From an uncultured virus (IMG/VR IMGVR_UViG_3300037466_002099) (taxonomy: Duplodnaviria; Heunggongvirae; Uroviricota; Caudoviricetes): a stretch of 64,000 nt of DNA. Of this stretch, positions 1 through 64,000 are shown one piece after another. The stretch lies in the IMG/VR virus record IMGVR_UViG_3300037466_002099; one strand, written 5' to 3'. A model generated the notes under the pieces. The model was not told where the DNA came from. It searched no databases and saw only the letters and a list, made by a program, of their open reading frames with translations. Each line of letters opens with the position of its first letter. Positions within the stretch are counted from its first letter, which is position 1. The position numbers and the translations under genes were made by a program.

Positions 1-1050
1 CCGGAGGATTTGACGCGCAGCTCGCCGTCTCGGGCGACGGTGCACCAAACGCTCGGAGGTGCCTGGGCGGATAACTTCGGGCCGGGCATCGATCAAATTT
101 CGATCAGCGGCCACACCGGCTGGCGGCGACGCGACGGCAGCAACCTCGACGGGCAGGAGCGTTTTACGCAGCTCAAGGCACAGGTCTTTGACGAATGGCA
201 TGCGCGCCGGCGCGACGCCATTCGCAACGGGCAAGATCCGGATACGGTCCAGCTCATATTCGCCGATGCGCTCGACAACTTCGCCGTGGTCGTGCTGCCG
301 GGCAGCTTCACTCTGCGCCGCTCGCGCTCGCGCCCGCTCATCTCGCAATATCAAATCGCCATGACGGTGCTCGACCAGAACATCGATCAGGCGCAATACC
401 TGACGCCGGTCACTACGTCGAAGTCGGCGAACGGCCTGGAAGCGCTCGGCCTGGATAGCTTGACGGCCTCGATTGGCGAGATCAACGGATACATCGGCGA
501 CATTCAGAACTTCGTCGACAAGACGATTGCGGCGCCGGTCAAGTCCTTCATGGACCAGACCGCCCGGCTGTATGGCGCAGTGCGCGGTTCCATCGCCAAA
601 ATCGACGGGCTGGCCGGCTCGCTGATTTCGGTCGCGCAAATGACCGCCAAGGCCGGCATCAACATATTTCGGACCCTGGCGGCCGTGGCGAGCATTCCAG
701 GGCACATCAAATCGCGGCTGATGCAGATCGCGGGTGCTTACTCCAACATTTTCTGCGTTCTGAAGAACGCGCTGCACCAGCAGATTTACTATCCGGACTA
801 CTCGCCGCTTTTCGGCTCCTCGAACTGCTCGTCGACCTCCGGCGGTCGCCCGATCAGCTCCTTGTCCGGCCAGAACCCGTTCTATTCGGTCGTGCCCACG
901 CGCGACCCGTTGCCGATCTCGCTGAGCTCGGGAGCGCAGACGAACCTGCGCGCGCTGGCGTCCAGTGACCCGGTACTCGCGCCGATGTCGACAAGCTCGA
1001 TCGGGAGCGCCTTGTCCCAGGTTACGGGCGGAATGTCGGTGCTCGCATGA
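1..1050 (+). CDS. Putative tail/baseplate hub protein (5'-truncated by the window)
   Basis: Frame is open from position 1 (PEDLTRSS...); directly upstream of baseplate genes; function inferred from position. Confidence 0.5.
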   Translation, partial: PEDLTRSSPSRATVHQTLGGAWADNFGPGIDQISISGHTGWRRRDGSNLDGQERFTQLKAQVFDEWHARRRDAIRNGQDPDTVQLIFADALDNFAVVVLPGSFTLRRSRSRPLISQYQIAMTVLDQNIDQAQYLTPVTTSKSANGLEALGLDSLTASIGEINGYIGDIQNFVDKTIAAPVKSFMDQTARLYGAVRGSIAKIDGLAGSLISVAQMTAKAGINIFRTLAAVASIPGHIKSRLMQIAGAYSNIFCVLKNALHQQIYYPDYSPLFGSSNCSSTSGGRPISSLSGQNPFYSVVPTRDPLPISLSSGAQTNLRALASSDPVLAPMSTSSIGSALSQVTGGMSVLA

Positions 1051-1667
1051 CAACGATCTTCGACAAACCGCTCAACGGCTTCCGCTTCGTCGAGACGCGC
1101 TATGGCGACACGCTGCAGGCGATCGCGGCGCGCGAGCTGGGTGATGCCGCGCGCTGGGTTGACCTTATTGCCTTCAACGGTCTGGTGCCGCCGTACCTGA
1201 CGGACGATCCGACCGCTGTGGCGGATGGCGTCTTGCTGACGGGCTCGTTGATCAAGCTGCCGGCGCCGGTTGCCGTGGTCTCGGCCGCCACGGAACCGGA
1301 CCTCGTATTTGGGCGTGATATCTCCCTCAACCGGGGCCAGCTTTTTGACGACGGCAGCGGCGACTTGGCGGTAGTCGCCGGCCGCGAGAACCTGAAGCAA
1401 GCGATCAAGAATCGGATCGATACCGAGCGCGGCGAACTCCTGTTTCACCTTCCCTACGGCTCGTTGCATCGGCGCCTGATAGGCACGGTCAACGGCCCAA
1501 CGGCGGCGCTCTTGGCGGCGCAATATGTAAAGTCTGCTTTGCAGGACGAAAGCCGCATTCGCAAGGTCAACGATTCGACCGCGAACGTGGCAGGGGATGT
1601 CGTCAGCGTAACCGTTGAGGTGCAGCCGGTCACCGGCAAGGCCGTAAGCGTGACCTCGAGCACATAG
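1047..1667 (+). CDS. Baseplate wedge protein (LysM-like N-terminus plus gp25/GPW-like domain)
   Basis: GDTLQAIAARELGDAARWVDL is LysM-like; C-terminal DL..V.G.ENLKQAI..RI.TERGEL.FH..YGS is gp25-like. Confidence 0.75.
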   Translation: MTTIFDKPLNGFRFVETRYGDTLQAIAARELGDAARWVDLIAFNGLVPPYLTDDPTAVADGVLLTGSLIKLPAPVAVVSAATEPDLVFGRDISLNRGQLFDDGSGDLAVVAGRENLKQAIKNRIDTERGELLFHLPYGSLHRRLIGTVNGPTAALLAAQYVKSALQDESRIRKVNDSTANVAGDVVSVTVEVQPVTGKAVSVTSST

Positions 1668-1675
1668 GATATATT

Positions 1676-2791
1676 ATGGCCTTTCAGATAAAAGACTTCG
1701 CGTCGATTACCGCATCCATGATCAACTGGATGAAGTCGACGCAGCAAAAAATTACCGACTTCAATATCGGCTCCATCGTCCGCACGATGTTGGAGGCGAT
1801 CGCCGCCGAGATCGACGAGCTCTACCAGCAATTTTTCATCGGCCTTAAGGAAGCTATTCCTGTCGCAACATATAACACGTTCGACTTCGCCAAGCGGGCG
1901 GCGACGCCTGCGTCCGGGATTGTCCGTGTGACGATCACCTCGTCGGGCTCCAACACGTTGATTGCTGCCGGTACGACGCTTTCCATCGTCGGCTCGTCGG
2001 TCACCTACAGCGTGAACCAAGACACGACGATTCTTGCGGGCAACACCTACGCCGACGTGCTGGTGACGGCGACGACGGCGGGCTCGGCCGGCAACATTGC
2101 AGCGGGTCAATCTTTCACGATGGCGCCCCAGTCGCCCGGCTTCGTCTCGGCCTCAAACTCCGCCGCCTTTATCAGCGGCGCCGACGAGGAAAGCGACGAC
2201 GACCGTAAGCTGCGCTTCAATGCCTATATCCAGTCCCTCAACAGGGGTACGGTCGCGGCGATCATCTACGGCATGAAGACGACTTATCTCACTGACGCGC
2301 AGGGCAACCCGATTGAGCGCGTCGTCGCCGCATCGGTCGTCGAACCCTACGAGACGGATAATACCCAGCCGGTCGCGCTGGTGAATTGCTATATCCACAA
2401 TGGCGTCGGCAGCACATCGTCGTCGCTTGTCAACAAAACCAAGAGCGTGCTGTACGGCTATTACGACAGCAACGGCAACGCCGTCCCGGGCTGGAAAGCG
2501 GCCGGCGTGCATTTCGAGGTATTTGCCGCGACCGAGCAGGCAGTCACTATAACCGGCGTGCTGACAGCCTTGGCCGGCTACGACAAGCCAACGCTCGTTC
2601 TCGCCGCTCAAGCGGCGCTGTCCGCCTACGTGACAGGGCTGGATATCGGCGTCACGGCGATCAAGTCCGAAATGATCGCCTTGGTGATGAACATCGAGGG
2701 CGTCTACAACTTCACCTTGTCGTCGCCCGCAGGCGACACCACGGCAAACCAGCAGACCAAGCTGATGCCTGGAACCATCACGATTACCTGA
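1676..2791 (+). CDS. Baseplate J-like protein
   Basis: TDFNIGSIVRT, GSAGN and GADEESDDD..LR motifs; 371 aa; follows the wedge gene. Confidence 0.85.
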   Translation: MAFQIKDFASITASMINWMKSTQQKITDFNIGSIVRTMLEAIAAEIDELYQQFFIGLKEAIPVATYNTFDFAKRAATPASGIVRVTITSSGSNTLIAAGTTLSIVGSSVTYSVNQDTTILAGNTYADVLVTATTAGSAGNIAAGQSFTMAPQSPGFVSASNSAAFISGADEESDDDRKLRFNAYIQSLNRGTVAAIIYGMKTTYLTDAQGNPIERVVAASVVEPYETDNTQPVALVNCYIHNGVGSTSSSLVNKTKSVLYGYYDSNGNAVPGWKAAGVHFEVFAATEQAVTITGVLTALAGYDKPTLVLAAQAALSAYVTGLDIGVTAIKSEMIALVMNIEGVYNFTLSSPAGDTTANQQTKLMPGTITIT

Positions 2792-2792
2792 T

Positions 2793-3899
2793 ATGCGGCT
2801 GACCAAAAAGCTCCTTTCGTTCCTGCATCGGGTATTCGATAAGGATCCGACGCCATTCTTAGCGCTGCGCCTGAGCTACGGCGGCACGTCCATGACGTGG
2901 GCCGTATCGGATGCAGTCCTGAAGACGACCGTCGCCGGCGGCCCGGGCGCCAATCTTTCCGTCGACCTGAAGCAATACACGATCGCCGGGCTCGTCGCCT
3001 ATCTGGCGGCGCAGCCGGGATATTCCGTGCTCTACGCGGACACGTCCGACCTGTCCAAGCTGTCGGCGCGCGTGCTCCTCGACGCCTCGGGCGACATATC
3101 CCAGTCCAACGGCGACCATCTTTACGGCTATACCAGCGTCCTCTGGTCCTACCTCGAAGCCAGCGCGAATGAGCTCGCCAACGCCAAGGCGCAAGTCGAC
3201 GAGGCGATCAAGCAGATAACGACGGTCACGGCTTCGGGCGAGTGGCTGGACGAGCTGGGCGGCTACTATGGCGTGCCGCGCCTGCAAGGCGAGCTCGACG
3301 ATCAATACGGCCCTCGCATCATCGCCGAGGTGCTGCGCCCGCGCGCCAACAATGTCGCGATGGAAGCGGCGATTTCCGCCTACACCGGCCAGTCGACGAC
3401 TGTGACCGACGTTACGCTCTACACGCTTTCGCCTCCAATTTATAACGGCCTGTACAACTACGACGGCACGCAGCATCACAACTCGGCCTCGGTGCCGCGC
3501 TATGGCTTGTTCGATGTCCAGTACGCTTATGACTTGATCGGCGGCGGCGACATCACGGATTTCCAGCAAGTCGTGCACGACCTGATCAACCGCTTGCGCG
3601 ACGCCGGCACGCAGCTCCGCTCGCTGTCCCTGGTAGGCTCGACGATTTTTGACACGTTGACGGCGCCGACCGACAGCATGCCGGGAATGGCGGTTTCTAT
3701 TCCCCTGGACGACGCGCTGACGGCGCCGACCGAGACGACCAGCATCGCAACGAATCTTGACCTGGGGAGCGACACGCTGTCGGCACCGACCGACGACGAG
3801 ACGATCACGATTTCCTATTCGACTACCTATAACGGACTTCGCACCCACGATGGCAGCGTTCCCTATAGCAGCGGCAGCTCCATACCCGAGACACTGTAG
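2793..3899 (+). CDS. Baseplate wedge (gpI/gp48-like) protein with internal DTLTAPTD-like repeats
   Basis: TASGEWLDELG.YYGVPRL.GE.DDQY..RI motif; three D.L.APT[DE] repeats; follows baseplate J. Confidence 0.65.
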   Translation: MRLTKKLLSFLHRVFDKDPTPFLALRLSYGGTSMTWAVSDAVLKTTVAGGPGANLSVDLKQYTIAGLVAYLAAQPGYSVLYADTSDLSKLSARVLLDASGDISQSNGDHLYGYTSVLWSYLEASANELANAKAQVDEAIKQITTVTASGEWLDELGGYYGVPRLQGELDDQYGPRIIAEVLRPRANNVAMEAAISAYTGQSTTVTDVTLYTLSPPIYNGLYNYDGTQHHNSASVPRYGLFDVQYAYDLIGGGDITDFQQVVHDLINRLRDAGTQLRSLSLVGSTIFDTLTAPTDSMPGMAVSIPLDDALTAPTETTSIATNLDLGSDTLSAPTDDETITISYSTTYNGLRTHDGSVPYSSGSSIPETL

Positions 3900-3904
3900 C
3901 AAGG

Positions 3905-3919
3905 TCGTGACGCCATAAT
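3905..3919 (+). promoter_or_regulatory. Putative late promoter TCGTGA-cgc-CATAAT
   Basis: One of 9 intergenic copies with identical spacing. Confidence 0.65.
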
Positions 3920-3943
3920 CCGATCATCAACACGGAGAATGGC

Positions 3944-4414
3944 GTGGATAAACTCGTACCCGGATGCTGCTTGAACGTTAGCGACTTCGCGGAAGCGCCG
4001 AGCGGTCTATTTTTGCTCAATATTTATCGGCGCGGCGAATTGATCGAGGTTTTCGAGGAAAAGAACCTCATCGTCGACAACTCCAAGCAGATTCACGCCA
4101 AGTTGCTCGGCGGCTCCGTTTCCAATCAAAGCGTTACGCAAATCGGCTTCGGAACGAGCGGCACGGCGCCGGCGAGCGGCAATACTACGCTCACGAGCGC
4201 GTACACCAAAGCGATCGATACCGTCACCTATCCGCTGACCAATCAGGTTTCGTTCAATTTCTCGCTCGGCACGGGCGAGGCGAACGGTAAGGCCATCATG
4301 GAATTCGGCCTATTTACCGCCGGCAATACTCTCTACGCGCGCAAGGTTCGCTCGGTCGCCCTGAACAAAGATACCGACATTACGCTGTCGGGGTCTTGGA
4401 TTATTTCTTTCTAA
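3944..4414 (+). CDS. Tail fibre-associated/baseplate-anchoring protein
   Basis: KNLIVD, IGFGTSG, EANG..I.EFGLF...LYARKV pattern of tail-fibre attachment modules; GGAG RBS. Confidence 0.6.
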   Translation: MDKLVPGCCLNVSDFAEAPSGLFLLNIYRRGELIEVFEEKNLIVDNSKQIHAKLLGGSVSNQSVTQIGFGTSGTAPASGNTTLTSAYTKAIDTVTYPLTNQVSFNFSLGTGEANGKAIMEFGLFTAGNTLYARKVRSVALNKDTDITLSGSWIISF

Positions 4415-4422
4415 GGTAGGCA

Positions 4423-5766
4423 ATGGCAAATCTTCCCGAATCCGCTACCTACGATGCTGGCGTCTACCAGATTGAGACAACCGACCCGGTGCAGGGCGGC
4501 GTGTCCGGCGTTACGAATTCGCCGCTGAAAAATCTTACCAATCGCACCGCGTACCTCAAGCAGCACATCGACGCCATCGAGGCCGGCACGTTTATCCCGC
4601 CCGGCATCGCCGTCCTGAACTCGCCTGCTTTCACAGGTGATCCGACGGCGCCGACCGCGCCGCTGGGTGATAACGACACCTCGATCGCAACGACGGCATT
4701 CGTGCAAGGCACGCTGCGTGGCGTGCTGTCCAAGAGCGTCGCCGGCGGCGTCAACGTCACCCTGACGGCTGTCGAAGCTGGCAACGGCATTCTGATTTTC
4801 ACCGGTACGCTGACGGCAAATATCGCCGTGATCGTGCCGTCGAACGGAGGCCGCTGGCAGGTCGTCAACTCCACGTCCGGCGCCTTCTCGCTGACCGTCA
4901 AGACGGCTGCGGGGAGTGGCGTTACGGTCGCCCAAGGCAAGTCGCGCATCCTCTACTGCGACGCCACGAACGTTAATTACGGCGACACCGACTGGACCGA
5001 TCTGGCACTGACCGGCAACCCGACAGCGCCGACGGCGGCAGTCGGTGACAGTGACACGTCGATTGCAACGACTGCGTTCGTCCAGGCGGCGATCAGCGGC
5101 CTTATCACCGTCAACGTTGCAGGAAACACTGACGTTACGCTGACGCAATCGCAGTGGGGCTACGGCATCCTGAAGCTTACTGGCGCCTTGACTGGCAATA
5201 TCAACGTGATCGTGCCGGCGCAGGCGGATGAGTGGATCGTCCAGAACAACACGACTGGCTCGTATTCGGTAACGCTCAAAACGGCTTCCGGCACCGGCGC
5301 GCTGTGCGCGCAAGGTCAAAGTGTCTTGGCCTACTGCGACGGAACCAATGTCACTTTGGCCGGCTCAGCGGCGCAAACGTCATTCACTTATTCGCGCACC
5401 ATTGCGACGGCCGGGCAGACCAGCTTCAACGCGGTCTACACGCCGGGCAACCTCATCGTCTTCAAGAACGGCGGCCTGCTCGACCAGACAGACTACACCG
5501 CGACGGATGGCGCGCATGTGGTGCTCGGTTCAGGCGCCAATGTGAACGACGAAATCGTCATCTATGCCTTCTCGTCATTCACCGTCAGCGGTGCCGTCAG
5601 CAAGTCGGGCGACACGATGACTGGTGCGCTGACTCTTGCCGCCGGGTCTACGGCACCGACGCCTACCGCCGGCGACAACAGCACTTTGCTTGCCACGACC
5701 GCATTTGTGCAGGCCGCCGCAGGCGGTTCTGCGGCTTCGCTTTACAACTTCGAACATTTCGTCTGA
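4423..5766 (+). CDS. Tail fibre protein
   Basis: N-terminal YQIET.DPV.GG..G..N.PLK.L.NRT.YLK; three PT..GD...ATTAFVQ repeats; duplicated ~115-aa module. Confidence 0.85.
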   Translation: MANLPESATYDAGVYQIETTDPVQGGVSGVTNSPLKNLTNRTAYLKQHIDAIEAGTFIPPGIAVLNSPAFTGDPTAPTAPLGDNDTSIATTAFVQGTLRGVLSKSVAGGVNVTLTAVEAGNGILIFTGTLTANIAVIVPSNGGRWQVVNSTSGAFSLTVKTAAGSGVTVAQGKSRILYCDATNVNYGDTDWTDLALTGNPTAPTAAVGDSDTSIATTAFVQAAISGLITVNVAGNTDVTLTQSQWGYGILKLTGALTGNINVIVPAQADEWIVQNNTTGSYSVTLKTASGTGALCAQGQSVLAYCDGTNVTLAGSAAQTSFTYSRTIATAGQTSFNAVYTPGNLIVFKNGGLLDQTDYTATDGAHVVLGSGANVNDEIVIYAFSSFTVSGAVSKSGDTMTGALTLAAGSTAPTPTAGDNSTLLATTAFVQAAAGGSAASLYNFEHFV

Positions 5767-5776
5767 GGGATAGCAC

Positions 5777-6160
5777 ATGTCCAGTTCTCCGCAATTCACC
5801 ACGACGCCGAAGGTCGGCATCGGCGCGCTGAGCGTAGCCAACACCAATCGCGACGGCACCGGTACGATCGCTACCATCTTCTCGGCCGGCGCCAGCGGGT
5901 CGCGAGTCGACAAGGCGGTCATCAAGGCAACCGGAACCACGACTGCCGGCATGGTGCGCCTTTTCGTCCACAACGGTACGTCCGCGTCGCTGCTGACAGA
6001 GATCCCGGTGTCTGCGATTACCGTCGGCGCAAACACACCGGGCTTCGAGACCGTGGTCGACTTCCTGGGCGGCTTGGTCCTGCCGACCGGCTACTCGCTG
6101 CGAGCCTCTACGCACAACGCCGAGGCTTTCAACGTGACTGCGTTCGGAGGTGACTTCTAA
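5777..6160 (+). CDS. Tail-associated hypothetical protein
   Basis: GAGG RBS; closely coupled within the tail fibre operon. Confidence 0.55.
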   Translation: MSSSPQFTTTPKVGIGALSVANTNRDGTGTIATIFSAGASGSRVDKAVIKATGTTTAGMVRLFVHNGTSASLLTEIPVSAITVGANTPGFETVVDFLGGLVLPTGYSLRASTHNAEAFNVTAFGGDF

Positions 6161-7017
6161 TGTCGAACTTCGGACTCAAGGGGTTTCCCCAATACTCGCT
6201 GAACAACAACAGCGCATCGAGCTCGAGCAGCACGTTCCTCGGCGCGCTTCCCGGCGTCGGCACCGTAGCTGGCCTGGGCGGCTCGATGAAGCCGTCCATC
6301 ATCCTGTTCGATACCATCTCCGGCACTCGAAATTTCACGGTTCCGGCCGGCGTGTACAAGATCCGCGCGTTCGTGGTAGGCGCTGGCGGCGGCGGGAGTG
6401 GCAGCGGCGGCTCGGGTGGCGGGTACTCCGAAAAGGTCATCAACGTCTCGCCCGGTCAGGTCTTTTCCTACACGGTTGGCGCGGCTGGAACCGGTAGCAC
6501 GGGTAGCCCGACGGCCGGCGGCACCTCCTCGTTCGGCGGCATCATCTCTGCGACAGGCGGCGCCGCCAACGGAGGCACGGTGGGTGCCGGCAGCGGCGGC
6601 GATACCAACACTTCTGGCGGTCTCGGCGTGGGCGGCGGCGGCGCTAGTGGTCACCGTTTCGGGAATGGATTTTCCGGGGGGCCGACTGGCGGCGGCGGCG
6701 GCTGGTCTGCCAAAGGGCAGGGGAATGGTTCGGGCGGTGCCGGGGGCGTCGATGGGTTCGCGCTCGGTCTTGCGCCCGGGGCGGGGGGGGCTGTTGCAAC
6801 CTCATTCGGTGCTGCGGGCGGTTACGGCGCTGGCGGCGGCGCAGGGTCCGGCAGTAGCGCTGTTGGAGGAATGGGCGGGATCGGCGGTGGCGGTGGCTGC
6901 GCAGCATCAACCTCGACGACGGGCGGCGATGGCGGGATCGGTGGCGGCGGCGGACAGGCAACAAGCACGCCGGGCAATGGCGGCGCAGGTGTGGTTGGCG
7001 TGGAGGTAATCGGATAA
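6160..7017 (+). CDS. Glycine-rich tail fibre/tip protein
   Basis: FTVPAGVYKIRAFVVGAGGGG glycine-rich domain signature followed by Gly-rich repeats. Confidence 0.7.
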   Translation: MSNFGLKGFPQYSLNNNSASSSSSTFLGALPGVGTVAGLGGSMKPSIILFDTISGTRNFTVPAGVYKIRAFVVGAGGGGSGSGGSGGGYSEKVINVSPGQVFSYTVGAAGTGSTGSPTAGGTSSFGGIISATGGAANGGTVGAGSGGDTNTSGGLGVGGGGASGHRFGNGFSGGPTGGGGGWSAKGQGNGSGGAGGVDGFALGLAPGAGGAVATSFGAAGGYGAGGGAGSGSSAVGGMGGIGGGGGCAASTSTTGGDGGIGGGGGQATSTPGNGGAGVVGVEVIG

Positions 7018-7436
7018 TGGCAAAGTATGCACGTTTGGATGCGGACGGCCGCGTCATCGAAATCTTCGAGCACGACGAGATCACGCCGGACATGGTTCAT
7101 GTGCCGGAGCTTGCCGCGCAATTCGAGCTGGTGCCCGACAATGTGACGCCGAACAGCGTCAAAAAGGGTAAGGGCAAGTGGGATATCGCGCCCGTTGCGT
7201 CCGGCGAGCCAGTCAGGTTGATAACGGCCGTAGAACTGCGCGCCTGCATGACGTTGGCCGACAAAATCAAATGGGACAACCCCGATACTGTCGATCCTGA
7301 AAAGCGCCCGGTCATCATCACGGCCAAGGCCGAGCTGTCGCACGGTGCACTGGATCCGGCGGCCGCCGAGACCAAGGAGCTGCTGCAGGCGCTCGTCGAC
7401 GCCGGCATCGGGTCGGTCGCCGGTCTGCTTAAATAG
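7017..7436 (+). CDS. Putative tail fibre assembly chaperone
   Basis: MAKYARL...G.VIEI N-terminus; position directly after the fibre gene. Confidence 0.5.
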   Translation: MAKYARLDADGRVIEIFEHDEITPDMVHVPELAAQFELVPDNVTPNSVKKGKGKWDIAPVASGEPVRLITAVELRACMTLADKIKWDNPDTVDPEKRPVIITAKAELSHGALDPAAAETKELLQALVDAGIGSVAGLLK

Positions 7437-7453
7437 AAAGGCTGGGCCGATGT

Positions 7454-7936
7454 GTGTCTCAAATCTCTTCGTTCTTTGACGGCCTGCATGGCGTAATCTT
7501 TCCGTTCGGCGGAACGGTTGCGCCGGCTGGCTTTTTGATGTGCGATGGCTCGGCCGTCAGCCGCACGACCTACGCAACGCTGTTTGCGACCATCGGGACC
7601 GCTTTCGGTTCCGGCGACGGCAGCACGACGTTCAACCTGCCGGATACTCGCGGATATTTCATGCGTGGCACGGATAATGGCGCAGGCGTCGACATTGGTC
7701 GTTCGCATGGCTCCAAGCAACAGGATGCGATGCAGGGTCACCATCATTCTGCCGGCTACAACAGCGCGAAGAACTACACGACCGGCGCTGTTTCTGGTGA
7801 CTATCTTGGAGTTGCCGTCACTAATTTTGTGGATGCTGTCCTCGCTCCGACTTCCGACGGCAGCAACGGCACGCCACGAACGGCGGCCGAGACGCGGCCG
7901 AAAAATTTGGCGGTCAATTACATCATCAAGACTTAG
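7454..7936 (+). CDS. Phage tail collar domain protein
   Basis: G.I.PF.G..APAGFLMCDGSAVSRTTYATLFA.IGT.FG.GDGSTTFNLPD.RG.F.RG and ETRPKN.AVNYIIK. Confidence 0.9.
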   Translation: MSQISSFFDGLHGVIFPFGGTVAPAGFLMCDGSAVSRTTYATLFATIGTAFGSGDGSTTFNLPDTRGYFMRGTDNGAGVDIGRSHGSKQQDAMQGHHHSAGYNSAKNYTTGAVSGDYLGVAVTNFVDAVLAPTSDGSNGTPRTAAETRPKNLAVNYIIKT

Positions 7937-7949
7937 CAGGAGGTGAGGT

Positions 7950-8399
7950 ATGGGATTCGTGCGCGTCATTTTCAGCAGGCGGTCGAATCCCGGCAGCCTG
8001 CTTATCCGGACGGTCCTGTGGTCAGCGTGGTCGCATTGCGGCATCGTCGATGGCGATCAGGTCATCGAGGCGGCTATGTTTCATGGCGTGCGCGAGCGTT
8101 CCTTGGACGACTTCAAAAAGGACGCTAGCAAATGGGAAATCATCGAGATCCCGGTGCGCGATTCGTCGGCCATTATCGCCGCCGCTCGCTCTCGAATCGG
8201 CGAGCCCTACGACTGGCTCGGCGTGCTGGCGCTCTTGGTCCACATCGATCTTCAGCGGCCTATGATGGACTTTTGCTCGAAGCTGGTCGCCTGGGCTTTT
8301 GCCACGGCCGGAGAGCCGCTATTCCGCGTTGAAGTATGGCGCATCACGCCGCGCGACCTCTATATCCGCTACTATGAGCCGCTGCCCTTAGCGGCCTGA
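7950..8399 (+). CDS. Permuted papain-like NlpC/P60 (YiiX/YaeF-like) protein
   Basis: WSHCGI (His), IG.PYD and FCSKLVAWA (Cys) in permuted order. Confidence 0.8.
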   Translation: MGFVRVIFSRRSNPGSLLIRTVLWSAWSHCGIVDGDQVIEAAMFHGVRERSLDDFKKDASKWEIIEIPVRDSSAIIAAARSRIGEPYDWLGVLALLVHIDLQRPMMDFCSKLVAWAFATAGEPLFRVEVWRITPRDLYIRYYEPLPLAA

Positions 8400-8408
8400 G
8401 CGCCGATG

Positions 8409-8423
8409 TCGTGACGATAGGAT
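8409..8423 (+). promoter_or_regulatory. Putative late promoter TCGTGA-cga-TAGGAT (lysis cassette)
   Basis: Motif copy in the intergenic gap before the lysis genes. Confidence 0.65.
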
Positions 8424-8454
8424 TTAGTCATTGCAATCCTCGTCAGGCGCTCCC

Positions 8455-8766
8455 ATGAGAAATTTCAAACGTCTTGCGGCACTGATCGATCAGTCGGCTT
8501 GGTTGCTGATGCTGCCGGCCGCTTTCTTTCTGTGGCTGGCCGACCCGGCGATGATGAAGACGCTGCTGCAGTGGACGAGCTTTGCGCTCGTGATCGCCGG
8601 CGCCTGCGTCATCATCAGCCGCGTAATCTTCCCCCACATCGAACTGACCGAGCTCGTCGAGCGGGCGGTCGATAGCCGCAATGTCGCAGCCGGGATAGTG
8701 GCATCGGCGATCATCCTCTTCGTCGGCATCCTGATCCATTCTCTCATCTACTGGGCGAAGACATGA
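8455..8766 (+). CDS. Putative holin (about 3 TM segments)
   Basis: Three hydrophobic segments; directly precedes the endolysin; start at ATG 8455 or TTG 8431. Confidence 0.6.
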   Translation: MRNFKRLAALIDQSAWLLMLPAAFFLWLADPAMMKTLLQWTSFALVIAGACVIISRVIFPHIELTELVERAVDSRNVAAGIVASAIILFVGILIHSLIYWAKT

Positions 8767-9476
8767 TGCGTTGGGCGACCGCATTGCTGATAGCGATCGT
8801 CGCGGCGGCCTGCCCGGCTGCCGCGCAGTCGTTTAAGCTGCCGACCAACGCAACGGCCTATCTGCCTCTGCTGCGCGACGTGCAGCGTCAGTCGTGGGCG
8901 GATGCGCCATATCCATCCTTCCTGGCCGCGCAGGTCGAGCAAGAGACCTGCCCGAGCCTGACTAGCTCGAAGTGCTGGAACCCGCGCACCGAGCTCAAGA
9001 TGGCGCGCGAATATGGCTTCGGCCTGGGCCAGACGACCGTCGCTTATCGCAAGAACGGCTCCATCCGATTCGACAAGCAGGCCGAGCTGCGCGAGCAATA
9101 CGGCAGCCTTCGCGAATGGACCTGGGCGCGGCGCTTCGAGCCCAAGTATCAGCTCACCGCCCTGGTCGAGATGGACCACGGCATCTACAAGCATGTCACC
9201 GGCGCCGCCAGTCGGCTCGATCAGCTTGCATTCACTTTGTCCGGCTACAACGGCGGCGAGTCCGGCGTGCGCCAGGATCGGCTCTTGTGCCGCAATACCG
9301 ATGGCTGCGAGCCGTCGCGATGGTTCGGCAACGTCGAGCTCTACAGCCTGAAGACGAAAACAGCATTCAAAGGGTACGGGCAAAGTCCCTACCGCATCAA
9401 CCGCGACTACGTGCAGAACGTGATCAACGTTCGGCGACCGAAATACGAACCTTACTTTGGCGATCCCGAGAAATGA
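8763..9476 (+). CDS. Endolysin, lytic transglycosylase-like, with N-terminal signal
   Basis: AAQVEQET (catalytic Glu), GFGLGQ, SGYNGG and YVQNV motifs; hydrophobic N-terminus. Confidence 0.8.
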   Translation: MMRWATALLIAIVAAACPAAAQSFKLPTNATAYLPLLRDVQRQSWADAPYPSFLAAQVEQETCPSLTSSKCWNPRTELKMAREYGFGLGQTTVAYRKNGSIRFDKQAELREQYGSLREWTWARRFEPKYQLTALVEMDHGIYKHVTGAASRLDQLAFTLSGYNGGESGVRQDRLLCRNTDGCEPSRWFGNVELYSLKTKTAFKGYGQSPYRINRDYVQNVINVRRPKYEPYFGDPEK

Positions 9477-9799
9477 CCCCAGAAATGCAATACGTCCTGC
9501 TTGCCTTCAACGTCGTTTTCGGCATCGCCTCTTTTTTCGGGGGTGTCATCTTGAAAGGCATCATTAGCGACGTGCGCTCGCTGCAAGCGGCGAATATCGA
9601 GTTTATCCGACAGCTCGGCACATTTGCCACGCGAAGCGAGGTCAAGGCCGACGTGAACGAGGTGCGTTCTGAGACGCGGGATGCATTGGCAGACATCGCA
9701 CGGGCTCAGTCCGCAGGGTTCGAAAAGGTATTCGCCAAGCTCGACCTCATCCAGCAGCAGGTCGCCAACAAGGCGGACCGGGCAGAGCTCAAATCGTGA
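9473..9799 (+). CDS. Membrane-anchored coiled-coil lysis-module protein
   Basis: ATGA overlap with the endolysin stop; N-terminal TM segment (YVLLAFNVVFGIASFFGGVIL). Confidence 0.6.
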   Translation: MTPEMQYVLLAFNVVFGIASFFGGVILKGIISDVRSLQAANIEFIRQLGTFATRSEVKADVNEVRSETRDALADIARAQSAGFEKVFAKLDLIQQQVANKADRAELKS

Positions 9800-10389
9800 G
9801 CGGCATTATCGAGACTGTCGCCGAGGAGGCCGTCGCCACGGCCGCCAAGCCGATGTTGCCCTGGATGATCCTCGGCGGCTTGCTGCTGCTGGCGTCGCTG
9901 GTCGGCGGCGCTTTCTACAAGGGCTGGGAGATGCGCGGCGATCGCGATGCGGCGCTGCAGGCGAAGGCGGAGAAGGAATGGCAGTCCAAGGTCGACGCGG
10001 AGCGCGAGCGTGGCGAAAAGCTGGCGGCCGCGCTCGAGGTCGAGAAGCAGAACATCAAGACGGTCACCGTCGAGGTGGTTAAAGAGATCCCGAAATACAC
10101 CAAAGTCTATGTTGAAAGGCCCGGAGATGCGCCTAAACCTATTCCCCCTGCTGTTATCAATTGGGGTGCTGTCGGCCTGTACGACCGTGCCCTCCGACCC
10201 GACCTGCCCAGCACCGCCGGCGAGTTTGCTCGTCCGGCCGGAGCAACCGACCTTACTCGGTCCCCGGCTGATGTTGCGGATGTCCTCGGAGCTGACGCAG
10301 AAAACGCCGGCAGATACGCCGAGTGCCGCGCCCAGCTCAACGCGCTGATCGACTGGCACGAGCACAACAAATTGGAGCGCCGCCCGTAG
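9796..10389 (+). CDS. Rz: Inner-membrane spanin (Rz-like)
   Basis: N-terminal TM, periplasmic coiled coil, C-terminal Y.EC..QL.ALI.W; contains an embedded lipoprotein ORF. Confidence 0.8.
   Translation: MSGIIETVAEEAVATAAKPMLPWMILGGLLLLASLVGGAFYKGWEMRGDRDAALQAKAEKEWQSKVDAERERGEKLAAALEVEKQNIKTVTVEVVKEIPKYTKVYVERPGDAPKPIPPAVINWGAVGLYDRALRPDLPSTAGEFARPAGATDLTRSPADVADVLGADAENAGRYAECRAQLNALIDWHEHNKLERRP
10127..10348 (+). CDS. Rz1: Outer-membrane spanin lipoprotein (Rz1-like), embedded in the +1 frame
   Basis: MRLNLFPLLLSIGVLSAC lipobox, then Pro-rich CPAPPASLL.RP. Confidence 0.8.
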   Translation: MRLNLFPLLLSIGVLSACTTVPSDPTCPAPPASLLVRPEQPTLLGPRLMLRMSSELTQKTPADTPSAAPSSTR

Positions 10390-10399
10390 GCGGCCGCGT

Positions 10400-10630
10400 T
10401 CAGGCTTCGGCGCCGAGCAGCCGGCGTCGCTTGTCGAGCTCATTCTGACAGGTGACGCAACGGCAGGCGCCGAGTTCGCGGCGGACCGTCGGCATATCGT
10501 CGCCGCAATCCTCGCACTCCTTCGGCCCGTATCCGGCCTCGTCGGGCTTGAAGGTCTTCACCGCGCGCCGGCGGTTATTCATCTCCCACAGATGGGCTTC
10601 TAGCACCTGGGCCTGATCTTCTACTGACAT
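10400..10630 (-). CDS. TraR/DksA-type C4 zinc-finger protein
   Basis: CEDCG..MP..RR..G..RCVTCQ. Confidence 0.8.
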   Translation of the reverse strand: MSVEDQAQVLEAHLWEMNNRRRAVKTFKPDEAGYGPKECEDCGDDMPTVRRELGACRCVTCQNELDKRRRLLGAEA

Positions 10631-10821
10631 GCTGCCTCCGCCTCTACTGAGCGAGAAAGGGCCGAGCGCAAGCGAGAGACCCGCATTTGCATCATGGGCG
10701 CGACCGCATTGAAATACTCGCGCTGCTTCTCGACCTCGAGCAGTTCAATTTCTGCCTGATGCAATTGCATGGCGGCGACTTGTGCCGGGCTTAATTTTGT
10801 GAAAAGAAATTTCATAATCAT
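10621..10821 (-). CDS. Hypothetical protein
   Basis: ORF with AGGA RBS, downstream of an operator copy. Confidence 0.5.
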   Translation of the reverse strand: MIMKFLFTKLSPAQVAAMQLHQAEIELLEVEKQREYFNAVAPMMQMRVSRLRSALSRSVEAEAACQ

Positions 10822-10943
10822 CCTTCGTATTGTGATGTAACGACTTCAATTGCAGCGCTTCAATTATTAATCAAAAATGAGTAGTGCGCAAGCGGTCGGC
10901 CAAAATACAACGCCCGGGACTTGCCCGGGCGCTGCGTCGTCTA

Positions 10944-12254
10944 TCAGGCGATTTTCATCAGCGGCTCGCCATATGCCGGCGGCGTGCCGCCGCTGAGAAC
11001 GATTCCCAGGCAGGACGACCAGCGGTCCATCGCCTCGCGCATCTGCGCGATGTAGGAGGCGCGGTCGTAGTGCCGGCTGCCGGTGTCGTGCTTGGCGTGC
11101 TGCTGGATGAGGTCGCGCGTGAAGCGGTCGATGCCGACTTCGCCGGTGCGGGACTTCCATGTCCGCCGCAGGTCGCGCGTCTGGAATGCCTCGACCTTGG
11201 CGTCGTCTCGCGTGACCCAGGCCCGGATGGCGTGAGAGATCGTCCGGTGGTCCATGCGCTCGTTCTTTCGACCGGGCCGTCCGGGAAAGAGCGGGCCGTC
11301 GCCGTAGAGCTCGACCAGCTCCTTGAGCGTGGGGATGACGATCGCCGGCAGCGGTATCGTGTGCGGCCGCTTGCCGCCCTTGGTTTTCTCCGCCGGCATC
11401 TTCCATAGCCGGTCCTCAAAGTCGAGCTCGCGGCCTTCCAGGCGCAGGGTCTCTTCGACGCGCTGGCCGCAGCCGATCAGGACGCGGATGCAGGCGCCGA
11501 CGCCGTGGGTGAACTCGGGCTCCTCGCCGAGCGTCGCTTCCCATAGAAGTTTGATCTCGGGGAAGGGGAGGTTGCGGTCGCGCTCTTTGGTCGCGCCGGA
11601 GTCCTTTTTGAGGACGGCGGCCGGGTTCGAGGTGATGCCCCACTGCTGCCGGTGATGGACGGTGTAGTCGTGGGCGGATTGGATGCCCCATGCGTAGGCC
11701 GAGGCGATGTAGCTGCGCGCTTTGTCGGCCAGCCCGCGCCTGTCGCGCTTGTAGTAGCTGGACACGTACTCGATGACATCCTCCGGGGTGACCTCGGCTG
11801 CCGGCCGGTCGCGGCAGAGGGCATCGGCGGCGGCGTAGCGCTTGGACGTGAGCAGCGTGCGCTCGACCTCTTTGACGCTGACCTTGCCCTCGCCGCGCAT
11901 CCAGGCGACGTAGCCCTTGAACAGCGCCTCTACCGTGTTGGTCGGCTTCTCCTTGGGCTGGCGCTGGGCGGCGCGCGTGGCTGCCTTCTCGGCGGCCGGG
12001 TCTTTGCCCTCGGCGATCTCGGCGAACTTCTTCCGCGCGAGGTCGCGGGCGCGGTCCGGCGGCATGTCGCTGCAGCGGGCCAGCGTCAGCTTGCGCTGGA
12101 CGCCTTCGGCGTTGCGGTAGCGGATGACGTAGGTGCGGCGGCCGGTCGCCATGACGCGGACGCCGAAGCTTTCCAGCTCCGTGTCCCATATCGAGAGGTC
12201 GCCTTTGGCCGGCGGTTGGAGAGCGTCAATGATCGTTTTGGTTAGCTTCGGCAT
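10944..12254 (-). CDS. int: Tyrosine integrase with N-terminal arm-binding domain
   Basis: WDTEL..FGVRV..TG.RTY...YR arm domain; GQRVEE (Arg), TKG (Lys), RDLRRT, QH and HYD (Tyr). Confidence 0.92.
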   Translation of the reverse strand: MPKLTKTIIDALQPPAKGDLSIWDTELESFGVRVMATGRRTYVIRYRNAEGVQRKLTLARCSDMPPDRARDLARKKFAEIAEGKDPAAEKAATRAAQRQPKEKPTNTVEALFKGYVAWMRGEGKVSVKEVERTLLTSKRYAAADALCRDRPAAEVTPEDVIEYVSSYYKRDRRGLADKARSYIASAYAWGIQSAHDYTVHHRQQWGITSNPAAVLKKDSGATKERDRNLPFPEIKLLWEATLGEEPEFTHGVGACIRVLIGCGQRVEETLRLEGRELDFEDRLWKMPAEKTKGGKRPHTIPLPAIVIPTLKELVELYGDGPLFPGRPGRKNERMDHRTISHAIRAWVTRDDAKVEAFQTRDLRRTWKSRTGEVGIDRFTRDLIQQHAKHDTGSRHYDRASYIAQMREAMDRWSSCLGIVLSGGTPPAYGEPLMKIA

Positions 12255-12282
12255 AGTCTGGTGCTTTCAAATTCCGCCGATT

Positions 12283-12576
12283 CTCGGGCGCAGCTCGGGC
12301 GCACCACGGCGTGATGGAGCGTGATTATGGGTGAAGGCTGCTGACCTGTTGAGCCAGCTAAGCCGTTGAAATCGTGATGGATCGTGATGGCCCGTGAAAA
12401 CCCGTGACCCCTGGAAAAGTGACTACGGATCTGGGGGTTCCGAGTTCGAATCTTGGCGGGCGCGCCATTTTCCTCCGTAAAAAGCTGTTGGCCTCCAACA
12501 GCTTGCGAGACTCAGGCCACCTTGTCAATGCAGGGTGGCCTGTTGTCGTTATGGGCCTCGGGCGCTCCTCGGGCGC
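12283..12576. other. attP region: arm-type repeats flanking a tRNA-derived core
   Basis: CTCGGGCGC pairs at 12283/12294 and 12557/12568; 10-nt-periodic CGTGA repeats at 12310-12407; IHF-like site near 12359. Confidence 0.75.
12421..12467 (+). pseudogene. 3' half of tRNA-Arg(ACG), the attP core
   Basis: GA-CTACGGA-TCTGG-GGGTT-CCGAG-TTCGAAT-CTTGG-CGGGCGC-G-CCA; D-arm and 5' acceptor strand absent. Confidence 0.85.
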
Positions 12577-12621
12577 AAGATTTGACGGGACGTGCCGTGA
12601 CGTTCGGTGAGCATGCGGGGA

Positions 12622-12963
12622 TCATTCGGCGGCTGCCGCCTCTTCCCGGCGCTTCGCCTTAAAAGCGAGCATCCATTCGATTGCGTCATCCGGGCTGCCG
12701 AGCTTGCCGTTCACGCGCCGGCGGAAGTTCATCGCGCCGGCCTGCTTCCATGTGATCTCGACCGCGCCGGCGGCGATCGCCAGCGCCTTCTTGCTGAGAG
12801 CAATATCGTAGTGGCTGTCGTGCCGGGGCGGCGCTTGATGCCATCGCCGGGCGACGCCGATCTTGGCCGCCATGGCATGCAGCTCCTCGTCGGAGTCGGC
12901 CAGCATGTGGCACATCTTCATCCGGCCATACGGGGCGCACATATCGTCGACGTAGACCGCCAT
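12622..12963 (-). CDS. DUF4031-like protein
   Basis: MAVYVDD....G....CHM.AD..EELH.MA.KIG..RRW.Q...HYDI. Confidence 0.75.
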   Translation of the reverse strand: MAVYVDDMCAPYGRMKMCHMLADSDEELHAMAAKIGVARRWHQAPPRHDSHYDIALSKKALAIAAGAVEITWKQAGAMNFRRRVNGKLGSPDDAIEWMLAFKAKRREEAAAAE

Positions 12964-13505
12964 CACAGGTCTCCGACGCCCGGTACATGTTTCGTGCATC
13001 CTTCGCGGAGACCGGCCGGCTGTGCTGCCCATTCACGGTCGCTCATCTGCCGCGTGCCAGTGCTGCCGAAACCGCCGGCGCCGCGAGCAGTGTCCGTCAG
13101 CTCCTCGACCTCGACGAGCTCGACGGCCGGGACCGGGATGAGCATAGCTTGGGCGATGCGGTCGCCGGGCCGGATCGTTACGAACTCCTCGCCGTCATTG
13201 TGCAGCTTGACCTGCACCTCGCCTCGATAGTCGCTGTCGATGACGCCGACGCAGTTCGCTAGCCGGATGCCATGCTTGAAGCCGTGGCCGCTGCGACTGA
13301 ATATCAGCATGACCCAGCCCGGCGGCACTTCAACTGCTAAGCCGGTCCTGATCGGCAGGAAAGCGTGGCCTGATTCCGGCTCAATGGTGAATTCGCCATG
13401 ATCGAGCACAGCATGCAGATCGAAGCAAGCCGCGCCGGCGGACTGGTAGGCCGGCACGATGGCGTCCGGATGAAGTTTCTTGATCTTGAGTTGCAATGTA
13501 CTCAC
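12963..13505 (-). CDS. dut: Trimeric dUTPase
   Basis: Motifs ACFDL, SRSG, GVIDSDYRGE, DRIAQ and RG.GGFGSTG; GTG start. Confidence 0.92.
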   Translation of the reverse strand: MSTLQLKIKKLHPDAIVPAYQSAGAACFDLHAVLDHGEFTIEPESGHAFLPIRTGLAVEVPPGWVMLIFSRSGHGFKHGIRLANCVGVIDSDYRGEVQVKLHNDGEEFVTIRPGDRIAQAMLIPVPAVELVEVEELTDTARGAGGFGSTGTRQMSDREWAAQPAGLREGCTKHVPGVGDL

Positions 13506-13726
13506 GGGTTCTCCCTGTGGTTGAAAAACTGGTCCTCGAGCTCCTTGTTCCGCTTCGGCATCGGTGCCCATGCGATGAAGGCTTCGCCATAGGCGCCGTA
13601 CCAATTGCCGTGCACGGCGATACGGCCGACGGTGAGGAGCTGCACCTTGGCGCCTCGGTTGGGTGCGACCTCATAGCGCCATTCGAGCTCGGTGCCGGCA
13701 CCGGTGATGTGGGTGGGTTCGGTCAT
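13502..13726 (-). CDS. Hypothetical protein
   Basis: Translationally coupled in the operon. Confidence 0.55.
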   Translation of the reverse strand: MTEPTHITGAGTELEWRYEVAPNRGAKVQLLTVGRIAVHGNWYGAYGEAFIAWAPMPKRNKELEDQFFNHRENP

Positions 13727-13727
13727 A

Positions 13728-14840
13728 TTAAATAACGACGGTGACCCGCTCTGCGGCGCGGGTTATGCCGGTGTATGCATGCCGGTCCGCATGCTCGCGG
13801 AAGACGGCGGACTCGTCGAACAGGGTCACGTTGTCAAACTGGGAACCTTGGGCCTTGTGGACCGTGATCGCCTCTCCAAAGTCGAACTCGTCGAGCGCCT
13901 TGCGCACGCGCCAGTCGATCGTCTTCTCCTCGCCACGGAAGAACTCGCGCCGGGTCGAGACCTCCACGGGTATCTGCATCTTCGGGTCATCGAGCGACTT
14001 CACGTCCATCTTGATCGACGGGAGCCGTATGCTCGGCTGGCCGTCCACGCGCCATAGGCTGCCGTTGAGCAGTCCCTTGAGCCGATTGTTCTTCAGGCAC
14101 ACCAGCCGGTCGCCGGGCTCCGGCATGTCGGTCTGGAAGCCCTTCAGCGCCCGGATCCGCGCGTTGAAGCTGCGCCGCGTCTTGTTCATGCCGACGAGCA
14201 CCTGATCCGAGGCGAGCACGATTTCCCGCAGTTCCTCCGCCGACAGATCGGCGCGGGTGACGACGTGGCTATCGCCATAGGTGCCGAGCTGCAGGCCGCG
14301 CCCTTCGCGGATGTCCATCGACATGCGGATGATCGGGTTATCGGCCGCCTGCCGGTGAATTTCGGTCAGCAGCACGTCCGGATTCTGCGCGGTGAAATAG
14401 CCTTCGCCATTGACGGGTGGGAGCTGGAACGGGTCGCCCAGCACGAGAATCTTGCAGCCGAACGACTCGAGGTCGCGGCCGAGATCCGGGCCGACCATCG
14501 ACACCTCGTCGACGATCAGCAGGCGCGCCGTGAGAAGCGGGCTGTCCGGGTTGAGAACGTAGGTCACCTCGCCGGTTTCCTCGTTCTCGACCGGCTTGTA
14601 GCAGAGGCTATGCAGCGTGCTCGCGTTCTCGCAGCCTTTGCCGCGCAGCACGAGACTGGCCTTGCCAGTGAAGGCACCGAACAGCACCTCGCCGTCGATC
14701 GCCTCGGCGATTTCCTTCGCCAGCGTCGTCTTGCCGGTGCCGGCGTAGCCGAAAAGCCGGAATACCTGCTTGCTCTTCCTATCCTTGCGCCATGCCGAGA
14801 CGGCTTTCAGCGCGGCGGCCTGCTGAGCTGACCATTCCAT
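13728..14840 (-). CDS. RecD/Dda-like SF1B helicase
   Basis: GYAGTGKTT, AFTGKA, VDEVSMV, GDPFQLPPV, HRQ, TVHKAQGS and YTGITRA. Confidence 0.9.
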   Translation of the reverse strand: MEWSAQQAAALKAVSAWRKDRKSKQVFRLFGYAGTGKTTLAKEIAEAIDGEVLFGAFTGKASLVLRGKGCENASTLHSLCYKPVENEETGEVTYVLNPDSPLLTARLLIVDEVSMVGPDLGRDLESFGCKILVLGDPFQLPPVNGEGYFTAQNPDVLLTEIHRQAADNPIIRMSMDIREGRGLQLGTYGDSHVVTRADLSAEELREIVLASDQVLVGMNKTRRSFNARIRALKGFQTDMPEPGDRLVCLKNNRLKGLLNGSLWRVDGQPSIRLPSIKMDVKSLDDPKMQIPVEVSTRREFFRGEEKTIDWRVRKALDEFDFGEAITVHKAQGSQFDNVTLFDESAVFREHADRHAYTGITRAAERVTVVI

Positions 14841-14894
14841 AAATGTACTTGTCCCTGAATCAGTAGCGGCGGGCCTTTCGACCCGCCGCTGCAA

Positions 14895-15098
14895 CTATTT
14901 CTTGTATTCGCCAGTGTGGCCGACGGTTCTTTTTTCTTCCCAGGCTACTAAATCTTCGACTGGATATAGGATCCGCCCACCTACCCGCGTGAACCTCGGT
15001 CCGTGCCCGCTCCATCTCCAATTGGCAAGCGTCCGGACCGAAATTCGCCCCTCGTATCGCAGTGCGAGCTCGTTGGGGCTAAGGTACTTCTTGGTCAA
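14895..15098 (-). CDS. Excisionase/AlpA-like HTH protein
   Basis: YLSP.ELA.R....S..TLANWR..G.GP.F.RVG.RILY..EDL..W. Confidence 0.8.
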   Translation of the reverse strand: MTKKYLSPNELALRYEGRISVRTLANWRWSGHGPRFTRVGGRILYPVEDLVAWEEKRTVGHTGEYKK

Positions 15099-16165
15099 AA
15101 CACGTCTTCCCCTTGCTGGCCGTTTTCTTCATCCTGCTGGGGGGCTTCCTCCGGCGGCGGCGGGTTATTGTCCTCTTCCGCTTTCTGCGCTACAGGGGCT
15201 TTATCCCTCAACTCCTGCGCGGGTTCTTTCGCCGCCTTGCCCTTTGATTCCGTGGCGTTGCTCTTTGGCGCTGCCTTGGGTGCCGGGGCCGGTGCCGCTG
15301 CCTGTTTCGCTTTCTCCGCGAGCGCTTTCACGCCGCTTTCCTGCTCGCTGGGCGGCTCCTCGACGCTGAAGTATTCGGACGGCTTCGCGCCTTCCTTGAT
15401 CGCGTTGAAGATTCCCAGCAGGTCGGCGAGCTCATCGATCGTGGTGTCGTCGATCGCATGGCCGAGATGCTTGGTCAGCAGGTTGGTGTTGACGCCGAAT
15501 CTGGCGAAGGCATTGGTCATCGCAACGATCCGGTCGCGCAACGGCTTTTCGCCGCCGCCGGCAAGGGTGAGCTTCGCGCGCTCCTGGCCGGCGGCGATCA
15601 AGTCTTTCGGCAGCAGGGCGAGAATGCGGCCGCGCATCTGCTTGCTGGCGACGTTCGCGATCTTGTTGTCGATGTCGGTCTGGTCGCGCAGCACCTTGGG
15701 GCCGTTCTTGGTGTCGACGACATGCAGCACCGTTATCTGGCGCTTCGAATAGTTGTTGTTCTGCATGTCCCAGGCATAGACCTCGACCTCCGAGCGGCCG
15801 GGCGTGCTGCCGTTGCCCTCGATGCGCGACAGCTCGCGGTGGCCGTACTGGAAGTTGCCATAGCAGCGGGCCGCTTCCTCCGCGAAGCGGATCGACGGGC
15901 CGCTGCCACGGTTAGGCACCGCGTAGAAGGCCGTCTGCGCGAATTCCGGCGATGCGCAGGTATCCAGAAACTCGGTCATGTAGTTTGCACGGCTGCGCGG
16001 GAAGCGCTTGGCGAGGGTCAACTGCCCCTGCGCCTCGGCGATCGCGCGCTCGGTCTCGATCGCCACGGCGCCGGCGTTGATGGACGCCGACGGCAGCAGG
16101 TTGCGGTTGAAGGGGCTGGCGAGCTGGCCGCCCTGCGGCTGCTCGGTGTGCATCAGGTCATTCAT
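15095..16165 (-). CDS. Putative ssDNA-annealing/recombination protein
   Basis: AKRFPR and GPSIRFAE motifs with an acidic tail; in an operon with a RecE-like nuclease; function inferred. Confidence 0.55.
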   Translation of the reverse strand: MNDLMHTEQPQGGQLASPFNRNLLPSASINAGAVAIETERAIAEAQGQLTLAKRFPRSRANYMTEFLDTCASPEFAQTAFYAVPNRGSGPSIRFAEEAARCYGNFQYGHRELSRIEGNGSTPGRSEVEVYAWDMQNNNYSKRQITVLHVVDTKNGPKVLRDQTDIDNKIANVASKQMRGRILALLPKDLIAAGQERAKLTLAGGGEKPLRDRIVAMTNAFARFGVNTNLLTKHLGHAIDDTTIDELADLLGIFNAIKEGAKPSEYFSVEEPPSEQESGVKALAEKAKQAAAPAPAPKAAPKSNATESKGKAAKEPAQELRDKAPVAQKAEEDNNPPPPEEAPQQDEENGQQGEDVF

Positions 16166-16180
16166 AAATGTGCTCCTGGC

Positions 16181-16756
16181 TTAGTTAGGGAGGATGATGC
16201 TGGACGCGGGCTGCTCAGCGGCCGCCTGCTCGGCCTGCTGGCGGCGGTAGGCGACGATCTGCTCGGTGAGCTGCGAGATGTAGTTGATGTAGGTCTCCAC
16301 CTCGCCCATGACGGTGATCACAGCAGCGACCAGCCGCCCATCGGGCGCATTGATCGTCATGATGTTGCAGAGCTGCGCATTGGCAGCCATCGACGACACC
16401 ACGGTCTCGATCGGCGTATCCATGATGTCCACGCCATCGCCCGGCTCTTGCGGCTTGGCCTGCTCGGTGTGGCTGGTGAGAGTCGCCTCCATCCAATTCT
16501 TCGGGACGGGCGTGAAGCTGATCAGGCGGGCATGCGGGGCGATTTCGTCCCAGTCCATGTTGTTTTTTGCCCAGTCCTCGACTGCGTAGTCGTCGGAGGC
16601 AAACAGCTCCTCCGAGTCCTTCACGGCGTCGGCCAGCGTCGGGAATTCCTCGGGCTGGCTGCCGTGGTAATAGGCGGCGCGGTGGTTGACGATGGTGGAG
16701 GCCGGGACTTCGTAGACATGGCCGGTGAGGAAAGCAACGTGGATGAAGGGTTTCAT
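16181..16756 (-). CDS. Hypothetical protein
   Basis: AAGGAG RBS before MKPFIH. Confidence 0.65.
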   Translation of the reverse strand: MKPFIHVAFLTGHVYEVPASTIVNHRAAYYHGSQPEEFPTLADAVKDSEELFASDDYAVEDWAKNNMDWDEIAPHARLISFTPVPKNWMEATLTSHTEQAKPQEPGDGVDIMDTPIETVVSSMAANAQLCNIMTINAPDGRLVAAVITVMGEVETYINYISQLTEQIVAYRRQQAEQAAAEQPASSIILPN

Positions 16757-16821
16757 GATTCTCCTTGGGAAAACTTGATTATATTTGATAAGGTTGCGTG
16801 CTGCTCTTTGGTAAAAACTAT

Positions 16822-18099
16822 CTAGTCTTTCGACTTGATAGAAAATTCCTCGTCGGCGACTTTGGTAACGAAAAGCTGCAATCCGCTCTCCTGTGCGCGC
16901 TGGCGGAATGCGTCGAGGCTGGCTGAGTCCAGACATTCGATGCGGTCGACGCAGATGACGCCAAGGTCACCGGCGCGCAGCTTGGCGATCTCGACCGCGA
17001 TCTCGACTTGCTGCGCGGTGTTGAGGCGGTCGAACGGCACGCCGTCGCGGAAGATTTCGCCGTCCTGCACCGACAGGCCGGGAATGGGCAGGCTCGCCAG
17101 CAGCTCGGACTTGTAAGCCTCGAGGTCGGCGAGCGCCTTGGTCTGCTTCTGCGCGTCGGAAGACAGCGTTTCGAGCTCGCCTTCCATCTGCTTGATCACT
17201 TCCTTGGTCTGCTCGCGCTTGGCGGCCGCGTCGCGGTTGGACCGGATCACGTTGAGCTGGGTGAGCACGGGCGCACGTTCGTCCATGTGCTTCTGCAGCG
17301 TCTTCTCGCGCTGGGTGGCGGCCTTGCGCTCGATGTCGGCATAGGCGGCATTGAGCTCGTCGATCTGCTTGCGCAGTGCCTCGATCTTGTCGCCGGTGTC
17401 CTTGCGGATGCCGTCCAGCTTGGTCTGGATACGGGTCAGCTCCGCGTCCCTGGTATTGGTGAGCGCGTCCAGCTTCGCCTGCAGCTCGTCCTCGCCGCCC
17501 TGCACGCCGCCCGGCGCCGCCGGCATCGCCTGCCGGAGTTGCTTGATCGTCCCTTCCTTCTCCTTTACTGCCCGGTTAGTGCCGGTGCGGATGTCGTAGA
17601 CCTGCTTGTAGACGGTATCGATGATGTGCAGCGCGTGGATGCCTTCCTGCGCTTCGACCGGGAAACCGGACAGCTCGGTCAGGTGCTCGGCATCGGCTTC
17701 GATCGGCATCGATTCCAGCAGCACGCGCACGCGGTCCTTCTTGGGCGCGAGCAGGAATTCGACCGGGTTGACCGACAGCATATCGGTGAGCGCTTTCACC
17801 ACTTCGGCCGGGCGCGCAACCTTCTTGCCGTCGCGGAGCACGTCGGTGGTGGATGTGCTCTGGCTGACGCGGCGCTTGATCTCCATGCCGTCGTCGAGCA
17901 CGAAAACGATTTCGCCCTTCTCGGCGCCGTTGCGCAGCAGGGTCGCGTCGTGGCCGCCCTTGGCGACGGACTTGATCGCCTCGAGCACGGATGTCTTGCC
18001 GGTGCCGTTCTTGCCGGCGATTTCGGTGAAGCCGCCGGGCGAGAATTCGAGCTCTTCGATGCCGAGAATATTACTGATCCGGATGTGAGAGATTTGCAT
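16822..18099 (-). CDS. SbcC/Rad50-like AAA ATPase
   Basis: GKNGTGKTS Walker A, long coiled coil, LNTAQQ signature-like motif and CVDRIE Walker B. Confidence 0.85.
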   Translation of the reverse strand: MQISHIRISNILGIEELEFSPGGFTEIAGKNGTGKTSVLEAIKSVAKGGHDATLLRNGAEKGEIVFVLDDGMEIKRRVSQSTSTTDVLRDGKKVARPAEVVKALTDMLSVNPVEFLLAPKKDRVRVLLESMPIEADAEHLTELSGFPVEAQEGIHALHIIDTVYKQVYDIRTGTNRAVKEKEGTIKQLRQAMPAAPGGVQGGEDELQAKLDALTNTRDAELTRIQTKLDGIRKDTGDKIEALRKQIDELNAAYADIERKAATQREKTLQKHMDERAPVLTQLNVIRSNRDAAAKREQTKEVIKQMEGELETLSSDAQKQTKALADLEAYKSELLASLPIPGLSVQDGEIFRDGVPFDRLNTAQQVEIAVEIAKLRAGDLGVICVDRIECLDSASLDAFRQRAQESGLQLFVTKVADEEFSIKSKD

Positions 18100-18108
18100 A
18101 TGTTTCCC

Positions 18109-18186
18109 CTAGAGATATAAAACAGAAAGAATTGCCGCCATGCCGACGGCGAAAATGAGAGCGTCGCGGAGGTTCCTCCAAGTCAT
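18109..18186 (-). CDS. Small hydrophobic peptide (25 aa, not in the ORF track)
   Basis: MTWRNLRDALIFAVGMAAILSVLYL; ATGA overlap with the HNH gene stop. Confidence 0.45.
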   Translation of the reverse strand: MTWRNLRDALIFAVGMAAILSVLYL

Positions 18187-19055
18187 CGTGCAAGTCCTAC
18201 GTAATGCGGCATGTCGGGCCAGTGGCGATTGCTTTTTCTGATGTTTTCAGCGCCGAGCATGACTTGCATGTTCGATTCACAGTGGAGCCCTTGCACGACG
18301 TTGATCAGCGGCCCTACAAAGGATCGAGCCGGAGAAAAATTCCCAGAAAGGCTCTGTAATCGCGGCCCTTTTAGTGGAACGATATGGTCAACGTGATGCC
18401 ACTCGCCGATGAGCATGCCGAGCAAATCAGCAGACCGATAATGTTCAGCGATTTTCTTGGTATCTGCCCAAGGCGGCGTTGCTCCACGCTTTATTGCCTT
18501 GCGACGCGCGTTTCTGGCGTTATGCAGGCCGCGATTTGCCTTCATGTGCGCACGGCGATATTCGCGAAGCGCTTCGCTGTTTTTTGCAGCGTAATCTCGC
18601 TGGTACGCCAGCTTTTTTTCCTTATTGTTATCGTAATAGGTTAAGCTGTAATCGATCGCATAAGCACGATTGGCCGCATACCATGCTCTATTTTTAGCGT
18701 TATATTCTTCCTTGTTGAGTTGATGATTTATCTTACGTCGAGTAGCAATTTTATCCGCTGCCGATGATCTGTATTGCCGATTGCGTAGAGAGCTGCAGGC
18801 TTTGCAATCCGGTCGAACTCCGAATTGGCAACCGGGTTGCGGCAAGAAGTCCTTCAGCGGTTTTTTCTTTCCGCACTTCGAGCAACATTTTTCTCCGTCG
18901 GTGACGACGACGTGCTTATCCATGATTCTGCTCTTCACGCATGCACGACATTTTGAACGTCGTCCGTGCTTGCCGGCTGGGTGTGGAGAAAAAGACGTTA
19001 AAGGCATTTCCTGCTTGCAGCTTGTGCAAACCCTGGTGGATGTCGTCCCACTCAT
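18183..19055 (-). CDS. HNH homing-type endonuclease with two Zn-finger repeats
   Basis: Two CxxC...CxxC repeats; HVDHIVPL...GLH...N.......N..KSN; visibly AT-richer than its flanks. Confidence 0.85.
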   Translation of the reverse strand: MSGTTSTRVCTSCKQEMPLTSFSPHPAGKHGRRSKCRACVKSRIMDKHVVVTDGEKCCSKCGKKKPLKDFLPQPGCQFGVRPDCKACSSLRNRQYRSSAADKIATRRKINHQLNKEEYNAKNRAWYAANRAYAIDYSLTYYDNNKEKKLAYQRDYAAKNSEALREYRRAHMKANRGLHNARNARRKAIKRGATPPWADTKKIAEHYRSADLLGMLIGEWHHVDHIVPLKGPRLQSLSGNFSPARSFVGPLINVVQGLHCESNMQVMLGAENIRKSNRHWPDMPHYVGLAR

Positions 19056-19876
19056 CGCTTTACCCATGTCGGCATGTCCAGCGGTAGGGGCTCATCCGAC
19101 CAGTCCGGCCAGTGGTTCGCCTGTTTGCAGGAAACGATCTTCATAAAGTCGCGATGTGCAGTTTCACGAGCGCGGGCTATATCTTCCGATTTTGCGAAGT
19201 ACACTCCGATTGCGTATGGTTCTGTTTTTTCAAAGCAGATCCACATCCAGTGCTGCGGCACCTCGCCATACAACAGGTCGAGAATGTCGAAATACCACGG
19301 CACGGCAATGTCATAGCGGAAGTTGGCGACAGCGCGTCCGAACTCGGTCGGGCTAGCGTCTCGTGCCGACTTAACATCTAGGGCATAGGCGCCGCTGTCG
19401 TGCAGGAAATCGAACCTGCACTTGATGAGCTCGCCTGTGCCTGGGTCGGTTGTATAGAACGACTGCTCGGTCTTTCCGCCGGTCATCAGGCCACTAACCA
19501 GCGGATGCGTGTGGACACGGTCACGGATGGCAAGGCAGGTCTGGTAATCATCCGGCAAGAGGATTTGCTTGCCCGGGTTTTCCTCGCAGAACTGAGCAAA
19601 CATCGCCTTGCCATCCTTCGTGCGCTTGTTGAAGGCTGGCGAGACGACATAATTCGACGTGAATAAATCCGGCTCAAGAATGGCGGAGTGAATGGCCGTG
19701 CCGAGCTTCATGTCGTCGGTCGGCTCGTCAAGAACGCGCTTCGGGTTCAAGTATTTGTACCAATAATGCAACGGTGAGCTTCCTGCGATCACGTCGAGGT
19801 GGCTTTTGCTGATGCCAGGGCCGGCGTGGTAATCCTCGTTGGATATTTCTATGAGGCCATGCAAGGGTCGGTCCAT
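19052..19876 (-). CDS. RecE/Exo VIII-like PD-(D/E)XK exonuclease (DUF3799-like)
   Basis: SNEDYH...GISKS.LD, GTAIH..ILEP, KCRFD, DVKS and FEK..PY. Confidence 0.85.
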   Translation of the reverse strand: MDRPLHGLIEISNEDYHAGPGISKSHLDVIAGSSPLHYWYKYLNPKRVLDEPTDDMKLGTAIHSAILEPDLFTSNYVVSPAFNKRTKDGKAMFAQFCEENPGKQILLPDDYQTCLAIRDRVHTHPLVSGLMTGGKTEQSFYTTDPGTGELIKCRFDFLHDSGAYALDVKSARDASPTEFGRAVANFRYDIAVPWYFDILDLLYGEVPQHWMWICFEKTEPYAIGVYFAKSEDIARARETAHRDFMKIVSCKQANHWPDWSDEPLPLDMPTWVKR

Positions 19877-19884
19877 AGGGCTCC

Positions 19885-20019
19885 TTGATCAAAAATGTTC
19901 AATTTCCGCCATTCTGAATCATTTTTGATCATGCCGCAAGTCAAGGCACCTTGTTCTTCTTGCGATTACTTCAAACTTCACGGGCTTTCACTGTCGTTCA
20001 CTCGATCATATTTGTGCAA
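19885..20019. promoter_or_regulatory. Divergent control region with three palindromic operators and a leftward promoter TTGCGG-17-CAGAAT
   Basis: TTGATCAAAAATGTTCAA, TGAATCATTTTTGATCAT and TCGATCATATTTGTGCAA. Confidence 0.65.
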
Positions 20020-20073
20020 GTCTGATCATTTACGGTACAATTGAGAAACTTTAACCTTCGAGAAGAACCGACA

Positions 20074-20337
20074 ATGCAACACCAAGAGAATACGCAGAAT
20101 TTCGAGGATGTGTTTCTACAGCGCATCGACGACTTGGAGGCGCGGGCGAAAAAGGTCGGGATGAACTTCACCTCGATCTGCCATGAGGCCGGCGCCAGCC
20201 GCGCGACGCCGGATCGCTGGCGCCGCGACACGCCGAAGACGATCAAGCTGTTGGCGAGGATGGAGGAGATCGTCGCCGAGCGCGAAGAGGAGTGCGCAGC
20301 CGAGGATGCGGCACGGCCGTCGGCCCGGAAGCTGTAA
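20074..20337 (+). CDS. Cro-like HTH regulator
   Basis: GMNFTSICHEAGASRATPDRWR helix-turn-helix; first gene of the rightward operon. Confidence 0.65.
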   Translation: MQHQENTQNFEDVFLQRIDDLEARAKKVGMNFTSICHEAGASRATPDRWRRDTPKTIKLLARMEEIVAEREEECAAEDAARPSARKL

Positions 20338-20405
20338 GCCGGTCCATCAACAACAAGCACATTTGGCGCGGACGCTTAGCTTATTTCCGCGCCTGAAGGA
20401 ACATT

Positions 20406-23135
20406 ATGGCCGCAATCGTATTGCGCGACTATCAAGAGCGCGGTTCAGGGGAGATTAGATTCGCATTTAGGGTGCACAACACTGTTGTCTATGTGTTAAG
20501 TACCGGCGGAGGCAAGACATTTTTGTTTTGCTACATAGCAAGTTCCGCAGCGGAGAAAGGGCGCCAAGTCATGATCTTGGTGCACCGCAAGGAACTGCTG
20601 CTGCAGGCATCTGCCTCGCTCCGTAACCTCGGCATCGAACACGGCATTATATCGCCGCACTTCACCCCGGACCCGCACAAGTTGGTGCAGGTCGCCTCGA
20701 TCGACACGCTCATGCAGCGGGTCAAAAAAAAGAGCTTCCACGTCGATCTTCTGATTGTCGACGAAGCCCATCACGTCATTGCCGATAATAAGTGGGGGCG
20801 CGTGTACGAGCTTCTGGGTCGCCCGAAGATGCTTGGAGTGACTGCGACACCAGTTCGAACTGACGGCAAGGGGTTGGGCGCGCATGCGGGCGGCCTATTC
20901 GAGACGATGGTCATCGGCCCGTCGATCGCCGAACTCATCGAACGAGGGATGCTCGTCAACCCCGTCGTCTACACCAGCCTCGAGCAGCCAGACCTCACGA
21001 GCCTGAAGAAGACCAAGGACGGCGACTACAGCCTCACCGACCTTGCCGTGCGGGTGGACAAGCCGAAGATCACGGGAAGCGCCGTAGCGCAATACTCGAA
21101 AGTGTGCCCTGGCGCCCGCGCCGTCGTGTTCTGTGCCAGCGTGGAGCACGCCAAGCACGTTCGCGATGAATTCAACGCCGCCGGCTACAAGTTCGCGCTC
21201 CTCGTCGGCGCTCCGGCGATGTCGGATGCCGAGCGCACCGCGACCAACAAGGCGCTCAAGCGCGGCGAGCTGGATGGTGTGTGTACTGTCGACCTGATTT
21301 CCGAAGGCTACGACGTGCCCGGGCTCGAGTGCTGCATCATGCTCCGCCCGACCGCCTCGGAAGCCCTGTTCTTGCAGCAATGTCTTGATGATGAGACGGA
21401 AATCCTTACGAAACGTGGCTGGCTTCGACGGCGCGATGTGAAATCCGAGGATGTGGTTGCCGGGTTTGACATGAAATCGAGCGCGATAGAGTGGTGCGCG
21501 ATTGATGAATTCATTGAGCGGCCGCTGTCCGCTGGCGAGTCGATGTACGGGATAGCGAGCCCGCATCTCGACGTGCGGGTGACGGCGGGCCACGACATGA
21601 TCGTTAGATCATACGGTCCAACTGCGGTGAATTGGCATAAGTTCACTGCTGGGGAGACTGCCAAGCGTAAAGGCATATTCCGCTTGCCGGTGTGCGGCGC
21701 CGAGGAAATAGCTCCCTGCGGGTTGAGCGATGATGAGCTGCGATTTGTCGGCTGGTTTCTTACCGACGGCACAAAAAACAAGCGAACGAATGCTATTTCT
21801 ATTTCGCAGTCGGCTGGCAAGCCGGATCATTGCGAACATATAAGGTCGACTCTGCGCGGCGCTGGCTTAAAGTTTGGCGAGTGTCTGGTCAAGCGTACCG
21901 GTGCCTTCGCGCACTGTGCCGATTCGATTATGTTCACTGTTAGCAAGGGGCTCCCTCGCGGCAATGACAAGCACCTGTCTGGATGGGCTCATCTCGCCCC
22001 CTGGCTTGATAAATCGATGCCGGAAATTTTCGACCGGCTTAATTCGCGCGATCTTGCTGTAATGCTCGAAGCCATGCATCTCGGTGATGGTGCGAATCAG
22101 CACAAGCCAGATGGCTGGACGAAGCGCACGATGACCATAACTACCGGCGATGATGAACGAGCTGCTGATCGGCTACAGGCATTGTGTGTGACTCGCGGGC
22201 TTCGCTGCAACAAAGCGGTAGTGGCTTCAACGCGCGGGCATGCCGATCAATTTTTCCTCCATATTAACGATAAGCAAACAGCAACAATTGCCGGCACGTG
22301 CGTTCCTGATGGATCTATAAGCGATAAAAAGCCATACGTGCGCTCCCGTTTTAAGATGGTCTGTTCAGTGCCGGGCGAGATTGTCTGGTGCGTGAAAAAC
22401 CGGTTAGGCAGCCTTGTTATTCGCAGAAATGGCAAGGTGTGTGTCGTCGGGAACTGCGGCCGCGTGATGCGCCCATCCGAAGGCAAGCGCGGCGCATGGC
22501 TCCTCGACCATGTGGGCAACGTCGGCCAGATGATCGACGGCCAATTCAAGCGCAAGCACGGCTTGCCGAGCGAGGTCCGCGAATGGACCCTCGACGGCCG
22601 CAAAAAGGGGCGCCGCAAGAAAGAAGACGACGAGCAAATCGAGCTGATGCAGTGCTCCAACTGCTTCGCCACGCACGATCCGGCACCCTCCTGCCCGGTG
22701 TGCGGGCACATCTATCCGGTCAAGCCCAGCGGGCGCGGCGAGGCTGAGCAGGTCGAGGGCGAGCTGCAGCAGGTCACGGCGGAGATGGAAGCGGCGATCA
22801 AGATGGAGAGCCGCAAGGCGCAAGGCAAGGCGCAAACGGTCGATGAGCTGGTTGCCACGCTGGGCTACTCACGCGGCCGCGCCGAAAAGATTCTCGAGGC
22901 GCGCAAGGCCAAGGAAGAGCTGCGCGATGCCCTGATGTCGGACCTGCGAGAGTGGAACGCGAGAACCGGCGACACCACGCTCGGCATCCTCGGCAAGACC
23001 ATGCACGACCTCAAATTCATGAAGCCGAAAGAGCTCCGCGCCATGCGCGAGCAGTTCGATGCTCATCGCCGCCGGAAGGAAAAAGTCGGCGGCATTATCG
23101 ATTTGATCAACAGCGGCGAAGAGCTGCAATTCTGA
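20406..23135 (+). CDS. SF2 DEAH helicase (RadD/UvsW-like) with C-terminal Zn finger, interrupted by an intein
   Basis: LRDYQ, STGGGKT, DEAHH, TATP, EGYDVP, QQ|CGR.MR and CxxC..CxxC. Confidence 0.9.
21381..22454 (+). mobile_element. Intein (358 aa) with LAGLIDADG endonuclease
   Basis: C1[13 protein letters not shown]; block B TAGH; GWFLTDG and AMHLGDG; ends VVGN|C. Confidence 0.9.
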
Positions 23136-23145
23136 AAGGCGAATC

Positions 23146-23592
23146 ATGGCTTCGGTAAACAAAGTAATTATCGTCGGGCATTTGGGCCGCGATCCTGAAA
23201 CCAAATACATGCCCAACGGCGAAGCGGTGACTAATATTACGGTCGCGACGACGGAGAGCTGGAAAGATAAAAACAGCGGCGAGAAGCGCGAGCTGACTGA
23301 ATGGCATCGCGTGACCTTCTACCGCAAGCTGGCCGAGATCGCCGGCCAGTATCTCAAGAAAGGCATGCAGGTTTACGTCGAGGGCAAGCTGCAGACGCGC
23401 AAATGGACGGATAAGGAAGGCGTCGAGCGCTACACGACCGAGATCATTGCCGACACGATGCAAATGCTTGGCGGCAAGGGCTCCGGCGGCGGCGATGGTC
23501 GTGACGCAAATAATGGTAGCTCGGGGTCGCGGCCGCCGGCTCAGGGCAACGGGCAGAAGGGGCGCGACATGGATGACGACGCTCCTTTCTAA
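23146..23592 (+). CDS. ssb: Single-stranded DNA-binding protein
   Basis: [22 protein letters not shown] and acidic DDDAPF tail. Confidence 0.95.
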
Positions 23593-23598
23593 CGAGAC

Positions 23599-24048
23599 AT
23601 GACCACGAGTAAAGACACCAATCCCAAGGACTTGATCGGTGACAAGAAGCTGCCGTTGTGGCTTCTTTCGCCGATCGCCAAAGCACATTGGGCGCTCGCC
23701 CAGTTTTGCGGCATGATCAAGTACGGCGCCTGGAACTGGCGCGCGGCCGGCGTGCGAAAATCGGTCTACCTGTCGGCCATCCAGCGCCATTTCGACGGGT
23801 ATCTCAGCGGCGAGACCTACGACCCGGCCGACGGCACGCACCATCTCGGCAACATCATGGCGTGCTGCGCCATCCTGCTCGATGCCGAGGCTGCCGGCAA
23901 GATCACCGACGACCGGCCGCCGAGCGTCGACATGCGGCCGACATATGCCGAGTGCGAGACGCTGATGGCGACGCTGCGCGAGAAGTATGCCGACAAGCTG
24001 CCGCGCCACTTCACGATTGCTGACACTGCCGAGGAGGTAAAGCCATGA
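23599..24048 (+). CDS. dATP/dGTP diphosphohydrolase-domain protein (DUF5664-like)
   Basis: NPKD..G..K, G..KYG..NWR, RH......GE..DP..G.HHL. Confidence 0.75.
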   Translation: MTTSKDTNPKDLIGDKKLPLWLLSPIAKAHWALAQFCGMIKYGAWNWRAAGVRKSVYLSAIQRHFDGYLSGETYDPADGTHHLGNIMACCAILLDAEAAGKITDDRPPSVDMRPTYAECETLMATLREKYADKLPRHFTIADTAEEVKP

Positions 24049-24371
24049 ACCTCCTTACCATCCTGGGCATCGTGTCCATGATCTTCGTTGCGGCATTCAC
24101 GCTGCGCGCGTACCGCAACAACACCGGCGTCGGCCAGACGCCACGCGGTGCCATCATCGAGGCGTGGTTCAATATCGGCATCGGGTTTGCCATCAACTAT
24201 GCCGCGAACCTCCTGTTCCTGCCGATGGTGGGGGCGCATTTCTCTGCCGCTGAAAACTGGTGGCTTGGCTGGCTCTACACGACGATTTCGATCGTCCGGC
24301 AATTTGCGCTGCGGAGATGGTTCAACGCCCGCCTGCACCGCTTGGCGCAAAAGCTCGCCGGGGAAGCCTGA
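24045..24371 (+). CDS. Small membrane protein
   Basis: Three hydrophobic segments ending YT.IS..R.F.LRRWFN. Confidence 0.65.
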   Translation: MNLLTILGIVSMIFVAAFTLRAYRNNTGVGQTPRGAIIEAWFNIGIGFAINYAANLLFLPMVGAHFSAAENWWLGWLYTTISIVRQFALRRWFNARLHRLAQKLAGEA

Positions 24372-24802
24372 TGCGCGAGGCCGGCGTACAGCGGTCGATC
24401 TGGCTGGCGCTCGGCCGGGTCTCGACCCTGTTCCGCCTCAACAGCGGCAAGGGCTGGGTAAGCGGCGGCGGTAAGCCGCACCGCTTGGGCGATGGCTCGG
24501 TCATTGTGCCGAACGGCCGCCCGATCGCGCTCGGCCTTGCCTTGGCGAACGGCGATGCGGTCGACGGCCCTCCGGACCTCCTGGGCTGGACCTCGATTGA
24601 AATTACCCCGGAGATGGTCGGCAAGACCGTCGCCGTCGTCACCGGCATCGAGGCGAAGCGGTCCGAGGGCGGGCGCAAGAGCAAGGAGCAAAAGCACTTC
24701 CACGAGCAATTGCGCGCCGCCGGCGGCATCGTCGGCTTCGCGGCAAGTGTCGAGGAAGCGCTTGCAATAGTCGCAGACTATATAAAGCGGCTGAAGCAAT
24801 AG
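24371..24802 (+). CDS. VRR-NUC-like nuclease
   Basis: PDLLG, IEAK...GR.S.EQ..F......AGG. Confidence 0.8.
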   Translation: MREAGVQRSIWLALGRVSTLFRLNSGKGWVSGGGKPHRLGDGSVIVPNGRPIALGLALANGDAVDGPPDLLGWTSIEITPEMVGKTVAVVTGIEAKRSEGGRKSKEQKHFHEQLRAAGGIVGFAASVEEALAIVADYIKRLKQ

Positions 24803-24933
24803 AATAAGCCAACGAATATTGATCAAATTCAATGTTACACTTCTGGAACTTTGACGCCGGGTAATCCCGGTCCGTCACGGAAATTCACGGCTTGCCTGCT
24901 CCCTCAACCTGAGCGCGCGTGTCAGTATGTTTC

Positions 24934-25009
24934 TGTGCGGGATAGGGTTCGCGACCCGATGCGCTGACTGCCGGCGCTTTCCCGCACAATTTTTTTGGCA
25001 GGAATCCTA
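24934..25009 (+). ncRNA. Structured leader RNA/attenuator upstream of the primase
   Basis: 9-bp outer stem TGTGCGGGA/TCCCGCACA with two inner hairpins, a T-run, then GGCAG..CCTA complementary to its unpaired segments. Confidence 0.5.
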
Positions 25010-25022
25010 CGCAGAAGGATTT

Positions 25023-27941
25023 ATGGAGAAGCTACCCGACGAAGTTGTAAAGCAGGCACGCGAGCTCGATCTTGTCGGGCTAATAGAGAATCACGGGGTA
25101 GAGCTCAGCAAGCGTGGCGCCGATTATTTTGGCCTTTGCCCATTCCATAACGAAAAATCGCCGTCCTTCACCGTCAACCCTGGCAAGGGCTTCTATCACT
25201 GCTTCGGCTGTGGCGCGCATGGCGGAACGGTTCAATTCCTCATGGACTTCGCCGGCCTGGGCTTTCGCGACGCGGTGCTGCAGTTGACCGGCAAAGAGGC
25301 GCAGCAGATCAAACCGCGCGCCAAGCGCGAGATCGAGCGCGAGGAGCCGCAGGACTGGGTGCCGGTCGTCCCGGTCCCTGAGACCGCGATGCAACCGAAG
25401 GACATCATCCATCGCAAGATCAATGGCAAGTGGGTCAAACTGCAAGCGGCCGCTCGCTGGGAATACCGCAATGCGGCCGGTGAGCTGATCGGCTACGTCT
25501 ACCGCTTCAACCTGCCGGAGAAGACGCCGGGCAAGAATGACGGCGGCAAGGAAGTCTGCCCGCAGGTCTTCGCCCGCAACAACGAGACGGGCGAGCTCGA
25601 ATGGCGCTGGCTCTCGTTCCCCAAGCCGCGCCCGATCTACGGGCTCGAGCTGCTGGCAGCGAACCCTGGCGCGCAGGTCATGGTGGTCGAGGGCGAGAAA
25701 GCCTGCGATGCCGCGCGCAAGCGCTTCGCGGCGGCGGGCATCGGCCCGACCAAGCTGGTCGTCGTCTCCTGGCCCGGCGGCGGCAAGGCCGTCAAGCACG
25801 TCGACTGGGCGCCGCTCTATATTCGCAGGGTCGGGCTGTGGCCGGACGCCGACAGCAAGCCGTATCCGGACAAGCATCCGAAGGCCGGCGTGCTCATGCC
25901 GTTCCTCGAGCAGCCCGGCAACGTCGCAATGCTCGACATCTTCAAGGCAATTCGCGGCTATTGCGAGGGCGTAAAGTTCTTCGTGCCGCCCCCCGGTGCT
26001 CCTGATGGCTGGGACTTGGCCGACCCGGATCCGGACGGCTTCGACCTCATGGCGCACGTCAAGACCTCGAGGCTGGCCGAGACGATCGAGACCGAGTTCA
26101 AGGTCGTCGAGGAGGGGCCGCTGCCGTGGGAAGGGCCGGACGAGATCGACCGTGGACCGGCAACGGAATCGGCAAACAAACCGGCAAAAACGAGCGCGGA
26201 AAACACCCCGAAACGCAGCGCTGATGCGGGTTCCGGCGGTGAGGCGAAATCGGCAAAAAAACCGCCGACCGGCGATGATGACGGCGACGAGCTGCCGGAA
26301 AACAACATCCATTTCACCATCCTCGGCTACGACCACGAGCGTTATTTTGTCTTCCAACACGGCAAGCGGCAGGTCGCCGTGTTGACCAAGGGCGACTTCA
26401 CGGAAACCGGCTTGATCGAACTCGCGCCGCTGAACTGGTGGGAACTTTATTTTCCAGGGCAGAATGCCGCAATCAACAAGAAAGCGGCGGCGAATTTCAT
26501 CATCCGCACTGCCGAGAAGCGCGGCATCTTCGACATGAGCAGTCGAAGCCGTGGCCGTGGCGCATGGAGCGACAAGGGCCGCTTCGTGTATCACCACGGC
26601 GACTATCTCTCAGTCGACGGCGAGAAGACGGATATCACACAGATCAAATCCAAGTACGTCTACGAGCTCGCGCACTCGTTGCCGGAGCCTGCCAACACGC
26701 CACTGTCCGATGAGGACGGACGGCGGTTGCTCGATACCGCCAAGCTCTTCCGCTGGACGACGCCGGGCTCTGCCGCGCTCCTGGCCGGCTGGGTCGTGCT
26801 GGCGCCGCTGTGTGGTGCGCTGCGCTGGCGCCCGCATATCTGGCTTACTGGCGGCGCTGGCTGCGGAAAATCGACCGTGCTCAATTTGTTCGTGCATGTC
26901 CTGATGGGCGGAATGGACATCTTCGCGCAAGGCAACAGTTCCGAGGCAGGCATCCGCCAGACACTCAAAGCCGACGCGCTGCCTGTGCTCTTCGACGAGT
27001 CCGAGTCGAATGAAGAGGGCGACGCACGCCGCATCCAGAACGTGCTGTCGCTCATCCGCCAAGCGTCAACCGAATCGCAGGCCAAGACGTTGAAGGGTAC
27101 CGCCGGCGGCGACGCCATGTCATTCCATATCCGCTCCATGTTCTGCCTTGCCTCCGTTCAGGTGGCCATCAAGCACCAAGCCGACGTTGAGCGCTTGACC
27201 GTGCTGGCGCTCAGGCCGAAGCGCGAGGATGCCGACGCGGCCGCGACGTGGAAGCGGATACAAGAATCGCTCTACCTGATCGAACGCGACGAGACGCTGC
27301 CTGCGCGCCTGTTCCGCCGCTCGATCGACCTGCTGCCGGTCATTCACGAGAACATCGCCGTCTTTACCGAGGTCGCGGCCGCACGCTTCGGCTCCCAGCG
27401 CGACGGCGACCAGTACGGCACGCTGCTCGCCGGCGCCTGGGCGCTGACCTCTGCCAAGCCGGTCACGCGGGCCGAGGCCGAGGCCATGATCGACAGCTAC
27501 GACTGGTCCGAGCACCGCGAGCACAACGAGACCGACGAGGCGCAGCGCGCGCTGGCATCGCTCATGGAGGCGCATATCCGCTTTGTCGGAACGGAATACA
27601 CTGTCTTCGAGCTGGTGCGCGAGGCCGTCGGCGAGATGGGCGGCATCGATATCGGCATCGGCATGTCAAAGGCCGATGCCGTCCTGCAGCGCTACGGCAT
27701 GCGGGTCAAGGGCGATCGCCTGTTACTGTCTAACCAGTCGCGCGAGCTGCCGCGCCTGATGCAAGGCACGCCGTTCGAAGCCGACTTGCGCGGGCTGCTG
27801 CTGCGTGTGCCGGGTGCGGACCGCTTCGGCAACCGCTCTATTCGGATCAACGGCTTGGCCTCGAAGTGTATTTCACTGCCGATCAAGGTGCTGCTGGAGG
27901 AGGATGTCAGTAACGTGCCGGGCGACATGGAGGAATTCTGA
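25023..27941 (+). CDS. Primase-helicase (CHC2 Zn finger, TOPRIM, P-loop helicase)
   Basis: CPFH.EKSPSF...YHCFGC; VVEGEK..D, PDAD and GWDLAD; GGAGCGKS and LFDE; start placed after AAGGA. Confidence 0.9.
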   Translation: MEKLPDEVVKQARELDLVGLIENHGVELSKRGADYFGLCPFHNEKSPSFTVNPGKGFYHCFGCGAHGGTVQFLMDFAGLGFRDAVLQLTGKEAQQIKPRAKREIEREEPQDWVPVVPVPETAMQPKDIIHRKINGKWVKLQAAARWEYRNAAGELIGYVYRFNLPEKTPGKNDGGKEVCPQVFARNNETGELEWRWLSFPKPRPIYGLELLAANPGAQVMVVEGEKACDAARKRFAAAGIGPTKLVVVSWPGGGKAVKHVDWAPLYIRRVGLWPDADSKPYPDKHPKAGVLMPFLEQPGNVAMLDIFKAIRGYCEGVKFFVPPPGAPDGWDLADPDPDGFDLMAHVKTSRLAETIETEFKVVEEGPLPWEGPDEIDRGPATESANKPAKTSAENTPKRSADAGSGGEAKSAKKPPTGDDDGDELPENNIHFTILGYDHERYFVFQHGKRQVAVLTKGDFTETGLIELAPLNWWELYFPGQNAAINKKAAANFIIRTAEKRGIFDMSSRSRGRGAWSDKGRFVYHHGDYLSVDGEKTDITQIKSKYVYELAHSLPEPANTPLSDEDGRRLLDTAKLFRWTTPGSAALLAGWVVLAPLCGALRWRPHIWLTGGAGCGKSTVLNLFVHVLMGGMDIFAQGNSSEAGIRQTLKADALPVLFDESESNEEGDARRIQNVLSLIRQASTESQAKTLKGTAGGDAMSFHIRSMFCLASVQVAIKHQADVERLTVLALRPKREDADAAATWKRIQESLYLIERDETLPARLFRRSIDLLPVIHENIAVFTEVAAARFGSQRDGDQYGTLLAGAWALTSAKPVTRAEAEAMIDSYDWSEHREHNETDEAQRALASLMEAHIRFVGTEYTVFELVREAVGEMGGIDIGIGMSKADAVLQRYGMRVKGDRLLLSNQSRELPRLMQGTPFEADLRGLLLRVPGADRFGNRSIRINGLASKCISLPIKVLLEEDVSNVPGDMEEF

Positions 27942-28300
27942 TGGCTCAATCGATCACCGTCCCGGCCGGGTTCAAGGCCGACTTCGCCCTGGTATGCGAC
28001 CGCTCAGGCATGACCGAGCGCGAGGAAAACCAGCTCCGCAACGTTGTCCGCTCCGACTTCGCCGCGCACGGACCGTGGGTGCAGCAGACGGCGCGAGTCT
28101 ACCGCTTCGCCGACGAGACCTGGGGCGGCCTGCCGCGCCCCGACCTGTGCCAAGGGTTCCTCGCGCATCACGGCCAGTTCTACGACGACGACCTATTCAA
28201 GCGACTGGGCATCTTGGAGCAGGTCCGCATGTGCATGGAAGCTGCCGAGGCTACGCAATCAGCCAGCGCTGACGCACCGGCCGATACTGCATCGAGTTAG
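27941..28300 (+). CDS. Hypothetical protein
   Basis: Coupled to the primase stop. Confidence 0.55.
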   Translation: MAQSITVPAGFKADFALVCDRSGMTEREENQLRNVVRSDFAAHGPWVQQTARVYRFADETWGGLPRPDLCQGFLAHHGQFYDDDLFKRLGILEQVRMCMEAAEATQSASADAPADTASS

Positions 28301-28640
28301 ACGGCACGATCCGGCAGAATGCCATCACGTCGTCCACCGACTTGAAGCCGTAGGGCTCGAGGTTCTTCGATATCGACTCGACCATCCGCATCGTGCCCCG
28401 GTTGTCTACCCAGTCACGCACGAGCTCCGGGCTCAGCCGGTTGTACATCTCGACGCAGGCGGTCGTCAGCTCGTCAGCATTCCGGCAGCCGGCGCCGGTA
28501 AAGGCATCGCGCACGAACTCCTTGGTTGCCCGGTCGACATGACCATCGATCGCGAAGACGAGCAGGCCGACGGCGAGGTCAATGTTGATTGAATCGCCGT
28601 ATTCTCTGATGGTTTTCGAAAATTTCGCCACGTTTCCCAT
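28251..28640 (-). CDS. Hypothetical protein
   Basis: AAGGA RBS. Confidence 0.55.
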   Translation of the reverse strand: MGNVAKFSKTIREYGDSINIDLAVGLLVFAIDGHVDRATKEFVRDAFTGAGCRNADELTTACVEMYNRLSPELVRDWVDNRGTMRMVESISKNLEPYGFKSVDDVMAFCRIVPSNSMQYRPVRQRWLIA

Positions 28641-28778
28641 AATGTCCTTTCCCGGCCGACGCCGCTGCCGCTACGACAGCCGACGCGTTTGATGGTTCTC
28701 ATCATCTTTGCCTGGATTGGACGTTAGCGATTTGACAAAAATCAGAATGTGTCATGATGTCATTGACTTGTCATAACA

Positions 28779-29000
28779 TTAGTGTCGTTTTCGCAACTTC
28801 TTGAGCTCGTCGACGATCTCGGTCGGTGCCGGCTTGCCGGCATCGGCGCGCATCTTGAGGATGAGGTCGGCAACGTCGCTGAAGCGGCACCAGTAATCGT
28901 TCTCGGCGTAAAGCCGGTCATCGGCGTCGGCGATATTTTCCATCACGCAATCCTCGTCGGCGGACTGGTAGACGCGGATGGAGATGGTGGGGTCGGTCAT
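28779..29000 (-). CDS. Hypothetical protein
   Basis: Follows the phosphoesterase gene. Confidence 0.5.
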   Translation of the reverse strand: MTDPTISIRVYQSADEDCVMENIADADDRLYAENDYWCRFSDVADLILKMRADAGKPAPTEIVDELKKLRKRH

Positions 29001-29008
29001 GGGCGGGA

Positions 29009-30067
29009 CTATTTGCGCGCCTTGCGGCGCTTGAACTTCAGGAAGTCGGCGCCCTCGAACGGATCCCAAAACACTTTGATCAGGTCCGGGTGCGTCGCCG
29101 GCATGTCGGGATCGATGACGGTCAAGGCGCACGGGCTCACGCTTTGGTCGCGGAAGCCGCGCTCGCGGGCGTAGCGGTCATAGACCTTGTAGCTCGAGAC
29201 CTGTATCGCGTGCATGGTGATGCCGGTGTCGGGGTCTTTCAGGATGCCGTAGCCTGAGACGTGCTTGTGGCCGCAGATGGCGATGTGGTCGCGGATGCCG
29301 AAGTGCAGCGCCTTGGTCGCGCCGTGCACCGGGTTGTACATGGAATGCCCGGCGAAGTCGTGGCGGGCGTTGATGTGGATAGAGCGCTTGTTGCTAAAGT
29401 TGAGGGCGAGGCGGACTTCGCTGTCCTGATAAAGCGCGCCGGCGTTGCGGGCGATCCAGTTGATCGGGTCGCCGGACCCGCTCCATGCATCATGATTGCC
29501 GCCGATCATGTACAGCCAGGGAACGTTGGTGATGAACCATTCGGCGATCTGCCATGCGTCGTCCGCCGTGGTGCCCTGCTGGGCATATAGGCGCCCAAGC
29601 CGCCCGACCCAGTTATTGGTCGTGTCGCCAACGTTACAGCCGTAGAGCCCTTCGACCGTCCGGCAGAGGTCCATGTGGCTCTCGAGCAGTGCCAAGTCGG
29701 TGCCGTCGTCGTCGACGTGTGGGTCGCCGAAGTGAAGCAGGCCGATCGGCCCGGGCAGCTTGATCCGGATCGGGATAAGCTTACGGGTCTCCTCGTGCCG
29801 GCGCTTCTTGTCGAATTGCTTCTTGCGGTGCTCGATGAGCTCGAGGACTGAGACGCTGCCAGGGTCCGGCGCCTTCACGTCGAACTGGTCGAGCTTCGCC
29901 TTGATCTGCTTGATACGCTTCGACGTATTCGAGAGGTCGGCACCGAGAGCGGCGGCGACCTTGGCGGGAACGAAGTTGTGGTCGACAGCCACCTTAACGA
30001 ATTCGTCGTGCGATACTTTTTTCATTATTGAGGCCGGTAGTTTGCCTGCCTCAAATTTTGCGGTCAC
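29009..30067 (-). CDS. Calcineurin-like metallophosphoesterase with N-terminal HTH
   Basis: GDPH, GD, GNHD, H and GHKH motifs. Confidence 0.85.
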   Translation of the reverse strand: MTAKFEAGKLPASIMKKVSHDEFVKVAVDHNFVPAKVAAALGADLSNTSKRIKQIKAKLDQFDVKAPDPGSVSVLELIEHRKKQFDKKRRHEETRKLIPIRIKLPGPIGLLHFGDPHVDDDGTDLALLESHMDLCRTVEGLYGCNVGDTTNNWVGRLGRLYAQQGTTADDAWQIAEWFITNVPWLYMIGGNHDAWSGSGDPINWIARNAGALYQDSEVRLALNFSNKRSIHINARHDFAGHSMYNPVHGATKALHFGIRDHIAICGHKHVSGYGILKDPDTGITMHAIQVSSYKVYDRYARERGFRDQSVSPCALTVIDPDMPATHPDLIKVFWDPFEGADFLKFKRRKARK

Positions 30068-30129
30068 GACGCGAAAAAGCCCGCTTTTGGCGGGCCTTGG
30101 GCGGTATTCAACCTAATACAGTTGTTAGG

Positions 30130-30831
30130 TCAGTAGTCGTTTCCCGGGTAGTGAGTGTCGAAATCGTCCTCGCTGTCACCGTCGACGATGAGCTTTGTGC
30201 CGGCGGCGTAGAGCTGGAACAGGCGGCGTTCGAAGCCGAAGAGAGGGCCGACGAACAATGTCTTTTTCGGGTCGTGCTCATTGATTTTTATGCCGAACAC
30301 ACTGCCGTCATCCGTCACATTGAGCTGTATGTTGCACGAATATTTACTGACGCCATCTTTTTCGTCGAAATAGATGCCAACGTAGCCAGCTACGGCATCG
30401 CTTCGCTCGATGTGCAGAGAAATGCGCTCGCGCCCATAGCATAAGCATGCGGCGTCTTGCGATTTCGACTTGATGAATTCGTTCAGCAGCTCCGACAGCT
30501 TGATCTCCGCCGGCGGGGGCGCCAGCAGCTCGCTTATCTGCTTCTCGACATTTTTGGCAATGGAGCCCTCAAGCTGGCCGGCGACTTGGCGCTCGATGAT
30601 CTTCAGGATGACATCGTTATAGCCCGGCAATTCGAGATTTCGTAGATCGACGTTGACGGCCGCTTTGACCTTCTCCTCGAGCGCTTTGCCAAAGTCTGAA
30701 TAGCTGCGCAGCGAATCCTTGATGATGCCGCCGATCGTCTCGGTAAGCTGCTTCTCAATCATCTCCTCGATCTTGCCAGCCGAGGCGATCTTGTCGAAGC
30801 TGGCGGCGATGGCGTTTTGTAGGTCTTGCAT
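30130..30831 (-). CDS. Hypothetical protein
   Basis: GGAGAGG RBS; followed by a terminator-like hairpin near 30073-30097. Confidence 0.7.
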   Translation of the reverse strand: MQDLQNAIAASFDKIASAGKIEEMIEKQLTETIGGIIKDSLRSYSDFGKALEEKVKAAVNVDLRNLELPGYNDVILKIIERQVAGQLEGSIAKNVEKQISELLAPPPAEIKLSELLNEFIKSKSQDAACLCYGRERISLHIERSDAVAGYVGIYFDEKDGVSKYSCNIQLNVTDDGSVFGIKINEHDPKKTLFVGPLFGFERRLFQLYAAGTKLIVDGDSEDDFDTHYPGNDY

Positions 30832-30885
30832 TTCCTCTCCTTGGTAGTTGGTGGGGTGTCCCGGCCGCCTGCCGGGGGCGGTGGC

Positions 30886-31122
30886 TTATCCCCGGCAGGC
30901 GGCCTTGTAGCGCTTCACATTGCGGGCCTTGCGGGCGGCGCGCTTGACCTGGGCGTCGGTATTGCTCGAGGCTTGGTAGCTGCCACGGCCTTTGCCACGG
31001 GAGCGGTAGCCGCCAACGGAAGCGAGTGCATCGGCGCGCGACCAGCCGGAGTTAGACTGGATTGCTAATGCCATCGCCACCATGAGGGCGCGGAAGCGTG
31101 CGAAAGGTGCGGAACGTTGCAT
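30886..31122 (-). CDS. Small basic hypothetical protein
   Basis: AGGAGG RBS; Arg/Lys-rich. Confidence 0.6.
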   Translation of the reverse strand: MQRSAPFARFRALMVAMALAIQSNSGWSRADALASVGGYRSRGKGRGSYQASSNTDAQVKRAARKARNVKRYKAACRG

Positions 31123-31139
31123 GTGAATCCTCCTGAGAG

Positions 31140-31967
31140 TTAGGTTGTCTGCTCAGCTACCGGCTGAGCTGCGGTGTTTTGTGGTGCGGGAAGCAGTCCG
31201 GCGCGGCGCTCGATGGCGAGCTGCAGCGATTGCTTGTCACCGAGGAACGCGCCGACCTGATCTGCGAGGCGACACATCGCCATCATGGCGTCGTAGAAGA
31301 ATGCCGCAGCCTCTTCGGTGTAAGGCATCTGTTCGCTGTATTCCGGGTCGATCGAGATGCCAATGAAACCATTAAGCCGCTCTCCCGGCGATGCTCCACG
31401 CCACGGGTCAAAGTCAGCCGGTTTCTGATACTTCACGATGGTTCCAGATGGCCGGCGATATGTGAGTTTGTCGAATATGCGAGCGCCGAGGCCGACAGAG
31501 TACAGCGCTGCATGCTCCGTCGCGTTAAGTTCGCCGCCCCATTTGTAACCTTCGCCGTTGCCGGCGCCGCTTTTGCCAATCGCTTCTTGTGCGGTGTATC
31601 CGTTCGTATGGAACGTGCCATCGATAGCGCGCGCATAAGAAACTTTGAGCCTGTGCCCGTAAGCGATGATGCGCTCGGTAGTGACTTCGCACCGAAGATG
31701 GTCTTTCATCGCGGCGTAGATAAAGCTCTTCACGTCGTCCAGGCGCTTGCCAGATGCGCGCCATTGACGCGCGGTCGCCGGTTTGCTCAGCTCAACATCA
31801 AATCCTGCACGGCGGTTGCCAACGCGCGCTCCGATCGATTCCACGAGTTCGTCTGGTATGGTGACATTGAATGTCCCATCGATGGTAAGCGAAACGTCTG
31901 ACTTGAACTCCATTGTCTCGCCGGTCTCGTTTTTCACCTTAAATGTGATTGGCGTCAGTTTTGCCAT
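31140..31967 (-). CDS. Hypothetical protein
   Basis: Start reassigned to MAKLTP. Confidence 0.65.
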   Translation of the reverse strand: MAKLTPITFKVKNETGETMEFKSDVSLTIDGTFNVTIPDELVESIGARVGNRRAGFDVELSKPATARQWRASGKRLDDVKSFIYAAMKDHLRCEVTTERIIAYGHRLKVSYARAIDGTFHTNGYTAQEAIGKSGAGNGEGYKWGGELNATEHAALYSVGLGARIFDKLTYRRPSGTIVKYQKPADFDPWRGASPGERLNGFIGISIDPEYSEQMPYTEEAAAFFYDAMMAMCRLADQVGAFLGDKQSLQLAIERRAGLLPAPQNTAAQPVAEQTT

Positions 31968-31984
31968 ATATCTTCTCGTCGTGT

Positions 31985-32083
31985 TTAAATACAGCAGGCT
32001 ACCAGCAGGCAGATGCCCACGATCGCCAGCGTTGCGTATTGGTGGCGGTCGAACCAGTCGCCGGGGCAGGGGAGCGGGGTCAC
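31985..32083 (-). CDS. Small hydrophobic peptide (32 aa, not in the ORF track)
   Basis: MTPLPCPGDWFDRHQYATLAIVGICLLVACCI; GTGA overlap with the upstream gene. Confidence 0.4.
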   Translation of the reverse strand: MTPLPCPGDWFDRHQYATLAIVGICLLVACCI

Positions 32084-32418
32084 AGGTCGCTCCTCTCGAG
32101 CAGTCCATGCTTGTCCAGCGTGTCACCAGCAATCGCGGCCATCTTCGTATCATTCAATCGATCCCGCGTGTTGTTGCGGAAGCGGCCGTTATATATCTGC
32201 CGCAGTGCCGTGATCAGGTCGACGGCGAGCTCGGTGGTGAACTGCTCGGGCGCGTCCTTCAGCGTCGGCGGGAGCTGCTTGTTGAGCGCATCGCGCAGGC
32301 ATTTGAGGTTGTCGTCGCCGACGATCGTGATGCACGAGAGGGAGCTGAAGATGGTCAGCTTCTCCTCGTCGATGCGGGCGACGCCGGTTTGCAGGTCGAT
32401 GACGAGGGCGGGTGTCAT
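32080..32418 (-). CDS. Hypothetical protein
   Basis: GGAGG RBS. Confidence 0.55.
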   Translation of the reverse strand: MTPALVIDLQTGVARIDEEKLTIFSSLSCITIVGDDNLKCLRDALNKQLPPTLKDAPEQFTTELAVDLITALRQIYNGRFRNNTRDRLNDTKMAAIAGDTLDKHGLLERSDL

Positions 32419-32666
32419 GCGCCCTCCGTGGCTTTGGCGAGGGCAGCGCAAACCATCTTGTAGGTTGGCGTATCGGTTGCGCCTTTTAGGGTCAGATACG
32501 CGAAGCATTCTTGAAGCATATTAACCATATCGTCGTGAGCATTGAAGGCCCGGACCATCTTCGCTGCGAGTTGTGGCGTGTTGGCCGAGCCGACAACCAT
32601 ATCGCCGTGCATGATGCAGTTGGGCAGGTTCTCGCTGGTTCTTAATGATGTTGTTGTCTTGCTCAT
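32415..32666 (-). CDS. Hypothetical protein
   Basis: AAGGGG RBS; downstream of the operator at 32712. Confidence 0.55.
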   Translation of the reverse strand: MSKTTTSLRTSENLPNCIMHGDMVVGSANTPQLAAKMVRAFNAHDDMVNMLQECFAYLTLKGATDTPTYKMVCAALAKATEGA

Positions 32667-32790
32667 CTATTTCCCCTTAAAAAACAATTCCACGCCTCTA
32701 TTATGCCTCAATTGCTCAAATTCGAGTAAGTCTGTGCGGTAATGCGACAGTATTTGTTTTAATAGGATTTAGGTAGTTGATAGGCGGCGG

Positions 32791-33093
32791 CTATGGCATC
32801 GCGCGCTTACGCATCCCTATCCCGGCCGGCGGTGCCTTCTCCGGAGGCTCGATGCCGTCGCGCTTGCACATGCGGGCATACTCGCGCCCGGCGGCGAAGC
32901 ACGCTGCGCCCATTGAGCCAGGGGTCGCGTGCGGCGTGCGTGTCAGCCCGTCGAAGCCGTCCCAAAATGCGCAGCGGTGGCCGGCGCCGCGCCGCTGGGC
33001 GCCTTTGTGGTAGAGCTCGCTGGTGCGGTCCTGGGCGAGCGCCAGCATGCCGTCGTACATCTTCTGCATGCTGGGGTGTTTGTAGCGGGGCAT
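32791..33093 (-). CDS. Hypothetical protein
   Basis: ORF in the leftward run. Confidence 0.5.
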   Translation of the reverse strand: MPRYKHPSMQKMYDGMLALAQDRTSELYHKGAQRRGAGHRCAFWDGFDGLTRTPHATPGSMGAACFAAGREYARMCKRDGIEPPEKAPPAGIGMRKRAMP

Positions 33094-33105
33094 AGCGGAC
33101 TCTAT

Positions 33106-33537
33106 TTACTCGGCGTCGAGGGCTGCCAGCGCCTTGCGGTTTTCCTGGCACAGCATGCGCGCGAGGCTGTGGGCGTCTTTGTTGGGAACGTGACGCGCCA
33201 GGACGAACTCGAGCTCGTCTGTTGTCTCCTTCAGGCGGCGCGCCAGTTCCGCATAGGCATTGCACCGGCGCTCGACATCGCGCATCACATCGGCCGGGAA
33301 GAGCTGGGCGCCGCCGTAGGGCTTGGCTATCTTCACCATGTCTTTGTAGGCGCCGGAGGGCTCGAGCTCGATGATCGGGTCTTCCAGTGTCGGCTGGGGT
33401 GCCAGCGCCTCGGTGACGAGCTTCAGCGCTTCAGCGTGCCGCTCCTTGGGCTCCGGGTAGTGCTTCATTATCGGCGCCGAGGTCTCGAGGGCGATCTTGG
33501 CGGCGGTCAGTGCTGCTTGGGTCTTTGCGGTCATCAT
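33106..33537 (-). CDS. Hypothetical protein
   Basis: AAGGAG RBS. Confidence 0.6.
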   Translation of the reverse strand: MMTAKTQAALTAAKIALETSAPIMKHYPEPKERHAEALKLVTEALAPQPTLEDPIIELEPSGAYKDMVKIAKPYGGAQLFPADVMRDVERRCNAYAELARRLKETTDELEFVLARHVPNKDAHSLARMLCQENRKALAALDAE

Positions 33538-33571
33538 TTCTCCTTGGGGAGCCCGGCGGACCGGGCGTGGG

Positions 33572-33760
33572 TTATTTGTATTTGAACTCGGGATTCCTGA
33601 CGCCAACCGGGCAGCTCAGCCGGCCGTCCGGCTCTTGCTTGCGGAAGACCGCGACGATGATGCGGTCGTTGGTTCCGACTTCAAAAATCTCGAGCTGGCC
33701 TTCGCAGGGATATTGCAAAAAGCCATTCTCGCTATACGTCAAAGTCACTCGTAACTTCAT
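33572..33760 (-). CDS. Hypothetical protein
   Basis: First gene after the leftward promoter TTGCTC...TGcTATACT (33797-33827). Confidence 0.5.
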   Translation of the reverse strand: MKLRVTLTYSENGFLQYPCEGQLEIFEVGTNDRIIVAVFRKQEPDGRLSCPVGVRNPEFKYK

Positions 33761-33964
33761 GCTGGGCTCCGTTTGTTTCGTTATCACCACACCTTTAGTA
33801 TAGCACAACTTAATCAAATTTGAGCAATAGTGTGCAACCGCGCCACAGTTACTTCATGAGTATTTGACGGGTTCTTGATGCCAGGGAGGCCGGCGCCGGG
33901 CAGGGTGGCGCTGGGTCGGTCACCGGTGCCGGAGCTGGAACCGAGTTCGAGGTCTTGTTTCGCC

Positions 33965-34330
33965 GGTTTCACGTCGCCTTGGTTTCATTCCTTTAAAATC
34001 AAGGACTTATCTGTAACCAAGCTGTAACCACGGTGAAACCAGATCCGGAACCGTAACCAATGCCGCCGGTTTCGGTTTCGGCCTTGGTTACACTTAACTA
34101 CATGATTATTAAGGATTATTTGCGTTTGTAACCAAGAAACCGCGTTTTCGCCGGGAAAATATATATATACATTAGTACCCCCCAATACCCCATTACCCCC
34201 AATATGTCTCCCTCACATAGTATCTATATATATATTTATCTGGTTACATAGATATATATATAGGTAAGTCATTGATTTTAAAATGAAACCAGCGTGAAAC
34301 CGGGACCGGGTGCGGTGGTTACATGGTTTC
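33965..34330. repeat. Putative replication origin: about 17 G(T/A)AACC iterons, (TA)n tracts and two IHF consensus sites
   Basis: Iterons in both orientations; AT-rich core at 34156-34262; AATCAAGGACTTA at 33997 and TAAGTCATTGATT at 34265. Confidence 0.65.
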
Positions 34331-34477
34331 ATGCTTCATGGAAACTATCTGACCTTCATGAGACCTCACGGAACATCACTTATTGTCACTCTGATACTTG
34401 CTTTTATTTGATCAATCCATTGTGCTGAATCAAAGTTGTCGTGATACAATTGCGCAAATTTGAGGAACGGGGTCGGG

Positions 34478-35002
34478 ATGGTCGAATACTTCAAAATCGA
34501 GGAAGTGCCGGACCAGCAGTATTTCCGGTGCGACAGGTACAAGGCGTCGCTGTCGGTCTCGGCGTGCGCGAAGATGTGGAAGGAAGCGAACCACGAGAAC
34601 GTCGAGGCGCGGTATCGCTGCAAGACCTGCCCGCTCGGCGCCGTTCATGCGGGTGAGACCGCCGCGTCGATGTCGCCGTTGCTGGGCAAGAGCATCTGCG
34701 CGCGGTGCCATGGGCAGACCGCCCGGCTGATCGGCAAGCACATTTGCGTGTCCTGCTACAACCGGCAACGGGAATGGATCATCGGCAAGAACGCCAAGGG
34801 CACGCGGCCGCTGAAGATCGGGCGCCTCGATCCGCGCACGCTACGGTACTTTTCCGGCGGCCAGACGGCCGTTCTGCATGCCGCCCTATCCGCGACCATG
34901 GACGAGCTCATAATCGCCGCCCTGCGCGATTCCAAGAACCGCGTCCGCTTCTCTTTCCACGGTGCAATCCGTGGCACTCCCAATCAACTCCGCCTCTGGT
35001 GA
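34478..35002 (+). CDS. Cys-rich Zn-finger protein
   Basis: Multiple CxxC motifs; first rightward gene after the origin; C-terminal QLRLW. Confidence 0.65.
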   Translation: MVEYFKIEEVPDQQYFRCDRYKASLSVSACAKMWKEANHENVEARYRCKTCPLGAVHAGETAASMSPLLGKSICARCHGQTARLIGKHICVSCYNRQREWIIGKNAKGTRPLKIGRLDPRTLRYFSGGQTAVLHAALSATMDELIIAALRDSKNRVRFSFHGAIRGTPNQLRLW

Positions 35003-35005
35003 CCC

Positions 35006-35356
35006 ATGATCCGCCGACCTGCCAAGATCAGCCATACCGAGCCGTACAGCTTCCAATGGACATTCACGCAACATTGCTGCCGGGTATGCTTCGGCCGCGT
35101 GCTGATGCGGACCACGGTCGACGCCCGGCGCATCTACCGCTGCGCTGACTGTGGCGTCGAGCGTGAGGGCCACGACGAGCGCGCGATCTGTTCCTGCGGC
35201 ATCAAGTTGCGGACTACGGTCGATGCCGGTATCCGCTGCAAGGTCAACGAGAAGCGGACGCCGGAGTGTCCGAGCGAGATCGTGGCCGAGCAGTTGTTAG
35301 AAGGCGACACTGGTGTTGGGAAAAAGTCGCCGGCGAGTAACACAAGTGCGGTTTGA
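35006..35356 (+). CDS. Cys-rich hypothetical protein
   Basis: CCRVC, CADC and CSC motifs. Confidence 0.6.
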   Translation: MIRRPAKISHTEPYSFQWTFTQHCCRVCFGRVLMRTTVDARRIYRCADCGVEREGHDERAICSCGIKLRTTVDAGIRCKVNEKRTPECPSEIVAEQLLEGDTGVGKKSPASNTSAV

Positions 35357-35391
35357 TCAAATATAATCAATCAAGAGTTTACGGAGCAAAT

Positions 35392-35574
35392 ATGCCGCGA
35401 GGAAGAAGAAAAGGTTCGATCAGGGTGAAGGCGCGCGTTGTGCCAGACGAGAGGCTTGAGGTTCTGGCATTCCGTCTCACAAAGGACCAACGGGATCACG
35501 TCAAGCAAAACGGCGGCGCCGATCTGGTCAGGTCATTGATCGATGCGGACATTGGGAAGCAGCGCGTCGCCTAA
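35392..35574 (+). CDS. Small ribbon-helix-helix-like DNA-binding protein
   Basis: LAFRLTKDQRDHVKQNGGADLVRSLID; GGAG RBS; operator at 35353. Confidence 0.5.
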   Translation: MPRGRRKGSIRVKARVVPDERLEVLAFRLTKDQRDHVKQNGGADLVRSLIDADIGKQRVA

Positions 35575-35683
35575 AGCACCAGATTCGCCATCAGGCAATT
35601 AAGCGGCGCCAGCCCAGTGCTGGCGCCATTTTCGTAGCAGTCGCCGCCGCGCCGGGCGCTTATCGGGCGCATTGGGAGAGGAG

Positions 35684-35944
35684 TTGAAGACCATCCACAA
35701 ATACCCGCTGCATATCGCCGACCGCCAAACCGTCGCCATGCCGCGCGGCGCTCGCATCCTAACGGTCCAGATGCAGCACGAAGTTCCATGCCTGTGGGCA
35801 CAGTTCGATGCCGACCTGAAGGCATGCCGCCGATACAACAAGTCGATGGACAAGGCGGCGTCACAGTGGCGGGCGAAGCATGTGCCGTGCACCGAGGGGC
35901 TGCCGCCGCTGCGCGTGCATGGTGCCACGGGCGGGCGGCAATGA
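35684..35944 (+). CDS. Hypothetical phage protein
   Basis: KTIHKYPL.......MP.GA.IL.VQ.Q....CLWA N-terminus; GAGGAG RBS. Confidence 0.5.
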   Translation: MKTIHKYPLHIADRQTVAMPRGARILTVQMQHEVPCLWAQFDADLKACRRYNKSMDKAASQWRAKHVPCTEGLPPLRVHGATGGRQ

Positions 35945-36456
35945 CCGACGACGATTTCGCCCTCGAGCCCTACGTCCTGCCGCCGGAGAATAATCACCCG
36001 GCGACGATCGCCGCCCGGCTCATGGAGCTGCCCGAGCACGCGCACCTGAAAGACCACGATGTCACGTTCGATTACCTGCTCAAGTGCGACACGCTGGTCA
36101 AGGGCGGTAAGATGGTGCTTGGCGCTGTGCACGAGCCTAACGTCCAAGGCAAGCTGCGCGACCTGTTCCTCATGCTGCTGCAAAGCTTTTTCGGCCGCAT
36201 CCCGCATTACCTGATCGTCCTCGACCGGGAATTCTGGCTCAACGAGGCGACGCCGATCCAGCGAGAAGCGCTGCTGTACCACGAGCTCAGCCATGTGAAG
36301 CAGGCGACGGACAAGTACGGCGCGCTCAAATTCGACAAGGACGGTAATCCCGTGTGGGCGCTGGTCGAGCACGACATCTCAGCCTTCAATGACGAGGTGG
36401 CGCGCTACGGCGCTTGGCACGAGGGAATTGCCTCATTTCTTGCTGCCGCAAGGTAA
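35941..36456 (+). CDS. Putative phage metallopeptidase
   Basis: QREALLYHELSH (HExxH) and HDI..F...V.RYG.W. Confidence 0.8.
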   Translation: MTDDDFALEPYVLPPENNHPATIAARLMELPEHAHLKDHDVTFDYLLKCDTLVKGGKMVLGAVHEPNVQGKLRDLFLMLLQSFFGRIPHYLIVLDREFWLNEATPIQREALLYHELSHVKQATDKYGALKFDKDGNPVWALVEHDISAFNDEVARYGAWHEGIASFLAAAR

Positions 36457-36580
36457 AATACCTGTTGCGAAAACGCAAATCGTCTTGCCGACACGCACAA
36501 TTGCTCAAAAATGATGTAATATGGAATCTGCTTATTTATGAGCAAATAAGTTTTCTTCATCAACTATTGAAAGGTCTATC

Positions 36581-37042
36581 ATGTTGAAATTTAAATCCAT
36601 CAAATCGCTGTTGTTTGCGGCCGTGGCCGCTGTCGTCATGGCCGTCGGACTGACCGCCTGCGGTGGCGCCCAAGCCGCTGCGCTGCCGAAGATTTTCACC
36701 GACAGCGCCAACACAGTCATCGACATCAACCACGCTCGCTATTTCTTCCAGACCAGCGGCGGCGTGTCCGTGCTGCCGGCATCCTCCACTACCGCGATCA
36801 GTCTGAGCGATCCCAGCGGCGTTCTGTATAGCAAGCTGATCAACTCGGCACCTGTGGCGGCAACGTGGGTCAACATCCCGAGCACGACGACGTGGGTCAA
36901 TCTCGACGAGGCGAGCAAGATTACATGTAACACCGGCACCAACAATATTACGTTCGCTTGGTCGGTTTCCGGAATCAGCGCGTCGTCCTTCTCCGATTCC
37001 GGTTGCACATTGTTCAACCAGATTATCTCGAACGGCAACTGA
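36581..37042 (+). CDS. Lipoprotein (moron-like)
   Basis: Signal peptide with LTAC lipobox; own promoter/operator at 36501 and own terminator. Confidence 0.7.
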   Translation: MLKFKSIKSLLFAAVAAVVMAVGLTACGGAQAAALPKIFTDSANTVIDINHARYFFQTSGGVSVLPASSTTAISLSDPSGVLYSKLINSAPVAATWVNIPSTTTWVNLDEASKITCNTGTNNITFAWSVSGISASSFSDSGCTLFNQIISNGN

Positions 37043-37057
37043 TCGACGCTGCTGATC

Positions 37058-37080
37058 AAAAGGGGCTTCGGCCCCTTTTT
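37058..37080 (+). terminator. Intrinsic (bidirectional) terminator
   Basis: AAAAGGGG-CTTCGG-CCCCTTTTT. Confidence 0.85.
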
Positions 37081-37100
37081 CTACATCAGGGAGAACATTC

Positions 37101-37334
37101 ATGACGACAACCGACTATGTGAACGTGCTGCTGATCCTCGGCGTGTTCTTTCTATGCATCTTTGTTTCGTGGCTGCTGAGCCTGCTTGCTGTGCGCTCGC
37201 CCAAGAACGTTTGCGACCATCATGGCTGCTCATACTGCGCTGGCGGCGGCGGAGACCCAGGCGAAGCGCGCCCGTATGCCACCGAGCCGGGCGGTTCCCG
37301 GCATCCATCAGGAGAACATTTTGACCATCATTAA
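37101..37334 (+). CDS. Small membrane protein
   Basis: N-terminal TM segment; GGGAG RBS. Confidence 0.45.
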   Translation: MTTTDYVNVLLILGVFFLCIFVSWLLSLLAVRSPKNVCDHHGCSYCAGGGGDPGEARPYATEPGGSRHPSGEHFDHH

Positions 37335-37770
37335 ACCTACCGTCGGACGCAAGGTGTGGTATTGGCCGAGCGCCAACGATAATGGCGTTCAGCTTCAAGG
37401 GCAGCCTTGGGATGCGACCATCATCGGCGTGCATTCGGATAACCGCGTCAATATTCGCGTTACGGATTCAATCGGATACACGTCCGGAAAGCAGTTCGTC
37501 CACCTTCTTCAGGGCGAAGAGAAGGCGACCGGCGGCGGCTACTGCCAGTGGATGCCGTACCAAGTCGGTCAGGTGAAGGCGCAGGAGGCCAGCTCGCCAA
37601 AGGTCGGTATTAACGAAACTACCGGAAAGGCCGTAACCCTCGCCGAGCTGCAGCCGGCGACGATCGAGAACCCGGCGCAGGCGTGGGGCACATCGCTCGA
37701 CGCCGTGGGCGGCGAGACCTGCAAGGCGACGGCCGAGGTGCTGACTGCGTGGCCCAACAACGACGGCTAA
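37321..37770 (+). CDS. Hypothetical phage protein
   Basis: TTG start after AGGAG; IKPTVGR.VWYWP...WMPYQ. Confidence 0.65.
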   Translation: MTIIKPTVGRKVWYWPSANDNGVQLQGQPWDATIIGVHSDNRVNIRVTDSIGYTSGKQFVHLLQGEEKATGGGYCQWMPYQVGQVKAQEASSPKVGINETTGKAVTLAELQPATIENPAQAWGTSLDAVGGETCKATAEVLTAWPNNDG

Positions 37771-37881
37771 GCACCAGACCAGCAATCAGGCACAGGCGGC
37801 GCGTAATTGCCTGTTTTTTAAGAGATATGGGAATTCCCATATCGGCATTGGGCGCCGATAGGGCGCAACAAAGGAGAAAAT

Positions 37882-38175
37882 GTGGGAACATCAAACAATT
37901 TTGTTGGATTTGCGAAGACTGTCTCTGGCACGCCAGAAAACGAAATCCCGTCATTCATGGGCGCGGTGGAGCGTTCCACATCCTCGCTCGATGAGCGTAT
38001 TTCGACGTTGCTGGATCGCCTTCGTCCTGTTTTGAGGGAGGCGAGCGAAGATGGAAAAGAGACTAATGAGCAGAGGGCTGAGACCGTTCTCGGCGCTCGG
38101 TTGCAGGACCATCGGAACCATCTCGATGCTCTTTACGAGCGCGTGAACGATGCCATCACACGCCTGGAAGTCTGA
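37882..38175 (+). CDS. Coiled-coil hypothetical protein
   Basis: AAGGAG RBS. Confidence 0.55.
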   Translation: MGTSNNFVGFAKTVSGTPENEIPSFMGAVERSTSSLDERISTLLDRLRPVLREASEDGKETNEQRAETVLGARLQDHRNHLDALYERVNDAITRLEV

Positions 38176-38211
38176 TCAACCTACAAGCCCGGTTCGCCGG
38201 GCTGCATCTGC

Positions 38212-38499
38212 ATGACCATCAAAACCTACTCCACCAGCTCCGAGCTCCACCCAGACCTCGCGCGTAAGCTGGCCGCCTCCTTGCCGGCCGAACCCATGCA
38301 GCGCGTCGCCGAGAAGCGCCAAGGGAAGCGCCAGGATGTGCTGTTGACCGACGAACAGGTGCTCGAGTGCCGGCGCCGGTACGAGTACGAGGGCTGGTCA
38401 ATCGAGCGGCTGATGGAAGAGTACGGCACCACGCGGCGATACATGCGGGAGCCCGTGGAGTATCTGGTGCGCTCCAAGCTGATACCGAAGAGGGCGTAA
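38212..38499 (+). CDS. HTH protein
   Basis: LTDEQVLECRRRY..EGWSI..L.EEYG.TRRYMR. Confidence 0.6.
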   Translation: MTIKTYSTSSELHPDLARKLAASLPAEPMQRVAEKRQGKRQDVLLTDEQVLECRRRYEYEGWSIERLMEEYGTTRRYMREPVEYLVRSKLIPKRA

Positions 38500-38661
38500 G
38501 TGTCGCGACGTAAGAAGATGACCGACGAGCAGATTGCCGAGGCTCGGCGGCGTTGGCGGGAAGAGCGCGGCTGGACGATACCCGCGCTCGCCGCCGAATA
38601 TGGTGTCAGCTACGATTACATGCGCAGGCTCATCAAGAACGAGGTTCGACCGCTCCGCTGA
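38500..38661 (+). CDS. HTH protein, paralog of the upstream gene (not in the ORF track)
   Basis: MTDEQIAEARRRWREERGWTIPALAAEYGVSYDYMR. Confidence 0.6.
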   Translation: MSRRKKMTDEQIAEARRRWREERGWTIPALAAEYGVSYDYMRRLIKNEVRPLR

Positions 38662-38715
38662 TACTCAGTCTCAGGGTCGTGAGACTAAAATCAAGACTCC
38701 TGAGACTGAGTATCA
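38659..38715 (+). promoter_or_regulatory. Late promoter TCGTGA-gac-TAAAAT inside a perfect 17-bp inverted repeat
   Basis: TGATACTCAGTCTCAGG (38659-38675) and CCTGAGACTGAGTATCA (38699-38715). Confidence 0.7.
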
Positions 38716-38720
38716 AGCCA

Positions 38721-39374
38721 ATGCCACGCGAAAAAGAGGACCGAAAGGCGGAGATCGTCGCCGCCATCCACGAGCACCTGAAAATCGAGGGGCCGCAAAA
38801 CTGGGACAAGCTGCTAAAAGCCTACCCCAGCGTGTCGCGGCCAACCCTGTTTCGCTACATCAAGGAAGTCCGCGAAAGCATCGAAAAGTCGGCCGCCGAG
38901 TATGGCTCCGGCCATCTTCGGCTGGCGCAGCAGCAGATCACACAACGGGTCGAGACGCCGGAGCAGACGCAAAAAAAGATCAAGGCGCATCTGCCGACGG
39001 CGCCGAGCCCGGCGGTCGTCGCGGCCGCGCCGGCGGACTGCATCTCGTCGTTCAACTTCTTCGCGTTCTTCAACAAGATCATCTCCGACCTCGAGCTGGC
39101 GCGCGGCTCGACCGTCAAGAAGAACGAGGACGGCACCGAGCGCGTGCTGAATCCGGCCATGCTCGACCGGAACCTCGGCCGCCGGCTGCAGGCGCTCGAG
39201 ACCTACCTGCATTCGATCGAGACCGTCTACAACCTCGAGCGTATCCGCGAGCTGTACGAGCTGATCATCGATGAGGTCGGCAAGGCGGATCCGGACATTC
39301 AGCGCGCCGTGCTGGTGCGCCTGCGCGAGCTGGACAACAAGCGAGGCATCACCATGTCGGCGCGGATTGCCTGA
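38721..39374 (+). CDS. Putative terminase small subunit
   Basis: N-terminal HTH (VSRPTLFRYI); coupled to the large subunit; function inferred from position. Confidence 0.6.
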   Translation: MPREKEDRKAEIVAAIHEHLKIEGPQNWDKLLKAYPSVSRPTLFRYIKEVRESIEKSAAEYGSGHLRLAQQQITQRVETPEQTQKKIKAHLPTAPSPAVVAAAPADCISSFNFFAFFNKIISDLELARGSTVKKNEDGTERVLNPAMLDRNLGRRLQALETYLHSIETVYNLERIRELYELIIDEVGKADPDIQRAVLVRLRELDNKRGITMSARIA

Positions 39375-41431
39375 TGGCGTTCGGACGCAAGGCAAAGCAG
39401 CCGGACCCGTTCGGCACGCTGGGCGAGCTGATTGCCGGACTCGAGCAGAAAACCGGCTTCAAGCTAGACGAGAAGGCGACCGTCATTCCCGACGATATGT
39501 CGTTTCGCGAATGGTGCGTTGACCTGGGCCGCAAGGGGCTCAAGGTCGACGGCAAGCCGTTCAAGTTGGATGACCGGCCGGCGATGGCGTGGATTTACGA
39601 CCAGATACCGACGACGGCCGACGAGGCGTTCCGCTACATCCTCGTGATCATGAAGTGCGCGCAGGTCGGCTTTACCGTCATGGAGATCCTGGCGGCGATC
39701 TACCTGGGCATCAAGTTCGGTCCGTGCACCGTCGGCATGTTCCTGCCCGACATGAACCTCGCCGGCATCAAGTCCACCGAGCGCTTCATGCCGATCGTGC
39801 GCAGCATACCCGACGTGCATGCGCTGATGACGCAGGATGCCGCCGATGGCACCGGGCGTAAGGCTGGCGAGGGAAACGTCACCAAGCGGCGCCTCGACAA
39901 TGCGCTGTACGTGTTCTCGTGGACCTCTGGTCGGGCGACGACGGAATCGATTCCGATGGACGTGCTCAACTTCGACGAGGTGCAGGAGATGACCCTGGAC
40001 CAGATCGAAAAGACCTATGAGCGTCTGTCGGCGTCGGCCATCCGCTTCATGCTGATGGGCTCCACGGCCAATTGGCCGGAAGCGGACATCCATCACTGGT
40101 ACCTGCTGGGCGACAAGCACCAGTTTCATACCGAGTGCCCGACCTGCGGCACCAAGAAGCCGCTCGACGAGTATTTCCCCGAGTGCATCAAATACGACAC
40201 CGAGCTCGACCGCTACCGCTATGTCTGTCCCAACGGGCATTGGATCGATGATTCCCAGCAGGGCGAGTGGATACCATCGAACCCGGCGGCGTGCGGGCCG
40301 GTCGAGTACCACGTCGAAAAGAAATTCCGCAAGCTGCGCATCCGGTCGATTCACTTCCCGCAGTTCCTCTCGCCGACGATCGCGCCGGATGAAATCCTGA
40401 CCGCCTACAACTCGGCGACGGACATGAAGAACTTCTTCAACCGTAAGCTGGGCAAGCCGTACCTCGACCCGTCACAAATCCCGGTCACGCTCGAGCACTT
40501 GGCGGCGTGCGTGGCGGCCGGCAAGGCGGCCGGCGTGCAGTGGAAGTCCCGCGCCCGCGAAACCTTCATGGGCATCGACCAGATGGGTAATTTCAACGTG
40601 CACGTCATCAAGGAGCGGCTGCTGGATGGCCGGCAGGCGGTCATTCACGTCGAGGAGACCTATTCCGACGACCCGTTCGCGCGCTCGTCCGAGCTCATGG
40701 ACCTGTACGGCGTGCAGTGCTGCGTTGTCGAGATCAACCCCAACTACAACGACGCGAAGAAATTCGCGAACCGCCATCCTGGCCGGGTTTTCATCTGCGA
40801 CAGCTTCGGCAAGATCGCCGAGGGCATGATCCACTGGGGCGACGCGCCCAGGCTCGACGTATCGGAGCGGCGCACCAGCGAGGAGGCGCGCGACCGCTAT
40901 ACGTTGAAGATGGACCAGTACAAGTGCATGCAGGTCTCGATGGCGCGGCTGACGGGCACAACCTGCCTGTTCCCCGACCCGCAAGGGCTGGTGCAGACGG
41001 TGAAGGAAAAGGGCGTCGAAAAGGTCGTGCCGGTGCTGCCGCGAGCCTTCCATCACTTCACGAAAACCGCCCTGGTGGCGGAAAAGGACGAGGAAACCAA
41101 CCAGTATAAGCGCGTGGTGAAAAAGGTCGGCATCGATCCGCACTTTTCCTACGCCAACATGCTATGCGACGTGGCTTGGTCACGCGCACACGGCACCTCG
41201 ACATTCATCCTGCCCCAAGCGCCCGGAAAGGCCGAAGCCGTGGACAAAGCCGAGAAACTGAACATGCACGGGCTGCCGACGAACGTCGCGGCGATGATTC
41301 AAGAGCTGCCGGAGGGCGAGGTCTGCGGGCGGTGCAGCGCGTTCAATGCCGAGACCGGCATGTGCGAGGAGCGGTCGCTTGTGGTCAAGGCGGTAGACCC
41401 GGGGTGCATGTTGTTCGTGGCGAAGTCGTAG
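39374..41431 (+). CDS. Terminase large subunit (GpA-like)
   Basis: MKCAQVGFT Walker A variant, FDE Walker B, CPTC, GIDQMG nuclease motif and DPH. Confidence 0.85.
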   Translation: MAFGRKAKQPDPFGTLGELIAGLEQKTGFKLDEKATVIPDDMSFREWCVDLGRKGLKVDGKPFKLDDRPAMAWIYDQIPTTADEAFRYILVIMKCAQVGFTVMEILAAIYLGIKFGPCTVGMFLPDMNLAGIKSTERFMPIVRSIPDVHALMTQDAADGTGRKAGEGNVTKRRLDNALYVFSWTSGRATTESIPMDVLNFDEVQEMTLDQIEKTYERLSASAIRFMLMGSTANWPEADIHHWYLLGDKHQFHTECPTCGTKKPLDEYFPECIKYDTELDRYRYVCPNGHWIDDSQQGEWIPSNPAACGPVEYHVEKKFRKLRIRSIHFPQFLSPTIAPDEILTAYNSATDMKNFFNRKLGKPYLDPSQIPVTLEHLAACVAAGKAAGVQWKSRARETFMGIDQMGNFNVHVIKERLLDGRQAVIHVEETYSDDPFARSSELMDLYGVQCCVVEINPNYNDAKKFANRHPGRVFICDSFGKIAEGMIHWGDAPRLDVSERRTSEEARDRYTLKMDQYKCMQVSMARLTGTTCLFPDPQGLVQTVKEKGVEKVVPVLPRAFHHFTKTALVAEKDEETNQYKRVVKKVGIDPHFSYANMLCDVAWSRAHGTSTFILPQAPGKAEAVDKAEKLNMHGLPTNVAAMIQELPEGEVCGRCSAFNAETGMCEERSLVVKAVDPGCMLFVAKS

Positions 41432-41497
41432 CGCCCGATGAGCGCCCGAGCGCTTCAGCGTCAAGCTCAAACCCGCGCCAGCTCTCGCTCGTGCGGC

Positions 41498-43301
41498 TCA
41501 ATCCACCTGATTGTTACTCTGGCGGTTTAAAAGAAGGGACGCCGTAATAGTCTTGACCGGACTCCTGGGCTGAACCGTCATATCAGCGTGCGGCATTCCG
41601 AAGGCATCGAAGATGACGCGCAATACGTTGACACGTACAACAGGAGAATTCGGCTCCCCTACGAACTTATCAAGACGCGCCTGAAGCAACCGCTTGATGG
41701 CGATCTTCTGGCGCCGGCGCGGCATGCGCAAGATGCGGGAGGGGATGCCAGTGTTGATCACGTCGCACCTCCCGCCTTATCCATCGCCTTCCTTGCAATG
41801 GCCGACCTTACCTGCTGCTCTGCGTACTTCGTGGCATCCAGTACAGCCTGAGCAACGATCGCCTCTTGTATGTTCGGCGGGTAATCACGCCAGCCGGGCG
41901 GCAGGGCGACATTGAAACGCGGAACCTGTATGTATTCGAATGGGTTAGCTTCGTCGCTCATGCCGCACCGCCTTCCTGACCTGCTGCACCCTGGTCAGTA
42001 GGTCTGTTGGCCTTCCGCTTTTCCTCGAACTCAGCAGCGAAGGCGTCAATTTCCTCCATCAGCTTGTTCATATCGAAATCGTAGGTGGTGTAAAAACCGC
42101 TTTCCGTGTTGCCATTCCAGTCGTTCTGGTCGATGTAGTTTTCGCGGTTCTCGCGCAGGCGGGCCTTCAAGCCGTCAATCAGTTCTTTCATGGCACTCAT
42201 GACTGCTGACCTCCCGCACCCTTGGCAGTAGGTGTGTCGTCGCGCTCGGCGCGTTCGCGTGCCTGCCGGTTAAGGTCGGCAACGGCTCGATGCGACAGCA
42301 GCACCATTACGTCGATGTTTCCGATCAGAATGAAGTCGTCATCGAACTCGTTGCAGCCAGCGTCTTGCAGCATGCGCCGTGCGGCTTGGGATAGTTTTGC
42401 CATCACGCACCGCCTTTCCGGTCGATCTCATCTTCAATGGCGTATAGCGGGGTCACATTGTCAGTGGCCGTGCCGCCATAGATCGCGCCGCGCTGCGTCT
42501 TGTATGCGGCCTGTTGCAACCTAACGAGCCTATAGCCATGCGGGATGCGTTCTGCGCTAGAAGCAGTTGCTGCGTGGGCGCGCACCAGCGGGATGGCGTT
42601 TTTCCAGGCTTGCTGCACGAAATCCTGCCGGTTCAAGCCTTCGTTCAGTTTCCTGACGGATATTGTTCTGCCGTCCTCGTGCATATAGGCCACGATTTCA
42701 CCGCGATCACCTGCGGCGGTGGCAGTGGTTTTATCATCGAAATACGCTTCCTTCAACTCGCGAATATGCTTATTGATTAGCATGGCATCTGCCGGCAGCG
42801 CATTCCGCGCTCTCGTGTCCCATGAGATCAGCAATGCGTAGAGGTTGATGCTGGATTGGGATAGTGTATCAGCAGCCTTTTCGAGCTCGGCGTTCTTGCG
42901 CTCGAGCTCTTCGATGCGGTTGGCGGCTTCGGCTCGCTCCCTGTTGGTTCGTGCGGCGAGCTGGCACCAGCTTTCCTCACTGGGCGCGCCACAGCGCAGG
43001 CGCTTGATCAGGTCGTCGCTCATGCCGCTCTCCCGACCTTGGTAGCGGCCTCAACCCGCTTCTTCACCAACTCATCCACCCGTTTCTCCATCTCCTGCTC
43101 GACGGCGTGCAAGCCTTGACAGACGAGCGTGTGTATAGTGCGGCAGCAGTTCTCGAGCGCCGTGTATTTCTGGAAACAGGCTTTCGCGTCTGCGTTGTCC
43201 GTACGCGCATAGTCGACGGCGCTCATGCTGGCGAGCCCTTCGTATTCTTTCGCCTTCGCCATGATTTCCTTGGCAAGCGTGTTCCCGGCGTCGGTTATCA
43301 T
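41498..43301 (-). CDS. Run of six small coupled hypothetical genes (41498-41761, 41758-41961, 41958-42200, 42197-42406, 42403-43023, 43020-43301)
   Basis: 4-nt start/stop overlaps throughout. Confidence 0.6.
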
Positions 43302-44110
43302 GCCGCGCTCCTCTTCGCCTTACGCGCCTTCTTCAGCGGATAGGGCTCCGTCGCCACGGACTTGATCACGGACAGGCGCTTGCCGGCCATGAAATGCTGG
43401 ATAGCGTTCTGCGCCTTGATGAACGTGTCGGCCCAAAGAGCATTGGTCATCAACGCTGGCTTCGTCAGAAAGTAGTTGCGCAGCGCGATCGCCGCGCTCT
43501 CCTTCTCGCCGTCGGCAAAGCCGGTCGTGAACACGTCGCAGAAGCGCTTCAGCCTGTCGGAATCGGTCTCGTAGTACATGGCGCGCGCCACGGCGGCGAG
43601 GATGGCGGCATTGCGCAGGCCGCGCCCCTTCGGGCCGTTGTGGATAGCCCAGGTGGCGACTTCGCGGTGCGCCGCGACCATCGCCAGCTTTTCGGCATTG
43701 GACAGCGGTCGGCCGCCGCGTGCACTTGCGGCGCCAGTCTCGATCGCCCTCGCAACGCTGATGAGTTCGTTCGACAGGCCGTTATCCTCGCCGCTGATGC
43801 GGGCATTGTCGACCAGCGAGCGGGTGAGGCCGGTATTGATGTTGAGGCCGTCTTCCCGGCGCAGGCCGCGCGCAATCGGAAAATGCTGCGTGGTGCCGGA
43901 TTCGATGACAGCGAATAGGCGATGCTGTCCGTCGGCCAAGTCTCCGTCAGCATAGAAGCTGATCGGCTCCGGGCAGTTGGTCCAGCGGCCATGCTTCATG
44001 TCGTCGGCATATCGTTCCGCGACGCCATCGCGGAGCTTGCGATTGTTCTTGTTCAGGTTCAGCCACGTCTCGGCTTTGGCCGGCGTCACAGTCTCCATGC
44101 GGATGTCCAT
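43298..44110 (-). CDS. ParB-like (DGQHR) domain protein
   Basis: TP..A..WL..N..NR, Y..DM..G.W and DGQHRL.A. Confidence 0.75.
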   Translation of the reverse strand: MDIRMETVTPAKAETWLNLNKNNRKLRDGVAERYADDMKHGRWTNCPEPISFYADGDLADGQHRLFAVIESGTTQHFPIARGLRREDGLNINTGLTRSLVDNARISGEDNGLSNELISVARAIETGAASARGGRPLSNAEKLAMVAAHREVATWAIHNGPKGRGLRNAAILAAVARAMYYETDSDRLKRFCDVFTTGFADGEKESAAIALRNYFLTKPALMTNALWADTFIKAQNAIQHFMAGKRLSVIKSVATEPYPLKKARKAKRSAA

Positions 44111-44227
44111 AAATCTCCCAAAATGAATTTAAGTTGCGAATTCTCATAATACATCATTTTTGAGTAATTGTGAGGGGTTGGGTCTACCTTGTCTCTACGT
44201 CGCCACAATCATTTACTTTAGTTTTGG

Positions 44228-44242
44228 TCGTGAGTTCACAAT
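44228..44242 (+). promoter_or_regulatory. Late promoter TCGTGA-gtt-CACAAT (leaderless gene)
   Basis: ATG begins after a 6-nt gap from the -10 box. Confidence 0.65.
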
Positions 44243-44248
44243 CGTCGT

Positions 44249-44635
44249 ATGAAATCGACAATTCTCCTCTTCATTAAGTCCCGCATCGGCCCGTACCTGC
44301 GCGGCGGCCGCATAGTCGCGGGCTACGACCGCGCCGGCGGCAAGCAGGCGAAACCCGGCGCCGGCCAGCTCGCGCTGTTCATCTCCAACGATGCGCCGGA
44401 GCCCGGCGGCCCGAACCCGTTCAAGGGAAAGGATCCGGTCGCGGCGACGCCCGACCTGTTCGGCGACGACTCGCTGCTCGAGGGCTTCCCGGCCGGCGCC
44501 AAGTTCTGCGCCAACGCCGACGGTCACTGGGCGGTCTGCCACGCCGACGGCGAGCTGATCGGCAATTACATGCGGACAAAGCGTGAAGCAGCGGGAAATG
44601 CGCGGCAATTCCTAGAAGCGGACAGTAAAGCATGA
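44249..44635 (+). CDS. Putative virion-internal protein
   Basis: ILLFIKS tag and QLALF shared with the DarB-like N-terminus. Confidence 0.6.
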   Translation: MKSTILLFIKSRIGPYLRGGRIVAGYDRAGGKQAKPGAGQLALFISNDAPEPGGPNPFKGKDPVAATPDLFGDDSLLEGFPAGAKFCANADGHWAVCHADGELIGNYMRTKREAAGNARQFLEADSKA

Positions 44636-44773
44636 GCCCGGCGGTCTGGTGGATGCTCTGGTACGGCTTTGTCGTCGAGGCTATTTGGTTGAAGCCGGTC
44701 GAGCGCAAGCAGGCGAAACGGGACGGCAACGAGCCGTAAGACCGCCTTGCGCGCCAGTCGGTAGGATGGGGCC

Positions 44774-44956
44774 ATGCAAGACGATCGACGCTTCAAGACC
44801 TGTGTCTTTGCTGCCGACGGCCGGTGCTCGCTCTCCGGATGGGAACCGCCGGACTGCGCAGCCTGCAAGCGGTACATCCGGGTCTGGACCGCACCGCGCC
44901 CGCCGGCAGCCTCGCCGGACGAGGTATTGATCCTCGAGGCGATCGCGGCAGAATAA
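44774..44956 (+). CDS. Small Cys-rich protein
   Basis: Four Cys including CAAC. Confidence 0.4.
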   Translation: MQDDRRFKTCVFAADGRCSLSGWEPPDCAACKRYIRVWTAPRPPAASPDEVLILEAIAAE

Positions 44957-45103
44957 GCAATCTCGGAGCCGCCGAATGATCTACCTGTTCGCCGCCGTCC
45001 TGGCGCTCGCCGTCTGCATTCTCATGTCGACGCCGGGCACCGCGAGAGAGGAGCGCGACGAAGCCGCACTACGGCATGATCTCGAGCACTAGCCGGTGCC
45101 CGG

Positions 45104-45337
45104 TCAGACAAGTCGAAGCGCTGCGCGAGGTCGTGGTCGGTCGAGGGTGTCCAGCGCCGATTGCAGGAAGTCGCGCACGAATTCATCGCCCTCGACGCGC
45201 CGCATGATCTGATACGCGGCGGTGATCATGCTCGAGAGGTAGACGGTCCGCTCGTCCCTGGACATGGCGGCAACGCTGTCGTCCGACAGGATTTCGAGCG
45301 CCTTCCGCATCAAACGCAACTCGTCTGCCGAGCACAT
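45104..45337 (-). CDS. Hypothetical protein
   Basis: Short helical ORF with GAGG RBS. Confidence 0.45.
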   Translation of the reverse strand: MCSADELRLMRKALEILSDDSVAAMSRDERTVYLSSMITAAYQIMRRVEGDEFVRDFLQSALDTLDRPRPRAALRLV

Positions 45338-45440
45338 CCGCGCCTCGCATGCTGACCGAACGGTGTGTTTTACGCACGCCCGCTGGTTATGTCAATGCGG
45401 GGCGGATTCCAGGGGTCGGTGTGGGCGCGGCCGCTGGCTG

Positions 45441-45455
45441 TCGTGACCGTAACCT
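45441..45455 (+). promoter_or_regulatory. Late promoter TCGTGA-ccg-TAACCT
   Basis: Motif copy upstream of the peptidase. Confidence 0.65.
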
Positions 45456-45485
45456 GAGTCTACCGATCAACCAACGGTAGACATC

Positions 45486-46220
45486 ATGAAACGACGTTAC
45501 ACATGGAAACCTGACCTCCCCGACCATCGCGATTTTCTCTTCGAGAGTTCGGCTCTGGCGCTGCCGCCGGCGGTCGACCTGCGCCCGCAGTGCCCGCCCG
45601 TGTTCGACCAGGGCCAGCTCGGCTCCTGCACCGGCAACGCGCTGGCCGGCGCGATGGGATTCCTGCATCGCAAGCTGTTGAACGACGAGACTGCCTTCTC
45701 GCGCCTGTTCATCTATTACAACGAGCGCGTCATCGAGGGCACGGTCCGCCAGGATGCCGGCGCCATGATCCGCGACGGCGTGAAGAGCCTCGCCAACTCC
45801 GGCGTATGCTCGGAGACGGACTGGCCGTATAACATCGCCAAGTTCAAGACCAAGCCGTCGAAGAAGTGCTTCACGGACGCGGCCGCGAACAAGATCGCGG
45901 TCTACACGCGCCTGTCGACGCTGGACGACATGCTGCAGTGCCTCGCCGCCGGGTTCCCGTTCGTCTTCGGTTTCACGGTCTACGATGCGTTCGAGAGCGA
46001 TGCTGTCGCGCGCACCGGCGTTCTGAACCTGCCGGCCAAGGGCGAGCAAGTGCTGGGCGGCCATGCCGTGATGGCGGTCGGCTATGACATGGCGGCGCAG
46101 CGGCTCATCGTGCGCAACTCGTGGGGCTCTGGCTGGGGTCAGGCCGGCTACTTCACCATGCCGTTCGCCTACGTGACGAACCGGAACCTGTCGGACGATT
46201 TCTGGACGTTGCGGAAGTAG
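45486..46220 (+). CDS. Papain-family (C1A, xylellain-like) cysteine peptidase
   Basis: DQGQLGSCTGNA (Gln, Cys), GGHAV (His) and VRNSWG..WG..GY (Asn). Confidence 0.92.
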   Translation: MKRRYTWKPDLPDHRDFLFESSALALPPAVDLRPQCPPVFDQGQLGSCTGNALAGAMGFLHRKLLNDETAFSRLFIYYNERVIEGTVRQDAGAMIRDGVKSLANSGVCSETDWPYNIAKFKTKPSKKCFTDAAANKIAVYTRLSTLDDMLQCLAAGFPFVFGFTVYDAFESDAVARTGVLNLPAKGEQVLGGHAVMAVGYDMAAQRLIVRNSWGSGWGQAGYFTMPFAYVTNRNLSDDFWTLRK

Positions 46221-46245
46221 CGCCCGACGGGTGCCCGAAGTGAAG

Positions 46246-46281
46246 AAGCCGCGCCGTGGATCGAGTCCCGGCGCGGCTTTT
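46246..46281 (+). terminator. Intrinsic terminator
   Basis: AAGCCGCGCCG...CGGCGCGGCTTTT. Confidence 0.7.
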
Positions 46282-46306
46282 CAATGGGTGGGCGCTAGAT
46301 GGGCTA

Positions 46307-46528
46307 TCAGGTTAAATGGCCTCTCGGGCTGACCCTGAAGAACTCGAAGTCTTTCACCGTAGCGGGCCTCAGCTTGTCAAGCGGGCTGGCAAAGAATGGC
46401 TCCTCCAGCGGCGAATTGGACCTTCCGCCCGACTGGGGCTTTCCGCCCAACACACCTAACATCGGATCACCCTCCATCTGGTAGCACAGCGTATTCTCGT
46501 TGCAGACAAAGTATTTCGTGGTCCTCAT
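46307..46528 (-). CDS. Hypothetical protein
   Basis: GGGAG RBS; downstream of the operator/-10 at 46554-46575. Confidence 0.55.
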   Translation of the reverse strand: MRTTKYFVCNENTLCYQMEGDPMLGVLGGKPQSGGRSNSPLEEPFFASPLDKLRPATVKDFEFFRVSPRGHLT

Positions 46529-46673
46529 GATCGCTCCCGTAACGTTTGATCTCATTTTACATCAAATTTGATCAACGCATCTTTGTGCGCCCAACCAGCG
46601 CCCGAAAAACAACAACCCGCGCTCAGATGCAATGCTGGCGCGGCTTGGCTGGCATCTCACACCAGATTGAGTG

Positions 46674-49600
46674 TCAGGGGGTTTTGATTTCCGCCGAACC
46701 CAGCGGCGGAACCGAGCGCCAATAGCGCGGCTTTGCGCTCACCTCGACGCGCATTTCCCTGCCGCTGGGCGTTGCATCGCCTAGGCAGTTGCGCAATGTC
46801 CAACGCTGAGTCACCCGGTCGAAATGTAAAACCTCGGGAACAGACTTTTCCTGTATCGGATTGACGGTTGCAGACCTCACCCATAGGAACCAGCTCAACT
46901 GCCTTGCATTCGGCGAATCGTCGTATTGTCCGTATTGTTCCCGTGGCACTTCGACATCCATGCATAGATACCAGCCTGACTCCGAAGGACGGCGCTTCGC
47001 CGTGCTGGTCCAGCCATCATTGCGGATCTGATCTTCGCGGTAGCCTTTCTGTTCAGCTTCGCTATGAGCGTGGGGCTTATCGAGGCCACAGATCGGACAG
47101 GCAAACGTCCCCTTCAGCTCGCTCTTGGCGGGCTGATTTTCCTTCAGCGCTTCGATTGCTTCAAAGGTGCGATCCGGGTCGGGGTCGCCGTCGTCTTCAA
47201 TACCGAGCATTTCATCGATCTTCGCGAGCACTGCCAAAGAAGCATTCAGCATGCTCTTGTAGCTTTCAATATCTTCCATTTGTTTCTCCAAATCACGCGC
47301 CCTATAAGCGCCCGAACCCGCCCTGCGAATATGCAGGACGGCGAATAATCAATAACTTACGATCCCGGAGCACCAGACTTAGGAGCTGGTGCTTTCTCCT
47401 GGCTGTTGGGTAGGCTAAAAATCACGGCGCAGCACCGACAGCATTGTTGGATTCCTGGCGCAATCTGGCGCAGGCTGTGCTGCTGTAAGATGCACAGGTA
47501 GTTCACGCCTCGCCCTCCTTGGCTGGCTGGGGAGCGGCGCTGAAGCTTTCCTGTATGGCTTCAATCAGCTCCAATAGCCGCGCCTCTGCTGCCTTCTGAT
47601 CCATGTGCCGGTACGGACGATCCTCGATAATCGCAACAGCTTCCGCAGGTGATAGTCCTCCGCGCTCGGCGAGTCGCTCCAAGGTCTGGTAGTGATTCTT
47701 CCGCGCCTGCTGTTCGTGGCCTGCGATTACTGACCAAGGAATGCAGGGGATATTGCTCTTGCAGCTTTTCAGGATCGGCATGTTTGTTCGATCGCTCATC
47801 CTTCCATCCATCCCTTCGGTGCGGAGGGAGCGGCGGCCCTTGCTGCGGCCAGAACGCGAATCCAGCATGTCAACGGAATACCGTGAAAGGATTGGTCGAT
47901 AGCGCCACGCTGTGCCGCTTCTTCCTCGCCGCGCGCCCAACGCATAAGTGCATACTGGATAACATAGTGGCGCTCAAGTTCTGTGGCCGGATAGCCGCAA
48001 GCTACAAGCTCGCGCAAACCAGCGGTGACATTAATAGGATCAACGTTGTAGCCGGGGATGCGTTTCGCGTTCAGGAGTACAGGGCGTGTATCAATCATGC
48101 TGCGCCTCGAAGGTTGGTGAAACCATGAGGAATGACTTGTAGACCAGTCTGCCGCTTTCCTCGCCAAGGCCGGCCGCCAGCAGCATCTTCTCTGTCGGCA
48201 CCATCGGCATCAGCTTCCAACCCTCCGGCACCTCCGTCGCAGTGCGAGCGAGGGAGCGGGCGAAGTCACGTATTTCATCGATGTGCCCTAGCGGAGCCAC
48301 GAACGAAACCTGCTTATCCCACAGCGAGTCGATCTCTTCATCGCTCATCGCCTGGGTAGCTGGCTCTTGTAGCGGTGGCGAGGGTGGGGCGGCTGCAAGC
48401 ATGGCCTCAATCGCATAATCGAGGCGGTCAGACCAGATGGAGCCATCTTTATAGGCGCGCTTGAACTCTTGCGCCATTTCTGCGGTTGCTTTGCGCGGCC
48501 ACGCTACCGGCACCGCCTGCCCTGCGGATGTCGATGCGGCGAGGGCGGCGCGGTTGTAAGCGGCTCTCGCTGCGGCAACGAGGCAATCTGGAATCTCGCT
48601 TCGACCCTCATCTTGTTCACGTTTCCAGGCGGCTATGGCGACCTCGTATAGCTGCTCATCGCTCGCCCCCGCCTCCTCTACCTGCTCACTGGGCGCGGGT
48701 GGGGTGGCATACCCCATATCCAATTCTTGGGCTTGATCGACAAGCGCCTGAAGCGCCACATCATGCTTTAAATTTATGATTCGCTGAGCCCGCTGTTGAA
48801 GGATGAAATTTATTTCCTCCTGTTCTTCGGGATCATCACAAGCGCAGAAGGCACCCGTGATGTCCGCTGCCTGCTTTAGTGCAGCCATAACAGCAGAGGC
48901 AGCTTGCCACGCCACCGGCTCCGCCTTCTCAGCCTCCGCGCTGGCGGAGAGGGCGGAGAGGCGCTCCCGCAAATCTAATATTTCTTCCGTTTTTTCGTCT
49001 ACTTGCCTGCGCAACCTACAAATAAGGTCATCATCGACATCTGCGCTCGCCTGCCACGCCATCCATGTTGGGTCTTGGAAGTATTTGCTTGCCACTTCAT
49101 CTACGGCCCACGCTGCCGCAGGCTCTCCGAATTCCTGCAAGTGCCAATCTTCAAAATTCTTGCGCATCTTCACTTTATCCATTGACTGCCTCCTTGGCTT
49201 GGCAAACAACTGTCGCAGGCTTCTTTGGCGACGTTTTCAGCACGAATTCCGCCGCTCTGTAGCATGCTTCCTCAGTCGGGTAATCGAAGCGCTGATAAGC
49301 CACGCAGATGCCCAGCCAATAGGCTTGGCAGATTACGAGGGTGAACATTATTTGCCCTCCTTCTGTTGTTCGGATCGAAGGGCGGCGGGAACTGGCTTCC
49401 ACGCTCCATCTTCGGGCGCACCAAAGCTCAGGCCCGGCGTATAAACCAATTCATCGGTATATCGCTTCGGCAATTGAGCGCCCGGCTTCCAGAACTTAAC
49501 GGGATGGCAGCATTCGCCAAACTCCCGCTTGCCGACCATGCGATACATCATCGGCGTGCCATCGTCATGCTTGCCGGATTCGTAGACTAGACTTTCACCC

Positions 49601-51330
49601 TTGTAGAGAAAGAAGCACTGATCCCCGATCTTGACGCCCAGTTCGGCGTTGTCATTCACGATCCACTCAACCTTATCCGCTGATAGGGAGTCACTACCTG
49701 CGGCCGAGAGAGCGGCGCGAGTGCAAGGACATTCGCCATTTATCCGTTCGCATGTCTCATGCGGGCAGTCTTCCCCGGCATAGTCTTGCCCCATATCCGA
49801 TTCCTTCGGGCGCTGCTCCGTCTTGCTGGCTTCCTGCGGCTGGCTAGCGGCTTCATCTGCAAGTGCACAGGAATTCTTGCAGCGGTAAGACGGTTGACAG
49901 CCATCGCATTCAATTACATTGCTTGCGGCTTCCTTGGGGGAGGAGAGAAGGGCATCCAGATGGTGCTGGCAGTCCTCGTAAGCCGCGCGCCAATCGCCCG
50001 TAGCCTCCACATTGCGCTGTGCGAAATATTCTGCGAACTCCTGCAACGCATCCGCCGCCATGCTGGATGGCTGCTCCGCTGATGGCGTGGGGGATGCCTC
50101 CATGCTGAATAGATGCCGCAGCCAATCCTGCGCACCTCCTTTGGTCAGATGCCCGCGCTCCGTCTCCGCCCACTTCGGCCAGTGCGGGAATCCGCTTTCC
50201 CTCATGTGCTCGCGCATTTGCGGGATGGTCGGGCTTTGCCCGCATCCGTACAGCATCAGGAAGCAGCGCACCGCTTGATTCTCGCCGTCGCTATCGCGCA
50301 GCGTTTGCTCGGCGGTCATCATCCGATCACCTCATCCATGTACTTAGCCGGACCATCCTCGAGCGTGATCGCGGCCAGCGCAGCCTCGCGAGACTTCGGG
50401 AAAGCGCCCCTATGCTTACGCCAGTCGTAATAGAACTGCGCGCCAAGGCCGCCCATGACGACATCATAGAACTCGTCATCGTCAGCTTTGTAATAGACGC
50501 CTTCCGGCGGCTTGAACGTGGATGCCGCCGGTAGCTCGTTGTTCGCTTCGAGCTCTTCGAGCGTGGCGGTTTTGAGGCTGGCGGTCGGCTCCGTCGCTTC
50601 AGGGGTCGCCGTCATGAAAACAACGGGATGTTGGCGGCCGATGGCGCGCACGCCTAGAACCACGGCACCGCCGGCGTTGAGCGCGGCGAGCTCGGCCGCA
50701 TCGGGCTTCCAGAACGAAAGCGCGAATGTACCATATTCGGTTTCTTGATAGGCAACCGGCAACGCTGAGCAGGATCCGTCTTGCATATCCGACGGTGCGC
50801 CGAGCTCATGCGTGCAGGATGGGTGTCGTTGAATGTCCATGGTCGCCTCACGCTTCGCCGACAGTTGGTGCCGGCTGATTCTCCGGGTGATAGATGCCCG
50901 TGCCTTTGTCCGGGTCGCCGAGGTGCTGGCGCTCGAGCGCGGCGTAGTCGGTGACGATGCCCAGCGCGACAACCTTCCGACCGGCTTCGCGCATCTTGTT
51001 CGCGTACCGCTCGCCGAAGATGATGCGCGGGCTGTCGCCGGGCTCGTCGGTGAGTGCCCAGCAGAATGGAAGGGGCTCGATCGTCGAAAACGGCAGCAGC
51101 GCGTCGATCTGCTCCTGTGTGGCTGCGCACGGGTCCGACAGCACGTCGAGCCAGTTCAACGGCGCATCGACCGCGCCGGCGAGCTGGTAGGCGGCGGCGA
51201 TGATCTGCTCGAGATGATCGATGTGGTCGGCCGCGTCGCGCTCGAGCTCTATCACTGCCGGGTTGCCGTGCTCCGCTGCGTCGAGCTCGGCGTTGTCGCG
51301 CAAGCGCTGCGCGAGGGTGCGGTTGTTCAT
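46674..51330 (-). CDS. Run of leftward accessory hypothetical genes (46674-47291, 47503-47799, 47796-48098, 48091-49182, 49175-49348, 49348-50322, 50319-50840, 50848-51330)
   Basis: Coupled ORFs with EPVAW and VPEGWKL motifs typical of mosaic phage early accessory proteins. Confidence 0.6.
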
Positions 51331-51339
51331 CTTGTCTCC

Positions 51340-52153
51340 CTGGATGCCCGACGATGCCCGGGCGCGTGGCGTGTTGGCGGCTCTGACCCGCCTCGCCGGC
51401 TTGCGTACCGGGGCTATCCACGTAGAGGGTAGCCGGATTTGAACCGGCGAGCCTTGCTAGTCCTATGGCTCGGCATACCATCCTCTAGGCACCGTCGAGC
51501 CTAGATTCACCCTCACGGCTGGCGACTGCGGCCGCTTCGACCGCAACCCTTGGCCTTCGGGCCGGTGCCGCCAGATGCCAGCAGTGAGGATCCCGGTGCC
51601 ACATTCTGCCGCCCGGGCTCGGCCGATGGTTTAGGTCATGGCGGACCTGTTACATGCCGGCTTCCATCGCGCCGGCTGGCGGGGTGTATTCGTTGCCGGT
51701 CTTTCCCGGCTGTCATGCTGGTGGCCGGCGCTGATCTCCGGCATGGCCTGTGGCGGATTCGAACCGCCACTTTTAGCAACCTGCACGCTCCGCCATTGGA
51801 ACGCCGGGAATCGAACCCGTCCCACATACTTGATTCAGTCCAAACTCGCCGGCGCCGGCTATGGCTCACGTCCTCAAGTCTGTCGCGCATCAGCCTGCGC
51901 ATTCACCAACAAGAGAGAGCGACAGGATTCGAACCTGCATAGCCAGTCTATTTCTAACTGTGGTGCCGGGCTGTCTACCGTGTGTTCTGGCCTCCACCCG
52001 CGTCTACCAATTCCGCCACGCTCTCTCTTCTTGGCCCGGGCTTCACCCGGTCGGCGCGGTTGAAGCATCGCGCTCGCTCTCGTTATGTGGCTACTCGCTG
52101 CGTCCGTTTGGCCTGCGCCGGGAACCCCCAGCACAACGGCATCCGCTTTTGCC
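51340..52153 (-). ncRNA. Array of tRNA-like and hairpin RNA modules
   Basis: No credible ORF; four GGTTCRA(A/T)TCC T-arms, three 7-bp acceptor-like stems and kissing-loop pairs. Confidence 0.65.
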
Positions 52154-52157
52154 TAAC

Positions 52158-52649
52158 TTAAATCATCAACGGCAGAAAATTGCGATGGCCGAATTCGCCG
52201 TGCATCTGCAAACTTGCAAGATCATATATATACGCTGCTTCAACAGGATCATTAAATCTACCAAGATCAATGTGACGACCGCCCGACCTTATCCTTGCGC
52301 GCCATTTTCCTCGGCTCAAATCAACCCCACGAAAGCGGCAAGAAGTTTCTCTAGCAGATATTTTTCTGCAGTTTGTTGCGCTCTGCGTTGTTGTTGCAAA
52401 TCTCAAATTCTCTCGCCTGTTGTCGAACGTATCGCCGCTGCGGTGATCGACAATATCGCCCGATTTTGCGTTCATGATTACGCGGTGTAGATAAATCGTC
52501 GTTGTGCGGCCATTCTTTTTAACAGAGGCACACACATAGAAGTTCGATCTCCTTTCGCTCACTCTCCATTTGCACATACCAATCAGATGCTCGTCCTGAC
52601 GATCAACGAGAACTTCAACGCCATCAATTTGTACGATAACGAAATTCAT
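52158..52649 (-). CDS. HNH endonuclease with AP2 domain
   Basis: LHRVIM, VDHR.GDT.DNRRENLR, FRGV....GKWRARI and LG.F....EAA..YD. Confidence 0.9.
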   Translation of the reverse strand: MNFVIVQIDGVEVLVDRQDEHLIGMCKWRVSERRSNFYVCASVKKNGRTTTIYLHRVIMNAKSGDIVDHRSGDTFDNRRENLRFATTTQSATNCRKISARETSCRFRGVDLSRGKWRARIRSGGRHIDLGRFNDPVEAAYIYDLASLQMHGEFGHRNFLPLMI

Positions 52650-52657
52650 TAAAAATG

Positions 52658-52687
52658 ATTATACACGACTTAATCAAAAATGTGCAA
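52658..52687 (-). promoter_or_regulatory. Sigma70 promoter TTGCAC-18-TATAAT overlapped by an operator
   Basis: Near-consensus hexamers directly upstream of HNH-AP2 and the RNA array. Confidence 0.7.
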
Positions 52688-52715
52688 TTACACTGCAAAC
52701 TGTTGCATTTCCAAT

Positions 52716-53771
52716 TCAGTCTAGTGATCCACCCTCTGTATCGGGCAGCTCGGCGGCAGCCGGCACCGGGAACGGATGCACGGTCGCCTTTCTGCTCACC
52801 GCCGCCAGGAAGCGGTTGATCTCCGACGTGCGGGCGCGCTGCTCGGCTGCTTCCAGTCTGACGACCAACGTTCCGATCTCTGCCAGCAGGCGGTCGCGAG
52901 TAGCGAGCAGTTCGTCGACCCGTTCAGCACGATCAAGGAGCTCGAGCACGGTTGCGGCATCGCCGTAGACCTTTTGCAAAGCGGATTGGCTGGCGCAGTA
53001 GGCGACGTGCTCGCTGCTGAGGAGCTGGGCTCCTATGTAGGGCTTCAATGCCTCCGTTGCCGCGCGGCGGATGCGGTTGTAATCAATGTCCATCTGTCTC
53101 TCCATTCTTAGGGCGGGATGCCAACATCCCAGTCGTATGTCTCCGGGCCGTCGGTGCCCATCCTGCCTTGTTCGACCCATTGATCGTATTCTGTGCCGAG
53201 CAGCGCCCGGCACATCTGGTCGATGACCCATGCCTTGTGATGCGCGCCGTCTATCTGACCGTATTGCAACGCGATCTCAAGCGCGGCATCGCATCGCTCC
53301 GTAGCGTCAGGCTGCTTGCTCACATCATGCTCCCATCGTCATAGAACCCGCGCGGTATCCCGCAGTTGCGCAGTTCGTTGTTGTACTTGTCCGCGCGCTC
53401 CTTGGCTTCCTTCCTGAGCTCGCGGACCGCCGCCTTGGCCTGCCGCTCGTTCGAGCAGATTGCCAGCGCGACGAACGTCTTCGTTCCCGGCCGCGTGTAG
53501 CCGGCGAGGTAGTTCGTGCTTGGGCCTGGGCCGATGTAGTGGAAGTGCAACATGCGGGCTCCTAATGGTCGCAGGGCAGCGTGCCGGAGTCCGCCGGCGT
53601 GGCGCCGCAGGAGATACAGCGCTTGTCCTTCAAGTTCGCCGGGTGGTCCGGGTAAAAGCCGAACGCTCGCATGGCAAACGTCGAGACGCCTGCCACGCCC
53701 ACAAGCTTGCCGTCGGACCATTCCTCTCGGCGGCCGGTGCGGCTATTATCGTAGAGGCCGGTGGCAGTCAT
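52716..53771 (-). CDS. Four small leftward hypothetical genes (52716-53093, 53108-53323, 53320-53553, 53562-53771)
   Basis: Coupled ORFs with RBSs. Confidence 0.55.
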
Positions 53772-53808
53772 GAATATTCTCCCCTGTCATGTAGAGCCAT
53801 ATTATACA

Positions 53809-53964
53809 TCAAATTTGATCAAATGGCTCTTTTGCACCATTTGCCGCGTCCCAGTAGCCTTTCGTCCATTGGCGCTCTGCTGGCGATCCAATCGGGTGCG
53901 GGCAATCCGCCGGCGAGGCACCCATGCGAAATGCTTCCTGCCCGTCGAAGTAATAATCGTCCAT
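53809..53964 (-). CDS. Rmf/CrpP-like small protein (51 aa, not in the ORF track)
   Basis: YFDGQEAFRMGASPADCPHP.GSP..RQWTKGYWDA; promoter TTGCAC-17-TATTAT ends 6 nt before the ATG. Confidence 0.6.
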   Translation of the reverse strand: MDDYYFDGQEAFRMGASPADCPHPIGSPAERQWTKGYWDAANGAKEPFDQI

Positions 53965-54020
53965 TAATCAATAATAAGTAAGTAATCAAATTTGTGCAAC
54001 TGGCCGCCGTCGCGTTTGTG

Positions 54021-54035
54021 TCGTGACGGTAACCT
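54021..54035 (+). promoter_or_regulatory. Late promoter TCGTGA-cgg-TAACCT (leaderless portal gene)
   Basis: ATG begins after a 6-nt gap from the -10 box; no RBS. Confidence 0.7.
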
Positions 54036-54041
54036 ATTTCC

Positions 54042-55796
54042 ATGACCGACAATGCCCGCTCCGTTGCCCTGAACCCCAACGCGCCTGAAGATGAGCGCCG
54101 GGACGCGATGGCCGAATTGCAGAAGTCCACGATGCCGTCGGCATTGTCGGACCTGATCCCGCGTTCCGACATTCAGCCGATCATCGACTGGATTCATCGC
54201 GACATCGAAGATCAGGCGATGGCGAAGGCATTGCAAAAACCCAATGTCATACCTTTTCCAAGCCGAGCGGCGAAGGAAAAGCAGCCGGGCATGCAGTCGG
54301 TGTGGATCGACGACATGCAAATCTCGATTCAGGGCGATTGGTTCGAAAAGCCGACCATGTTCGGCTTCGACGCGATGCGCGCGATGGTCGACCAGACTCC
54401 CATCCTGAGCTCCGTCATCATGCAGCGCATCCGGCAAGTGCAGCGCTTTTGCCGCGTGCAGGAGTCTGGCAAGGGGCCGGGCTTCAAGATCGCGCTGAAG
54501 GACAAGGACGCGCAGCCGAACGAGGACGAAAAACAGTCGATCAAGCTGATGCAGGACTTTTTCACCAACTGCGGTTGGGAGAGTAAGCCGCGCCAGCGCT
54601 TGCGCCTGAAGCGCGACGATTTCACTACGTTCATGGCAAAGCTGGTTCGCGACACGCTGACACTGGACGCGGCAGCGATCGAAACCGAGTTCAAGCGCGA
54701 CAAGTCGCTTGGCATTGACGGCCTGTACGCGGTCGACGGCGCAACTATCCGCCTGTGCACCGAAGAAGGCTACCAGGGCGACGACGAGATTTACGCGCTG
54801 CAGGTCGTGCAAGGCCGCATCCGCTCGGTCTACACCTACGACGATCTGATCTACGTGCCGCGCAACCCGCGCACAGATGTCATGATCGGCGGCTACGGCC
54901 TGTCCGAAACCGAGTACCTGATCCGCGTGGTGACCGGCTTCCTGAATGCCTTCAGCTACAACACCAAGTATTTCGACTCGAATGCCATCCCGAAGGGGAT
55001 GCTGAACCTGTACGGCAACTACACCGAACCGGATATCCAAGCCTTCAAGCGGTATTGGAATGCGATGGTCAAGGGCGTCAACAATCAGTGGACGCTGCCG
55101 GTCATGGTCTCCAAGGACGTCGAATCCAAGGCCGAATTCACGGCGTTCGGTACCGAGGTCAACGAGCTCATGTTCGGCAAGTGGATGACCCTGCTTGCGT
55201 CGATGATCTGCGCGATCTACGGCATGGCGCCGGACGAGATCAACATCGAGTCCTTTACGACCGGCACCTCGAGCCTGTCGGGTAGCGATACCGAGGAAAA
55301 GATCGCCAACTCGAAGGACAAGGGGCTGCGGCCGCTGCTGGCCTACTTCGAAAACCTCTTCACCGATTTCATCGTCGCGGAGTTCTCCGACAAGTTCGTG
55401 TTCCGCTGGACCGGGCTCGACGAGGAGGATCCCAAAGAGGCAGCCGAGCGCAAGAAGCTGTCGATGACATGGGACGAATACCGCGCGCTCGACGACCTGC
55501 CGGCGATCGGCGGCACGCTGGGCAGCGCGCCCATGAACCCGTCGCTGATCGGCGTCTGGCAGGCCGAGAACCAGCAGCAGCCGGGCGCCGACGACTTCGG
55601 CAACCCTGACCAACAGGGCGGCGGCGACGAGGGCGACGGCAACGACTTCGGCGACCCGGGTGCCAAGGCGCAGGGTGGAGGCGATTTCGGCCAGCCGCCG
55701 GGCGATGACGAGCAGGCCGCCGCCAGCGAAGAAGACGACAACGGCGAGGGCATGCAGAAAAGCTACGGCCTACCGATTTTCAAGATCGACGCATGA
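54042..55796 (+). CDS. Portal protein
   Basis: YAVDGATIR, NPRTD...GYGLSE.E, YF.SN.IPKG.L and ICAIYG..PDEIN; acidic C-terminal tail. Confidence 0.85.
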   Translation: MTDNARSVALNPNAPEDERRDAMAELQKSTMPSALSDLIPRSDIQPIIDWIHRDIEDQAMAKALQKPNVIPFPSRAAKEKQPGMQSVWIDDMQISIQGDWFEKPTMFGFDAMRAMVDQTPILSSVIMQRIRQVQRFCRVQESGKGPGFKIALKDKDAQPNEDEKQSIKLMQDFFTNCGWESKPRQRLRLKRDDFTTFMAKLVRDTLTLDAAAIETEFKRDKSLGIDGLYAVDGATIRLCTEEGYQGDDEIYALQVVQGRIRSVYTYDDLIYVPRNPRTDVMIGGYGLSETEYLIRVVTGFLNAFSYNTKYFDSNAIPKGMLNLYGNYTEPDIQAFKRYWNAMVKGVNNQWTLPVMVSKDVESKAEFTAFGTEVNELMFGKWMTLLASMICAIYGMAPDEINIESFTTGTSSLSGSDTEEKIANSKDKGLRPLLAYFENLFTDFIVAEFSDKFVFRWTGLDEEDPKEAAERKKLSMTWDEYRALDDLPAIGGTLGSAPMNPSLIGVWQAENQQQPGADDFGNPDQQGGGDEGDGNDFGDPGAKAQGGGDFGQPPGDDEQAAASEEDDNGEGMQKSYGLPIFKIDA

Positions 55797-57421
55797 AACA
55801 GCCGGGCAAGCCAAAAAAGCCGGGTGAGGGTGAGCCGCTGCCCGGCGTGACCGTCGGCGATGAGCTCTATCTGGACCATCCCGCCGGCCCGGTCACCTGC
55901 AAGGTGCTCGCGCACGGCAAGGCCGGCGTCACCGTCCACCATGAAGGCAAGCCGCACCGCGTCCGCTGGGACAAGGTGCTCGGTCACAAGAAGCGAGCCA
56001 CGCAAGCCTACAAGGTGCTCGACGAGGGCGAGGACGGCATGATCGTCGAGGATGCGCGCGGGCAGCGTCAATACCTGCACATTCCGCCGGAAGTTCGAGA
56101 GGAACAAATGGTTGTGAAAGCCGACGGCGGAAACCGCCTTGTCATTTTCATGAAGGCGGCGCCGGTGGCAAACCGCCCGGGGCTGACGAAGAAAGAAATT
56201 ACCGACAAGACCGGCCGGCATCAGACTAAATGGGTGCGCAATGCGCCGGAGGTGCACGGCGAGAAGAAGCATGCGGTACCCGACGCCGACGCTGGCGCCG
56301 CGCACGGCTACGGCACGCATAACCTGCAGGCCGGCGATCGCGTCTCGTTCAAAGCTGGTGACTTCGAAGGCTCCGGCGAGATCGTCGGCGAGCCGGGAAA
56401 GGACGGCGCTCATATCAAGGACGATTCCGGCCGCGTGCATCAAGTGCACTGGGCGGAGATTACCGGCCATGACGACAAGGGCGGCGCCGACAAGCCCAAG
56501 GTCAATTCTCAGGTGCTCGGCTCGCAGGAGCCCGTGCCGGCCGACAAGTTCAACGCCACGGAATACGCCAAGTCGCACGACAAGGCCGACGTGACGCCGG
56601 AAGAGATCCTGGCGCAGTTCCCCGAAGATACTGCCGACAAGATCAAGGCGGTTCAGGAGCGGCTTTCCAGCATCGAGCAGACGATCGACAAATACAAAAA
56701 GGACGGCAAATACAGCGATGTCCGCCGCGCCATCCATGACAAGATTTTCGATCACTTTCTCTCCGACGAGCGCATCAAAGCGGCGACGCCGGAGCCCGGC
56801 CAGAAGCCGACCTTCACCATCCTGGGCGGCCGTGGCGGGTCCGGCAAGAGCTGGTTCGAGGGCAACGTCTACGATCCGGACAAGGCGATCGTGCTCGATG
56901 CCGACCACATCAAGGGCATGCTGCCGGAGTATGAAGGATGGAATGCCGCGCAGGTCCATTCCGAGTCGGGCGATATCTTCGACGAGATTACCGCCGTCGC
57001 TCGCGAGCTCGGCCTGAATGTAGTCCACGACGCGACCATGAAGACCGCCAAAGGCGCGGTCGAGCGCGTGAATGCATTCAAGGATGCCGGCTACCAGACC
57101 GAGGCGCATTACATGCACTTGCCGCGACAGGAGGCGGCCAAGCGCGCGGTCTCCCGCTTCTTGGGCAAGACGCAGCGCTATGTGCCGGTCGATGTCGTGC
57201 TTGCCAACACCGGCAACGAGGCCAGCTTCGATCAGGTCCGCCAGATGGTGGACAAATGGTCATTCCGCGATAACAACGTCGAGCAGGGCAAAGAGCCGAT
57301 CCTGATATCGGAGAACGGCGGCGAGAACGCTGCGCGCGAAGAAAGTCAACAAAAAAGCGACAAGCAGTTGACCAAATCCGAGCAATTGCCTATGATGATT
57401 ATGTGGAGAGCGAAATCATGA
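55793..57421 (+). CDS. Head-cluster protein with C-terminal Zeta-toxin-like P-loop kinase
   Basis: GGRGGSGKS, LDAD.IK..LPEY, HSES, N.V.DATM, GY and RA..R.....RYVP. Confidence 0.75.
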   Translation: MKQPGKPKKPGEGEPLPGVTVGDELYLDHPAGPVTCKVLAHGKAGVTVHHEGKPHRVRWDKVLGHKKRATQAYKVLDEGEDGMIVEDARGQRQYLHIPPEVREEQMVVKADGGNRLVIFMKAAPVANRPGLTKKEITDKTGRHQTKWVRNAPEVHGEKKHAVPDADAGAAHGYGTHNLQAGDRVSFKAGDFEGSGEIVGEPGKDGAHIKDDSGRVHQVHWAEITGHDDKGGADKPKVNSQVLGSQEPVPADKFNATEYAKSHDKADVTPEEILAQFPEDTADKIKAVQERLSSIEQTIDKYKKDGKYSDVRRAIHDKIFDHFLSDERIKAATPEPGQKPTFTILGGRGGSGKSWFEGNVYDPDKAIVLDADHIKGMLPEYEGWNAAQVHSESGDIFDEITAVARELGLNVVHDATMKTAKGAVERVNAFKDAGYQTEAHYMHLPRQEAAKRAVSRFLGKTQRYVPVDVVLANTGNEASFDQVRQMVDKWSFRDNNVEQGKEPILISENGGENAAREESQQKSDKQLTKSEQLPMMIMWRAKS

Positions 57422-57570
57422 ACAAGATACCGAACCCCCAGCAGCGCCCGGACCTGTACGACGACTTCGATTACCCGGCCCGGCCGGAGGACCAGACGGG
57501 CGTGCAGGTTCCCGACCGCATCAAGAAGCTGGTCGAAGCCCGGCAGCAACAGAAACCGGCCAAGGAATAG
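57418..57570 (+). CDS. Small protein (50 aa) coupled to the Zeta-like gene (not in the ORF track)
   Basis: ATGA overlap and GGAG RBS; MNKIPNPQQRPDLYDDFDYP... Confidence 0.55.
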   Translation: MNKIPNPQQRPDLYDDFDYPARPEDQTGVQVPDRIKKLVEARQQQKPAKE

Positions 57571-57580
57571 CCCAGAGTAC

Positions 57581-57716
57581 GCCCGATAGCCTGTTCGGGT
57601 TCCGGTCGGGGCTAAGCGATCGGAGCACTTATACCCAGCTCCGTACTGGGTGCGCCTTGAGCGCATAGGCATGCGGATAGCGCGCATTCAGCGGGTGAAG
57701 CCCGTAGCATGGATGC
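57581..57716 (+). ncRNA. Structured RNA segment (six back-to-back hairpins)
   Basis: G-U pairs favour the + strand; complementary loops TAGCCT/GGGCTA. Confidence 0.45.
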
Positions 57717-57719
57717 AGG

Positions 57720-57751
57720 AAAAGGCCGGCGTCCCCCTCGCCGGCCTTTTT
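57720..57751 (+). terminator. Intrinsic (bidirectional) terminator
   Basis: AAAAGGCCGGCG-N7-CGCCGGCCTTTTT. Confidence 0.85.
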
Positions 57752-57756
57752 GTTTG

Positions 57757-57771
57757 TCGTGACCGCATACT
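57757..57771 (+). promoter_or_regulatory. Late promoter TCGTGA-ccg-CATACT with no ORF downstream
   Basis: Motif copy directly after a terminator. Confidence 0.65.
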
Positions 57772-57777
57772 GACGCT

Positions 57778-57903
57778 GCAACTGGGGCAGTTGCGTGGTC
57801 CCCCGCGTGCGGGCAGGTCGGGAAAAACAGCCCGCAGTGACCTCATGATCGTCTCCATCAGGGAGGTCACCGGCGCCGGGTAGCGATCCTACCCGGCGTT
57901 TGT
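57778..57903 (+). ncRNA. Putative ~125-nt late structured RNA
   Basis: Predicted +1 is the first base of hairpin GCAACT-GGGGC-AGTTGC; three more stems; ends in an 11-bp hairpin followed by TTGT. Confidence 0.6.
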
Positions 57904-57906
57904 CAT

Positions 57907-57921
57907 TCGTGACGATATGAT
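57907..57921 (+). promoter_or_regulatory. Late promoter TCGTGA-cga-TATGAT (leaderless gene)
   Basis: ATG begins after a 6-nt gap from the -10 box. Confidence 0.7.
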
Positions 57922-57927
57922 CAAAAA

Positions 57928-59109
57928 ATGCCCCTGCTAATCGACATCGAAGAGCTCACCGATGAGCAAACCGACCGCGCGCTTGACGAGCTGTGCAAGG
58001 CCACGCATGAGGGCGGCGACGACGGCTCGATATGGGATCCGGTCGACAGCCCGTTCATCCGCCGGCTGGTAGAGCTATTCACCAAGCGCGGCCTGTGGCG
58101 CCTCTCGACCCTTCAAACCGAGCTCGTCAAATGGCTCGACGGCCGGCACCACACAGGCGGCACGCCGCCGGAGCGGCCGGAAGGCTCCATGTACCGCTGG
58201 ACGCCGGGCGAGCTGCAGCTTGTGAAGCTGTACCTCGAGACGCTACCGCCGGAGCAATTCACGCTCGACGACCACATGATGCTGGTCGACTACCTTGTGC
58301 AGCGGTACCTGCCGGAAGACGACCTGCGCAGCGAAGCCGAGTGGCTGGCCGTGCGCGCAACGCTCATGGGGCGCGTGCAGGCGAACATGGAGAAGCTGAC
58401 CGCCAAGCAGGCCGATAAGGTGCTGGCCGCGCTGCCGGTCACGGTCAAGCAGGCTGAGCACGTCTTCCAGCTCGACCCAGTGCAGCGAAACATCATCAAC
58501 TTCGCCCGGGTGCGAGCGGCCGAGAACGTGTCGAAGCTGGCCGACGCCACGCGGCACCGCATGCGCGACATCATAGCCCAGCACGTTGAGGTGCAATACC
58601 TCAAGCAGCCGGGCGTGCCGGATTCGTCTCTACAAACCAAGTTGCAGGACGAGTTCCTGTCGCTGAATCGAGACTGGCGGCGCATCGCCGTCACCGAGGC
58701 GGTCGAGGCGTCGAACCAGGGTTTTATCGCGAGCCAAAAGCCGGGCTCCAAGGTGAAGCGGATCGAGCAGTACAAGGGTGCTTGCCCATTCTGCCGAAAG
58801 ATCGACGGCATGGTGCTCGAGGTTGTGCCGGCCAGTCAGCCATACAAGAACGATTGGACGATGGTATGGACTGGAAAAACGAACGTCGGCCGCTCGGCTG
58901 CGCCGCGCCGTCGCCAGGGTGGTCTGCTGATCGCCCGCGAGCCGGAGGAGATGTGGGCGCCGGCTGCCGGCGCGCAGCATCCGCACTGCCGGGGCCGCTG
59001 GCTGCCGACGATCGAGGGCGAGCCCGGCGACGACAAGGAATTTGGTGACTGGCTGCGCGCCACATTGGGAGGGAAATCAAATGGCACAGATATCGAAGAA
59101 ACTGCGTAA
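57928..59109 (+). CDS. Head morphogenesis protein (MuF/SPP1 gp7-like)
   Basis: RDWRRIAVTE...A.N.G, CPFC and HPHCRG motifs. Confidence 0.85.
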   Translation: MPLLIDIEELTDEQTDRALDELCKATHEGGDDGSIWDPVDSPFIRRLVELFTKRGLWRLSTLQTELVKWLDGRHHTGGTPPERPEGSMYRWTPGELQLVKLYLETLPPEQFTLDDHMMLVDYLVQRYLPEDDLRSEAEWLAVRATLMGRVQANMEKLTAKQADKVLAALPVTVKQAEHVFQLDPVQRNIINFARVRAAENVSKLADATRHRMRDIIAQHVEVQYLKQPGVPDSSLQTKLQDEFLSLNRDWRRIAVTEAVEASNQGFIASQKPGSKVKRIEQYKGACPFCRKIDGMVLEVVPASQPYKNDWTMVWTGKTNVGRSAAPRRRQGGLLIAREPEEMWAPAAGAQHPHCRGRWLPTIEGEPGDDKEFGDWLRATLGGKSNGTDIEETA

Positions 59110-59476
59110 CTGGAAGGGCGACGGGCGAGAGGGCTATCAGTTCTGGTGCCCTGGCTGCAAAACGCCGCACAGTGTTCAAACGAGCGAGGGCGGCTGGGGA
59201 TTTGACGGAAATGTCGACCTGCCGACCTTTACGCCGTCGATTCTCGTGCAAACCGGGCACCATATTCCGACGCATGCTGATAACGTGTGTTGGTGCACAT
59301 ACAACAAGAAGAATCCAGATAACCCGGCGCCGTTCACTTGCCGGGTGTGCCATTCGTTCGTGACGAACGGTCGCATTCAATTTTGCCATGACAGCACCCA
59401 CGAGCTCGCCGGGCAGACAGTGGACTTGCCCGACTGGCCGACGAGATATGAGCATGAAGACACTGCTGCTGATTAA
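59081..59476 (+). CDS. Cys/His-rich protein (DUF6527-like)
   Basis: FWCPGC..H, W.FDGN...PTF.PSIL and CHSFV..G.IQFC.DSTH.LAG. Confidence 0.7.
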   Translation: MAQISKKLRNWKGDGREGYQFWCPGCKTPHSVQTSEGGWGFDGNVDLPTFTPSILVQTGHHIPTHADNVCWCTYNKKNPDNPAPFTCRVCHSFVTNGRIQFCHDSTHELAGQTVDLPDWPTRYEHEDTAAD

Positions 59477-60035
59477 GGCGCATCCAGCCATCCAAGCCGC
59501 CACGCGCGCCGCGAAGCCTGCCGAGCTCAACGAGGGCGATATCCGCCGCAATCCTGGCGAGCCGTCGCGCGAGCAGGCCGAAGCCGGCAGCTACAACAAA
59601 CCGCGAGTCAAATGGCAGGGACTCACGATCGCGATCGAGAACCCGGCCGGGTCCGTCCGTCGCGGCACCAACCGCCACGGGCAGAGCTGGGAAATCCGGA
59701 TGCCATATGATTATGGCGAAGTCGTTGGCTCGATGGGCGTCGACGGCGACCCGGTGGACGTGTTCCTGGGGCCCAACCTCGAGGCTCCAATGGTGTATGT
59801 GGTCCACCAGCGCAAGGTCAATCGCTGGGACGAGTACGACGAGGACAAGTGCATGGTCGGTTTCGATAGCGAGGAGGATGCACGGGCCGCGTTCCTGGCC
59901 TGCTACAACGACCCGCGCTTTCTCGGCCCGATAACCGCCATGCCGGTCGACGAGTTCGTGCGCAAGGTGCGCGCGACACGCGACCGGCCGGCAATGATCA
60001 AGGCGCTGGTGCTGTTTGTCAGAAAAAGTCGATAA
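59448..60035 (+). CDS. Inorganic-pyrophosphatase-like domain protein of phage polyvalent proteins
   Basis: G.Y.K......GL.I.IENP.GS.R.G, DYG, G.DGD.VDVFLG and DEDK.M.GF. Confidence 0.75.
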   Translation: MSMKTLLLIKAHPAIQAATRAAKPAELNEGDIRRNPGEPSREQAEAGSYNKPRVKWQGLTIAIENPAGSVRRGTNRHGQSWEIRMPYDYGEVVGSMGVDGDPVDVFLGPNLEAPMVYVVHQRKVNRWDEYDEDKCMVGFDSEEDARAAFLACYNDPRFLGPITAMPVDEFVRKVRATRDRPAMIKALVLFVRKSR

Positions 60036-60954
60036 AGTCTATCCAGTCGAGCGCGTCGAAGATGGCGGTACCGATAAAAATCAGCGACGCAAGAATTTTC
60101 ACACGATACGATGCCGGTGTCGCGCCCGTCTCCCGCTTGAACACGGTCGTAAAATGGCTTTGGCTGGAAAATCCGCAGTCGTAAGCGATAATCGCGAGCG
60201 ACACGCGCGAGTCCCGTAGCAATTTCTTCGCGCGCTCTACGCGCCGCTGCCAAACATACCTCACCGGCGTAACGTTGGCTGCCTTCCTGAATGCCCTGGC
60301 AAAATGGTACGGGCTCAGCGCAGCGATGCTCGCAAGCTCGGTCAGCCGGATTGGTCGACTGATGTTGGCTTCGACGTATTCCTTAACACGTCTTAATCTC
60401 TCTGATGATAGACCTTCCTGATAGGGTACATCTCCACGCAATGGTTCCGCGCCCAGCATTTTCATGAGCCTGACCGCCAGCGCTGTACCAATCGAATCGG
60501 TCAGTAAAGGCCATGATCGAGATCCGCCTTCGGTCGCAACATGCGTTAATGCCCGCATCAGATCAACAGCAATAGGGTCGTCAACATTTCTGAGCCAGCG
60601 GAATGACAGCTTCGAAACATCGACGGTCTCGCCTGCAGCGTTACGCAGTAGGCGATCAGAAATTCGCACATAGGTTGGAGTTACTGGCTCAGAAAACTCA
60701 GCTTGCAGCCGCATATTGGGAGGTAGGTAGTTTACTTTCTCAGGTGCCCAATTGTAGTAGTCCATTTGGTCTCCGCCGCAAGCGACCGGAACCTTTGTTG
60801 GTAACGGCGGCGACAATCCGAAAACGTGCTCGCCATCTAATAGCTGATCTACGTCCTTTATGATGCCTTGAACGACATCTATTTTCACATCTTCTGTACC
60901 GTCGTATAAGCTATCTGCCACCGAGTTGTAATTAAAGATCGAACCCTTAGCCAT
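60019..60954 (-). CDS. AraC-family transcriptional regulator (moron)
   Basis: L..LA..A.LS.YHF.RAF and IAYDCGFSSQSHFTTVFKR.TG.TP..YR; visibly AT-richer; opposite strand. Confidence 0.9.
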   Translation of the reverse strand: MAKGSIFNYNSVADSLYDGTEDVKIDVVQGIIKDVDQLLDGEHVFGLSPPLPTKVPVACGGDQMDYYNWAPEKVNYLPPNMRLQAEFSEPVTPTYVRISDRLLRNAAGETVDVSKLSFRWLRNVDDPIAVDLMRALTHVATEGGSRSWPLLTDSIGTALAVRLMKMLGAEPLRGDVPYQEGLSSERLRRVKEYVEANISRPIRLTELASIAALSPYHFARAFRKAANVTPVRYVWQRRVERAKKLLRDSRVSLAIIAYDCGFSSQSHFTTVFKRETGATPASYRVKILASLIFIGTAIFDALDWIDFIDFF

Positions 60955-61060
60955 ATTCGCACCATCTTCTTTTGTTGTTGATTTTTTCGGTTATCTCAAA
61001 GCCTTCAGGGCGGCCGCAACAGAAATTTGGTGGGTTTATATCGGGCTGAGTTCTACTAGA

Positions 61061-61075
61061 TCGTGACACGATAAT
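61061..61075 (+). promoter_or_regulatory. Late promoter TCGTGA-cac-GATAAT
   Basis: Motif copy upstream of the DarB-like gene. Confidence 0.65.
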
Positions 61076-61104
61076 CGTGAGACGCACCCTAGAGGCCGTC
61101 TCTT

Positions 61105-64000
61105 ATGCTCATTCTCTTCGCCAAATCCCAGCTAGCACTTTTCAACGCCCCTGTTCAAGTGTCTGCAACCGTTCGCAAAGATGGCACCGTTGTAAAGCCG
61201 CACATTCGTATCCAAAAAGTTGCGCTCAAGCCGCACCAGCAGGCATCGCTTTTTGGTGAGCATGTGGCGCTGGAACCAGCCAAAAAGCGCAGCAAGCTCG
61301 ACGCCTTCATCGCCAAACACGGCGGCCTGCACCGGCTGGCTTCAATGCTGGCCGGCATGACCGAGGGTCAGCAGCAGCGGATTTTCGAAGGGATGGCGAA
61401 GCTCGACGGCAAAGAGCCGGCCGAGATCGCCGCGATGTTCGATGGGCTGGCGGCGAAGGAGCCGGCCAAGGGCGAGACGGGCGATTTGTTCGCGCAACCG
61501 GCGCCTGCAGTCGAAGCAGCGCCGGCGCCGGCCGAACCTGCCGGGCCGGAGCTCGTCGAGCACGTCACCGGCAAGGGCAAGACGCTGCGCGGCGTCATCA
61601 TGCACGGCAGCAAGGAAGACGCGCAGGCGATCGACGCCTACACGTTCAAGAAGAACGGCGGCTGGTTCATCCGCGAAAAGCATTTGGTCGACGGCAAGCT
61701 GCCGAGCGCCGCCAAGGAACCCGCTGCTCAAATCGACGCAAAACAGCCGGAAACCCGCGCCAGCACTCATTCCGAGCCGCTGCCCGCCGGCCCGTTCGGC
61801 GTCCCTGCCGGCATCACCAAAACCCGCCGCCGCGAGATCAACGCGAAGGTCGTCGAGCTGGTCACGTCCGGCAAGACCGAGTTCTCCGACGAGGACCGCG
61901 CGCTGATGCGCCAGTACTCCGGCAACGGCGGCTGCGGCGACTCGCTCAATGAGTTCTATACCGACCCGGCCGTGGCGCGCGCCATGTGGGATGTGCTGGG
62001 CAAGCTGGGCGTTGCCAGCGGCACCGCGCTCGAGCCGTCGTGCGCAACCGGCGTCTTCTTGCATACTGCGCCGGCCGGCTTCAAGGTCACCGGCGTCGAG
62101 CTGGATCCGACCTCAGCCAAGTGCGCCGAGGTGCTGCACGGCGACCGCCACGAAATCATCAACGCCAGCCTGGAACGCTTCGCCACGCAAGACGGCGATC
62201 GCCAGTTCGACGTGGTGATCGGCAACGTACCGTTCGGCCTGCGCGGCTCGCTGCTCAAGGACGACAAGCCGACGCTGAAGACCGCCGAGGGCTATTTCCT
62301 CGATACCGCGCTCGACAAGACCCGCCCGGGCGGCGTGGTGGCGCTGATTGTGCCGACAGGCGTCATGGATGCCAAGTCGCAGCGCGGCCTGCGCGAGCGG
62401 CTGCTGCGAAAAGGTGAATTCCTGGGCGCGGTCCGCATGCCCAACACGGCATTCGAGCACTCCCATACCGAGGTGACGACCGATATCGTCTTTTTCCGCA
62501 AGCGGGCCGATGACGTGGCCGGCGCGCTGATGACGGTCAAACAGGGCACGCTCAAAGACCTCGGCGTGTGGGACGAGGACTATCTGTCCGGCGCTTATTT
62601 CGAGACGCGCGGTGCCGATAGCATTTTCGGCACGATGGAGGCCGGCTGGCGAGCCAAGGCCGGCATCGGCCAGGACATTACCGTCTCCGGCTCCATGCGC
62701 GGCGTGCCGGAATCGATCGCCGCCTGGACGCCGGACGAGGTGACGGCCGCGACGCCAACGGTACCGGACATCCTCGGCAAGCTGGATGAGGCCGGAAAGA
62801 AGCGAGCGCTCGGCGCCGCGCTGAAGAAGCCCTACGACACATCCAAGCCGGGTGACACCAAGGCAGTCGATGGCGTCACCTACATATTGCAGGGCAAGCC
62901 GCCGCGCTGGCACCGTATCGACGAGTTCCTGCAAGACGCGGGCATTTCCGACGCGCAGCCGATCGCCGCCGAGATCGAACGCATGTTCAACGGCCAAGCC
63001 GTCGACCGCCCGGCGCTCGAGGCGGCCGTGCGCGCGTATGTCGAAAAGCACGGCATCCCGGGCAAGAACCCGAACCTGAACCTTGCCGCCTCGCAGGACA
63101 AGACGCTGTACCGCCTGATCGGTGCCGTCAATCCGGACGGCACGATATCGGACGCGGTTGCTGGGCGCGGCGCGCGCAAGGTCGAGGGCTCGCTGGATAC
63201 GGCGGCCGTATCGCTGTCGCTCGAGCGCGATTCCGGCACGTTCTCGGTGGCCGAGCTCGCCGACCGCATCGGCAAGGATGTCGAGGAGGTCGAAGATACG
63301 CTCTTCGCCTCTCCGGCCTATGCCTATGCCGGGTCCGGCCAGTGGACCACGATGGACAATTACCTGACCGGCGAGCTGTGGCCGAAGCTGGACGCGGTGA
63401 AGGCGGAGGTGGCGCGCGGCGACCTGCGCGACGGGCTGGCCGAGAAATATGCGATGCAGGCCGCCAAGCTGGAAGAGACGATCGACCCGAAGTCGCTCGA
63501 AGATGTCGAGGTCATGCTGAACTCGGCATTCGTGCCGACCGACATCCTTGCAGCCTACTTCAACGAGCGGAAAGCCGCGTCGGACAACGACTGGGTGCGC
63601 AAGCTGCCGGACGTGAAAATCACGTTCAACGGCGGCGTCTATACCGTCGAGGGCGGAAATCAGCACGGCGAGATGAGGTTGCTCGACAAGTACCTGAACC
63701 GCACCGGCGTCAAGAAAGACGACATGCCGCAGATCGAGCAGATGAACGCCGATTTCAAGGCGTGGCTGCTGTCGTCGCGGTACCGCGATCAGGTCGAAGA
63801 ACTCTACAACCGCAAATTCCGGGGCTTCCGCCAGCGCGATTTCTCGAATGCGGCGATCGCCATCCCGGGCATGAATACCGAAGGGCTGAAGGATTACCAA
63901 TATGGCGGTCTGCGCTGGGCGCTGGCTGCCGGCAAGGGCATCATCGCCGCCGACGTGGGTCTGGGCAAAACCGTGCGCGGCCTGATGCTGGCGCGCATGG
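61105..64000 (+). CDS. DarB-like adenine methyltransferase/SNF2 helicase polyvalent protein (3'-truncated; absent from the ORF track)
   Basis: Frame open to the window end; QYSG.GG, EFYT, LEPSCATG.F, GVELD, FDVVIGNVPFG, R.PN.AF and TDI.FF.KR; helicase start KDYQ...DVGLGKT. Confidence 0.88.
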   Translation, partial: MLILFAKSQLALFNAPVQVSATVRKDGTVVKPHIRIQKVALKPHQQASLFGEHVALEPAKKRSKLDAFIAKHGGLHRLASMLAGMTEGQQQRIFEGMAKLDGKEPAEIAAMFDGLAAKEPAKGETGDLFAQPAPAVEAAPAPAEPAGPELVEHVTGKGKTLRGVIMHGSKEDAQAIDAYTFKKNGGWFIREKHLVDGKLPSAAKEPAAQIDAKQPETRASTHSEPLPAGPFGVPAGITKTRRREINAKVVELVTSGKTEFSDEDRALMRQYSGNGGCGDSLNEFYTDPAVARAMWDVLGKLGVASGTALEPSCATGVFLHTAPAGFKVTGVELDPTSAKCAEVLHGDRHEIINASLERFATQDGDRQFDVVIGNVPFGLRGSLLKDDKPTLKTAEGYFLDTALDKTRPGGVVALIVPTGVMDAKSQRGLRERLLRKGEFLGAVRMPNTAFEHSHTEVTTDIVFFRKRADDVAGALMTVKQGTLKDLGVWDEDYLSGAYFETRGADSIFGTMEAGWRAKAGIGQDITVSGSMRGVPESIAAWTPDEVTAATPTVPDILGKLDEAGKKRALGAALKKPYDTSKPGDTKAVDGVTYILQGKPPRWHRIDEFLQDAGISDAQPIAAEIERMFNGQAVDRPALEAAVRAYVEKHGIPGKNPNLNLAASQDKTLYRLIGAVNPDGTISDAVAGRGARKVEGSLDTAAVSLSLERDSGTFSVAELADRIGKDVEEVEDTLFASPAYAYAGSGQWTTMDNYLTGELWPKLDAVKAEVARGDLRDGLAEKYAMQAAKLEETIDPKSLEDVEVMLNSAFVPTDILAAYFNERKAASDNDWVRKLPDVKITFNGGVYTVEGGNQHGEMRLLDKYLNRTGVKKDDMPQIEQMNADFKAWLLSSRYRDQVEELYNRKFRGFRQRDFSNAAIAIPGMNTEGLKDYQYGGLRWALAAGKGIIAADVGLGKTVRGLMLARM

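Follow-up and report, generated by a model that had tools for sequence, protein, structure and literature searches.

Results

A 126-base segment between two head genes

The window, a 64,000-nucleotide stretch of DNA from a soil phage, carries between two of its head genes a 126-base segment that we call RNA-B. The segment lies within the intergenic interval 57571–57927, which is bounded by a 55-aa ORF ending at 57570 and by the 393-aa gene that follows (Table 1). The relatives of this phage include Bordetella phage PHB04 (Phabquatrovirus) and ~90 kb phages of Pseudomonas, Aeromonas, Yersinia, Enterobacter and E. coli. Upstream of RNA-B are the portal gene (54042–55796; PF04860, E = 1.6e-20) and a gene for a protein of 542 aa that contains a Zeta_toxin/AAA_33 kinase domain (Pfam, 5.7e-21). 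A terminator called at 57719–57751 closes this portal/Zeta-domain/55-aa unit together with a second RNA, RNA-A, described below. Further neighbours look like virion cargo, namely a large N6-methylase and an InPase-domain protein with PHROG matches among minor head proteins and DarB-like proteins. In PHB04, the same slot holds a (p)ppGpp synthetase/hydrolase gene back to back with a Ser/Thr phosphatase gene.

An earlier note on this DNA had read the locus as a terminator, a promoter, a hairpin and a further promoter, flanked by a portal/Zeta unit and a MuF gene. All of these elements are present in the sequence in that order, and Pfam bears out the portal and Zeta assignments. The MuF identity of the 393-aa gene is weakly supported by sequence: the Phage_Mu_F match (E = 0.088; 3/9 homologues) falls below the Pfam cut-off, and the Thermus and Morganella homologues carry the depositors' label ‘minor head protein’. 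We thus refer to the gene as MuF-like.

The segment had also been described as free of open reading frames. Taken literally this does not hold, as RNA-B is overlapped by a 77-aa GTG frame on the plus strand (57650–57883) and by three minus-strand frames (60, 50 and 32 aa). In substance it does, as no reading frame is conserved across the family (at most 11/31 members are stop-free in any plus frame and 15/31 in any minus frame) and the 77-aa frame has no Pfam match. An antisense small ORF with a GGAGA-N6-ATG start, part of the 60-aa minus frame (57688–57870), was rejected because its start is missing in one relative (L004) and no minus frame exceeds the proportion given above. The stretch was found in six sequencing runs, all of them DNA metagenomes, and in no RNA run; reads from four of these runs gave identical or fragmentary contigs, with no variants within RNA-B.

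Table 1. Features of the interval between the portal unit and the MuF-like gene (window coordinates).
Feature	Position	Strand	Basis and remarks
RNA-A: hairpins P1–P3, pseudoknot, P5; ends in strong terminator	57576–57752	+	Covariance model R2
Intrinsic terminator, 13-bp stem (8 G-C), T run	57719–57756	+	Terminator scan, call at 57719–57751
RNA-B promoter, G-TCGTGA-C-CG-CATACT-GACGCT	57756–57777	+	Predicted +1 = G57778
RNA-B, 126 nt to short T tract	57778–57903	+	Covariance model R1, 57.9 bits, E ~1e-13; fold
5′ hairpin, starting at +1	57778–57794	+	Fold; variable in family, often GNRA-capped
Pseudoknot stem S1, CCCG 57802–57805 / CGGG 57819–57822	57802–57822	+	Covariation
Pseudoknot stem S2, GCGGGC 57809–57814 / GCCCGC 57830–57835	57809–57835	+	Helix 3, 97.9% paired
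P5 hairpin (GTGACCTC / GAGGTCAC)	57837–57870	+	Stem 57837–57844 with 57863–57870
Terminal hairpin P7, 11-bp stem + TTTGT	57873–57903	+	Helix 6 covariation; stem 57873–57899
Second promoter, same class, TCGTGAC-GA-TATGAT-CAAAAA	57907–57927	+	Motif 57907–57921
MuF-like minor head protein gene, 393 aa	57928–59109	+	ATG at predicted +1

RNA-B defines a family of syntenic loci

Loci were fetched using the MuF-like protein alignment and comprised at least 80 loci from viral contigs, at least 80 from metagenomes, 31 from bacterial assemblies and nine annotated phage regions. RNA-B was searched for in these by iterated nhmmer and then with a covariance model, R1. Among the first four viral loci, two (L004 and L005) carry the same promoter motif and the same RNA core upstream of the MuF-like gene. 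Overall, R1 matches at least 31 distinct loci at E < 1e-4, one match per locus and always upstream of the MuF-like gene, and the search of bacterial assemblies added two new loci, one in a Paraburkholderia MAG and one in a Mesorhizobium MAG. RNA-B is likewise present on contigs from Caballeronia pedi LMG 29323 and Nitrosomonas sp. Nm132, which repeat loci that the count of viral contigs already includes. Of the 31 loci, L025, L056, L075 and L095 are divergent or partial, L095 retaining only the 3′ part, and the window copy, at 57.9 bits, scores lowest among the clear members.

The syntenic structural homologues on which the earlier note had staked its case therefore exist, and the two identities that it had set against that case, a REP-like repeat and a known Rfam family, can be dismissed. 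RNA-B is single-copy in all five complete or nearly complete contigs (95–100% by CheckV estimate), and the window gives one R1 match plus one weak one (E = 0.28). A cmscan search of 55000–60000 with Rfam 15 (E ≤ 10) returned nothing within 57778–57903, and nothing was returned for the syntenic regions of seven relatives. The nearest scores were Thr_leader (22.7 bits against a gathering threshold of 55) and STnc390 (17.2 against 50), both of which fall on the upstream terminator (57663–57757), outside RNA-B. In addition, blastn of 57571–57927 against 50,697 phage records gave no match, and the exact RNA-B core pattern was found in none of 185,579 species genomes. Our literature search, which took in passages of PMC9503643, gave no account of RNAs or promoters from these phages. 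Within these bounds, RNA-B appears to be a family without earlier description in Rfam 15 or the literature searched.

RNA-B folds around a covarying pseudoknot

The minimum free energy of 57778–57903 is −64.5 kcal/mol (z = −3.84), a value reached by 0/200 shuffles. All four stems listed in the earlier note were recovered in place, namely the 5′ hairpin, S2, P5 and the P7 stem (Table 1). An equally good fold is obtained for the reverse strand (−62.8, z = −4.56). As both strands fold alike, strand cannot be read from one sequence alone, and single-sequence folding was rejected as strand evidence.

From 5′ to 3′, the architecture comprises the 5′ hairpin, the S1/S2 pseudoknot, the block CCGCAG, P5, an optional P6 and P7. 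Loop 3 of the pseudoknot is A-rich, reading AAAAACA in the window (57823–57829) and GGGAAAUAAAG as the family type. CCGCAG ends at 57837, directly past the pseudoknot, and is near-invariant, as judged from the invariant columns of the alignment. The interior of P5 contains a conserved A·G-plus-bulged-G motif and an exposed pyrimidine tract, CGUCUCC (57850–57856), which the fold of the window copy leaves unpaired; in longer members it occupies a hairpin loop or a P5 junction, the junction being assigned by eye. The tract takes the form CUCC, UUCC or UCCU in 29/30 members that have the P5 interior, with CUCC in 24/30, and its variants include UCUCC, CCUCC and UCCUUUCC. P6, a small hairpin, is found in 20/31 members and is missing from the window copy and ten others. 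The P7 tail of the window consists of TTTGT only and the terminator scan did not call it; P7 is here a predicted weak terminator. A T run of three or more follows P7 in 14/31 members, with none in the other 17.

Helix counts were taken from a model-fitted alignment of 31 sequences (A4), covering the nested helices and S1. Since A4 was fitted to the nested helices it favours them, with S1 lying outside the aligning model, and the following values should be read accordingly: pairing is intact in 91.6% of the 801 cells (shuffles, 70.7 ± 1.0), and the covariation score is 0.470, compared with 0.130 for shuffled alignments (matched by 0/500) and no more than 0.083 when partners are slid. Both sides have changed in 21/29 pairs. 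Compensatory changes affect 5/6 pairs of the P5 outer stem, in which 99.4% of cells are paired, 9/10 pairs of P7 and 2/4 pairs of P6. The fifth pair of S2 illustrates the range of exchange (UG 13, GC 5, AU 3, CG 3, UA 1). In S1, the inner pair (A4 columns 38/54) occurs as GC 18, CG 5 and GU 1. The outer pair (columns 35/64) occurs as CG 3, AU 1, GC 1 and GU 1, and is unpaired, mostly as A·G, in 21 members. The six sequences in which it forms are those with the changed GGG discussed below (L019, L021, L111). Finally, G·U cells outnumber A·C cells (57 versus 21) across the family, which favours the plus strand, and the orientation of the promoter agrees.

A promoter class that places start codons at +1

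The RNA-B promoter motif, TCGTGAC-CG-CATACT (57757–57771), follows the form G-TCGTGA-Y-N2-CAYACT. In all 27 distinct RNA-B sequences first collected, TCGTGA lies ~21 nt upstream of the RNA at fixed spacing. When these are aligned on the motif, G-1, TCGTGA, A+10, A+12 and T+14 are invariant (27/27); position +20 is a pyrimidine in 27/27 and +21 a G in 22/27. The class reads as a putative −10-like hexamer, nAnAnT, whose T lies 7 nt ahead of a Y/R start; a phage-specific element precedes the hexamer, from −22 to −16.

The heptamer TCGTGAC by itself is not enriched in the window (10 occurrences against 9.35 expected) and was ruled out as motif evidence. The pattern CGTGA-N4-A-N3-T occurs at 13 sites, against 5.6 ± 2.2 in mononucleotide shuffles, and at three of the 13 an ATG stands exactly at the predicted +1 (44249; the portal gene, 54042; the MuF-like gene, 57928). 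The MuF-like genes of most relatives likewise show a −10-like hexamer, six bases and ATG. The three ATGs, together with the fixed spacing in relatives, support the ‘6-nt rule’ by which the earlier note had set the start of the RNA, and the predicted +1 of RNA-B at 57778 appears well founded. With its ATG at the predicted +1, the MuF-like mRNA would be leaderless.

Promoters of the same class stand before an exonuclease gene as well as before the portal, MuF-like, holin and peptidase genes. The label ‘late’ given to this class, and with it to RNA-B, is plausible given that the portal, MuF-like and holin genes would be driven by it, although the exonuclease gene makes it less than firm.

RNA-B is a probable stand-alone RNA gene

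Taken together, RNA-B has its own promoter in 27/27 sequences, a covarying P7 and no conserved frame, and it recurs at no fewer than 31 loci. These features support the view of the earlier note that the head cluster contains a transcription unit, running from promoter to hairpin, devoted to a structured RNA, and we estimate a probability of roughly 90% that 57778–57903 is a real stand-alone structured non-coding RNA gene.

We considered whether the segment might have no function as RNA, its hairpins serving as terminators or insulators, or its DNA as a site such as pac, an origin or a protein-binding site. RNA-B does sit between a terminator and a promoter, and the window copy has perfect Watson–Crick stems that fold equally on both strands. 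An array of hairpins, however, would need neither the conserved blocks outside the stems (CCGCAG, GGGAAA and the pyrimidine tract), nor the covarying pseudoknot, the excess of G·U over A·C or a dedicated promoter at fixed spacing, and we regard this explanation as extremely unlikely.

A distinctly improbable alternative is that RNA-B acts in cis, as a leader whose aptamer-like pseudoknot decides between a stop at P7 and read-through into the MuF-like gene. The order of elements has the appearance of such a leader, with a terminator-like hairpin after an H-type pseudoknot whose loop 3 is A-rich, always upstream of a head gene on the same strand; moreover, read-through is likely given that P7 lacks a T run in 17/31 members. 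Against this, the MuF-like gene keeps a promoter of its own past P7, with an exact TCGTGA between RNA-B and the next gene in 23/27 relatives and the ATG at +1. Another gene intervenes in four members (L018, L019, L021, L034), the alignments revealed no antiterminator pairing, and no Rfam riboswitch matches. RNA-B was accordingly rejected as a riboswitch or plain 5′ UTR leader, a promoter of the same class lying between P7 and the ATG.

A second RNA family occupies the same slot

The interval contains a further structured RNA, RNA-A, which covariance model R2 matches at 57576–57716 in the window (73.1 bits, E = 4.5e-19). The earlier note had recorded just its terminator. In a MAFFT alignment of 32 distinct sequences, made without structure fitting, compensatory changes affect all 18 pairs called by RNAalifold and all six pairs of the pseudoknot. 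With P5 and the pseudoknot included, 89.8% of cells are paired (68.3% in shuffled alignments), and the covariation score is 0.573 (0.199 shuffled). A TCGTGA promoter of its own precedes RNA-A in 7/32 members. Carriers include Dolphis, Jeremy, Touem01, ST4, fHe-Yen8-01, phiT5282EW and ECML-606-1, and thus cultured phages of Pseudomonas, Aeromonas, Yersinia, Enterobacter and E. coli, which makes the function of RNA-A directly testable. At least one deposited CDS sits on top of RNA-A, an annotation that is hereby corrected.

Among 127 non-redundant loci, 36 carry RNA-A only, 29 carry RNA-B only, two carry both (the window and L015) and 60 carry neither; some of the last group are truncated, and others have divergent RNA-B-like or other promoter-driven units. 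RNA-A is missing genome-wide from 4/5 complete or nearly complete (95–100%) RNA-B genomes, and RNA-B is missing from all five cultured genomes tested, four of which hold RNA-A at the slot. The two RNAs are mostly mutually exclusive.

RNA-A resembles RNA-B in its slot between the portal and MuF-like genes, its strand and the succession of pseudoknot, CGCAG and P5-like hairpin, and the two have a common topology and a similar ...ACAGC..CGCAG..ACC stretch. It differs in its extra hairpins P1, P2 and P4 and in having no clear tract resembling an anti-Shine-Dalgarno (anti-SD) sequence. It also differs in occurrence, being found in cultured phages, whereas RNA-B was found, among these loci, only on metagenomic contigs and on contigs of four bacterial assemblies. 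The models do not cross-match (R2 on RNA-B at E < 0.1; R1 on the RNA-A of the window at E < 1), the sole weak exception being R1 on the RNA-A of L039 (E = 0.015). Given this absence of cross-matching, RNA-A and RNA-B are kept as separate families.

Proposed loop pairings and a role in morphogenesis

The earlier note had proposed two loop pairings and, from these and the location, a morphogenesis-linked RNA such as a prohead-RNA analogue. Neither pairing withstands comparison across the family. The CCCC strand, the supposed partner of the GGGG loop in the 5′ hairpin, pairs within the molecule with CGGG (57819–57822) as the covarying stem S1, and the GGGG loop is unconserved, with GNRA-type loops in other members. 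No covariation links GGGA to UCUC: GGG becomes GGU or GGC in L019, L021 and L111, and there the upstream strand changes with it, while the UCUCC tract stays the same.

The phage relatives speak against the prohead-RNA analogy. The PHB04 genome gave no match to R1 or R2, with positive controls matching, and Mecenats66 gave no match to R2 genome-wide and none to R1 at locus L013, the region searched. Both phages have the portal/MuF-like module, and the MuF-like protein of PHB04 is 63% identical; the head and packaging machinery of this lineage thus works without either RNA.

A morphogenesis RNA, whether acting on the portal like prohead RNA or packaged in the head with internal proteins, would fit the position of RNA-B between the portal and MuF-like genes, the promoter class common to all three and the neighbours that resemble virion cargo. 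In its boldest form, RNA-B would enter the head along with these cargo proteins and so reach the next cell. Rfam holds a phi29 pRNA model, and no Rfam family matches RNA-B; the intermolecular loop pairs show no covariation, one strand being engaged in the intramolecular pseudoknot; and the two phages described above have neither RNA in the regions searched. In addition, the lineage uses a conventional terminase, according to an annotated phage region and PMC9503643. The prohead-RNA analogy fails on these grounds, and a morphogenetic role in general is very unlikely.

Discussion

RNA-B and RNA-A, two well-supported pseudoknotted families, occupy a common slot in the head module. The phages concerned form a widespread ~90 kb lineage found in soil, water and gut. 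Few phage non-coding RNA families have comparative structure support. Small structured phage RNAs are known as a kind; new here, as far as the searches reached, are the fold, the class of promoter and a possible connection with leaderless translation. The occurrence of RNA-B on contigs from cultured Caballeronia pedi and Nitrosomonas strains opens its function to direct test.

The promoter class G-TCGTGA-Y-N2-nAnAnT itself is of interest, since by setting start codons exactly at +1 it would yield leaderless head-gene mRNAs in phages of Proteobacteria, and it suggests a possible link between the RNA and leaderless translation. Phages mask or cut GGAG sites, and ‘CUCC’ seed loops occur in small RNAs. 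Building on this, we tentatively propose, at rather less than even odds, that RNA-B acts in trans, its pyrimidine tract serving as an anti-SD mimic that lowers Shine-Dalgarno-led translation. Similar to the anti-SD end of 16S rRNA, the tract would be presented by a rigid scaffold of pseudoknot and P5. Pairing of this tract with ribosome-binding sites of the GGAG type would lower the translation of messages led by a Shine-Dalgarno sequence. The portal and MuF-like head genes, with their ATG at +1 and no leader, would escape.

Base pairing is favoured here because the tract is the one constant single-stranded feature of the family and leaderless head genes would be immune to it. That the tract does not covary with the GGGA segment is also in line with this reading. 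Other observations weigh against an anti-SD mimic. The pseudoknot, the A·G/bulge motif and ~40 conserved bases exceed what simple antisense pairing needs, and this complexity would suit an RNA that binds a protein or a ligand equally well. In most relatives RNA-B is replaced by RNA-A, in which no anti-SD tract of like clarity is seen. The outcome of the target search given below and the low score of the window copy, which lacks P6, also count against the proposal. Furthermore, among carriers of RNA-A, GGAGA stands just before the MuF-like gene in fHe-Yen8-01 and, by sequence, in phiT5282EW and ECML-606-1, so that the link to leaderless genes is not general.

The complexity of the fold instead suits a decoy or sponge, by which RNA-B would titrate or recruit a host or phage protein late in infection through the pseudoknot, the A·G/bulged-G motif and the tract. 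Candidate partners are ribosomal protein S1, Hfq and a defence sensor; S1 binds preferentially to pseudoknots and to single strands rich in pyrimidines, and leaderless mRNAs can do without it. A conserved, covarying fold with many invariant unpaired bases would be expected of such a site, and RNA-A and RNA-B look like interchangeable RNAs in one slot. The search of the window for a base-pairing target is also in keeping with a protein partner: the loop complement (ATGGAGACGAT) has no exact site except on RNA-B's own opposite strand, and sites with up to two mismatches number 26 against 16 expected, with none outstanding. RNA-B has no known partner protein, however, and we consider a decoy possible, if doubtful.

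A broader version of the anti-SD proposal is that RNA-B, with RNA-A as the alternative in sister phages, reprogrammes translation from Shine-Dalgarno-led to leaderless phage mRNAs. The RNA, made together with the head genes, would either mimic the 16S anti-SD end or soak up S1. We think such a general switch unlikely.

Known phage systems offer several points of comparison for an anti-SD mimic. The c4 antisense RNA of P1/P7 and the CI RNA of P4 mask ribosome-binding sites and are represented in Rfam by the family ‘C4’. Like RNA-B, they are small structured phage RNAs with their own promoter and exposed loops. RNA-B differs in having no Rfam match, no target in the window, a different pseudoknot architecture and no sign of processing from a longer precursor. 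T4 RegB, a protein endoribonuclease aimed at GGAG Shine-Dalgarno sites, would be an analogue in function only: both may be phage devices against GGAG sites, but RegB cuts them as a nuclease and RNA-B is proposed to mask them.

In topology, RNA-B matches the H-type pseudoknot aptamers with an A-rich third loop, such as preQ1-II and SAM-II, with an A-rich strand along stem 1 and a terminator-like hairpin after the pseudoknot. Unlike them, it has no Rfam match, and its downstream gene has its own promoter and is predicted to be leaderless, leaving no evident expression platform.

The pRNA of the phi29 family is likewise a phage-encoded structured RNA whose position is tied to head genes, and at about 120–170 nt the two are of similar size; larger RNA-B members also show, by eye, a three-way junction inside P5. 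The pRNA is not known to have an H-type pseudoknot. RNA-B is thus set apart by its H-type pseudoknot core, by the absence of a covarying intermolecular loop pair and of a match to any Rfam model, by the conventional terminase of its phages and by a lineage in which the RNA is dispensable.

A variable slot between the portal and MuF-like genes

RNA-B, the small structured RNA upstream of the MuF-like minor head gene, shares the portal-to-MuF-like slot with a second, different structured RNA, RNA-A, which lies just upstream of the RNA-B promoter. RNA-A is present in 32 distinct loci, among them those of the cultured phages Dolphis, Jeremy, Touem01, ST4, fHe-Yen8-01, phiT5282EW and ECML-606-1, and has no match in Rfam. 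The accessory genes that follow the portal, ahead of the RNA or MuF-like gene, differ from phage to phage.

In some relatives, different ORF-less promoter-to-hairpin units, or noncoding stretches of several hundred bases, precede the MuF-like gene. Divergent RNA-B-like cores that the RNA-B covariance model missed occur in two further loci (L033 and L110), and additional RNA families may occupy the slot. Inspection by eye of L034 showed a tRNA-like end (GGTTCGAGTCC...CCA-like) at about 420-460, directly 5' of the terminator and promoter of RNA-B.

Features of the window and of related loci (L-numbers: loci of related phages, in locus coordinates)
Feature	Location	Strand	Remarks
Promoter-class sites	window 3906, 8410, 38678, 44229, 45442, 54022, 57758, 57908, 61062	+	
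Promoter-class site	window 30068	-	
Zeta_toxin/AAA_33 kinase-domain protein	window 55793-57421		slot after portal
RNA-A	window 57576-57752		conserved structured RNA: P1-P3, pseudoknot, P5; 3' end a strong terminator
InPase-domain protein	window 59388-60035		PF18823; PHROG matches: minor head, virion and DarB-like proteins; downstream of MuF-like gene
N6-adenine methylase, very large	window 61105-64000		downstream of MuF-like gene
(p)ppGpp synthetase/hydrolase and Ser/Thr phosphatase	L001 3727-5000		PHB04, same slot
GDSL lipase	L008 1848-3233		Touem01, same slot
ORF-less unit or noncoding stretch	L049 about 1235-1330		5' of MuF-like gene
ORF-less unit or noncoding stretch	L065 about 1345-1475		5' of MuF-like gene
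Noncoding stretch, about 850 nt	L003 about 3140-3990		5' of MuF-like gene
ORF-less unit or noncoding stretch	L067 and L156, upstream of 1501/2501		5' of MuF-like gene
RNA-B carrier	L173		Caballeronia pedi LMG 29323
RNA-B carrier	L175		Nitrosomonas sp. Nm132
RNA-A carrier	L176		Microvirga lupini AT3.9, inside 1.44-Mb contig

Reading frames over the RNAs and gene starts

In Touem01, the minus-strand CDS Touem01_00051 (‘hypothetical protein’, L008 3227-3472) overlies RNA-A (3276-3430) antisense and is probably an annotation artefact. Across RNA-B, the complement of the loop of hairpin P5 (window 57843-57858, minus strand) has the sequence GGAGA-N6-ATG, with the ATG starting part of a 60-aa frame on that strand. 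A small ORF here was rejected, as L004, checked by eye, lacks such a start and no minus frame is conserved family-wide.

In fHe-Yen8-01 (L010 2501-2549), tblastn with the MuF-like protein gives a match that begins 48 nt 5' of the annotated start codon; there, the sequence behind GGAGA opens with ATT ATT, and the true start may thus be a non-standard codon.

The phage promoter class in the window follows the pattern G-TCGTGA-Y-N2-nAnAnT. Because the transcription start predicted from this motif coincides exactly with the ATG of ORF 44249, the portal gene (54042) and the MuF-like gene (57928), their mRNAs would be leaderless. Other units of the class have leaders of 18-24 nt, several of them lacking a clear Shine-Dalgarno site.

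Relatives in cultured bacteria and candidate head cargo

Relatives of the window phage are also found in assemblies of three cultured bacteria. The copy in Microvirga lupini AT3.9 appears to be integrated, and some members of the phage lineage may therefore be temperate. In the window itself, the InPase-domain protein and the N6-adenine methylase look like head-packaged anti-restriction cargo.
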